From Escherichia coli (lineage in GTDB: Bacteria > Pseudomonadota > Gammaproteobacteria > Enterobacterales > Enterobacteriaceae), in NCBI RefSeq assembly GCF_009931435.1, contig NZ_CP043414.1: a stretch of 64,000 nt of DNA. The stretch is one strand, 5' to 3'. The notes under the pieces are model-generated. The model ran no database searches. It saw nothing but the letters and a program-made list of their open reading frames with translations, and was not told the origin of the DNA. The position numbers were made by a program, and so were the translations under genes. This document shows positions 1 through 64,000 of the stretch, in pieces. Positions within the stretch are counted from its first letter, which is position 1; each line of letters begins with the position of its first letter.

Positions 1-12960: not shown

Positions 12961-13127
12961 AACGCCTGTGCGGTGAGCTCAGGTTCCGGGGAAATAGTGT
13001 CCATCATTTTAATGGGCACTATCATGGAAAATGGCTCTGTCACATTAACAGCGAAAGTTGCTGACCAGCCGGATGGATGATTTTTTTGCAACCAGAAGAC
13101 ACTGCCTCCGATCCGGCTTACAACAAG

Positions 13128-14198
13128 TTACACCGTCACAACCGGGACCCGTAACGCCAGCGCGCACATCAACTCATAACCCACGGTTCCGGCAGCGGCG
13201 GCAACATCATCAATTTTGATCTCCTTGCCCCACAGCTCAACCGGTGTACCAATACCCGCCTGCGGGCAAGGCGTTAAATCGACCGCCAGCATATCCATCG
13301 AGACTGTCCCCACCGTCATGGTACGCACGCCGTCGACTAAAACAGGTGTACCGGTAGGCGCGTGGCGCGGATAACCGTCGGCGTATCCTGCGGCAACAAT
13401 GCCGATTCGTTGCTCATCGCGCGCAGTATAGCGACCGCCATAGCCCACACGCTCACCCGCTTTTAGCGTCTGGACACCAATAATCTCACTGCTTAGCGTC
13501 ATTACCGGACGTAATCCGGTATTGGCGATATCGCGCCACTGACCCGACGGCGAAGCACCATACAAAATAATGCCAGGCCGAACCCAGTCAAAATGCGCTT
13601 CCGGATGCCACAGAGTCGCCGCCGAATTGGACAATGAACGCCGACATTCCAGCCCTTCCGCCGCCTGCTCAATACGCGCCATTGCGCCGGCAATCCCCTC
13701 AGGATGCTCCGCCTCGGCAAAATGCGACATCAGAGTCATTTCGCCAACATTCGCCATCGCCCGCAGCTGCTGCCAGACGGTAAGCACACGATCGGGCTGG
13801 AAGCCCAACCGATTCATCCCACTGTTCACTTTAAGATAAATATCCAACGGCGCTTTTAGCCGCGCATTTTGCAGTGCTTTGAGCTGCCAGTTGCTGTGGA
13901 CGCAGGTGGTCAGGCGGTACTGGTCATAAATCTCCAGATCCTGTGCATGGAAAAAACCCTCCAGCATCAGGATCGGTCCTTTCCAGCCGCGCTCACGTAA
14001 CGTTATTGCCTCTTCCAGATTAAGTAATGCAAAGCCATCGGTGGCCCCTAGCGCGCTCCAGATACGCTCAATACCGTGCCCGTAAGCATTCGCTTTTACC
14101 ACCGACCAGACACGCGCGTGCGGCGCGGCCTGCCGGACAATGGAAAGATTCTGTTTTAATGCCTGCAGATCGAGGCTGGCCTGTATCGGACGGGTCAT
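13128..14198 (-). CDS. dadX: Catabolic alanine racemase
   Basis: 356 aa; PLP site [10 protein letters not shown]; matches DadX. Confidence 0.93.
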
Positions 14199-14207
14199 CT
14201 CGTTTCC

Positions 14208-15551
<1,344 letters not shown>

Positions 15552-15835
15552 TTACATCTTGATAACTCAGTTGAAAATATTATTCAACATACGGCTTTTT
15601 TATGGTGAGCTGGCTCACATCTCCCTGACTCTGCAGCAATATGGCATCTTTAGTATCTCCTGCTGAACACCCTTTTTAACCAGCATAAAATTCCGCTCAG
15701 AAGCGAATTACTGGCACTCTGATAATAAGAAATCGCAAAGAAAAAAATTCTTCGGCGACGCGGTTTTTAACAGGTGTTCTATGCTTGAAATGAGGTGTTC
15801 CACACAGAGAGCACCGACAACAATGAGGTGCGCGT

Positions 15836-17368
15836 ATGGCGACGATCGATTCTATGAATAAGGACACCACACGTTTGAGCGATGGACCCGACTGGACGTT
15901 TGACCTGCTGGATGTTTATCTGGCAGAGATAGACCGGGTAGCGAAACTCTATCGGCTGGATACCTACCCGCACCAGATTGAAGTGATCACCTCAGAACAG
16001 ATGATGGATGCCTACTCCAGCGTCGGCATGCCAATTAACTATCCACACTGGTCATTCGGTAAAAAGTTTATCGAGACTGAACGGCTGTATAAGCACGGTC
16101 AGCAAGGACTGGCCTATGAAATCGTCATTAACTCTAACCCGTGTATCGCTTACCTGATGGAAGAAAACACCATTACCATGCAAGCGCTGGTGATGGCACA
16201 CGCCTGCTATGGGCATAACTCTTTCTTCAAAAATAATTACTTATTCCGTAGCTGGACCGACGCCAGTTCGATTGTCGATTATCTGATTTTTGCCCGTAAA
16301 TATATTACCGAGTGCGAAGAACGTTATGGCGTTGATGAAGTAGAACGGCTTCTGGACTCGTGCCACGCGCTGATGAACTACGGCGTGGACCGGTACAAAC
16401 GCCCGCAAAAAATCTCGCTGCAAGAAGAGAAAGCCCGGCAGAAAAGTCGCGAAGAGTATCTGCAAAGTCAGGTCAATATGCTCTGGCGTACCCTGCCGAA
16501 GCGCGAGGAAGAGAAAACGGTTGCTGAAGCGCGCCGCTATCCGTCCGAGCCACAAGAAAACCTGCTCTATTTTATGGAGAAAAATGCGCCACTGCTGGAA
16601 TCATGGCAGCGTGAAATTCTGCGTATTGTGCGTAAGGTGAGCCAGTATTTTTATCCGCAAAAACAGACTCAGGTGATGAACGAAGGCTGGGCGACCTTCT
16701 GGCACTACACCATCCTTAACCATCTGTATGATGAAGGGAAAGTAACGGAACGTTTTATGCTGGAGTTTTTGCACAGCCACACCAATGTGGTCTTCCAGCC
16801 GCCCTATAACAGCCCGTGGTACAGCGGAATAAACCCGTATGCGCTTGGTTTCGCCATGTTCCAGGATATTAAACGGATTTGTCAGTCGCCAACGGAAGAA
16901 GACAAATACTGGTTCCCGGATATCGCCGGTTCTGACTGGCTGGACACATTGCATTTTGCGATGCGTGATTTCAAAGATGAGAGCTTTATCAGTCAGTTCC
17001 TGTCACCGAAAGTGATGCGTGATTTCCGCTTCTTCACCGTGCTGGACGACGATCGGCATAATTATCTGGAGATTTCCGCTATTCATAATGAAGAAGGTTA
17101 TCGGGAGATCCGTAACCGGTTATCGTCGCAATATAATTTAAGTAATCTGGAGCCGAATATTCAGATCTGGAACGTGGATTTGCGCGGCGACCGTTCGCTG
17201 ACGCTGCGTTACATTCCACATAATCGCGCACCGCTGGATCGGGGGCGCAAAGAAGTGCTGAAGCATGTGCATCGCCTGTGGGGATTTGATGTGATGCTGG
17301 AACAGCAAAACGAAGACGGCAGCGTCGAGTTGCTGGAACGCTGCCCGCCGAGAATGGGAAATCTGTAA
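15836..17368 (+). CDS. ycgB: SpoVR-family protein YcgB
   Basis: 510-aa translation matches YcgB. Confidence 0.9.
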   Translation: MATIDSMNKDTTRLSDGPDWTFDLLDVYLAEIDRVAKLYRLDTYPHQIEVITSEQMMDAYSSVGMPINYPHWSFGKKFIETERLYKHGQQGLAYEIVINSNPCIAYLMEENTITMQALVMAHACYGHNSFFKNNYLFRSWTDASSIVDYLIFARKYITECEERYGVDEVERLLDSCHALMNYGVDRYKRPQKISLQEEKARQKSREEYLQSQVNMLWRTLPKREEEKTVAEARRYPSEPQENLLYFMEKNAPLLESWQREILRIVRKVSQYFYPQKQTQVMNEGWATFWHYTILNHLYDEGKVTERFMLEFLHSHTNVVFQPPYNSPWYSGINPYALGFAMFQDIKRICQSPTEEDKYWFPDIAGSDWLDTLHFAMRDFKDESFISQFLSPKVMRDFRFFTVLDDDRHNYLEISAIHNEEGYREIRNRLSSQYNLSNLEPNIQIWNVDLRGDRSLTLRYIPHNRAPLDRGRKEVLKHVHRLWGFDVMLEQQNEDGSVELLERCPPRMGNL

Positions 17369-17379
17369 AAACAACAAAA

Positions 17380-17407
17380 AACCCCTCGTTTGAGGGGTTT
17401 GCTTTTT
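17380..17407. terminator. Bidirectional rho-independent terminator between ycgB and fadR
   Basis: aacccctcgtttgaggggtt hairpin flanked by A-run and T-run. Confidence 0.8.
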
Positions 17408-17419
17408 AAACGGAAGGGA

Positions 17420-18139
17420 TTATCGCCCCTGAATGGCTAAATCACCCGGCAGATTTTTCTGCATCCGGTGCCAAATCTCGCCGCTCTCATGCCCATAGCG
17501 ACGCACTGTTTCGTATACCTGATCGTGTGCGCCTTCACTGCACAACGCCGACAGTTTGTGGTAGAAGCCCAGCGCCAGACTGCGCGCTTCCGGATTGGCA
17601 AAATAGTGACGACCAATGCGCGTATACAGCCCTTTCATCCCGTTAAGGATCAGACCGTAAATCGGGTTGCCGGAAGCAAACGCCAGACCGCGGAATATGT
17701 TGTAATCCAGCTCGGCAAAGGCATCGGCGTGATCGGCCACTTCATTAGCGGTAGCCAGCACTTCCTGCGCTTTATCGGGATGCTGACGAAACGCGGTGCG
17801 AATAAAAATAGTGGAAATATTGGTACGCACCGACAGCAAATTATCAATAAGCTGCGGCACACTTTCGTGATCCAGTCGCGCCAGTGTTTCAAGGATATTT
17901 AAACCGGAAGTTTCCCAGAAATTATTCACCTTCGTCGGCTTGCCATGTTGAATGGTCAACCAGCCATCTCGTGCCAGACGCTGTAACACTTCACGTAACG
18001 TAGTACGCGTTACGCCAATTAATTCTGAAAGTTCACGTTCTGCGGGCAAAATAGTCCCGGGAGGGAAGCGGTTATTCCAGATACTTTCAATAATGTACTC
18101 TTCCGCGAAACCCGCCGGGCTTTGCGCCTTAATGACCAT
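17420..18139 (-). CDS. fadR: Fatty acid metabolism regulator (GntR family)
   Basis: 239 aa from [59 protein letters not shown]; matches FadR. Confidence 0.95.
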
Positions 18140-18360
18140 AGTGAGATTTCCATAACACAGCAAAACAAAGTTGGACTCATCATACCAGAGGGCTAACTAC
18201 GCTGATAGCAGACAAAAAGAAGAAAAAAGGGATCAAGGCTTCATTTTCCGCATCTCTTTACCCTTGACTATCAAGACTTGCCTCACTCCTGCCTGACCGT
18301 TAAGCTTTGCGTTTAAACATAAAAACATCATTGATTATTTGTAAGGTAAGGGAAACCATC

Positions 18361-19902
18361 ATGGAGATCTCCTGGGGCCGCGCGCTATGGCGCAATTTTT
18401 TGGGCCAGTCCCCCGACTGGTACAAACTCGCCCTCATCATTTTCTTAATCGTAAATCCGTTAATTTTCCTCATCAGCCCTTTCGTCGCTGGCTGGTTGCT
18501 GGTAGCGGAATTTATTTTCACTCTGGCGATGGCCCTGAAATGCTACCCGCTACTCCCCGGTGGCCTGTTGGCTATCGAAGCGGTATTCATCGGCATGACC
18601 AGCGCGGAACACGTCCGTGAAGAGGTGGCGGCAAATCTTGAAGTCTTGCTGTTACTGATGTTTATGGTGGCGGGTATCTATTTTATGAAACAGCTGTTGC
18701 TGTTCATATTTACCCGTTTGCTGTTAAGCATTCGCTCCAAAATGCTGCTGTCGCTCTCTTTTTGCGTGGCAGCGGCGTTCCTCTCCGCGTTCCTCGATGC
18801 CTTAACCGTCGTGGCGGTGGTGATCAGCGTTGCCGTCGGTTTTTATGGTATTTATCACCGCGTAGCCTCTTCCCGTACTGAAGATACCGACCTGCAAGAC
18901 GATAGTCATATCGACAAGCATTACAAAGTGGTTCTGGAACAGTTCCGTGGTTTTCTGCGCAGCCTGATGATGCATGCAGGTGTCGGCACCGCATTAGGCG
19001 GCGTGATGACCATGGTGGGCGAACCACAGAACTTGATCATCGCTAAAGCGGCTGGCTGGCATTTTGGCGATTTCTTCCTGCGCATGTCGCCGGTGACCGT
19101 TCCAGTTCTGATTTGTGGCCTGTTGACCTGCCTGCTGGTGGAGAAGCTACGTTGGTTTGGCTACGGCGAAACGCTGCCGGAGAAAGTCCGCGAAGTGCTG
19201 CAACAGTTTGACGATCAAAGTCGCCACCAGCGTACCCGTCAGGATAAAATTCGTCTGATTGTCCAGGCGATTATCGGCGTCTGGCTGGTCACCGCGCTGG
19301 CGTTGCATTTGGCGGAGGTTGGCCTGATTGGTTTGTCGGTCATTATTCTGGCGACATCATTGACTGGTGTCACTGATGAACATGCTATCGGTAAAGCCTT
19401 CACCGAATCTCTGCCATTCACCGCACTGTTGACGGTGTTTTTCTCGGTAGTCGCGGTGATTATCGACCAACAACTGTTTTCGCCGATTATTCAGTTTGTG
19501 TTGCAGGCATCGGAACATGCTCAGCTGTCGCTGTTCTATATTTTCAACGGTCTGCTGTCATCCATTTCGGATAACGTCTTCGTGGGGACGATTTATATCA
19601 ACGAAGCGAAAGCGGCAATGGAAAGTGGCGCTATCACGTTGAAGCAATACGAGCTGCTGGCGGTCGCCATTAATACCGGTACCAATCTGCCCTCCGTCGC
19701 TACGCCGAACGGTCAGGCTGCGTTCCTGTTCCTGCTGACCTCTGCACTCGCGCCATTGATTCGCCTCTCTTATGGGCGCATGGTGTGGATGGCCCTGCCT
19801 TACACCCTCGTCCTGACACTCGTCGGCTTGCTCTGCGTCGAGTTTACGCTTGCCCCTGTAACCGAATGGTTTATGCAAATGGGCTGGATAGCAACGCTTT
19901 GA
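18361..19902 (+). CDS. nhaB: Na+/H+ antiporter NhaB
   Basis: 513 aa from [24 protein letters not shown]...; matches NhaB. Confidence 0.93.
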
Positions 19903-19913
19903 TAACAACTTAC

Positions 19914-19944
19914 CGGGCATATAAATGCCCGGTTTGCCTTTTCG
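19914..19944 (+). terminator. Rho-independent terminator after nhaB
   Basis: ccgggcatataaatgcccgg hairpin followed by tttgcctttt. Confidence 0.75.
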
Positions 19945-20047
19945 CCCGATAATTGTCCAATTGCGTCCTATTTTTGCTGCCTCCTGGTGGCGCAGCGAAT
20001 GAATTGGTTTAAACTGCGCACTCTATGCATATTGCAGGGAAATGATT

Positions 20048-20578
20048 ATGTTGCGATTTTTGAATCAATGTTCACAAGGTCGGGGCGCGTGGCTGTTGAT
20101 GGCGTTTACCGCTCTGGCACTGGAACTGACGGCGCTGTGGTTCCAGCATGTGATGTTACTGAAACCTTGCGTGCTCTGTATTTATGAACGCTGCGCATTA
20201 TTCGGCATTCTGGGTGCTGCGCTGATTGGCGCGATCGCCCCGAAAACTCCGCTGCGTTATGTAGCGATGATTATCTGGTTGTATAGTGCGTTCCGCGGTG
20301 TGCAGTTAACTTACGAGCACACCATGCTTCAGCTCTATCCTTCGCCGTTTGCGACCTGTGATTTTATGGTTCGTTTCCCTGACTGGCTGCCGCTGGATAA
20401 ATGGGTACCGCAAGTGTTTGTCGCCTCTGGCGATTGTGCCGAGCGTCAGTGGGAATTTTTAGGTCTGGAAATGCCGCAGTGGCTGCTCGGTATTTTTATC
20501 GCTTACCTCATTGTCGCGGTGCTGGTGGTGATTTCCCAGCCGTTTAAAGCGAAAAAACGTGACCTGTTCGGTCGCTAA
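20048..20578 (+). CDS. dsbB: Disulfide bond formation protein B
   Basis: 176 aa from [20 protein letters not shown]...; CVLC and CDF cysteine pairs; followed by hairpin gcgctcctgcgggagcgc plus T-run at about 20587..20609. Confidence 0.93.
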
Positions 20579-20622
20579 TCCATTTGGCGCTCCTGCGGGA
20601 GCGCTTTTTGCTGCCGCTATGT

Positions 20623-21891
20623 TCATTTGACCCGCAGTAAATCCGTACTTCGTGTTGTATAACGTGGTGAAAGCATGGCACGCTTCATCTGCCATTGTTG
20701 CTGGATCCCCTGCCCGGCAAAATAGAGTGTTCCTCTGCCCTCTTTGGCATTCAGCGTATCCATCACCGTCATCAATTGCTCACTCCCGGGACGCGGTGCA
20801 TTGTCATCGAATAAATTGAGCTGCGCGACTCCCTGACTGAAGAAATCCCCCAGCATCACGCCTGCTTTTTGGTAGCGATGGCCCGCTTGCCAGATGGCAT
20901 CCAGAGATCGCGTAGCGGCGTTAATAATATCCCTGCTATCCTGAGTGGGCGTCAGTAGTTTTACCGACGCACTATTGCCGTAATAAGGTTCATTGAGCGC
21001 GAATGGCGACGTTTTTATAAATGTGGAGATAAACCGACAATATTGATGCTCGCTGCGAAGTTTTTCCGCCGCCCGGGCAGCGTAACTACAAATGGCCTGC
21101 CGCATCGACGTATAATCCGTGATGCGTTCACCAAACGAGCGGGAACAGATAATTTCCTGCTTCGTCGGTGCAAACTCTTCCAGCTGCAAACAGGGTTCGC
21201 CGCGCAGTTCACGCACCGTTCTTTCGAGCACGACATTAAAATGTTTACGGATAAACCGGATATCTGTATCCGCCAAATCGAGAACGGTTTTGATCCCCAT
21301 CGCGTCCAGTTTTTTGCTGATCCGCCGTCCAATCCCCCAGACTTCATCCACGGGGAGAGCAGACATTAATTTACGCTGGCGTTCCAGATTTGATAAATCC
21401 ACCACCCCACCCGTCTGCCGCTGCCATTTTTTTGCCGCATGATTGGCAAGCTTAGCCAGCGTTTTGGTCTGGGCGATCCCCACACCAACAGTAAGATGGG
21501 TACGTTGTAGCACCTTTGCGCGAATTTCTCTGCCAAAATCAGTCAGATCGCGACAATTACGCACACCGGTCAGATCGCAGAATGCCTCATCAATACTGTA
21601 AATCTCGACGCGGGGCGATAGCTCTTCCAGCGTCGACATCACCCGATTGCTCATATCGGCGTAAAGCTCATAGTTACTGCTAAAGCAAACCACGCCACAG
21701 CGGCGAAACAGATCTTTTTGTTTGAACCAGGGATCGCCCATTTTAACGCCCAGCGCTTTTGCCTCGGCGTTGCGGGCAATAACACAACCGTCGTTATTAG
21801 ATAAAACAACCACCGGTTTACCCCATAAATCAGGGCGAAACACCGTCTCACAACTGGCATAAAACGCGTTTACATCACAGAGGGCAAACAT
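20623..21891 (-). CDS. umuC: DNA polymerase V catalytic subunit
   Basis: 422 aa, [15 protein letters not shown]... Y-family polymerase N-terminus; overlaps umuD stop. Confidence 0.93.
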   Translation of the reverse strand: MFALCDVNAFYASCETVFRPDLWGKPVVVLSNNDGCVIARNAEAKALGVKMGDPWFKQKDLFRRCGVVCFSSNYELYADMSNRVMSTLEELSPRVEIYSIDEAFCDLTGVRNCRDLTDFGREIRAKVLQRTHLTVGVGIAQTKTLAKLANHAAKKWQRQTGGVVDLSNLERQRKLMSALPVDEVWGIGRRISKKLDAMGIKTVLDLADTDIRFIRKHFNVVLERTVRELRGEPCLQLEEFAPTKQEIICSRSFGERITDYTSMRQAICSYAARAAEKLRSEHQYCRFISTFIKTSPFALNEPYYGNSASVKLLTPTQDSRDIINAATRSLDAIWQAGHRYQKAGVMLGDFFSQGVAQLNLFDDNAPRPGSEQLMTVMDTLNAKEGRGTLYFAGQGIQQQWQMKRAMLSPRYTTRSTDLLRVK

Positions 21892-22310
21892 CAGCGCATC
21901 GCCTTAACGACGTGGATCACCACACCAAAGACATCCAGCGTATCTTCGCTACTGATGGTAATGGGTGAATATGCACTGTTCATGGGAATAAGCTGCACTG
22001 TCGGGCGTAGTTGCAATTTTTTCACCGTAAACTCGCCGTCAACAGCAGCGATGACAATATCACCATGGCTGGCGGTAATAGCGCTATCGACAATCAGTAA
22101 ATCACCGTCACTAATCCCACCGTCAATCATAGAATCACCACTTGCTTTGACGAAGTAAGTCGCGCTGGGATGCTGGATCAACAGTTGATTCAGATCGATG
22201 CGCTGTTCAACGTAATCTGCGGCCGGTGAAGGAAAGCCACACTGAACAAGATCGCTAAATAGCGGAAAAGTCACAATTTCGCGGAGATCCGCAGGCTTGA
22301 TAAACAACAT
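21891..22310 (-). CDS. umuD: DNA polymerase V subunit UmuD (LexA-like self-cleaving protein)
   Basis: 139 aa; S24-peptidase-like ...[20 protein letters not shown]... Ser/Lys dyad region. Confidence 0.93.
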
Positions 22311-22329
22311 AATAATCTGCCTGAAGTTA

Positions 22330-22349
22330 TACTGTTTTTATATACAGTA
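22330..22349 (-). promoter_or_regulatory. LexA (SOS) box in the umuDC promoter
   Basis: tactgtttttatatacagta = CTGT-N8-ACAG consensus palindrome about 20 bp upstream of the umuD start. Confidence 0.85.
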
Positions 22350-22681
22350 GTCTGTTCTTGCCAGCAGATCAATACTGATTCAGGCTATCAATATTTGTCG
22401 CTGCATAGACTGCTGATTTTTCGTTCTCTTATCCTGTGCTCACGCGGCCTTCTGGCGACGACGCTCATCCAGCAGAAATGAAAAATATCACCCGGCTAAA
22501 AATAGAATAGAAGCATTCGCCATAATGACATTAAACATTGTTTGATATTTATCATATTAATAGAAATAAAGACATTGACGCATCTCACCCGCCTAACTAT
22601 GAATTAGATGAAGTAAAATTCATTAATCGTTGTAAAACAGGGGTTTCATTACAATTTATATATTTAAAGAGGCGAATGATT

Positions 22682-23593
22682 ATGACTGAAATCGTTGCAG
22701 ATAAAACGGTAGAGGTAGTTAAAAACGCAATCGAAACCGCAGATGGAGCATTAGACCTTTATAATAAATATCTCGATCAGGTCATCCCCTGGCAGACCTT
22801 CGATGAAACCATAAAAGAGCTAAGTCGCTTTAAACAGGAGTATTCACAGGCAGCCTCCGTTTTAGTTGGCGATATTAAAACCTTACTTATGGATAGCCAG
22901 GATAAGTATTTTGAAGCAACCCAAACGGTGTATGAATGGTGTGGTGTTGCGACGCAATTGCTCGCAGCATATATTTTGCTATTTGATGAGTACAATGAGA
23001 AGAAAGCATCCGCCCAGAAAGACATTCTCATTAAGGTACTGGATGACGGCATCACGAAGCTGAATGAAGCGCAAAAATCTCTGCTGGTAAGCTCACAAAG
23101 TTTCAACAACGCTTCTGGAAAACTGCTGGCGTTAGATAGCCAGTTAACCAATGATTTTTCAGAAAAAAGCAGCTATTTCCAGTCACAGGTAGATAAAATC
23201 AGGAAGGAAGCGTATGCCGGTGCCGCAGCCGGTGTCGTCGCCGGTCCATTTGGATTAATCATTTCCTATTCTATTGCTGCGGGCGTAGTTGAAGGGAAAC
23301 TGATTCCAGAATTGAAGAACAAGTTAAAATCTGTGCAGAGTTTCTTTACCACCCTGTCTAACACGGTTAAACAAGCGAATAAAGATATCGATGCTGCCAA
23401 ATTGAAATTAACCACCGAAATAGCCGCCATCGGGGAGATAAAAACGGAAACTGAAACAACCAGATTCTACGTTGATTATGATGATTTAATGCTTTCTTTG
23501 CTAAAAGAAGCGGCAAAAAAAATGATTAACACCTGTAATGAGTATCAGAAAAGACACGGTAAGAAGACACTCTTTGAGGTACCTGAAGTCTGA
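22682..23593 (+). CDS. hlyE: Pore-forming cytolysin hemolysin E (ClyA/SheA), apparently intact
   Basis: 303 aa from MTEIVADKTVEVVKNAIETADGALDLYNKYLDQVIPWQTF...; includes the beta-tongue hydrophobic stretch AAAGVVAGPFGLIISYSIAAGV. Confidence 0.92.
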   Translation: MTEIVADKTVEVVKNAIETADGALDLYNKYLDQVIPWQTFDETIKELSRFKQEYSQAASVLVGDIKTLLMDSQDKYFEATQTVYEWCGVATQLLAAYILLFDEYNEKKASAQKDILIKVLDDGITKLNEAQKSLLVSSQSFNNASGKLLALDSQLTNDFSEKSSYFQSQVDKIRKEAYAGAAAGVVAGPFGLIISYSIAAGVVEGKLIPELKNKLKSVQSFFTTLSNTVKQANKDIDAAKLKLTTEIAAIGEIKTETETTRFYVDYDDLMLSLLKEAAKKMINTCNEYQKRHGKKTLFEVPEV

Positions 23594-23799
23594 TAAGCGA
23601 TTATTCTCTCCATGTACTCAAGGTATAAAGTTTATCACATTTAAAAATACAGCCGTTTTTTAAAGATTGAGAGTTACCTGCTGATAATAAGGTATCGGGT
23701 AACTCTCATTATGACAGAGCGCTTTCAAAAACAGGGCTACGAAATGGCGAGCATTCAGACGTATATTAAGAAAGCCCCCATCAACATCTATTAAATTTA

Positions 23800-24261
23800 T
23801 CACTGCGCCCAGTCAGGTTTATTTAAGATATGATCCTGCCAGTCAATCACTTCTGATTCTTTCACTGCGATATGACGCACAGAGATACGTTCGCCATGCA
23901 TTGCCGCTTTCGAACCAGTAAGCAGCGGATGCCACGCAGGTAAATCTTTACCTTCCGCCAGCAAGCGATAAGCGCAGGTTATTGGCAACCATTCGAATGT
24001 TGGCAGATTTTCACGGGTTAGTTTAATGCAGTCGGGTTCAAACTCGAAACGACGTTCGTAGTTCCGACATTGACAGGTTTTAATATTGAGCTGGCGACAG
24101 GCGACGTTAGTGAAGTAGATTTCGTCGGTGTCTTCATCCATCAGTTTATGCAGGCAACACTGACCGCAACCATCACACAACGACTCCCATTCCGCATCGC
24201 TCATTTCGTCCAGGGTTTTACTTTGCCAGAAAGGTACATCGCTCATCAGGTGTTCCGCCAT
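23800..24261 (-). CDS. ycgN: YcgN (UPF0260) Cys-rich protein
   Basis: 153 aa from [15 protein letters not shown]...; conserved CDGCGQCC motif. Confidence 0.88.
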
Positions 24262-24337
24262 TACGTTAAAACGCACCTTATAACCAGTCTGGCACAGCGA
24301 TGCAAGTTTTGCCGCCGCTTTCAGGCGGCAAAAAGTA

Positions 24338-24997
24338 TTACAAAACGCGAGTTGTCAAAGAATGCCCATCGAAAGTGACTGTCAGCTCATCACCGCTTTG
24401 CAACGGGCCGACGCCATCAGGCGTGCCTGTCAGCACAACGTCACCGGCCTTGAGGGTAAAAAACTTGCTCATATAAGCGATCAGCGGAACGATTTTATGG
24501 ATCATGTCCGCAGTCGTACCTTGCTGGCGTTGTTCGCCATTTACGCTCAGGCCCAGCGTTGTATTTTGCGGATCGCCGGTGAATTCCGCCGCGGGAATAA
24601 ACCCGGAAAGCGGACAAGAGTTATCAAACGCTTTGGCCTTTTCCCACGGCTGCCCGGCTTTCTTCATTTTTCCCTGAACATCACGCAATGTCAGATCGAG
24701 CGCCACGCCGTAACCGGCAATGGCTTTGCAGACATGCTCTTCCGTAGCCTGACGCAGCGTCGCGCCAATCAATACCGCCAGTTCGACTTCATGATGAACT
24801 GAACCGAAATCGGATGGGATCGCCAATGGCTGCCGCAGATCGCACAGTGCCGTTTCTGGTTTAATAAACAGCACTGGCTCTTCGGGCACTGCGCTGCCCA
24901 TCTCTTTAATATGTTTGGCATAGTTACTACCAACACAGACTACTTTACTCACCGGATAATCCAGCAGCGCACCTTGCCAGTTGTGATGTTGATACAT
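24338..24997 (-). CDS. ycgM: Fumarylacetoacetate hydrolase-family protein (oxaloacetate decarboxylase-like)
   Basis: 219-aa translation matches YcgM. Confidence 0.88.
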
Positions 24998-25068
24998 AAC
25001 GTTCCCCTCACCTTATCGTGGATATGAAAACCCGCGCCGACAAAGATAATGCCACCGCCGGATATCGG

Positions 25069-25395
25069 TTATTTGTTCGTGTCGTCTGTTTTCTGCCCCA
25101 TGACGGAAAGATGTTGCTTCAGCAAATCTTCGGGTGGTGGCGGTAACTGCAAATAGTAACCTTGCTCGGTTAATGCCTGTTTAACCTTTTCAATATCGGC
25201 ATTGACCAGTTTCTTCCGCCCATCCAGCGGCAGAATCATCGCTAACTGAGGCTGACCAAAACCTTTCATCAGTTCCTCAGGTACACGCGAAAAATCGTCT
25301 TTTTTTTCGACATATAAATAAGTCTGGTCACGCTTGCTGCTTCGATAAATCACACAAAACATACTTTTACTCTTTAAGATGCCAGGTTTTGGCAT
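25069..25395 (-). CDS. ycgL: YcgL-domain protein
   Basis: 108-aa translation matches YcgL. Confidence 0.85.
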
Positions 25396-25601
25396 AAGCT
25401 AACATCAATGAAACCCGCGCCACAAGCCAGCCAGCTGTAGATTTCTGCGGTTTGTTCAGTCCATGCGCCCTTAATAAGTGATCCCCGGCAAAAATGCCGC
25501 GCCGGGATTTAACCGAACGCAGGAAAGCCACTGGAATTCTCCTGTGATGAATTGTTATATTATAACAGTTCATCGTACTCATTCTGAACAGGAGACTACC
25601 T

Positions 25602-26003
25602 ATGAAAATCAAGGGCATCAGTAAGGCTGTATTATTGCTTGCACTGCTAACCTCCACGAGCTTTGCTGCGGGTAAGAATGTCAATGTTGAGTTCAGAAAA
25701 GGCCATAGCAGCGCTCAGTACTCCGGCGAAATAAAGGGATACGATTACGATACATATATCTTCTATGCCAAAAAAGGTCAGAAAGTGCATGTGAGTATCT
25801 CTAATGAAGGCGCTGATACTTACCTCTTCGGGCCAGGAATCGATGATTCTGTTGATTTATCCAGATATTCCCCAGAACTCGATAGTCACGGACAATACTC
25901 ACTCCCTGCTTCTGGCAAATATGAGCTGCGAGTGCTGCAAACCCGAAACGACGCCCGTAAAAACAAAACTAAAAAATATAACGTCAATATTCAAATTAAG
26001 TAA
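25602..26003 (+). CDS. pliG: Periplasmic inhibitor of g-type lysozyme
   Basis: 133 aa with signal peptide [22 protein letters not shown]; matches PliG (YcgK). Confidence 0.85.
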
Positions 26004-26122
26004 ATGTCAACCGACGGGGACTCTCCCCGTCATAAACGTTAACGCCCCACTCCTCTCTGTCGCTCAAGAGGTTAATGACGAATAGCAGACAATGCCGAAT
26101 AGAACATAATGTAAACAAGGCA

Positions 26123-26491
26123 TCACTCACGACACATAAATAACATCTTTGTGGTGGTTTGATTGATTTTTCCACCCCGCTTACCATCCACACCAAAATA
26201 ACGATCATCACGACATAATTTTTCTTTAACATCGCAAAATACACCGTTAGCGAATGTAAATTCGCTGGGATCGTAGCCTTGTAATGATTGTAAGTTTTCA
26301 GCGGCTTTTTCGCCGAGATATTTCCTTGTTAACTCTGGGGAAATGCCATCTGAGTTCACACAAATATACGGGTCGCAAACAACGCCGCACGCCGGAGATT
26401 GAAGTCCGCCAGCGTCATTTCCAGACGCCATTGATGAGAACATCATCCCCACACCTGACAATCCGATATAAAAAATACGCATCATATTCAT
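26123..26491 (-). CDS. ycgJ: YcgJ, secreted small protein of unknown function
   Basis: 122 aa with signal peptide; matches YcgJ. Confidence 0.8.
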   Translation of the reverse strand: MNMMRIFYIGLSGVGMMFSSMASGNDAGGLQSPACGVVCDPYICVNSDGISPELTRKYLGEKAAENLQSLQGYDPSEFTFANGVFCDVKEKLCRDDRYFGVDGKRGGKINQTTTKMLFMCRE

Positions 26492-38144: not shown

Positions 38145-38417
38145 TTAATGTATTCTGTTTATTTTCTTACCATTGAACATACTTTTATTGTCAGCTATCG
38201 CTGTTCTTCTGTTTGGCCCTCCTGTATCACTGTTGCTAAAATCACGAATTATGCTGTCAATTAAATCTCGTCGGAAAGCATTTTCCTCAGCCGATTTCAT
38301 TACGAGTAATTGCTTAATAAGAGTCTGCAACGAAAAATTTATCTTCATGCGTAATATCTGGAGCACCGCCTGGCCAGTAATTTCATGTTTTATACTTTCA
38401 TTATCAGATGTCTTCAT
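38145..38417 (-). CDS. ymgA: Small connector protein YmgA
   Basis: 90-aa translation matches YmgA. Confidence 0.8.
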   Translation of the reverse strand: MKTSDNESIKHEITGQAVLQILRMKINFSLQTLIKQLLVMKSAEENAFRRDLIDSIIRDFSNSDTGGPNRRTAIADNKSMFNGKKINRIH

Positions 38418-38459
38418 AACGACTTCATAGTTAATCTGTCAAATAATCAGGCTGTCACA

Positions 38460-38696
38460 TTATTCAAAAAGCAACCCAATTAGTGAATTGTAGTGTTTCT
38501 GTTCCTCTTCCCCTGTCGCTTGCTCCAGTCGACAAAGAAGTTTGGTACAAAGCGACTTTCGACTCAGATTACGTCCATCTTTCAAAATTTCAGTCACAAT
38601 TTCCCCGAGGGTTTCCTGCTGAGTAGGCAAGTTAGCTTTTGCAAAGTAACGAGTAATTGCCCCCGCAGAATCTGAAATCACTGAATTTTGCTGCAT
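38460..38696 (-). CDS. ycgZ: Small protein YcgZ
   Basis: 78 aa MQQNSVISDSAGAITRYFAKANLPTQQETLGEIV...; matches YcgZ; first gene of the ycgZ-ymgA-ariR-ymgC operon. Confidence 0.8.
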   Translation of the reverse strand: MQQNSVISDSAGAITRYFAKANLPTQQETLGEIVTEILKDGRNLSRKSLCTKLLCRLEQATGEEEQKHYNSLIGLLFE

Positions 38697-39009
38697 GCTA
38701 CGCCTCTATTAAAAATGTTAAACGTTGTTAAGTGCAGTAACAATAGCAAACTTGTACGAAATATGTGTACAGAATGATAAATTATTTTTTTGCAATTAGT
38801 GCTAACACCTATAAAACAATGAGATACGTAAAAATTATTTGCATCATTTGACTGACAACCTATACAAGATTCCAAACGAACTCATCTTCAACTTTTTCCA
38901 CCTTTTATAAATGTAAAGAAACAGTTATGTTTTGGTATTAAAAGAAAGACACAAGCAGATATGTCTGTTACCGTCTTACTCTCGCCTCGCCCATTACCCT
39001 GGATTGTTA

Positions 39010-40221
39010 ATGCTTACCACCCTTATTTATCGTAGCCATATACGTGACGACGAACCTGTCAAAAAAATCGAAGAAATGGTTTCGATAGCAAATCGCAGGA
39101 ACATGCAGTCTGACGTAACAGGGATCTTACTGTTTAATGGTTCTCATTTTTTCCAGCTTCTGGAAGGTCCGGAAGAACAGGTTCAACTGATATATCGGGC
39201 CATATGCCAGGATCCACGGCATTATAATATTGTTGAACTGTTGTGCGATTACGCGCCTGCTCGCCGTTTTGGCAAAGCAGGAATGGAATTATTTGATTTA
39301 CGCCTGCACGAGCGAGATGACGTTTTACAGGCCGTATTCGACAAGGGTACATCAAAATTTCAGCTAACTTATGATGACAGAGCGCTACAATTTTTTCGTA
39401 CTTTTGTCCTTGCAACCGAACAAGCAACCTATTTCGAGATCCCTGCCGAAGACTCCTGGCTTTTTATCGCTGACGGTTCTGATAAAGAACTTGATTCCTG
39501 TACCCTTTCACCAACTATAAACGACCACTTTGCCTTTCATCCTATTGTCGATCCCTTATCGCGGCGAATAATCGCTTTTGAAGCCATTGTGCAAAAAAAT
39601 GAAGATAGCCCATCAGCTATAGCGGTTGGGCAGCGTAAAGACGGGGAAATCTACAAAGCGGATCTCAAAAGTAAGGCACTTGCATTCGCGATGGCACACG
39701 CACTTGAGCTCGGTGATAAAATGATTTCAATCAATCTATTACCTATGACCCTGGTTAACGAGCCTGACGCGGTCTCTTTTTTACTTGATGAAATAAAGGC
39801 CAATGGTTTGGTGCCTGAACAAATTATCGTGGAATTTACTGAAAGTGAGGTCATATCTCGGTTTGATGAATTTGCCGATGCTGTTAAATCACTTAAGGCT
39901 ACCGGTATGAGTGTAGCAATTGACCATTTTGGCACAGGTTTTGCTGGTTTGTTACTCCTGTCACGCTTCCAGCCTGACAGAATTAAAATCAGTCAGGAAT
40001 TGATTACCAATGTTCATAAAAGCGGGCCTCGGCAGGCAATTATTCAGGCGATCATAAAATGCTGTACATCACTTGAAATTCAAGTCTCTGCGATGGGTGT
40101 GGCAACACCAGAAGAGTGGATGTGGCTTGAATCTGCAGGAATTGAGATGTTTCAGGGAGATCTGTTTGCCAAAGCTAAATTGAATGGTATCCCTTCAGTT
40201 GCGTGGCCGGAGAAAAAATAA
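39010..40221 (+). CDS. bluF: Blue-light sensor BLUF-EAL protein (anti-repressor of BluR)
   Basis: 403 aa from MLTTLIYRSHIRDDEPVKKIEEMV... (BLUF domain) with C-terminal degenerate EAL domain; matches BluF (YcgF). Confidence 0.9.
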   Translation: MLTTLIYRSHIRDDEPVKKIEEMVSIANRRNMQSDVTGILLFNGSHFFQLLEGPEEQVQLIYRAICQDPRHYNIVELLCDYAPARRFGKAGMELFDLRLHERDDVLQAVFDKGTSKFQLTYDDRALQFFRTFVLATEQATYFEIPAEDSWLFIADGSDKELDSCTLSPTINDHFAFHPIVDPLSRRIIAFEAIVQKNEDSPSAIAVGQRKDGEIYKADLKSKALAFAMAHALELGDKMISINLLPMTLVNEPDAVSFLLDEIKANGLVPEQIIVEFTESEVISRFDEFADAVKSLKATGMSVAIDHFGTGFAGLLLLSRFQPDRIKISQELITNVHKSGPRQAIIQAIIKCCTSLEIQVSAMGVATPEEWMWLESAGIEMFQGDLFAKAKLNGIPSVAWPEKK

Positions 40222-40425
40222 TTTTCAGCACATTATTTCACATGATTTCTGGAAATCATCGTGAAAATGAATACGTTATGTTTTAATTTAATCCACATTA
40301 AAAATAATGTTTTATCCAATTTAGCTGAAATCTTATTTATACTTTGTACAATTTTAGCGTATATTGTACAAAGTATTATTGGGTCGTGTACAGGCGACGG
40401 AGATTTATGAGCGCAAGGAGGAATT

Positions 40426-41157
40426 GTGGCTTATTACAGCATTGGTGATGTTGCTGAACGTTGCGGGATTAATCCTGTCACTCTCCGGGCCTGGCAACGC
40501 CGCTACGGTTTGTTAAAACCACAGCGCAGTGAAGGCGGACACCGACTCTTTGATGAAGAAGACATACAACGCATCGAAGAGATCAAGCGTTGGATAAGTA
40601 ATGGCGTCCCTGTAGGCAAAGTTAAAGCATTACTGGAAACCACCAGCCAGGATACGGAAGATGACTGGAGCCGCCTGCAAGAAGAGATGATGTCAATTCT
40701 TCGTATGGCTAATCCTGCCAAACTACGCGCGAGAATTATTTCACTGGGTCGAGAGTACCCGGTAGATCAATTGATTAATCATGTTTACCTTCCTGTTCGT
40801 CAGCGTCTCGTGCTTGATCACAACACCTCCCGCATTATGAGCAGTATATTTGACGGCGCATTAATTGAATACGCAGCAGCCTCACTTTTCGAAATGCGCC
40901 GTAAGCCCGGTAAAGAAGCCATTCTAATGGCGTGGAATGTTGAAGAGAGAGCACGATTGTGGCTGGAAGCATGGCGTTTATCATTGTCAGGATGGCATAT
41001 TTCTGTCCTTGCTGATCCCATTGAATCGCCGCGCCCGGAACTGTTCCCGACGCAAACATTGATTGTCTGGACAGGCATGGCACCAACGAGAAGGCAAAAC
41101 GAACTTTTACAACACTGGGGTGAGCAAGGTTATAACGTCATCTTTCATGCCCCCTAA
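40426..41157 (+). CDS. bluR: MerR-family transcriptional repressor BluR
   Basis: 243 aa, N-terminal Mer[31 protein letters not shown]; matches BluR (YcgE). Confidence 0.9.
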
Positions 41158-41378
41158 TTTCACCTTTATCCCGCCCCTTAGACAGAATCTTATAATCTGA
41201 ACCCACAACAGCGTTTGTACCGGAGCTGATCCGTTGCAAAATGCTCACCGGGAGAATTCAGGTAACCCCCCCTTTCACACTTTGTACATATCACAGCCAA
41301 AGGACAGACCAGCTTGAAGTGAGAAAACCGATCGTGCACACTACGCACTCTCACAACTAACAAAAGGTTATTATCCTG

Positions 41379-41783
41379 ATGGATCAGGTCGTTGTTTTTC
41401 AAAAGATGTTTGAAAAAGTGAGAAAAGAGCAAAACTTTTCCTGGTTTTATTCAGAGTTAAAACATCACCGTATTGTGCATTACATTTATTATCTGGCTAC
41501 GGATAACATCAGAATTATTACTCACGATGAAACAGTTTTGTTATTAAGAGGAAACCGTAGCCTGTTAAAAGTCAGTACAACCAAAAACCCAGGAAAAATT
41601 AAAGAGGCGGCATTGCTTCATATTTCTGGGAACTCTACATTTTGGGAGTATTGTACAACACTGGCAAGTGCTGGCGTTTTCCGCTGGGTAACCGATGTTA
41701 ATAACAACAAACGCGGCTACTACGCTATTGATAATACGCTGTTGTATGTTGAAGATGTGGAAAATAACAAGCCATTAATCTAG
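41379..41783 (+). CDS. ycgX: DUF1398-family protein YcgX
   Basis: 134-aa translation matches YcgX. Confidence 0.8.
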   Translation: MDQVVVFQKMFEKVRKEQNFSWFYSELKHHRIVHYIYYLATDNIRIITHDETVLLLRGNRSLLKVSTTKNPGKIKEAALLHISGNSTFWEYCTTLASAGVFRWVTDVNNNKRGYYAIDNTLLYVEDVENNKPLI

Positions 41784-42177
41784 CAAAATTTTAACACATC
41801 AGAGATCTATCATAATTCAGTAAAATAACAAAATATTATCAGGAACGAGTTAACGCTGCTCATAACAGTCAAACCGATACTATAAAACCCAATAATTGAA
41901 ACCTTTTCATCATGTCAGTAAGATAGTCATCCTTATGATCTTTATATAAAAAAGCCAACCATGGTGGTTGGCAAAGTGGCACAAACCAGCATAAAAGCTA
42001 TGCTTTGTTTAAAAACCTTCTTTAAATTAAATATATATCGTCCTGACTAAACAGAACTAAAACGGAATGAATTATTTAATCATGTTACTAAATTTGATTT
42101 TGTTTAGCCTCTGTTGAGATCCCTTGTTTTAAATTTCATTTGGATAAAATTCTTAATTAAATCCTTGGGAGTCAATT

Positions 42178-42438
42178 ATGTCTATGCAAAGTCAAGGAAT
42201 GAACTTTGAAATGAACCTATACGCATATTTGAATAAATATGATAGTCGGCTTTCAGAAGAAAAACTTGCAATTGATAAGGCAGTTAGAGATTTATATCTT
42301 TGCAACGAACGCGTGGATAACAAGAGAATTATACTGAAATTGCTCTCATTTTTATCATCTGCTGATGACATTGTTGAAAAAGATATTATCAGGAATGCTT
42401 TGGAAGTGGTGCTTCTTTTTACATTAGACGATATTTAA
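42178..42438 (+). CDS. AriR/YmgB-family small protein (additional paralog)
   Basis: 86 aa; C-terminal two-thirds align with AriR (…DNKRIILKLLSFLSSADDIVEKDIIRNALEVVLLFTLDDI vs …[40 protein letters not shown]); GGGAG RBS 8 nt upstream. Confidence 0.7.
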   Translation: MSMQSQGMNFEMNLYAYLNKYDSRLSEEKLAIDKAVRDLYLCNERVDNKRIILKLLSFLSSADDIVEKDIIRNALEVVLLFTLDDI

Positions 42439-42686
42439 GTCATCTCAGGAGTTTTAATACACGAAGAGTGCCCGGATACTAGCGATTATATTCATATTTA
42501 ATTATGAGTGCGGGGAAAGAGATTATGCATTGGCATATTTCTCTAACGTCCGCGATAGAAAAACAACTTTAAATATAAATAAAGAACAAACCACCTTTGC
42601 ATTCAACCTCATCTGAGCTGACTATAGTACAAATTATATTGATATTCTTTATCAACATCATTGGAACAGAAGAATAAGGCGAAGAA

Positions 42687-43010
42687 ATGAAGTGTATAGT
42701 AATTGATACTGTAATACAACCTTCGTGTGGTATATATTTTTCAGTCATATGGAGCGATATAAAAATGATCATTTGGTATCGTTCAAATATCTTTCTCCCA
42801 CCTGGCAGCATATTTACAGTTATTAAGTCAGGTATTATACTCGAGGATAAAGAATATCCGATCAGTATTTTTAACGTGGCGCTATTCAACAAAAATTTAT
42901 GGAATTTAATCAAAAATAGTCAAGAGTGTCCTACAGAATCAAACAAAATTACGAATAAATGCCTGCATAAGCATTGCATTATGCAAATATGTCCACATGG
43001 TCTCAAGTAA
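42687..43010 (+). CDS. iraM: Anti-adapter protein IraM (stabilises RpoS; PhoPQ-regulated in K-12)
   Basis: 107 aa [31 protein letters not shown]...CPHGLK; matches IraM. Confidence 0.88.
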
Positions 43011-43061
43011 TGGGGGTTATTTAACCTTCCCTATATGCTATAGATAAATCTACCAAAAACT

Positions 43062-43090
43062 GCCCCTTCGTAGAGGGGCTCTATGATTTT
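43062..43090 (+). terminator. Rho-independent terminator after iraM
   Basis: gcccct tcgtag aggggc hairpin followed by T-rich tctatgattttgtttt. Confidence 0.7.
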
Positions 43091-43606
43091 GTTTTATTTG
43101 AAGGCATGGTGCTGAATGTATTCGTTGAATCCAGATTCAACACCTGAAGCTGCACTTAACCCATAATACTTGTTTCTGGTTCCTCTACCGAGTGGTCAAA
43201 CAATGATATGTATGTGACGTCAGAGTTTATTTTTTTAGTGTTTAATGCTATTAATTTAACGTAGTTACCTATCTTTTTTCTACCTTCTGAACTAACCTTA
43301 GGTTTCAACGTATCCGGCAGGAGGGGCTATCCCCAATCTTAAATTTTGCTTCCCGATTTGCTCAAGCCAAAGTTTTAATTTTACAACCTATAAACCTGAG
43401 TTAAATCAACCTCATGGTGCTGTCTGTTCCCGCTGTGGAACAAGACTCACTGCAACATCTTGCATTCCTAAACTTCGCAGAAGGCGATGGGCAAAAACTG
43501 TACTGTAATGTTATTTCGATGTCTCTTATGGTAAATAGGAGGCGTCGAGGCTAAGTGAGTAGCCTGCTTGCTTCTCAAGCCTGGATACTATCAGCATTCA
43601 CGTCAG

Positions 43607-43645
43607 ATGAAATGATGATATTTCGCGTAAGAAAGAGGCATTTTT
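43607..43645. repeat. 39-bp repeat, copy B (see 33961..33999)
   Basis: 37/39 identity to the sequence just upstream of the autotransporter gene. Confidence 0.8.
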
Positions 43646-43744
43646 TTATCAACTTCACATCGGAGATGGTAATAATCCTATGGGTCCAGTCCATATGAGG
43701 GGGTCAACATACTATAAAATTCACAATCATAAATTAACTATATA

Positions 43745-45220
43745 TCAAGAACGCCAAAAAAATCCTGAAAATAGTATAATAACAGGGTAAATTTCAAGTC
43801 GACCAAGAATCATAGCAATACACATGAGATATTTTGCAATATCATTAAGAACACCGAATGAGGATGCGGTAGCCCCAAAACCCAGCCCCATATTATTAAT
43901 GCATGCAGCGACTGTCGCAAATGATGTAAGGAAATCATATCCCATACCGTTTAGCACCAGTATAAAAAACACTGTAAAGAAAGTATAAAGAAAAAAGAAA
44001 CTCCATACAGACCTCATTACGCGGTCTGTAACAATCTTCCCTCCTACATTTACACTAAGCAATGCTCTGGGATGAGAAAGCTGATTTATTTCGTGTTTAC
44101 TTTGTTTAAAAAGTATAAGAAATCTAAGTGATTTAATTCCGCCGCACGTTGAGCCTATACATCCCCCAAAAAAACTTGACAGCAGCAAAAAAACTATCGT
44201 ATGTGTGGGCCAGTTTGAATAATCCTGCGTAGCTAAACCATTATCAGTGAGCATGGAGCTAGCAAGAAAAAACGAATGAACAACACTTCCAGTTAAGTCA
44301 TACATACCTATATGCCAGACCTGGAAAGAGGTAACAATGATAACACCTGAAGCTATTAACAAAAAGAAACGAAGTTCAACATCTCTGAGTAAGGGTTTTA
44401 TTGTTTTCCTGCTTATAACAACATACCAAAGAGTGAAGTTGAAAGCCGATAACAGAGAAAAAGAGCCCGCCACCAGTTCAATCAAATAATTATTGAAATA
44501 ACCGATACTCTCACTATGAGTTGAAAAACCGCCAAGAGAAACTGTAGAAAGTCCATGACAAATAGCATCAAACAACGGCATTCCTGCAAGTCGATAACAA
44601 ACAATACAAGCAATGCCTAATAAAGAATAAGTTATCCAAAGTGTCCGCGACGTATCAGCCAGGCGTGGAGTCAGTTTGTCATCCTTAAATGGTCCTGGCA
44701 TTTCTGACTGATAAAGTTTTGCACCACCAATACCCAATAATGGCAACACAGCAACTGCCAGAACAATAACCCCTAAACCGCCTATAAAATTTAATTGTGA
44801 CCGGTAGAACAAATATGCCCGAGATAATGAACTGACATCATCAATTACTGTTGCTCCTGTTGTTGTTATTCCGGAAACCCCTTCAAACAGCGCGTCAGCA
44901 AACGTTAAATTAAGCTCTGAATCAATCCATAATGGAAATGCGCTAATAATAGAAAATAAAATCCAAAACATTACAATTATAATAAACCCATCACGGGTGC
45001 GTAATTGAATGCCAGATTTTTTAGTGGTATACCACGCTCCGCCACCAATACAAAAAAATATAACAAAAGTAATAAAAAAAACGAACAAGCTTTTTTCTTT
45101 ATAAAACAATGCTACAACCATTGGTGGTAACATTGAAAGACTATAGAGCCAGACCAAGAACCCACACATATGAGTTACAACTCTTACATGAGATGTATTC
45201 ATATCCAAATGTTCTTTCAA
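43745..45220 (-). CDS. TrkH/TrkG-family K+ uptake membrane protein (orphan, AT-rich)
   Basis: About 485 aa multi-TM protein; family-typical segments FADALFEGVSGITTTGATV, GGIKSLRFLILFKQ, ILGRLEIYPVIILFSGFFWRS parallel TrkH (ITDAFFESFSGLTTTGATT, GGLKVIRILLLFKQ, LFGRLEVFTLLVLFTPTFWRE). Track ORF begins with TTG at 45220; first ATG at 45202. Confidence 0.8.
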   Translation of the reverse strand: MKEHLDMNTSHVRVVTHMCGFLVWLYSLSMLPPMVVALFYKEKSLFVFFITFVIFFCIGGGAWYTTKKSGIQLRTRDGFIIIVMFWILFSIISAFPLWIDSELNLTFADALFEGVSGITTTGATVIDDVSSLSRAYLFYRSQLNFIGGLGVIVLAVAVLPLLGIGGAKLYQSEMPGPFKDDKLTPRLADTSRTLWITYSLLGIACIVCYRLAGMPLFDAICHGLSTVSLGGFSTHSESIGYFNNYLIELVAGSFSLLSAFNFTLWYVVISRKTIKPLLRDVELRFFLLIASGVIIVTSFQVWHIGMYDLTGSVVHSFFLASSMLTDNGLATQDYSNWPTHTIVFLLLSSFFGGCIGSTCGGIKSLRFLILFKQSKHEINQLSHPRALLSVNVGGKIVTDRVMRSVWSFFFLYTFFTVFFILVLNGMGYDFLTSFATVAACINNMGLGFGATASSFGVLNDIAKYLMCIAMILGRLEIYPVIILFSGFFWRS

Positions 45221-45629
45221 TTATAACCACCTTACTGCAATGTCATGATTATACTGTATAAATTTTAACTCTTCTTAGATCTTACTTCACTGGTCCTTAT
45301 GAAACAATCAGCAAAATGAATCTTATTATAACACTGTTCGGTTATGTATTGTTGAGCCTTCCCGCTGGGCCTGCATCATTACAAGTCGCTCCCTATGGGG
45401 CTTTGTCGAATAAATAATTTTTCGGTAAGTGTCCCCTGAGCAGGTTGTATCTTCAGGCAGTATGAACACTTTCTGGTATACCTACCTTCGTCATTATGTT
45501 CAGCGTATGCACCATGACCAAAGCCTCTGCAACCGGCCTATCATAATCTAGCAGCATCAGAGAACCTCAGAATAACTGTTTTACCCTGTACATTGCCGTT
45601 TCCGCTATTGAGCAACGATTGTAATCTTT

Positions 45630-47617
<1,988 letters not shown>

Positions 47618-48113
47618 TCAATCGCTGATACGCGACTGCACAGTTACGGTCGGCATACTCACCGGGCCAGTAACCCGCTCCTTTTTGGGGTGGGATGAGC
47701 GCGCTGATTTTCACACGGCGCAGCTGCTCGTAACAGAGCCGAGAGGCGTAAACTCCGTCTGCTGCTGTCCTGATTTTTTGATGGGTTTGCCGGATTAATC
47801 CGGCTACACCTCTACATCCGTTACGCTGAATGCTGAGGTCGCCCTTGGGAAGAAGGCATTGCTGACTTATACCAATCCGAAATCACCTACTCGTCCAACC
47901 AGACAGGGAGGGGCCTCGGTTGATAAGAGCTCTGTTATTGATGTGCCAGTTGGTGATTCTAACTTTTGCTTTGTAACGGGACGAGCCGTGTTGGCAGATG
48001 ATGTGTGGTCTGATCCTTAAACTCAGTAAAAGTACGATTTATTCAAAAAAGCCCCTCCACTATGATTTCGATTTAAGGGGCTGATGATTATGTAACGCGA
48101 ATTTACCGGATCC

Positions 48114-49499
<1,386 letters not shown>

Positions 49500-49811
49500 T
49501 CAGGGGGGTTGATATTCCGGATCGTGCCGTGTTTGCCCACGGCTCCCCCTGGAGAGCTGCAGACCTGTTTATTTAACTCGCACAGCGCCGGGGCCTGTCA
49601 GTAAACAGGGAGCATAACCGTCGTGCCATTAAACGCCAGACGGGAGATCATTATTATTTTATTAATACAGATCCGTTGCATTCCGGTCTTTACCGCAGTT
49701 TAAAAGAAAAGAGAATAGGGACTTAGGCAGTAGAGCAGTCATTGGACAGACCACACTACCCCAAACTAGCAGGGGAGTTTTGATAAAATTTTAATAACCG
49801 TTAGCAGGCTA

Positions 49812-49845
49812 ACAAAAAAACAACGGGCGTGTTATACGCCCGTTT
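49812..49845 (-). terminator. Rho-independent terminator after icd
   Basis: On the minus strand: aacgggcgt ataac acgcccgtt hairpin followed by tttttttg. Confidence 0.8.
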
Positions 49846-49867
49846 CAATATTTAACACATGTAGTGA

Positions 49868-51118
49868 TTACATATTCTTGATGATCGCGTCACCAAACTC
49901 TGAACATTTCAGCAGTTTAGCGCCTTCCATCAGACGTTCGAAGTCATAGGTTACGGTCTTGGCATTGATTGCGCCTTCCATACCTTTAACAATCAGGTCA
50001 GCCGCTTCAGTCCAACCCATATGGCGCAGCATCATCTCAGCGGAGAGGATGATAGAGCCTGGGTTAACTTTGTCCTGACCAGCATACTTCGGCGCAGTAC
50101 CGTGGGTGGCTTCAAACAGCGCGCATTCGTCACCGATGTTTGCGCCTGGGGCGATACCGATACCGCCAACCTGCGCTGCCAGAGCATCAGAAATGTAGTC
50201 ACCGTTGAGGTTCATACAGGCGATAACGTCGTATTCAGCCGGACGCAGCAGGATCTGTTGCAGGAATGCGTCAGCAATCACGTCTTTAATAACGATCTCT
50301 TTGCCGGTGTTCGGGTTTTTGACTTTCAGCCACGGCCCGCCGTCGATCAGTTCACCGCCAAACTCTTCACGCGCCAGCTGGTAACCCCAGTCTTTAAACG
50401 CGCCTTCGGTGAACTTCATGATGTTGCCTTTGTGCACCAGGGTCACAGAGTCACGGTCGTTAGCAATTGCGTATTCGATCGCGGCACGAACCAGACGTTT
50501 GGTGCCTTCTTCCGAACACGGCTTGATACCGATACCGCAATGTTCCGGGAAGCGAATTTTCTTCACGCCCATCTCTTCACGCAGGAATTTAATCACTTTC
50601 TCAGCGTCGGCAGAATCAGCTTTCCATTCGATACCCGCATAAATGTCTTCCGAGTTTTCACGGAAGATAACCATATCGGTCAGTTCAGGATGTTTAACCG
50701 GGCTTGGGGTGCCCTGATAGTAACGTACCGGACGCAGGCAGATGTAGAGATCCAGTTCCTGACGCAGAGCTACGTTGAGAGAACGAATACCGCCGCCAAC
50801 CGGAGTGGTCAGAGGGCCTTTAATGGCAACGCGATATTCACGAATCAGATCAAGGGTTTCAGCAGGCAGCCAGACGTCCTGACCATAAACCTGTGTGGAT
50901 TTTTCACCGGTGTAAATTTCCATCCAGGAGATTTTACGCTCGCCTTTATAGGCTTTCTCGACTGCAGCGTCGACCACTTTCAGCATGGCTGGGGTTACAT
51001 CTACACCGATTCCATCACCTTCAATGTAAGGGATAATCGGATTTTCAGGAACGTTGAGTTTGCCGTTTTGCAGGGTGATCTTCTTGCCTTGTGCCGGAAC
51101 AACTACTTTACTTTCCAT
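49868..51118 (-). CDS. icd: NADP-dependent isocitrate dehydrogenase
   Basis: 416 aa [45 protein letters not shown]...; matches Icd. Confidence 0.96.
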
Positions 51119-51289
51119 TCACCTCTCCTTCGAGCGCTACTGGTTTGCTCGTCTGCCACCACGTTGCATATGCGTTTGCGTCCTGCGATACGGATGCGTT
51201 AGAGCAATTTTTTGTTAATGATTTGTAATTAGCTTGTCAATACTACCCTATTGTTTGCCGTCATGAAAGATGCGCGTTATTAGGCTATA

Positions 51290-51943
51290 ATGCGGCACTT
51301 CATAATCTCTGAAAATACCATGCAAAAAACTTCTTTTAGAAATCACCAGGTTAAGCGATTCAGCTCGCAACGTTCTACCAGGCGAAAACCTGAAAACCAG
51401 CCCACGCGTGTGATCCTGTTCAATAAACCCTACGATGTTCTTCCGCAGTTCACCGATGAAGCCGGACGCAAAACATTAAAAGAATTCATCCCGATTCAGG
51501 GGGTGTATGCGGCAGGTCGTCTCGACCGCGACAGCGAAGGGTTACTGGTGCTGACCAATAACGGCGCTTTGCAGGCGCGTTTAACCCAGCCGGGTAAACG
51601 TACCGGGAAAATCTATTATGTACAGGTAGAAGGTATTCCCACGGAAGACGCCCTTGAAGCGTTGCGCAATGGCGTAACCTTAAATGATGGCCCTACCCTG
51701 CCCGCAGGTGCGGAGATGGTTGAGGAGCCGGAATGGTTATGGCCCCGTAATCCGCCAATTCGTGAACGAAAAAGTATTCCCACCAGCTGGCTTAAGATCA
51801 CCTTATATGAAGGACGTAATCGCCAGGTGCGCCGCATGACCGCCCATGTTGGTTTCCCCACGCTGCGACTGATTCGCTATGCGATGGGGGATTACTCTTT
51901 GGATAATCTTGCCAATGGCGAATGGCGAGACGCGACAGATTAA
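51290..51943 (+). CDS. rluE: 23S rRNA pseudouridine(2457) synthase
   Basis: 217 aa; RsuA-family catalytic motif [19 protein letters not shown]. Confidence 0.9.
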
Positions 51944-51952
51944 GGATGCAAA

Positions 51953-53574
<1,622 letters not shown>

Positions 53575-53609
53575 TTATTGTCTTTAATTACAACAAGGAA
53601 GCAGTGAAC

Positions 53610-54251
53610 GTGGCAAAGAATTACTATGACATCACCCTCGCCCTGGCCGGAATTTGTCAGTCGGCACGCCTGGTGCAACAACTCGCTCACCAGGGGCATT
53701 GTGATGCCGATGCGCTACACGTCTCACTCAACAGTATTATTGATATGAACCCCAGCTCGACGCTGGCGGTTTTTGGCGGTAGCGAAGCCAACCTGCGCGT
53801 CGGGCTGGAAACCTTGCTCGGCGTGCTCAACGCCAGCAGTCGCCAGGGCTTAAACGCTGAGTTAACCCGCTACACCCTTAGCCTGATGGTGCTTGAGCGC
53901 AAACTCTCCTCAGCGAAAGGCGCGCTCGACACTCTGGGCAACCGGATCAACGGCCTGCAACGACAGCTCGAACACTTCGATTTACAGTCCGAAACGCTGA
54001 TGAGCGCGATGGCCGCCATCTATGTTGATGTTATCAGCCCGCTAGGCCCGCGCATTCAGGTCACCGGTTCCCCTGCTGTACTGCAAAGCCCACAGGTGCA
54101 GGCGAAAGTCCGCGCCACCCTGCTGGCAGGCATTCGCGCCGCCGTGCTCTGGCACCAGGTCGGCGGCGGACGTCTACAACTGATGTTTTCTCGTAATCGC
54201 CTGACCACTCAGGCAAAACAAATTCTTGCTCATTTAACCCCGGAGTTGTGA
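53610..54251 (+). CDS. hflD: High-frequency lysogenisation protein HflD
   Basis: 213 aa from GTG start (V)[28 protein letters not shown]...; matches HflD. Confidence 0.9.
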
Positions 54252-55625
<1,374 letters not shown>

Positions 55626-55637
55626 GCCTCAAATCAG

Positions 55638-64000: not shown

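What the first reader, a model, noticed from the sequence alone, without database searches (positions are those of the whole stretch)
42178..42438. Extra AriR/YmgB-family paralog immediately upstream of iraM
An 86-aa ORF with a good RBS shares the conserved C-terminal helices of AriR (YmgB) but lies outside the ycgZ-ymgA-ariR-ymgC operon, between ycgX and iraM. These small proteins feed into the Rcs/RpoS biofilm and acid-resistance circuitry, and iraM is itself an RpoS stabiliser under PhoPQ control (phoPQ is about 13 kb away in this window). A second AriR-like protein adjacent to iraM could be an additional connector in that network. I could not recall whether this ORF is annotated in K-12.
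Basis: partly seen in the sequence, partly recalled or inferred. Interest (0 to 1): 0.45.

Follow-up and report, generated by a model that had tools for sequence, protein, structure and literature searches.

The report
AriR-like gene heading the iraM operon
A real, selection-maintained extra member of the small AriR/YmgB regulator family sits directly in front of the RpoS-stabiliser gene iraM in a rare E. coli lineage, apparently sharing iraM's PhoP-type promoter; K-12 and most other E. coli lost it through a 443-bp deletion.

Summary
The 86-aa ORF at 42178-42438 (+) exists as described and is a genuine YmgB/AriR-family gene. It scores Pfam PF10798 E=8.7e-14 and is 40% identical to this window's own AriR. 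Its AlphaFold model superposes on the YmgB crystal structure 2OXL (TM 0.93). Frame-specific dN/dS is 0.15. RefSeq already labels it "biofilm development regulator YmgB/AriR family protein", but I found no paper on it.

It is rare: 29 of 5,426 complete E. coli genomes carry it, as two deep alleles, and so does one non-coli Escherichia-like genome. In all 12 contexts examined iraM lies directly downstream. K-12 and about 72% of E. coli carry a 443-bp deletion that leaves only the first ~9-11 codons. That stub now forms a 22-codon ORF whose stop codon overlaps the iraM ATG.

A PhoP-box-like site with a -10 element lies just upstream of the ORF and is conserved in every haplotype, including K-12, where it sits in front of iraM. 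No terminator separates the ORF from iraM, and no BluR motif lies upstream.

Best reading: the ancestral arrangement is a PhoP-controlled bicistronic operon, AriR-like gene then iraM. The protein's targets (RcsC, SpoT) are inferred only. It is a new member of a known kind, of moderate interest.

The parts
42101..42117 (+). PhoP-box-like direct repeat TGTTTA-gcctc-TGTTGA
   Evidence: It matches (T/G)GTTTA-N5-(T/G)GTTTA with 1 mismatch. There are 5 such hits in the window against 1.25 expected; another is the perfect box at 55717 in front of phoP. The core is invariant across the window, allele 2, the non-coli L007 and K-12, where it precedes iraM, while the adjacent 5'UTR is only ~50% conserved.
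42130..42135 (+). -10-like hexamer TAAATT, 12 nt after the PhoP box (predicted TSS near 42142)
   Evidence: Read. TTTAAATTT is invariant in all six aligned haplotypes. The spacing fits PhoP-activated promoters in which the box replaces the -35 element; that rule is from my own knowledge, and the TSS was not measured.
42167..42171 (+). Shine-Dalgarno GGGAG
   Evidence: Read. It lies 6 nt before ATG 42178 and 12 nt before ATG 42184.
42178..42438 (+). AriR/YmgB-family paralog, 86 aa (alternative conserved start at 42184, giving 84 aa)
   Evidence: Pfam PF10798 E=8.7e-14. 40% identity to the window's AriR. AF2 pLDDT 86; Foldseek best hit 2OXL_A with TM 0.93 and rmsd 0.5 A. dN/dS is 0.14-0.155 in frame and 1.1-1.4 off frame.
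42439..42686 (+). 248-nt spacer between the ORF and iraM
   Evidence: No plus-strand terminator-like or sigma-70-like site lies in the window's spacer. The two other haplotypes also show no terminator there; a weak 9-of-12 promoter-like match begins just after the ORF stop codon in L005. The spacer is the least conserved part of the locus at 62-72%. RNA fold z=-1.9, with no hairpin followed by a U-run. Most of it is removed by the K-12 deletion.
42687..43010 (+). iraM (anti-adaptor of RssB), a divergent allele
   Evidence: NCBIfam IraM 143.6 bits. 80% nucleotide identity to K-12 iraM, dN/dS 0.22.
43062..43079 (+). Terminator-like hairpin after iraM (likely end of the operon)
   Evidence: GCCCCTTCGTAGAGGGGC followed by a T-rich tail.
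41379..41783 (+). ycgX (DUF1398), upstream neighbour; not a required part of the unit
   Evidence: Pfam DUF1398 E=1.3e-44. It is absent between bluR and the ORF in L007/L008, where the ORF-iraM pair is still present.

Best explanation
The ORF encodes a functional fourth YmgB/AriR-family protein of this genome. It is a small helical protein with the AriR three-helix core plus a predicted extra N-terminal helix. It is most likely the first gene of a two-gene operon, AriR-like gene then iraM, transcribed from a PhoP-activated promoter (PhoP box 42101-42117, -10 at 42130-42135) and ending at the hairpin after iraM.

Under PhoQ/PhoP-inducing conditions (low Mg2+, mild acid, osmotic upshift) the cell would make IraM, which stabilises RpoS. 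It would also make this AriR-like protein. By analogy with AriR, that protein would act by protein-protein contact on signalling proteins. The most plausible targets are the RcsC kinase domain (Rcs activation) and/or the SpoT regulatory region (ppGpp accumulation).

This two-gene arrangement is ancestral. K-12 and about 72% of E. coli derive from the allele-2 haplotype by a 443-bp deletion that fused the promoter and the first ~9-11 codons directly to iraM.

Shown: family membership, predicted fold, purifying selection, synteny, the deletion, and conservation of the PhoP-box-like promoter. Inferred: PhoP dependence here, co-transcription with iraM, and the protein's targets.
For: Gene reality:
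- Pfam YmgB scores 51.6 bits. That is second only to AriR (90.3) and above YcgZ (24.9); YmgA gets no hit.
- The AF2 model has pLDDT 86, and Foldseek places it on 2OXL_A with TM 0.93 and rmsd 0.5 A.
- dN/dS is 0.14-0.155 across three haplotypes with dS 0.6-0.9. Off-frame values are 1.1-1.4. iraM itself is at 0.21-0.225.
- The ORF (80%) and iraM (80%) are more conserved than the spacer (62-64%) and the 5'UTR (~50%).

AriR-like surface:
- Helices 2 and 3 are the most conserved parts.
- AriR Arg74, whose R74G change abolishes SpoT binding (PMC10704370), is kept as Arg72 and is invariant in the A5 alignment and nearly invariant family-wide.
- AriR binds the RcsC histidine-kinase domain, and family members bind each other (PMC6900184).
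- Rcs activation by YmgB is RcsF-independent (PMC11709261).

Operon and PhoP:
- The PhoP-box-like site and -10 element are invariant in four divergent haplotypes and lie upstream of the ORF.
- In K-12 the same element is the only conserved promoter-like block in front of iraM.
- K-12 iraM transcription is PhoQ/PhoP-dependent, with ~20-fold induction (PMC5740661; PMC10948607).
- No plus-strand terminator lies in the spacer of any of the three haplotypes. Promoter-like matches there are limited to one weak hit in L005.
- The ORF is followed by iraM in all 12 contexts examined.
- No BluR motif (GTACA/TGTAC) lies upstream, while the ycgZ promoter in the same window has it.

Deletion:
- K-12 is collinear with allele-2 strain GF4-3 except for L005 6029-6471, which is 443 bp.
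- The K-12-type junction is present in 3,883 of 5,426 genomes. The intact gene is present in 29.
Against: - There are no expression data of any kind for this ORF.
- The PhoP box is a consensus match with one mismatch (two in K-12). I could not retrieve the mapped K-12 iraM TSS or PhoP site from the literature.
- The 248-nt spacer is long for an operon and could hold an unrecognised promoter or a Rho-dependent terminator.
- The gene has been lost in more than 99% of E. coli that still keep iraM, so its function is dispensable or niche-specific.
- 35-40% identity to AriR leaves room for different partners.
- The predicted N-terminal helix and helix 1 differ substantially from AriR.
Confidence: 0.6

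Rival explanations
1. Decaying relic. The ORF is an intact-looking but functionally irrelevant leftover of an old duplication, on its way to loss. The deletion seen in most E. coli is simply the end point.
For: Only 29 of 5,426 complete genomes keep it, while 3,883 carry the deletion. No species-representative genome among 100,044 encodes a close relative. One subgroup has lost the first ATG.
Against: Frame-specific dN/dS is 0.15 over dS 0.6-0.9, a stronger constraint than on iraM. The frame is full length in all three deep haplotypes, including a non-coli genome. The core start codon, promoter block and family-invariant residues are all conserved.
Confidence: 0.08
2. Independent AriR back-up. 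The ORF is functional but is its own transcription unit. It would be redundant with AriR in the Ymg/Rcs biofilm circuit and only fortuitously next to iraM, which would have its own promoter in the spacer.
For: In the non-coli genome L007 it follows bluR directly with no ycgX, so it travels with the blu/ymg island. The 248-nt spacer is long, and L005 has a weak 9-of-12 promoter-like match just after the ORF stop codon. In strain PT62 an IS1 event removed ycgZ-ymgA-ariR but the ORF remains, consistent with a substitute role.
Against: iraM also follows the ORF in L007. No BluR motif lies upstream of the ORF. The window and L007 spacers contain no plus-strand promoter-like site, and the spacer is the least conserved segment. 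In K-12 the promoter block that serves iraM is the one homologous to the ORF's upstream region, and the deletion removed nearly the whole spacer without abolishing PhoP-dependent iraM expression.
Confidence: 0.2
3. IraM-pathway accessory. The protein works on the RssB/IraM/RpoS branch itself, for example by binding IraM or RssB or by feeding back on PhoQ/PhoP, rather than on Rcs or SpoT.
For: The ORF is linked to iraM in every context seen, and iraM is never missing when the ORF is present. Full-length IraM is reported to be very insoluble on its own (bioRxiv 10.1101/2023.01.07.523045). Small PhoP-regulated connector proteins are a known theme; IraM has a PmrD-like fold.
Against: IraM works without the ORF in K-12. 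No evidence links any YmgB-family protein to RssB. The residues that are conserved are those AriR uses for SpoT.
Confidence: 0.08

Closest known systems
AriR (YmgB, b1166) of E. coli K-12; crystal structure PDB 2OXL
   Same: Same Pfam family PF10798. 40% identity over the three-helix core. The predicted fold superposes on 2OXL with TM 0.93. The SpoT-contact arginine (AriR R74, here R72) and the NKxIIL and DxIRxxLExV motifs are kept. Similar length, 86 against 88 aa.
   Different: It forms a separate clade: every AriR orthologue or other family member is at most 43% identical to it, whereas AriR orthologues of other genera are 45-70% identical to AriR. The location differs (between ycgX and iraM, not in ycgZ-ymgA-ariR-ymgC). 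It has a PhoP-box-like promoter and no BluR motif upstream. It is found only in Escherichia and only in 0.5% of complete E. coli genomes.
YcgZ and YmgA (paralogous small proteins of the ycgZ-ymgABC operon)
   Same: They are small helical proteins of the same superfamily and bind AriR and each other (PMC6900184). YcgZ weakly matches PF10798.
   Different: The ORF is only 22-24% identical to them and is far closer to the AriR-type core. YmgA does not match the Pfam model at all.
K-12 iraM promoter and leader region (with small proteins YmgK and YmgL between ycgX and iraM)
   Same: The region upstream of the ORF (41880-42141) is homologous to the K-12 iraM upstream region, including the PhoP-box-like site, the -10 element and ymgK.
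   Different: K-12 lacks 443 bp and keeps only the first ~9-11 codons, now a 22-codon ORF that ends in an ATGA overlap with iraM. The window lacks the ymgL segment.
PhoP-controlled small connector proteins (IraM, PmrD, SafA-PhoQ link)
   Same: If the operon model is right, this would be another small protein made on PhoQ/PhoP activation that relays the signal to a second pathway by protein-protein contact.
   Different: The fold family is unrelated: helical YmgB against the PmrD-like fold of IraM. Connector activity of this ORF is inferred, not shown.

Membership tests
YmgB/AriR family (Pfam PF10798) | Sequence match to the family model above the curated cut-off | tested here: met
   51.6 bits against a cut-off of 22.3, E=8.7e-14, covering 58 of 59 model positions. 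Allele 2 scores 58.3 bits and the L007 variant 50.9 bits.
YmgB/AriR family (Pfam PF10798) | Three-helix core fold as in crystal structure 2OXL | tested here: met
   AF2 model with pLDDT 86 and helices 22-41, 48-61 and 65-85. Foldseek against the PDB returns 2OXL_A as the only significant hit, with TM 0.93, rmsd 0.5 A and 42% identity. This rests on a prediction, not an experimental structure.
YmgB/AriR family (Pfam PF10798) | Family-conserved residues, including the arginine needed for SpoT binding (AriR R74) | tested here: met
   E28, K49, I52, L55, R72 and L75 are nearly invariant in 125 family members and all present in the ORF. The role of R74 is taken from PMC10704370.
YmgB/AriR family (Pfam PF10798) | Homodimer formation and hetero-association with YcgZ, YmgA and AriR | not testable with these tools
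   Known for AriR. Only a monomer could be modelled here.
YmgB/AriR family (Pfam PF10798) | Activates Rcs through the RcsC kinase domain and/or raises ppGpp through SpoT | not testable with these tools
   Shown for AriR only. This needs experiments.
AriR orthologue (the ariR gene itself) | Position as third gene of ycgZ-ymgA-ariR, divergent from bluF-bluR | tested here: not met
   The window has its own ariR at 37850-38116 (-) in that operon. The ORF lies 4 kb away on the other side of bluR and ycgX. All 13 orthologous loci found in other genera have only the operon copy.
AriR orthologue (the ariR gene itself) | Clusters with AriR sequences at orthologue-level identity | tested here: not met
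   35-40% identity to AriR. It forms its own 50% cluster and a separate long branch in the NJ tree.
BluR regulon | BluR operator motif (TGTAC...GTACA) at the promoter | tested here: not met
   No GTACA or TGTAC occurs anywhere in 41784-42177. The motifs are present at the ycgZ promoter, 38753-38771. The motif is taken from PMC3509220.
PhoP regulon | PhoP box (T/G)GTTTA-N5-(T/G)GTTTA about 12 nt upstream of a -10 element | tested here: met
   TGTTTAgcctcTGTTGA at 42101-42117 has 1 mismatch. TAAATT follows 12 nt later. Both are conserved in all haplotypes, including the K-12 iraM upstream region. This is a consensus match only.
PhoP regulon | PhoP-dependent transcription and PhoP binding in vitro | not testable with these tools
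   PhoQ/PhoP dependence is documented for K-12 iraM, not for this ORF.
Operon with iraM | Same strand, no intervening terminator, conserved adjacency | tested here: met
   No plus-strand terminator lies in the spacer in any of three haplotypes. One weak promoter-like match occurs in L005 only. iraM follows the ORF in 12 of 12 contexts.
Operon with iraM | A single transcript spanning both genes | not testable with these tools
   No transcript data were available.

The most novel reading that the evidence does not exclude
In the ancestral Escherichia arrangement, PhoQ/PhoP switches on two small protein connectors from one promoter. IraM stabilises RpoS. An AriR-like protein activates Rcs and/or SpoT-dependent ppGpp synthesis, or assists IraM itself. 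That would give a direct PhoPQ-to-Rcs/stringent-response link that K-12 lost by deletion. In K-12-type strains the 22-codon stub of the lost gene would not be junk. It would be a leader ORF translationally coupled to iraM through its ATGA overlap, setting IraM output.
Probability: 0.25. Interest if true: 0.6.

Novelty: new member of a known kind. Interest (0 to 1): 0.42.

Why it matters
The PhoPQ-IraM-RpoS branch and the Ymg/Rcs branch are studied almost entirely in K-12. Here K-12 turns out to be a deletion derivative. The intact locus suggests that PhoQ/PhoP originally produced an AriR-type protein together with IraM. That would tie Mg2+, acid and osmotic sensing to capsule/biofilm control (Rcs) or to ppGpp (SpoT), both of which are documented AriR activities.

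The finding also reinterprets the K-12 iraM leader. Its Shine-Dalgarno sequence, start codon and first codons belong to a lost gene and now form an upstream ORF overlapping the iraM start. This bears on how iraM translation is set.

The gene is easy to test by cloning it into K-12. Natural carriers and non-carriers offer a ready comparison. The practical weight is limited, because the gene is rare and belongs to a known family.

Tried and rejected
- **BluR control.** I looked for the BluR motif upstream of the ORF. None is there, while the positive control at the ycgZ promoter has it.
- **Known RNA in the region.** An Rfam scan of 38000-46000 at E<=1 gave only sub-threshold chance hits. The spacer fold is unremarkable.
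- **IraL.** The window's iraM might have been IraL, the CFT073 variant. IraL is 67% identical at nucleotide level, lies in a different context and has a different mapped 5' end. The window's gene is a syntenic iraM allele, 80% identical to K-12.
- **Mapped K-12 iraM TSS and PhoP site.** Bougdour 2008 and Eguchi 2011 are not held. Other papers confirm PhoP dependence but give no coordinates.
- **Species distribution.** A genome-contig scan with the single protein found nothing. Alignment A5 was too diverse to run. Alignment A2 returned only AriR orthologues in Raoultella, Citrobacter, Enterobacter, Leclercia, Silvania and Pseudenterobacter, none with an extra copy beyond bluR.
- **Species of contigs L007/L008.** This could not be determined. 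Their hglS-opgD segment is 88.8% identical to the best-matching E. coli genomes, and 5,416 of 5,417 matching genomes fall in the 80-90% band.
- **Literature on the K-12 stub.** A full-text search for its peptide, and for small-protein or ribosome-profiling papers mentioning iraM, found nothing specific.
- **Pseudogene reading.** Rejected on frame-specific dN/dS.

Full report
**1. The observation**

The window contains an 86-codon ATG ORF at 42178-42438 on the plus strand. GGGAG lies 6 nt upstream of the start. The order on the plus strand is:
- bluF (38932-40221)
- bluR (40426-41157)
- ycgX (41379-41783, DUF1398)
- the ORF
- iraM (42687-43010; NCBIfam IraM 143.6 bits)
- trkG on the minus strand.

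The canonical ycgZ-ymgA-ariR-ymgC operon is present separately at 38696-37481 on the minus strand.

**2. It is a real YmgB/AriR-family gene**

- Pfam PF10798 matches over 58 of 59 model positions, at 51.6 bits against a cut-off of 22.3, E=8.7e-14.
- On the same model AriR scores 90.3 bits, YcgZ 24.9 and YmgA nothing. The ORF is thus the most AriR-like of the paralogs.
- BLASTP against the window's AriR gives 40% identity over 73 residues, E=5e-17.
- phmmer against the PDB finds only YmgB, 2OXL, at E=1.1e-10.
- An AlphaFold2 model built on a 125-sequence family alignment has mean pLDDT 86 and four helices at 5-20, 22-41, 48-61 and 65-85.
- Foldseek against the PDB returns 2OXL_A as the only significant hit, with TM 0.93 and rmsd 0.5 A over 59 columns.
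- Family-invariant positions are retained. These include Arg72, the equivalent of AriR Arg74, whose R74G substitution abolishes SpoT binding and ppGpp induction (PMC10704370).

**3. It is under purifying selection**

The gene occurs as two deep alleles in E. coli. Allele 1 is 86 aa, as in the window. Allele 2 is 84 aa and 73-75% identical at the protein level. A third variant, P0011, is 83% identical.

| Comparison | dN/dS | dS |
|---|---|---|
| ORF, pairwise between the three haplotypes, annotated frame | 0.14-0.155 | 0.6-0.9 |
| ORF, window vs allele 2 (L005), the two other frames | 1.1 and 1.4 | not applicable |
| iraM between the same haplotypes | 0.21-0.225 | 0.64-0.74 |

Between alleles 1 and 2 the ORF and iraM are each 80% identical. 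The spacer is 62-64% identical and the 5'UTR about 50%.

**4. Distribution and annotation**

- RefSeq/PGAP already annotates the gene as "biofilm development regulator YmgB/AriR family protein" (e.g. WP_072004008.1).
- The exact window protein is in NCBI as a MULTISPECIES [Escherichia] entry.
- It is rare. 29 of 5,426 complete E. coli genomes carry it: 18 with allele 1 and 11 with allele 2.
- The 5.8-billion-protein index returns 19 clusters. All named ones are from E. coli.
- An exhaustive HMMER search of 1.84 billion representatives finds a small family of 158 representatives. The ORF clade is its own 50% cluster there, and every other member is at most 43% identical.
- In an NJ tree the clade is a separate long branch next to the AriR group.
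- Scans of one genome per species (100,044 species) found no close relative. They found only the operon-borne AriR orthologues in six other genera, none with an extra copy beyond bluR.
- I found no paper on this gene. Tschowri et al. 2012, which analyses the evolution of this region, does not mention it.

**5. K-12 has lost the gene by deletion**

In K-12 the ycgX-iraM interval carries only the small proteins YmgL and YmgK (PMC6001520). Alignment shows that K-12 retains the ORF's upstream region at 74% identity, then the first ~11 codons, then almost immediately iraM.

Against allele-2 strain GF4-3, K-12 is collinear except for 443 bp, L005 6029-6471. These 443 bp hold codons 10-84 of the gene and most of the spacer. 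iraM itself is 96% identical between the two. The K-12-type junction is present in 3,883 of 5,426 genomes. The intact gene is therefore the ancestral state and the common state is derived.

The stub in K-12 is a 22-codon ORF, MQNQEINILMNHIKYRGIRHNK. Its TGA stop overlaps the iraM ATG as ATGA. This ORF and the overlap are preserved in diverged K-12-type alleles. It is not annotated in NC_000913.3, and I found no mention of it in the literature.

**6. Link to iraM and PhoP**

- Every context examined has iraM directly downstream of the ORF. This covers five RefSeq genomes, four contigs carrying the exact window protein, and three contigs carrying P0011.
- Two of those contigs (L007, L008) come from a non-coli Escherichia-like genome. 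Their hglS-opgD segment is 88.8% identical to the best-matching E. coli genomes, and 5,416 of 5,417 matching genomes fall in the 80-90% band.
- In that genome the order is bluF-bluR-ORF-iraM with no ycgX, next to ydcI-hglS-opgD. The conserved unit is therefore ORF plus iraM.
- A PhoP-box-like repeat, TGTTTAgcctcTGTTGA at 42101-42117, is followed 12 nt later by TAAATT.
- This block is invariant or nearly so in the window, allele 2, L007 and K-12, amid poorly conserved flanks.
- In K-12 it lies in front of iraM. K-12 iraM transcription is PhoQ/PhoP-dependent (PMC5740661; PMC10948607).
- No plus-strand terminator-like site lies in the 248-nt spacer in any haplotype. Promoter-like matches there are limited to one weak hit in L005.
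- A terminator-like hairpin follows iraM at 43062-43079.
- No BluR motif lies upstream of the ORF, although the ycgZ promoter in the same window has it.

I infer a PhoP-activated bicistronic operon. This is an inference from sequence. I could not retrieve the mapped K-12 TSS or PhoP footprint.

**7. Likely mechanism**

AriR is a small helical dimer. It binds the RcsC histidine-kinase domain and activates Rcs independently of RcsF (PMC6900184; PMC11709261). Independently, it binds the SpoT TGS/Helical region through helix 3 to raise ppGpp (PMC10704370). Family members also bind one another.

The ORF keeps helices 2 and 3 and the key arginine. The most likely action is therefore AriR-like partner binding, now placed under PhoQ/PhoP control alongside IraM. 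My estimates are:
- about 0.9 that it is an expressed YmgB-family protein;
- about 0.6 that it is co-transcribed with iraM from a PhoP promoter;
- about 0.35 that its targets are RcsC and/or SpoT.

**8. Rivals**

- *Decaying relic.* Contradicted by the selection data.
- *Independent AriR back-up with its own regulation.* Possible, given the long spacer and its travel with the blu island, but disfavoured by the promoter homology with K-12.
- *Accessory of IraM/RssB.* Suggested only by strict linkage with iraM.

**9. Verdict**

It is a new member of a known family, named by family in RefSeq and uncharacterised. The added findings are the ancestral operon with iraM, the PhoP-type promoter, the K-12 deletion and the stub uORF. 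Interest is moderate.

**10. Background note**

The window is 97.0% identical to K-12 across icd-phoPQ-pot. It is 93.5% identical across pdeG-ymg-blu-ycgX. It is only 74-80% identical around the ORF and iraM. The locus therefore carries unusually deep haplotypes.

Noticed in passing
L004 7069-7001 (-), i.e. NC_000913.3 about 1212068-1212000; no equivalent in the window, which has the intact gene: K-12 has an unannotated 22-codon ORF, MQNQEINILMNHIKYRGIRHNK. It is built from the Shine-Dalgarno sequence, start codon and first ~9-11 codons of the deleted AriR-like gene. Its TGA stop overlaps the iraM ATG (ATGA), which suggests translational coupling. The ORF and the overlap are kept in diverged K-12-type alleles (e.g. 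MQNKEMNIQMNYIKYRGIRHNK in FWSEC0008). Strain S40 has lost it through a larger deletion.
   Followed up: partly
window about 42027-41945, minus strand: Candidate small RNA divergent from the ORF promoter. It has two hairpins and a U-run (MFE -24.3, z=-2.9). The terminator-like site is conserved in three haplotypes. The 3' 58 nt are almost invariant where the flanks differ by 20-27%. On the minus strand it is preceded by a PhoP-box-like cGTTTtAGTTCTGTTTA and a TATATT -10-like element. There is no Rfam match and no covariation, because the pairs are invariant. The hairpin is degraded in K-12-type strains.
   Followed up: partly
window 41961-42050 (+): Homologue of the validated K-12 small protein YmgK (MFSKLAQSSIKAMF). 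Here it is a 29-codon ORF (MVVGKVAQTSIKAMLCLKT...) whose start lies inside the hairpin of the candidate minus-strand RNA. The high conservation of 41879-42100 (78%) could reflect either element.
   Followed up: partly
window 41832/41833; L002 4051-4485; L003 3566-4000: Length polymorphism just after ycgX. Related carrier strains have about 435 bp more here. K-12 has a different ~280-bp segment encoding YmgL. The window has neither.
   Followed up: partly
window 41300-43050 compared with 49778-64000: The ycgX-ORF-iraM segment shows very deep allelic divergence (dS 0.5-0.9; iraM 80% identical to K-12). The housekeeping flank is 97.0% identical to K-12. This suggests ancient haplotypes or introgression from another Escherichia species.
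   Followed up: partly
window 43745-49490: Between iraM and icd the window carries trkG, an IS21-like istA/istB pair (46476-47498 and 45697-46479, minus strand) and a 458-aa ORF. K-12 has the e14 prophage at this position. The closest RefSeq relative, 2020CK-00188, has trkG and a partial IS5 but no IS21 there.
   Followed up: no
L006 (E. coli PT62) 2332-3814: An IS1 insertion has truncated bluF, and the ycgZ-ymgA-ariR-ymgC operon is absent. The ORF-iraM pair is retained, leaving the ORF as the only AriR-type gene at the locus.
   Followed up: no
L022 7922-8245, L024 7112-7435, L025 7943-8266 (Leclercia): An IraM/PmrD-like ORF (23% identity to the window's IraM, E about 1e-10 to 5e-12) lies about 2-2.7 kb downstream of ariR in three Leclercia genomes. 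This is a second, independent proximity of the two small-protein families.
   Followed up: no

What the first reader, a model, noticed from the sequence alone, without database searches (positions are those of the whole stretch)
43100..43744. About 650 bp without any ORF of 60 aa or more downstream of iraM, containing repeat copy B and palindromic segments
Both strands lack long ORFs in this stretch. It contains a possible 46-codon ORF (about 43423..43563: MVLSVPAVEQDSLQHLAFLNFAEGDGQKLYCNV...), several imperfect palindromes, and repeat copy B. As the left edge of the island it is a candidate for an attachment-site remnant, a small RNA or a micro-protein.
Basis: seen in the sequence. Interest (0 to 1): 0.3.

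Follow-up and report, generated by a model that had tools for sequence, protein, structure and literature searches.

The report
Decayed prophage scraps hiding a small gene
The ORF-free stretch between iraM and trkG is a patchwork of phage-derived leftovers found in only 18 of 5426 complete E. coli genomes. It holds a broken copy of a known prophage small RNA and an unannotated 59-codon zinc-ribbon gene that seems to start at a non-ATG codon; the gene is damaged in this strain.

Summary
The observation mostly holds, but it is not statistically unusual. The longest ORF is 50 aa, and 61% of shuffles also lack an ORF of 60 aa or more. Palindromes are at chance level. Repeat copy B is real.

The stretch is not backbone. 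K-12 homology stops at about 43047-43058 and resumes at 49814. The stretch occurs in 18 of 5426 complete E. coli genomes, always with a divergent iraM allele and a trkG cassette.

It has four parts:
- **43050-43217 (-):** a degenerate relic of the prophage sRNA STnc100. Its terminator hairpin (43062-43079) also looks usable as the iraM terminator.
- **43329-43508 (+):** a 59-codon CxxC...CxxC small gene, behind AGGAGG and an ATC codon. It is related to YmcF and the ECs_2282 family, conserved in 10 enterobacterial chromosomal loci and 34 viral contigs, with dN/dS of 0.09-0.26. This window carries a private Cys8-to-Phe change. Three other strains carry independent knock-out-type changes.
- **43606-43646:** a 41-bp fragment of the ymgJ 3' end (copy B).
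- **43695-43744:** trkG 3' flank shared with the Rac prophage.

No attachment-site features were found. Overall this is ordinary island decay with one modestly interesting unannotated gene.

The parts
43011..43058 (+). iraM 3' flank that is still homologous to K-12. The junction between backbone and island falls at about 43047-43058.
   Evidence: blastn against K-12 locus L003 ends at 43047. The MAFFT alignment shows residual similarity to about 43058, after which K-12 continues into the icd terminator.
43062..43079 (.). Bidirectional intrinsic-terminator hairpin (GCCCCT...AGGGGC). On the + strand it is placed to serve iraM. On the - strand it is the terminator of the STnc100-like relic.
   Evidence: The terminator scan hits both strands, 5 sites against 0.7 expected in shuffles. 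It aligns to the terminator helix of Rfam STnc100 and to the O157 prophage copy. Its use by iraM is inferred from position only.
43050..43217 (-). Degenerate relic of the prophage sRNA family STnc100 (RF02076; related to PasD).
   Evidence: cmscan gives 22.2 bits, E 0.092, against a gathering score of 47. blastn gives 66% over 135 nt, E 9e-10, to O157 prophage locus L004 250-387, which is a genuine STnc100 at 158.9 bits. The alignment shows a 24-nt deletion and a lost CCGGG/CCCGG hairpin. The extent beyond 43190 is less certain.
43319..43324 (+). Shine-Dalgarno-like AGGAGG, 4 nt upstream of the ATC codon.
   Evidence: GGAGG followed by ATY is invariant in all 10 enterobacterial chromosomal relatives and the window, while other Gly codons in the ORF vary at the third position.
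43329..43508 (+). Unannotated 59-codon small zinc-ribbon gene (CxxC...CxxC, basic C-terminal tail). Related to YmcF and the ECs_2282 family. The start is putatively the ATC at 43329; the stop is TAA at 43506-43508.
   Evidence: NCBIfam NF047912 E 1.9e-4. P0001 is 63% identical, E 2e-19. tblastx E 2e-26 with a coincident stop. Nine genome loci, 34 viral-contig loci and 39 library representatives, including P0006 which starts MPNLKF with ATG at the same codon. dN/dS is 0.09-0.26. No gene is annotated here in any of the 18 RefSeq genomes.
43350..43352 (+). Codon 8 is TTC (Phe) in this window. It is TGC (Cys, first zinc ligand) in all 9 other E. coli genotypes examined. This is a private, probably inactivating substitution (G43351T).
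   Evidence: Alignment of 10 genotypes. Cys8 is invariant in the 11-sequence family alignment.
43548..43565 (+). Hairpin AGGCTA...TAGCCT downstream of the small gene. Relatives have a GC-rich hairpin in the equivalent position right after the stop codon.
   Evidence: Terminator-like site. Downstream hairpins are visible in the relatives and one was detected by the scan in L011.
43452..43556 (+). Stretch covering the 3' third of the small gene plus its downstream flank. It also survives as a fragment in an O157:H7 lambdoid prophage, between the P/ren-like genes and the nin region.
   Evidence: 79.4% over 107 bp, E 3e-13; annotation; alignment.
43414..43554 (+). Judged spurious: it is the +1 frame overlapping the conserved small gene.
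   Evidence: ORF list. Frame comparison across relatives. Purifying selection is seen in frame 0.
43606..43646 (-). Repeat copy B: an isolated 41-bp fragment of the ymgJ 3' end (the last 14 codons, KKCLFL.R.IIISS). It also contains the start of the ORF that follows ymgJ. The flanks are unrelated.
   Evidence: 95% to 33960-33999. Hits ymgJ in most of the 4231 genomes with any match. Three-way alignment. YmgJ translation.
43695..43744 (-). 3' flank of the trkG cassette, shared with the Rac-prophage trkG of K-12 and BL21.
   Evidence: Homology to the Rac trkG region covers 43695-45393 at 89.5%.

Best explanation
The 43048-43744 stretch is non-backbone DNA: a compacted mosaic of phage-derived leftovers lying between the convergent genes iraM (+) and trkG (-). 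It belongs to a roughly 6.8-kb island (43048-49813) wedged between iraM and the icd terminator, beside a known prophage integration hot spot.

From left to right it holds four pieces.

1. A decayed copy of the prophage sRNA STnc100 on the minus strand. Its still-intact terminator hairpin is bidirectional and is positioned to stop iraM transcription as well.

2. A self-contained small-gene module on the plus strand: AGGAGG, an ATC codon in the start position, 59 codons encoding a four-cysteine zinc ribbon with a basic tail, and a downstream hairpin. The gene belongs to a family that rides at the ends of prophages, often just downstream of a genuine STnc100, and also sits at varied chromosomal sites in Enterobacteriaceae. 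The family is under purifying selection. Translation most likely starts at the non-ATG codon, as annotated for its distant relative YmcF (ATT). In this window the first zinc-ligand cysteine is mutated to Phe, so this copy is probably inactive.

3. A 41-bp scrap of the ymgJ 3' end with no evident function.

4. The 3' flank of a trkG cassette like the one in the Rac prophage.

Shown: the homologies, the boundaries, the population frequency, the selection on the coding frame and the mutations. Inferred: phage origin of the whole stretch, use of ATC as the start codon, loss of function from C8F, and dual use of the terminator. The biochemical role of the zinc-ribbon protein is unknown.
For: Rarity and boundaries:
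- Present in 18 of 5426 genomes.
- The same 18 genomes carry the divergent ariR-like/iraM block.
- K-12 homology ends at 43047 and resumes at 49814.
- Rac trkG homology covers 43695-45393.
- The icd-side end of the island, 49755-49813, resembles the e14 attL-side flank.

STnc100 relic:
- Rfam gives 22.2 bits here.
- 66% identity, E 9e-10, to an O157 prophage locus that is itself a 158.9-bit STnc100 next to AgvB.
- The literature treats STnc100 as a prophage marker (bioRxiv 10.64898/2026.05.13.724894).

Small gene:
- NCBIfam ECs_2282 family hit.
- P0001 at 63% identity, E 2e-19, with a weak YmcF-like Pfam hit.
- Ten enterobacterial chromosomal loci keep a 56-62-codon ORF, the four Cys and GGAGG-N4-ATY. 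Several have an in-frame stop 10-13 codons upstream and no canonical start in between.
- dN/dS is 0.09-0.26.
- 39 library representatives, one of which (P0006) begins MPNLKF with ATG at the same codon.
- 34 viral-contig loci. In the four whose neighbours were examined, the gene lies after tail-fibre-like ORFs (named from their sequence, not tested). In four of the seven loci scanned with Rfam, a genuine STnc100 lies about 300 bp upstream, and one of these has tmRNA nearby.
- K-12 ymcF is annotated with an ATT start.

Population data: 9 of 10 E. coli genotypes have Cys at codon 8; only the window has Phe.
Against: - No expression data of any kind. Use of ATC as the start is inferred, and ATC is a weak initiator (my own knowledge).
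- The viral clade has ATG at codon 4 and ATA or GTA at codon 1. So the start position is not uniform across the family, and GGAGG could instead be conserved as coding sequence (Gly-Gly) or as part of a GGGG/CCCC mini-hairpin.
- The upstream ACGATATATCC box shared by most relatives is not recognisable in E. coli, and no sigma-70 consensus promoter was found.
- In the window the STnc100 relic is inverted relative to the small gene, unlike the phage arrangement, so the two may be independent scraps.
- No match in the INPHARED phage collection by DNA or protein.
- The protein scores below the curated cut-offs of both named families.
- The AlphaFold model was poor, pLDDT 58.
Confidence: 0.72

Rival explanations
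1. The small zinc-ribbon gene is still functional in this strain. The neighbouring Cys7 (CFPIC, a CxxxC spacing) substitutes for the lost Cys8, and the ATC start gives low but sufficient expression.
For: The ORF is otherwise intact, with its SD and downstream hairpin. Cys7 sits directly next to the lost ligand, and FCCP variants exist in the family.
Against: Cys8 is invariant in all 11 aligned sequences and in the other 9 E. coli genotypes. Three other strains carry clearly destructive singletons, which suggests there is no constraint in E. coli.
Confidence: 0.15
2. The minus-strand 43050-43217 element is a working sRNA: a divergent STnc100/PasD-type variant rather than a relic.
For: The terminator is intact, one internal hairpin is retained (43124-43141), and the fold z-score is -2.0. 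The PasD/STnc100 family is known to diverge strongly while staying functional.
Against: It scores 22 bits against a 47-bit cut-off. A 24-nt deletion removes the 5' strand of the long-range helix, and a further hairpin is lost. No promoter-like site lies upstream on the minus strand.
Confidence: 0.15
3. The stretch is the attachment-site scar (attL or attR) of the element that brought in the island.
For: It lies at the island's left edge, next to the icd hot spot. The other island end resembles the e14 attL-side flank.
Against: No tRNA or tmRNA. No icd 3' duplicate appeared at the left end in the K-12 comparison. No direct repeat was evident between the two junctions as read by eye. The island sits about 54 bp beyond the icd stop, not inside icd where e14 inserts.
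Confidence: 0.05
4. The reader's 46-codon ORF (43414-43554) encodes a real micro-protein.
For: It has an ATG start, and the +1 frame is open in several relatives.
Against: The ATG arises from the conserved His-Gly codons (CATGGT) of frame 0. The substitution pattern shows selection on frame 0. There is no Shine-Dalgarno sequence and no family hit. The openness of the +1 frame elsewhere is in GC-rich genomes.
Confidence: 0.03

Closest known systems
YmcF (Pfam PF23641, 'cold shock small protein', downstream of cspG in E. coli K-12) and the NCBIfam NF047912 ECs_2282 family of putative zinc-binding proteins
   Same: About 60 aa. An N-terminal x-F-x-C-P-x-C and a second CxxC about 22 residues later. 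YmcF is annotated with a non-ATG start (ATT), which parallels the ATC/ATT seen here.
   Different: Scores fall below both curated cut-offs: 21.8-31.6 bits against 37, and about 21 bits or no hit against 27. This subfamily has a distinctive PHGAVCSxCG core and a basic RRRRW-K tail. It is not linked to csp genes. It is found at prophage ends and at varied chromosomal sites.
STnc100 (Rfam RF02076), a prophage-encoded Hfq-type sRNA related to PasD
   Same: Collinear 66% identity to a genuine copy, the same terminator hairpin, and a prophage-type neighbourhood.
   Different: 22 bits against a 47-bit cut-off. The window copy has a 24-nt deletion and lost helices. It lies between chromosomal iraM and trkG rather than downstream of Q and the tRNAs, or of tail fibres.
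trkG cassette of the Rac prophage (E. coli K-12)
   Same: 89.5% identity over 43695-45393, including 50 bp beyond the stop codon.
   Different: Here the cassette is not inside Rac. It lies in an iraM-icd island beside an IS903-like remnant. The 650 bp examined are not part of the shared cassette.
e14 and other elements that integrate at icd
   Same: The same chromosomal neighbourhood. The island's icd-side end (49755-49813) resembles the e14 attL-side flank.
   Different: The insertion point is about 54 bp downstream of the icd stop rather than within icd. No icd' duplicate and no integrase appeared in the ORF list or in the RefSeq annotation of two carrier genomes.

Membership tests
STnc100 (RF02076) | Covariance-model score at or above the Rfam gathering score (47 bits) | tested here: not met
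   22.2 bits, E 0.092 in a 5-kb search. A genuine copy in L004 scores 158.9 bits.
STnc100 (RF02076) | Sequence homology to a bona fide member | tested here: met
   66% over 135 nt, E 9e-10, to L004 250-387.
STnc100 (RF02076) | Long-range closing helix and internal hairpins of the consensus structure | tested here: not met
   A 24-nt deletion removes the UGGUGAAUCCCCC side, and the CCGGG/CCCGG hairpin is replaced by unrelated sequence. Only the terminator and one shifted hairpin fold. This was judged by eye from the alignments.
STnc100 (RF02076) | Expressed, Hfq-associated transcript | not testable with these tools
   No expression data are available.
ECs_2282 family (NCBIfam NF047912) | Whole-protein score at or above the curated cut-off (37 bits) | tested here: not met
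   Window protein 21.8 bits, ancestral E. coli version 28.5, relatives 24.4-31.6.
YmcF-like (Pfam PF23641) | Score at or above the gathering score (27 bits) | tested here: not met
   No hit for the E. coli protein at E up to 1. Relatives score 20.7-21.4 bits. YmcF itself scores 168.5.
Four-cysteine zinc-ribbon small proteins (YmcF/ECs_2282-like) | Two CxxC pairs | tested here: not met
   The window has FPIC in place of CPIC, from G43351T. The other 9 E. coli genotypes and all relatives keep both pairs.
Four-cysteine zinc-ribbon small proteins (YmcF/ECs_2282-like) | Conserved ORF of about 55-65 codons under purifying selection | tested here: met
   56-62 codons in 11 loci; dN/dS 0.09-0.26.
Four-cysteine zinc-ribbon small proteins (YmcF/ECs_2282-like) | Zinc binding and a zinc-ribbon fold | tested here: inconclusive
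   The AlphaFold2 model has mean pLDDT 57.7, too poor for a fold search. Metal binding cannot be tested here.
Prophage attachment-site remnant | tRNA, tmRNA or target-gene duplicate, and direct repeats at both island ends | tested here: not met
   No tRNA or tmRNA in 41000-51000. No icd duplicate appeared at the left end. No shared repeat was evident at the two junctions by eye.
Intrinsic terminator | GC-rich hairpin followed by a T run | tested here: met
   43062-43079 on both strands; 43548-43565 on the + strand with a weak tail. This is a pattern match only.

The most novel reading that the evidence does not exclude
The small zinc-ribbon gene is being knocked out repeatedly in E. coli. Among 10 distinct genotypes (19 genomes), the only four substitutions inside the 180-bp ORF are independent singletons, and all four are destructive: the start codon ATC to ACC, Cys8 to Phe, Glu24 to stop, and Cys33 to Phe. 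That would point to selection against a costly or toxic phage-derived product. The product would normally be kept at low level by a conserved non-AUG start, and it may work together with the linked STnc100 sRNA as a two-part module at the prophage end.
Probability: 0.12. Interest if true: 0.55.

Novelty: new member of a known kind. Interest (0 to 1): 0.3.

Why it matters
Most of this result is tidy bookkeeping. It fixes the island boundary, explains each piece of an 'empty' intergenic region, and removes a false micro-protein candidate.

The one piece with wider value is the small gene. A conserved family of about 59-residue zinc-ribbon proteins has gone unannotated at this locus in all 18 RefSeq genomes, apparently because there is no canonical start codon. 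Gene callers catch relatives elsewhere only when an ATG happens to be available, either upstream or at the start position.

It adds a candidate example, alongside YmcF, of a small protein that may start at AUU or AUC. It also links that family physically to the STnc100 sRNA at prophage ends. If the recurrent inactivation in E. coli is real, it would give a handle on what such phage 'moron' mini-genes cost their hosts.

Tried and rejected
- **Phage and plasmid DNA searches.** Searching 43040-43700 against INPHARED phages found nothing. PLSDB plasmids gave only the 41-bp ymgJ patch, in records that appear to hold chromosomal ymgJ DNA, several of them chromosome-sized.
- **Protein against phages.** tblastn of the small protein against phages found no match.
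- **Other reading frames.** Pfam and NCBIfam scans of all ten stop-to-stop fragments of 37 aa or more found nothing, except the frame that led to the small gene.
- **My recollection that YnfQ is a YmcF paralogue.** This was wrong. YnfQ is an unrelated 37-aa protein.
- **Literature on YmcF.** No paper describing it turned up in the searchable library.
- **PHROGs.** No family for the small protein.
- **Structure.** The AlphaFold2 model from the 11-sequence alignment was too poor (pLDDT 58) to justify a fold search.
- **Leader RNA structure.** RNAalifold on the region around the start found only a 4-5-bp GGGG/CCCC mini-hairpin, with no covariation.
- **Promoters.** Sigma-70 scans in E. coli and in two relatives found nothing.
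- **Copy A.** Rfam on the copy A region found nothing.
- **Gene neighbourhood.** I looked for conserved neighbours of the small gene. umuC and yedK flank it only in Leclercia and Silvania; other genera differ.
- **Leclercia neighbours in the window.** I looked for remnants of those neighbours around the window copy and found none.

Full report
**Context.** The window is the E. coli min-ymg-bluF-bluR-ycgX-iraM-icd region. iraM (42687-43010, +) and a trkH-family gene annotated trkG (43745-45202, -) converge on the stretch in question.

Megablast of 43011-43744 finds it in only 18 of 5426 complete E. coli genomes, always as one chromosomal copy at 98.8-99.9% identity. Nothing is annotated in it. 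The same 18 genomes, and no others, carry the adjacent 41824-43100 block, which holds an extra YmgB/AriR-family gene and a divergent iraM allele.

**Boundaries.** Against K-12:
- Homology runs at 94.6% up to 41823.
- It drops to 74-80% across 41880-43047, which includes iraM.
- It stops at 43047 and resumes at 49814, just beyond the icd terminator.

A three-way alignment shows that in K-12 the iraM flank runs straight into the icd terminator hairpin. In the window the two are separated by about 6.8 kb.

The island consists of:
- the stretch studied here (43048-43694);
- a trkG cassette that is 89.5% identical to the Rac-prophage trkG region over 43695-45393;
- an IS903-like remnant bounded by inverted repeats at 45397-45415 and 48037-48055, itself split by an IS21-family element at 45631-47584 that two carrier genomes (L001, L002) lack;
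- a 458-aa ORF with no Pfam match.

The last 60 bp before the icd terminator resemble the e14 attL-side flank.

**Checking the observation.** The longest closed ORF in 43100-43744 is 50 aa. However, 61% of shuffles of this 39%-GC stretch also lack an ORF of 60 aa or more, and short inverted repeats are at chance level. The 46-codon ORF exists at 43414-43554. Copy B is real: 43606-43645 against 33960-33999, 95%, E 2e-12.

**Piece 1: an sRNA relic with a shared terminator.** The only Rfam match inside the stretch is a weak one to STnc100 on the minus strand (43050-43175, 22.2 bits, cut-off 47).

A sensitive blastn then showed 66% identity over 135 nt (E 9e-10) between 43056-43190 and an O157:H7 prophage locus. 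That locus is a genuine STnc100 (158.9 bits), lying end-to-end with AgvB, downstream of Q and three tRNAs.

The pairwise alignment shows that the window copy has a 24-nt deletion in the 5' part and has lost the CCGGG/CCCGG hairpin. It keeps the terminator. A 2026 preprint describes STnc100 as a prophage-encoded sRNA, related to PasD, that marks phage origin.

The hairpin at 43062-43079 scores as a terminator on both strands. I infer that it now also terminates iraM, whose K-12 counterpart uses the icd terminator.

**Piece 2: a hidden small gene.** I scanned all stop-to-stop fragments. One frame (43302-43505) hit the NCBIfam 'ECs_2282 family putative zinc-binding protein' (E 1.9e-4).

A protein search found one relative, P0001 (63% identity, E 2e-19, weak Pfam YmcF-like hit), in a Leclercia-like contig. 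An annotation-independent scan of GTDB representative genomes found nine more loci, in Pseudocitrobacter, Leclercia, Pseudenterobacter, Silvania and Phytobacter.

All keep an ORF of 56-62 codons with four invariant cysteines, the core PHGAVCSxCG and a basic RRRRW tail. Pairwise dN/dS is 0.09-0.26, with synonymous sites near saturation.

**Where the small gene starts.** Every one of these enterobacterial chromosomal loci has GGAGG, four bases, then ATC or ATT at the same codon. Several, including the window, have an in-frame stop 10-13 codons upstream and no ATG, GTG or TTG in between.

An exhaustive profile search of 1.8 billion representatives found 39 relatives. One of them, P0006, begins MPNLKF with ATG at exactly that codon. 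K-12 ymcF, the named distant relative, is itself annotated with an ATT start.

I therefore place the gene at 43329-43508 with a probable ATC start. This remains an inference. In the viral clade the ATG is at codon 4 and codon 1 is ATA or GTA. The invariant GGAGGGGCTATYCC could also reflect coding constraint or a tiny GGGG/CCCC hairpin.

The protein scores below the curated cut-offs of both NF047912 and PF23641. It is best described as an unnamed sister subfamily.

**Phage link.** 34 IMG/VR contigs encode relatives. I examined the neighbours in four of them; the gene lies after ORFs that I read as tail-fibre genes from their sequence. Seven loci were scanned with Rfam, and four carry a genuine STnc100 (58-69 bits) about 300 bp upstream on the same strand. 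One of these has tmRNA nearby.

An O157 prophage keeps a 107-bp fragment covering the 3' end of the gene. The co-occurrence of the two elements in the window supports a phage origin for the stretch. In the window, however, the sRNA relic is inverted relative to the gene.

**State of the gene in E. coli.** I aligned the 10 distinct genotypes that, judging by matching identity and bit scores, represent all 19 sequences. Codon 8 is TGC (Cys) in all of them except this window, which has TTC (Phe) through a private G43351T.

The three other substitutions in the ORF are also singletons:
- ATC to ACC at the putative start (strain N96);
- GAG to TAG at codon 24 (strain 2017-02-2CC);
- TGT to TTT at Cys33 (strain 24A16CRGN010).

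Polymorphism density in the ORF (2.2%) is similar to the flanks (3.6%) and to iraM (3.1%), so there is no sign of constraint within E. coli.

All four changes fall in a 'destructive' class that makes up 11% of possible substitutions (P about 1.5e-4). Conditioning on the fact that three of them are G-to-T gives 0.008. This test was defined after seeing the data and rests on four events. I record it as an unexplained pattern, not a finding.

It lies in the +1 frame of the small gene. Its ATG comes from the conserved His-Gly codons (CATGGT). Its apparent conservation is a by-product of frame 0. I reject it.

**Piece 3: copy B.** The 41-bp core (43606-43646) equals the last 14 codons of ymgJ (KKCLFLMRDIIISS in K-12) together with the start of the next ORF. 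Its flanks are unrelated on both sides.

A larger duplication that had decayed evenly would not leave a 93-95% core with no similarity in the flanks. It is therefore more likely a short captured or filler fragment created when the mosaic was assembled. No Rfam family matches either copy. Indels at 43583 and 43603 in some strains also argue against the 47-aa and 39-aa ORFs in this part being coding.

**Piece 4.** 43695-43744 is the trkG 3' flank shared with Rac.

**Attachment site.** There is no tRNA or tmRNA. The K-12 comparison shows no icd duplicate at the left end, and I saw no junction repeat by eye. The island lies about 54 bp past the icd stop, not in the e14 site. An att-scar reading is not supported.

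**Verdict.** This is an ordinary, rare, phage-derived patchwork. The modest novelty is an unannotated, conserved zinc-ribbon micro-gene with a probable non-AUG start, which is damaged in this particular strain.

Noticed in passing
window 45398-48054 (IS21-family insert at 45631-47584): An IS903-like remnant, bounded by 19-nt inverted repeats, is split by a complete IS21-family element (istA/istB-like ORFs of 340 and 260 aa). Two of the 18 related genomes (L001, L002) lack this insertion.
   Followed up: partly
window 41824-43047: This is a divergent haplotype rather than a simple insertion. An extra YmgB/AriR-family gene (42178-42438, Pfam YmgB E 9e-14) sits where K-12 has ymgK and ymgL, and the iraM allele is only about 80% identical to K-12 at the DNA level. 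The block is found in the same 18 genomes as the island.
   Followed up: partly
window 48114-49490 (-): A 458-aa ORF with no Pfam domain and internal repeats spaced about 450-495 bp apart. It has only weak PHROG hits to families of unknown function. RefSeq annotates it as hypothetical.
   Followed up: partly
window 49755-49813: The sequence just outside the icd terminator resembles the e14 attL-side flank of K-12, although no e14 is present. A 70-90-bp element at 49775-49882 also matches the ycgX-iraM spacer, both in K-12 (75%) and in one of the two carrier loci L001/L002 (83%).
   Followed up: partly
window 29178-33940 (-): Two adjacent minus-strand ORFs of 743 and 845 aa overlap by 7 bp. The 845-aa ORF occupies the position where K-12 keeps only small autotransporter remnants (ycgI) downstream of ymgJ. 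Together they may form one large autotransporter gene, possibly split by a frameshift; this was judged from position and sequence by eye only.
   Followed up: no
L005, L008, L010-L015 (about 60 nt upstream of GGAGG): Most relatives of the small gene share a conserved box, ACGATATATCC, upstream of the start, and a GGGG-CUAU-CCCC mini-hairpin that spans the SD and the ATY codon. Neither matches a sigma-70 consensus, and neither shows covariation. The box is not recognisable in E. coli.
   Followed up: partly
L004 182-436 (O157:H7 prophage): AgvB (96.5 bits, +) and STnc100 (158.9 bits, -) lie convergently, end to end, downstream of Q and three tRNAs. RefSeq annotates part of the STnc100 sequence as a truncated hypothetical protein.
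   Followed up: no
window 43330, 43351, 43398, 43426 and the matching positions in L018, L002, L022: Three of the four singleton substitutions in the small ORF are G-to-T transversions in different assemblies. The cause is not resolved. I speculate it could be oxidative-damage mutation, assembly error or selection.
   Followed up: partly

What the first reader, a model, noticed from the sequence alone, without database searches (positions are those of the whole stretch)
43745..45220. Orphan AT-rich TrkG/TrkH-like K+ transporter carried on the island
The protein has the TrkH family hallmark segments but the gene is much more AT-rich than the flanking core genes and sits alone, with no trkA or other Trk partner nearby. 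K-12 carries its second Trk membrane subunit (trkG) on the rac prophage, so a horizontally acquired trk paralog at a different prophage-type site is a parallel case of mobile elements delivering K+ transporter subunits. The start codon is ambiguous (TTG at 45220 with a GGTGG Shine-Dalgarno, or ATG at 45202).
Basis: partly seen in the sequence, partly recalled or inferred. Interest (0 to 1): 0.4.

Follow-up and report, generated by a model that had tools for sequence, protein, structure and literature searches.

The report
Known trkG potassium transporter, unusual location
This gene is E. coli's already-known, phage-derived second potassium-channel subunit TrkG, here as a rarer sequence variant stranded on a small chromosomal islet beside the icd gene instead of inside the Rac prophage, so it is essentially ordinary.

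Summary
An intact ORF lies at 43745-45220 (-). It is a full-length TrkH-family protein (Pfam PF02386, 477 bits) and the most AT-rich gene in the window (GC 37%, GC3 29%; icd 51%/54%).

It is not a new paralog. It is trkG itself: 96% amino-acid identity to K-12 Rac TrkG and 40% to TrkH. The exact protein is already in public databases, named TrkG, on at least 1000 contigs.

What is less usual:
- **Divergent allele.** It is 90.7% nucleotide-identical to the Rac allele, with dS 0.45 and dN/dS 0.04, so it is under strong purifying selection.
- **Location.** It sits on a 4.8-kb islet (6.8 kb here, because of an extra IS100). The islet is inserted between iraM and the icd terminator, outside the e14 attachment site. 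It occurs in 18 of 5426 complete E. coli genomes.
- **Phage origin.** A roughly 63-bp remnant of the phage spanin gene Rz still sits upstream, at the same Rz-trkG junction seen in Rac and in sequenced lambdoid phage records (vB_EcoS). The copy therefore descends from the same phage moron, not from a parallel capture.

The start-codon question resolves in favour of TTG at 45220 (491 aa). That TTG/GTG codon and its Shine-Dalgarno are conserved across the TrkG clade, and several relatives have no ATG at the downstream position.

Having no trkA nearby is normal for E. coli. Interest is low.

The parts
43745..45220 (-). trkG coding sequence. It is 491 codons from the TTG at 45220; the conventional annotation starts at the ATG at 45202 and gives 485 aa.
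   Evidence: ORF list and translation. Pfam TrkH 477 bits. 468/485 identical to K-12 TrkG. dN/dS 0.042. The exact protein is in public databases, named TrkG.
45227..45233 (-). Shine-Dalgarno-like AAGGTGG, six bases upstream of the TTG start.
   Evidence: Sequence. It is identical in the K-12 allele. Equivalent sites precede the TTG at the same codon in E. fergusonii (GGAGG), a Citrobacter sp. (GGGGTG) and a Pectobacterium-like genome (GGGAG).
45248..45253 (-). TATAAT hexamer in the conserved 190-bp upstream region. It is a possible -10 element of the gene's own promoter; this is inferred.
   Evidence: Conserved in both alleles. The consensus scan did not call it, because no good -35 is present.
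45331..45393 (-). Remnant of the 3' end of a phage spanin gene (Rz). It carries a 2-bp deletion and has lost its last 18 bp and stop codon.
   Evidence: It aligns to the end of rzpR in K-12 Rac and to the prophage copy in strain ET915. The same Rz-trkG junction occurs in the vB_EcoS phage records.
43695..43744 (-). The 50 bp downstream of the stop codon that are still homologous to the Rac trkG cassette. Homology ends at 43695.
   Evidence: blastn boundaries and alignment.
43054..43694 (.). A 640-bp non-coding spacer on the iraM side of the islet. It is found in full only in genomes carrying this islet. It includes a bidirectional hairpin at 43062-43079 and a 40-nt dispersed repeat at 43606-43645.
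   Evidence: no ORF longer than 50 aa. No Rfam family matched.
45399..45630 (.). Right part of an internally deleted IS903-like (IS5-family) remnant. Its terminal inverted repeat GGCTTTGTCGAATAAAT starts at 45399.
   Evidence: 80% identity to IS903 in phages HK022 and P7. PGAP annotates an IS5/IS1182 transposase pseudogene here. Sequence.
45631..47584 (-). IS100 (IS21 family, istA and istB), 1954 bp with a 5-bp CTTTT target duplication. It is inserted into the IS903-like remnant about 410 bp upstream of trkG, in the same orientation as trkG.
   Evidence: Gap in the alignment to strain 2020CK-00188. Pfam rve and IstB_IS21 hits. 28-nt inverted repeats. 98.9% identity to an annotated IS100, and the target duplication.
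47585..48053 (.). Left part of the IS903-like remnant. Its terminal inverted repeat ends at 48053.
48114..49481 (-). A 455-aa hypothetical protein gene that forms the icd-side half of the islet. Its function is unknown and its GC is normal.
   Evidence: No Pfam, NCBIfam or PADLOC hit. Weak PHROG hits to families of unknown function. Relatives occur in E. coli only. GC 48.9%.
43054..49813 (.). The whole islet (6760 bp; 4801 bp without IS100 and its 5-bp duplication), inserted between the iraM 3' region and the icd terminator.
   Evidence: Junctions mapped against the empty sites in ET915 and TW10722. The same islet is present in 18 complete genomes and in every context read for the exact protein.

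Best explanation
The gene is trkG, the accessory pore-forming membrane subunit of the E. coli Trk K+ uptake system. Here it is a second, anciently diverged allele.

Its history, as far as the sequence shows: trkG was carried as a moron between the lysis cassette (S-R-Rz) and the packaging genes of a lambdoid, Rac-like phage. In this lineage the phage has been stripped away. What remains is a 63-bp Rz remnant, the gene's own upstream region and the gene, lying in a small islet between iraM and icd together with an unrelated hypothetical gene, an IS903-like remnant and, in this genome only, an IS100.

By inference from K-12 TrkG, the protein forms a dimeric K+ pore in the inner membrane. That pore would be gated by the core-encoded cytoplasmic TrkA ring with help from SapD. 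It would take up K+ in a Na+-dependent way, also admit Na+, and back up the main subunit TrkH. Because the gene is very AT-rich, its transcription is probably damped by H-NS.

Translation most likely starts at the TTG at 45220, giving 491 aa.

Shown here: identity, family, composition, selection, genomic anatomy and distribution. Inferred: transport activity, partners, regulation and start-codon use.
For: - **Family.** Full-length Pfam TrkH and TIGR00933 matches above cutoff. 400-bit full-length matches to the solved TrkH structures 3pjz and 4j9u, against only E 1e-9 to 1e-5 for KtrB.
- **Identity.** 468/485 residues identical to K-12 TrkG with no gaps. 40% identity to TrkH. Same 90% cluster as E. 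coli TrkG. Sister to K-12 TrkG in a neighbour-joining tree rooted on TrkH.
- **Key residues.** The P-loop glycine motifs and the acidic residues D121, E231 and D327 are all retained. D327 is implicated in Na+ activation (PMC9898762).
- **Selection.** There are 136 nucleotide differences, spread evenly, but only 17 amino-acid changes. dS is 0.45, dN is 0.019 and dN/dS is 0.042. The ORF is intact, and the identical protein is seen on at least 1000 contigs.
- **Phage ancestry.** Homology to Rac runs from 43695 to 45393 and includes the Rz 3' end. Phage vB_EcoS-683R6 has the order Q, S, R, Rz, trkG, parB, terminase. 1521 genomes keep the Rz-trkG-ynaK module.
- **Accessory status.** trkG occurs in 1550 of 5426 genomes and this allele in 18. 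trkH occurs in 5425 of 5426.
- **Start codon.** The TTG and its Shine-Dalgarno are conserved in both E. coli alleles, in E. fergusonii, in a Citrobacter sp. and in a Pectobacterium-like genome. E. cloacae has GTG at the same codon. The codon aligned with the E. coli ATG is CTG, ATT or TTA in those relatives. The phage record annotates a 1476-nt (491-aa) CDS.
- **Function and regulation of K-12 TrkG.** Na+-dependent K+ uptake, Na+ uptake, TrkA dependence, and partial H-NS repression are reported in PMC9898762.
Against: - No experiment was done on this allele.
- Two of the 17 substitutions (A329S and S330N) lie next to D327. S330 is one of the residues modelled as contacting D327, so Na+ dependence could differ from K-12.
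- The promoter scan found no good sigma-70 match upstream.
- The IS100 sits about 410 bp upstream, in the same orientation, and could alter expression.
- The ATG at 45202 is what RefSeq and K-12 annotate, and it may also be used.
- The origin of the rest of the islet (the 455-aa ORF and the 640-bp spacer) is unexplained. How the Rz-trkG fragment reached this spot is therefore not established.
Confidence: 0.9

Rival explanations
1. It is an independently captured trk paralog from a different donor, delivered by a different mobile element.
For: The location differs from Rac, and the nucleotide divergence from the Rac allele is high (9.3%, dS 0.45). No phage record carries this allele; the best match is 89.5%. 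TrkG-clade genes sit at several unrelated chromosomal sites in other Enterobacterales.
Against: The homology to Rac extends beyond the gene into the Rz 3' end and the promoter region, and it stops at the same downstream point, 50 bp after the stop codon. The two E. coli alleles are each other's closest relatives at 96% amino-acid identity; the next relative is at 79%. The simplest reading is one capture by a lambdoid phage lineage, followed by divergence within the phage pool.
Confidence: 0.06
2. It is a decaying relic: a silenced, non-functional leftover of a degraded prophage.
For: The surroundings are debris: a truncated Rz, an internally deleted IS903-like element and an IS100 insertion. 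The gene is extremely AT-rich, which is typical of H-NS-silenced DNA. K-12 TrkG is the minor system (PMC9898762).
Against: The full-length ORF is intact. dN/dS is 0.042 over dS 0.45. All pore motifs are kept. The identical protein is maintained on at least 1000 contigs at the same locus. In K-12, trkG is expressed at a level similar to trkH and can substitute for it (PMC9898762).
Confidence: 0.04
3. It is the vertically inherited core trkH of this genome.
For: None beyond membership of the same family.
Against: It is 40% identical to TrkH and scores 448 bits against the TrkH equivalog cutoff of 866. trkH lies at its own locus in 5425 of 5426 genomes at 95% identity or more. GC3 is 0.29, against 0.63 for trkH.
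Confidence: 0

Closest known systems
TrkG of E. coli K-12 (b1363, P23849), in the Rac cryptic prophage
   Same: 96% amino-acid identity with no gaps. The upstream Rz-remnant/promoter region and the 50-bp downstream boundary are the same. GC is similarly low (37.4% vs 38.1%). D121, E231, D327 and the pore glycines are the same.
   Different: There are 136 nucleotide differences (dS 0.45) and 17 substitutions, including A329S and S330N next to D327. The gene lies in a prophage-free islet between iraM and icd instead of between rzpR and ynaK in Rac. This type is rare: 18 genomes against about 1520 with the prophage module.
trkG moron of lambdoid phage records (e.g. Escherichia phage vB_EcoS-683R6, ON470595)
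   Same: The same gene and the same Rz-trkG junction. The phage record annotates the 491-aa TTG-start form.
   Different: Nucleotide identity is 89.5%. In the window every phage gene except about 63 bp of Rz is gone.
Chromosomal TrkG-clade paralogs of other Enterobacterales (E. fergusonii, a Citrobacter sp., a Pectobacterium-like genome, Enterobacter, Serratia, Buttiauxella, Xenorhabdus)
   Same: They belong to the same clade, distinct from TrkH, at 62-79% identity. A non-ATG start is conserved at the same codon in the relatives at roughly 70% identity or above that were read at DNA level.
   Different: They lie at unrelated non-phage chromosomal sites. In E. cloacae the gene has host-like GC (56.7% against 58% in the flanks).
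TrkH (E. coli b3849; V. parahaemolyticus, PDB 3pjz and 4j9u)
   Same: The same family and the same full-length architecture.
   Different: Identity is only 40%. TrkH is a core gene of normal GC, and in K-12 it is independent of Na+ (PMC9898762).

Membership tests
TrkH/TrkG family (Pfam PF02386; TIGR00933) | Full-length match to the family profile above the curated cutoff | tested here: met
   PF02386 scores 477.5 bits (cutoff 27) over residues 40-483. TIGR00933 scores 406.3 bits (cutoff 331.15).
TrkH/TrkG family (Pfam PF02386; TIGR00933) | Four pore loops, each with the conserved selectivity-filter glycine | tested here: met
   TTTGAT (from residue 114), SLGGFS (from 224) and TDNGLA (from 320) were located. 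The fourth, NNMGLG, is identical to K-12 TrkG.
TrkH/TrkG family (Pfam PF02386; TIGR00933) | Sequence similarity across the whole length to an experimentally solved TrkH | tested here: met
   3pjz and 4j9u: E 1.4e-118, query residues 7-485 against chain residues 4-485. No structure was predicted here.
TrkG (E. coli ortholog group) | Closest relative is K-12 TrkG, not TrkH or KtrB | tested here: met
   96% against 40% identity. Sister to K-12 TrkG in the neighbour-joining tree. Same 90% cluster, and the exact sequence is named TrkG by NCBI.
TrkG (E. coli ortholog group) | Acidic residue D327 near the third pore glycine, linked to Na+ activation (PMC9898762) | tested here: met
   D121, E231 and D327 are present. 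The neighbours differ: A329S and S330N.
TrkG (E. coli ortholog group) | Na+-dependent K+ uptake that requires TrkA (and SapD) | not testable with these tools
   This needs a transport or complementation assay. trkA and sapD are not in the window.
TrkG (E. coli ortholog group) | Carried within the Rac or another lambdoid prophage, between Rz and the parB-like ynaK | tested here: not met
   Only a 63-bp Rz remnant is left and there is no ynaK. The islet lies between iraM and icd. Location is a historical attribute, not a requirement for function.
TrkH equivalog (NCBIfam NF008020) | Score above the equivalog cutoff | tested here: not met
   448 bits against a cutoff of 866.
KtrB | Best similarity to KtrB proteins | tested here: not met
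   KtrB chains score only E 5.6e-9 to 8.5e-5, against 1e-118 for TrkH.
Cargo of the e14 prophage (integrates in icd) | Lies between the e14 attachment sites (icd and icdC) | tested here: not met
   The window has no icdC duplicate. The islet starts 54 bp downstream of the icd stop codon, beyond the terminator. In locus L012 the e14-like prophage and icdC lie upstream of the islet.

The most novel reading that the evidence does not exclude
The icd-iraM copy may be a domesticated second lineage of trkG. On this reading it diverged from the Rac allele long before E. coli diversified: dS is 0.45, whereas trkH varies by 5% or less across the species. It would then have been retained under strong purifying selection after every phage function was lost, which implies a direct fitness benefit of Na+-coupled K+ uptake in the lineages that carry it. 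A connected point is that the whole TrkG clade, K-12 TrkG included, probably initiates at a conserved TTG/GTG six codons upstream of the annotated ATG. The reference annotation would then be six residues short.
Probability: 0.5. Interest if true: 0.25.

Novelty: already known. Interest (0 to 1): 0.12.

Why it matters
It matters little. trkG as a low-GC, phage-delivered second Trk subunit is textbook. The exact protein is already catalogued and correctly named.

Three modest points could be useful:
- trkG survives as a stand-alone chromosomal islet under strong purifying selection. This supports the view that it is a selected accessory transporter and not prophage junk.
- Two allele lineages exist, with substitutions next to the Na+-activation residue D327. 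They offer a natural pair for structure-function tests.
- Comparative evidence suggests the annotated start of TrkG is six codons too short.

Tried and rejected
- **Core trkH:** rejected.
- **KtrB-type subunit:** rejected.
- **Cargo of e14 or insertion at the e14 att site:** rejected. The window has no icdC, the islet lies beyond the icd terminator, and e14 coexists upstream of it in L012.
- **An intact phage carrying this allele:** none found. All phage hits are the Rac-type allele at 89.5%.
- **IS903-like element as the cause of the Rz truncation:** unclear. Near-identical 9/10-nt direct repeats (CTCC-CTATG and CTCCACTATG) flank the element. That would fit a decayed target duplication, meaning the truncation came before the IS insertion. 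The match is imperfect, so I do not rely on it.
- **Function of the neighbouring 455-aa ORF:** Pfam, NCBIfam and PADLOC found nothing. PHROGs gave only weak hits to families of unknown function. The homolog search found only E. coli hypothetical proteins.
- **RNA families in the islet:** none found.
- **Promoter and terminator scan:** it gave no more promoter-like sites than shuffled sequence, and it called no promoter upstream of trkG and no terminator immediately downstream of it.
- **The original 1991 trkG paper (PMC207911):** not held, so I could not check what was said about the start codon.

Full report
**Observation**

It runs from 43745 to 45220 on the minus strand. That is 491 codons from a TTG, or 485 from the ATG at 45202.

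The product matches Pfam TrkH (PF02386) over its full length at 477.5 bits. It also matches the TIGR00933 TrkH-family subfamily at 406 bits against a cutoff of 331. It misses the TrkH equivalog model, scoring 448 against a cutoff of 866. Against solved structures it aligns end to end with V. parahaemolyticus TrkH (3pjz, 4j9u; E about 1e-118). It aligns only weakly with KtrB.

The gene is compositionally extreme. GC is 37.4% and GC3 is 29.3%, compared with 50.8%/54.2% for the neighbouring icd and 48.2% for the window. It has the lowest GC3 of the 44 ORFs of at least 150 aa in the window. It also has the lowest codon similarity to the core-like genes. The genes on its iraM side are AT-rich too.

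**Identity**

The protein is TrkG itself, not a new paralog.
- It is 468/485 identical, without gaps, to K-12 TrkG from the Rac prophage.
- It is 40% identical to K-12 TrkH.
- It falls in the same 90% cluster as E. coli TrkG.
- It is sister to K-12 TrkG in a neighbour-joining tree rooted on TrkH. Chromosomal TrkG-like proteins of other Enterobacterales, at 62-79% identity, branch outside that pair.
- The exact sequence is already in the public collection. NCBI names it Trk system potassium transporter TrkG, and it has been seen on at least 1000 contigs.
- RefSeq annotates it as trkG in every complete genome that has it.

**A distinct allele under selection**

At the DNA level the window copy and the Rac copy differ at 136 of 1458 positions, spread evenly along the gene. 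Only 17 of these change an amino acid. dS is 0.45, dN is 0.019 and dN/dS is 0.042.

For comparison, trkH varies by at most 5% across 5425 genomes. The two trkG lineages therefore separated well before the diversification of E. coli, presumably in the phage pool. Both have been kept under strong purifying selection.

All pore-loop glycine motifs are retained. So are D121, E231 and D327, the last of which is implicated in Na+ activation. Two substitutions, A329S and S330N, sit next to D327.

**Distribution**

| Feature | Complete E. coli genomes (of 5426) |
|---|---|
| trkG, any allele | 1550 |
| trkG, window allele (at least 99% identity) | 18 |
| Rac-type Rz-trkG-ynaK module, at least 80% covered | 1521 |
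| trkH | 5425 |

The 18 genomes with the window allele each hold a single trkG copy.

**Anatomy of the locus**

Homology to Rac covers window 43695-45393. That span is the gene, 50 bp downstream of it, and about 190 bp upstream.

The upstream part ends in a recognisable remnant of the 3' end of the phage spanin gene Rz (45331-45393). The remnant carries a 2-bp deletion and has lost its last 18 bp. The same Rz-trkG junction is present in Rac, in an e14/Rac mosaic in strain ET915, and in ten phage records. In phage vB_EcoS-683R6 the gene order is Q, S, R, Rz, trkG, parB, terminase. The window copy therefore descends from the same lambdoid-phage moron.

Upstream of the Rz remnant lies an internally deleted IS903-like element with both terminal repeats (45399-45630 and 47585-48053). 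In this genome alone it is split by a complete IS100 at 45631-47584. The IS100 is 1954 bp long, has a CTTTT target duplication, and is 98.9% identical to an annotated IS100.

Next comes a 455-aa hypothetical gene of normal GC (48114-49481). No family matches it and its relatives are found only in E. coli.

**Insertion site**

Comparison with genomes in which iraM and icd are adjacent shows that the whole block 43054-49813 occupies a 3-bp gap between the iraM 3' region and the icd terminator hairpin. TW10722 has a 102-bp iraM-icd spacer; ET915 has icdC there.

This position is outside the e14 attachment site, which lies inside icd. In one genome that carries both, the e14-like prophage and icdC lie upstream of the islet.

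Every context read for the exact protein has the same order: icd, 455-aa ORF, trkG, iraM. The flanking islet segments occur in full only in the same 18 complete genomes.

The window is otherwise collinear with strain 2020CK-00188 at about 98-99.5% identity.

**Start codon**

The TTG at 45220 and the AAGGTGG six bases upstream of it are identical in the K-12 allele.

In E. fergusonii (79% identity), a Citrobacter sp. (78%) and a Pectobacterium-like genome (75%), a TTG preceded by a purine-rich Shine-Dalgarno sits at exactly the same codon. E. cloacae has GTG there. In the Citrobacter, Pectobacterium-like and E. cloacae genes, the codon aligned with the E. coli ATG is CTG, ATT and TTA respectively, so it cannot be the start. 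More distant members, such as the Serratia protein at 66%, start near the E. coli ATG position instead.

The ATG at 45202 has no Shine-Dalgarno. One phage record already annotates the 491-aa form.

I therefore favour the TTG, with about 0.65 confidence. This would also mean that the conventional 485-aa K-12 annotation is six residues short. It needs experimental confirmation.

**How it most likely works (inferred from K-12 TrkG)**

Tanudjaja et al. 2022 (PMC9898762) report the following for K-12.
- TrkG and TrkH share the cytoplasmic gating protein TrkA.
- TrkG-mediated K+ uptake requires Na+, with half-activation near 2 mM.
- TrkG also admits Na+.
- TrkG is the minor system but can replace TrkH.
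- trkG transcription is partly repressed by H-NS.

The same paper cites earlier work for differences in SapD (TrkE) dependence.

With 96% identity and all key residues kept, the window protein is expected to behave the same way, using the core trkA and sapD encoded elsewhere. The absence of a trk partner nearby is the normal E. coli arrangement and not a sign of an orphan. Whether A329S/S330N shifts Na+ dependence, and whether the upstream IS100 changes expression, is unknown.

**Origin of the clade**

TrkG-like genes occur at unrelated, non-phage chromosomal sites in other Enterobacterales.
- In E. fergusonii the gene lies between porin genes and an hchA-like gene.
- In a Pectobacterium-like genome it lies after ychF.
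- In E. cloacae it lies between a radical-SAM gene and a multicopper-oxidase gene, with host-like GC (56.7%).

TrkG is thus an old enterobacterial paralog of TrkH, and a phage picked up one version of it.

**Verdict**

It is wrong in treating it as a parallel, independent capture at a prophage site.

The gene is a known gene with a known name. The only mildly new points are the divergent allele, its prophage-free islet and the start-codon inference. Interest is low.

Noticed in passing
window 45631-47584: A complete IS100 (IS21 family, istA and istB) with a 5-bp CTTTT target duplication is inserted into an older IS903-like remnant. It lies about 410 bp upstream of trkG, in the same orientation. 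It is absent from all 18 complete genomes that share the islet. Read-through into trkG is conceivable but was not tested.
   Followed up: partly
window 48114-49481 (-): A 455-aa hypothetical gene lies next to icd. It has an internal tandem duplication (repeat spacing about 465 nt) and two HTH-like C-terminal repeats. It has no Pfam, NCBIfam or PADLOC match, and only weak hits to PHROG families of unknown function. Its relatives (35-61% identity) come only from E. coli. Its GC is normal, unlike trkG, so the islet is a composite.
   Followed up: partly
window 45218-45233; K-12 locus L003 8742-8785: A TTG start with a Shine-Dalgarno, 18 nt upstream of the annotated ATG, is conserved across the TrkG clade. 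The reference K-12 TrkG annotation (485 aa) may be six codons short.
   Followed up: yes
window 42687-43010 (+) and 42178-42438 (+): The iraM allele here is only about 80% nucleotide-identical to the K-12-type iraM. An extra YmgB/AriR-family ORF (86 aa) lies between ycgX and iraM, where K-12-type genomes have ymgL and ymgK.
   Followed up: no
window 43606-43645: A 40-nt element in the trkG-iraM spacer matches, at 93-95%, a sequence next to ymgJ and the autotransporter gene in thousands of E. coli genomes. It is a small dispersed repeat of unknown nature.
   Followed up: no
window 29178-33940 (-): The AIDA-repeat autotransporter gene is split into two overlapping ORFs (743 and 845 aa). In strain 2020CK-00188 it is a single 4677-nt gene. 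An indel in the repeat region near 31470 may have caused a frameshift, or it may be assembly noise.
   Followed up: no
window ~5710 and ~22340: Relative to strain 2020CK-00188, the window lacks about 1 kb inside a TonB-dependent receptor gene. It also lacks the ISKox3 copy between hlyE and umuD.
   Followed up: no
window 22370-22448 (-): The only Rfam match in the window at gathering threshold is the sRNA C0299 (111.9 bits).
   Followed up: no
locus L002 (E. coli ET915) 9290-15476: In several genomes a Rac-type holin-lysozyme-Rz-trkG-ynaK block, flanked by two IS1B copies, sits inside an e14 remnant at icd. This is a second, independent way in which trkG has ended up next to icd.
   Followed up: partly

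Follow-up and report, generated by a model that had tools for sequence, protein, structure and literature searches.

Elements of the e14 and phage 21 kind have long been known to integrate into icd and to bring a surrogate 3' end for the gene with them, as Hill, Gray and Brody in 1989 and Wang et al. in 1997 reportedly described. In the database record of phage 21, an ICDH-like pseudogene is followed by a terminator and then by three attP subsites, and the icd fragment adjoins int and xis in both 4A7 and phage 21. In K-12 MG1655, the annotated boundary of e14 lies 165 nt before the icd stop codon, and the displaced native remnant, icdC, is found at the element's opposite end. The phage 21 site in icd is also used by NC-SV-like prophages (PMC12803456). 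As approximately 1,900 extra copies of the icd fragment were present among 5,426 complete E. coli genomes, elements that target icd are therefore common.

The window analysed here, a stretch of 64,000 nt from E. coli contig NZ_CP043414.1, contains an intact icd gene. The last 165 nt of this gene including the stop codon, together with its terminator (49817-50032), are likely to be the surrogate end delivered by an icd-targeting lambdoid element of the e14 or phage 21 kind. On one side, icd is flanked by genes of the usual E. coli 26-min region (rluE, nudJ, mnmA, hflD, purB, phoPQ and potABCD), and on the other side, past a 6.8-kb island, by an iraM-like region, ycgX, bluR and bluF. The gene is on the minus strand, and nucleotide n of icd corresponds to window position 51119 - n. 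The features at the end of the gene are as follows.

49868-51118, minus strand: icd, encoding NADP-dependent isocitrate dehydrogenase of 416 aa, intact (translation and NCBIfam equivalog NF005425, 859 bits)
49817-50032, minus strand: 216-nt segment, the probable surrogate 3' end, comprising icd nt 1087-1251 (54 codons and the stop codon) and 51 nt that include the terminator
50016-50031, minus strand: predicted core (crossover) interval, icd nt 1088-1103
49822-49844, minus strand: intrinsic terminator hairpin of icd, AACGGGCGTATAACACGCCCGTT followed by a T run, located by a terminator scan within the 216-nt segment
49720-49816 (left limit approximate), minus strand: e14-family attP arm relic, from alignment to the e14 left end in the K-12 locus (L001, approximately 1926-2030)
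49797-49789 and 49786-49778, minus strand: arm-type repeats TTATTAAAA and TTATCAAAA, respectively, of the TTATYAAAA type, predicted to be integrase sites

An element-derived icd 3' end had been proposed in the first-pass annotation for the interval 49868-49960, on the grounds that the C-terminus appeared to differ from that of K-12 at two positions in the final 20 residues. Alignment with the MG1655 gene (L001 624-1874) returned the same C-terminus and exactly two differences, D398E and E414K, both within the final 20 residues. The reading of these differences as a mark of element origin has to be turned around, as it is K-12 that carries the e14 end and the window protein that matches element-free strains. 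Window Icd is identical in XH992, GPEC709, 07_3986, JNE21-009 and GSH8M-2, in all of which iraM comes directly after icd with nothing inserted, and Icd of lysogens, for example ATCC 11775, is also residue-identical to it. At the protein level, this WP_000444487.1 type, which occurs in lysogens and element-free strains alike, is more common in E. coli than any other. D398 belongs to the icd end that e14 supplied to K-12. E414 is not specific to e14, because icdC and the element-free strain 8600 share the C-terminus GEAIIENM, and both K/E414 and D/E410 are ordinary polymorphisms. As the C-terminus of K-12 is itself the e14 version, K-12 is a misleading reference for the end of icd. The proposed interval was also too narrow, with 49817-50032 being the relevant unit. 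What upholds an element-derived end is the identity of this segment, its linkage to an arm sequence and its boundary; the amino acid reasoning does not.

The limits of the segment are those of the icd fragments carried by phages, which extend from icd nt 1088 to 51 nt after the stop codon. The free phages 4A7, 1W, 3W, Perceval and Lambda_4C10 matched the window only at 49817-50031, with 99.1% identity (2/215 differences for 4A7), and records of phage 21 matched the icd 3' segment within the same limits at 94-97% identity. The terminator hairpin is also part of the phage-borne copies, and a terminator is annotated at the same position in phage 21. ATCC 11775 carries a lambdoid prophage that is complete, its int gene coming directly after icd and an icdC remnant lying approximately 47 kb away. 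Its attL copy had no differences from the window segment (0/216), whereas the part of the gene upstream differed at 38/1086 sites (3.5%). The native icdC of the same strain differs from its attL at eight sites (nt 1104, 1116, 1119, 1146, 1155, 1158, 1245 and 1254). The e14 attL of BS-04 (NZ_CP172819.1) differed from the window at 2/216 sites, nt 1090 and 1092. Differences from the window segment amounted to 8-17/216 in five element-free strains and two icdC remnants, and to 5/216 in a sixth element-free strain, GSH8M-2. Within this small panel of six strains and two remnants, the window segment is nearer to the element-borne copies than to the native ones. A segment with at least 99% identity was found in 1,041 of 5,431 E. 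coli records, and the best 40 of these had two copies each; identity reached 100% in many records, all of them with two copies. In an even sample taken down the ranking, each record with at least 99% identity contained two or more copies or, where this was checked, an integrase beside icd, for example JKHS006 and the O157:H7 strain F8092B, representing its group.

The left boundary can be narrowed down from several comparisons. The attL and attR of ATCC 11775 first differ at nt 1104, and phage homology starts at nt 1088, both in 4A7 and at the attR junction of ATCC 11775. In the window, sites specific to the lineage extend to nt 1071, and informative sites of the element type begin at nt 1104. 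From these positions we infer that the crossover site would lie in nt 1088-1103.

With the boundary fixed beforehand at nt 1086/1087, the difference between the two parts of the gene in the comparison with ATCC 11775 was significant (Fisher p=0.0014). A free maximum chi-square scan for a single breakpoint in the same pair selected nt 1071 with a permutation p of approximately 0.10, which is not significant, in part owing to the near-invariance of icd over its first 300 nt. This near-invariance in all strains is also the reason why nt 302-305 were selected instead in several pairs. In the first panel of ten strains there were 6 variable sites in icd nt 1-303 (window 50816-51118) and 68 in nt 303-1071, a distribution which distorts naive breakpoint scans, and a recombination breakpoint near nt 303 is not claimed, as few sites there are variable across the panel. 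Against the element-free alleles, no significant 3' cluster of substitutions was detected (3.0-3.8% vs 5.1-7.9%, a modest excess that was mostly not significant). The change in divergence that had been anticipated at the att core is therefore present in the comparison with ATCC 11775 and with the close relatives described below, but mostly falls short of significance against element-free alleles.

These results could also be produced if the 3' end were native and vertically inherited, with phages having captured a similar host allele and the island having been inserted after the terminator in some other way. The protein shared with element-free strains and the non-significant free scan agree with such an origin, as does the distribution of the individual bases: every allele of the window haplotype is present in some element-free sequence (GSH8M-2, 8600 or icdC). 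GSH8M-2 carries the window haplotype at nt 1120-1302 with iraM directly downstream, icdC of K-12 has the window bases at nt 1104-1164, and the window bases at nt 1116 and 1119 are shared by icdC and 8600, with icdC also sharing that at nt 1104. The bases 1230C, 1245T and that at 1254 were dropped as SNPs diagnostic of elements, as the element-free GSH8M-2 has the same bases. Since all bases of the window haplotype occur in element-free sequences, the phage icd copy is within the range of variation that is normal for E. coli, and the argument for an element-derived end therefore rests on the whole haplotype, the boundaries and the arm linkage. A native end has to be reconciled with a 5' allele that is approximately 3-5% diverged from other E. 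coli, whereas the adjoining segment has 100% identity to copies in the prophages of unrelated strains. Taken together with the arm sequence and the relatives considered below, this makes vertical inheritance very unlikely in our view.

The sequence after the terminator differs between the window, which reads TTGTTAGCCTGCTAACGGTTATTAAAATTTTATCAAAACTCCCCTGCTAGTTTGGGGTAG..., and element-free strains, which read ATTTATGTGG... toward iraM. Approximately 100 nt after the window terminator are homologous to the left end of e14, and at this point e14 has three TTATCAAAA repeats and the window has two arm-type repeats. The arm relic also contains a CCCC...GGGG inverted repeat. At the corresponding position there are three TTCCCCAAAA repeats in phage 21 and 4A7, and the phage 21 record names them as the attP subsites P1P2P3. 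Neither TTCCCCAAAA subsites of the phage 21/4A7 type nor an int gene follow the terminator in the window, which reads TTGTTAGCCTGCTAACGGTTATTAAAA... there. Judging from the sequences compared, the icd fragment joins such arm sequence only within elements, so the junction at 49816/49817 would be internal to an element, and this homology to an e14 attP arm speaks against a native end. By the same comparison, the window locus is most likely the attL of an e14-family element. A hybrid origin, with a 21-type fragment and e14-type arms coming from two elements, was considered and is unneeded, as the complete e14 of BS-04 has both.

A second sequence resembling the terminator and arm is present approximately 0.9 kb beyond icdC or icd in K-12 and XH992. 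In K-12 it lies in the gap between ymgK and ymgL (L001 17945-18034; 75% identity over 92 nt to window 49863-49775), and in XH992 (L005 3704-3752) it has 88% identity over 49 nt to the terminator of icd and the beginning of the arm relic. An icd-integrated element of older date may have left this sequence behind.

Beyond the arm relic, the island consists of the following features.

43048-49813: 6.8-kb island, from the icd terminator to the iraM-like region, a decayed element remnant
48114-49490, minus strand: 458-aa ORF with an internal duplication, the first island gene after the arm relic
45631-47584, minus strand: IS100 (IS21 family), 1,954 bp, inside an IS5 remnant (Pfam rve and IstB_IS21)
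46476-47498 and 45697-46479, minus strand: istA and istB, respectively, the genes of IS100
43745-45220, minus strand: trkG-like potassium transporter gene (TrkH family), island cargo (Pfam TrkH, E=5.7e-143)

The same island occurs in approximately 18 RefSeq E. coli genomes, in which a hypothetical protein, an IS5 fragment and trkG are annotated, and the feature names of homologous database matches include IS100. The island of 2020CK-00188, in which trkG is annotated, is without IS100 and otherwise 99.8% identical. A 5-bp overlap of the alignments at the IS100 gap (against 2020CK-00188, L002) suggests a 5-bp target duplication. The two halves of the 458-aa ORF have 43% identity over 72 aa (E=1e-11). 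This ORF had no match in Pfam, NCBIfam or PADLOC, and a tblastn search of 50,697 phage records was negative; its matches to PHROG 11707 and 10109, which are families of unknown function, were weak. Its position is one that in elements of the e14 family is occupied by variable cargo, for example lit or a DUF262 gene. In K-12, trkG belongs to the Rac prophage, and the island would accordingly be a patchwork of remnants from different elements.

No integrase or excisionase was found among the island ORFs (the 458-aa ORF, istA, istB and trkG), and none is annotated in the island of 2020CK-00188. A second icd 3' fragment, corresponding to icdC, was found neither by a repeat search in the window nor by blastn of 38000-50100 with E values up to 1e-5. 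The e14 gene set (ymfD, ymfE, lit, intE and xisE) is absent, with blastn against K-12 e14 giving matches only at 49778-50100. With both integrase and icdC missing, the island is a relic in a state of decay, and no prophage or cryptic element is resident today.

The other end of the island is less easily explained. Homology to the element-free XH992 is interrupted between window 49814 and 43047, two points that lie approximately 10 bp apart in XH992. At the right end of the island, native sequence thereby begins again almost precisely at the point where the 216 nt would stop, which a simple model of a decayed prophage does not predict. With both its ends flanking the native 216 nt and downstream sequence, the island looks like a simple insertion, and this is a further point on the side of a native icd end. 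A deletion at the T runs of terminators is a possible source of the coincidence.

The surroundings of the island are uneven in their relationships. The iraM-like region (window 42682-43047) is approximately 80% identical to iraM of K-12 and XH992, and the neighbouring ycgX/bluR region is 87-91% identical, making the iraM side unusually diverged. The flank from rluE to potC (51200-64000) had no more than 98.5% identity to any of the 5,426 complete E. coli genomes, and is discordant with the island side (41000-49900), where the island is 99.8% identical to that of 2020CK-00188. This suggests a transfer of the island and icd region between lineages, or else a collection in which the source lineage is not represented. 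Farther away, a large ORF on the minus strand (31403-33940) contains tandem repeats of 54 nt and repeats spaced by 105 nt (window 33015-33493), and an AIDA repeat-containing protein is annotated in what is roughly the corresponding part of the region in 2020CK-00188.

The relatives that share both the island and the distinctive 5' allele of the window allowed the segment to be compared in a nearly constant background. There are eight such strains, nine with the window. Nucleotide diversity among the nine was 0.040 in the segment, 0.012 upstream and 0.008 downstream, i.e. three to five times higher inside the segment. N96 and 2017-02-2CC differ at 16/216 sites in the segment and at 6/1658 in the flanks (p=2e-11), and the window and MFDS1022581 at 16/216 and 10/1658 (p=1e-9). 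Four further segment haplotypes were present in the eight relatives, and these do not track the flanks. A localised cluster of 3' substitutions, which the first-pass annotation had led us to expect, was thus seen among the island-bearing relatives, and on either side it ended at the limits set by att. That the closest relatives differ from the window inside the segment while being nearly identical in the flanks is not what a vertically inherited end would give.

Within the segment, nt 1104, 1116 and 1119 are C, C and A in all eight relatives but T, G and T in the window. From nt 1183 on, half of the relatives (4/8) do not differ from the window, two of these already from nt 1165, and N96 and MFDS1022581 differ from the window as far as nt 1301. 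Only the window, among the nine strains, has the full prophage-type haplotype. As the window alone is of the prophage type and its relatives share another state, nt 1104-1164 of the window may represent a more recent replacement, although we hold this loosely and would put it at somewhat below an even chance.

Another explanation would be that a short patch was imported by ordinary homologous recombination, through transduction or conjugation, from a different E. coli strain that was perhaps a lysogen, with no site-specific integration in this lineage. In E. coli, icd has a mosaic structure, and recombination commonly leaves short patches. The sister strains WL297 and 2013C-4282 carry a separate patch, at nt 828-975, and the window differs from its nearest relatives in the segment only at nt 1104-1164. 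Such an import would need its left end in nt 1072-1103, coinciding with the att core. On the other side, the replaced tracts of N96 and MFDS1022581 reach to approximately 2 nt from the homology limit at 51 nt after the stop codon, with the relic downstream unchanged. Generic imports are not expected to be bounded by a repeat that is defined by att, whereas exchange between attL and attR is, and we therefore regard the import of a patch as unlikely, if somewhat less so than vertical inheritance. Tracts bounded by the repeat would be the expected product of exchange between the two copies during a later lysogeny, and this could take place by gene conversion, or by loss of the prophage through homologous rather than site-specific recombination. 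Chimeras formed by recombination between icd and icdC have been described on e14 excision or loss in evolution experiments (bioRxiv 10.64898/2026.06.14.732165).

We therefore favour an element-derived surrogate end, which could have arisen as follows. In elements of this kind, a tyrosine integrase recombines attP with an attB inside icd, here probably within nt 1088-1103, and as the element has its own icd 3' end and terminator beside the arm sites, the gene is left intact after insertion. An element of the e14 family would have integrated in this lineage in this way. What survives of its left junction would be the surrogate end with two of the three e14-type arm repeats behind it, whereas the integrase, most of the element genes and the displaced native icdC would since have been lost and replaced by a patchwork of the 458-aa gene, the IS5 remnant, IS100 and trkG. 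Among the strains with the relic, the segment would then have been turned over repeatedly, probably via the integration of later icd-targeting phages, with homologous recombination between the two 216-nt repeats leading either to their loss or to conversion of the resident copy. The version in the window would be the full haplotype that is seen today at prophage junctions.

A more specific and rather doubtful possibility is that the left junction, although orphaned, still functions as an attB and is flanked by a 216-nt cassette that is swapped by successive icd-targeting phages differing in arm specificity (e14-type and 21-type), with gene conversion or homologous loss between the duplicated fragments as the means. 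The icd 3' haplotype would then record serial lysogeny even where there is no prophage. In the same proposal, the arm relic may encode an antisense sRNA resembling STnc150 that ends at the icd terminator. A match to STnc150 (Rfam RF01402), a family of Hfq-binding sRNAs of Salmonella, was obtained on the plus strand at window 49655-49854 with 31.7 bits (E=5e-5), and the K-12 e14 left end (L001 1887-2093) scored 28.7 bits, both being well below the gathering score of 60 bits for membership of this family. The STnc150 consensus includes an icd-type terminator and two TTATCAAAA-like repeats, and STnc150 may itself derive from an e14-family attL relic beside Salmonella icdA.

If the favoured reading is correct, icd-targeting elements have integrated at this locus in the past, and a central metabolic gene can retain a functional end and a terminator of element origin long after the element was lost. 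As icd is an MLST locus, it would also follow that its 3' end carries phage history and not strain history.

Several known systems come close to this arrangement. The attL of K-12 e14, as in the window, has element-supplied sequence of 165 nt of coding region and 51 nt beyond it at the same position in icd. After the terminator there are TTATCAAAA arm-type repeats, and approximately 100 nt of sequence past the terminator are homologous. The two copies differ at 28 sites (13%), with two residues changed (D398 and E414), and K-12 has the third arm repeat and keeps intE, xisE and icdC, whereas the window has none of these genes, nor ymfD, ymfE or lit. In BS-04, a window-type 216-nt haplotype is combined with e14-type arms, as in the window, but in a complete e14 (ymfD, ymfE, lit, intE and xisE) with a second icd fragment, both of which the window lacks. 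The arm region of BS-04 is identical to that of K-12 e14, and that of the window is approximately 85% similar, with indels. The icd fragments of BS-04 (L022 7169-7384) and K-12 (L001 1710-1925) differ at 30 sites. As these two e14 elements share arms and yet carry different icd fragments, elements seem to exchange the 216-nt fragment flanking att in the manner of a cassette.

Phages of the phage 21/4A7 kind (Jouyvirus and Bievrevirus) and the prophages in ATCC 11775, JKHS006 and O157:H7 have icd fragments with the same limits as that of the window, and those of 4A7 and ATCC 11775 are 99.1-100% identical to it. In phage 21/4A7-like elements the fragment is followed by three TTCCCCAAAA repeats and then by int and xis, unlike the e14-type repeats without int in the window. 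The likeness to the Salmonella sRNA STnc150 is shared by the window and the K-12 e14 left end.

To summarise, a surrogate icd end is a well-known and ordinary feature of E. coli which leaves the protein unchanged, and our understanding of how icd-targeting elements work is not altered by this locus. Cassette-like turnover at an orphan junction would be mildly new. The window is most likely a further instance of the known arrangement, in which an orphan left junction of the e14 family carries a prophage-type cassette.
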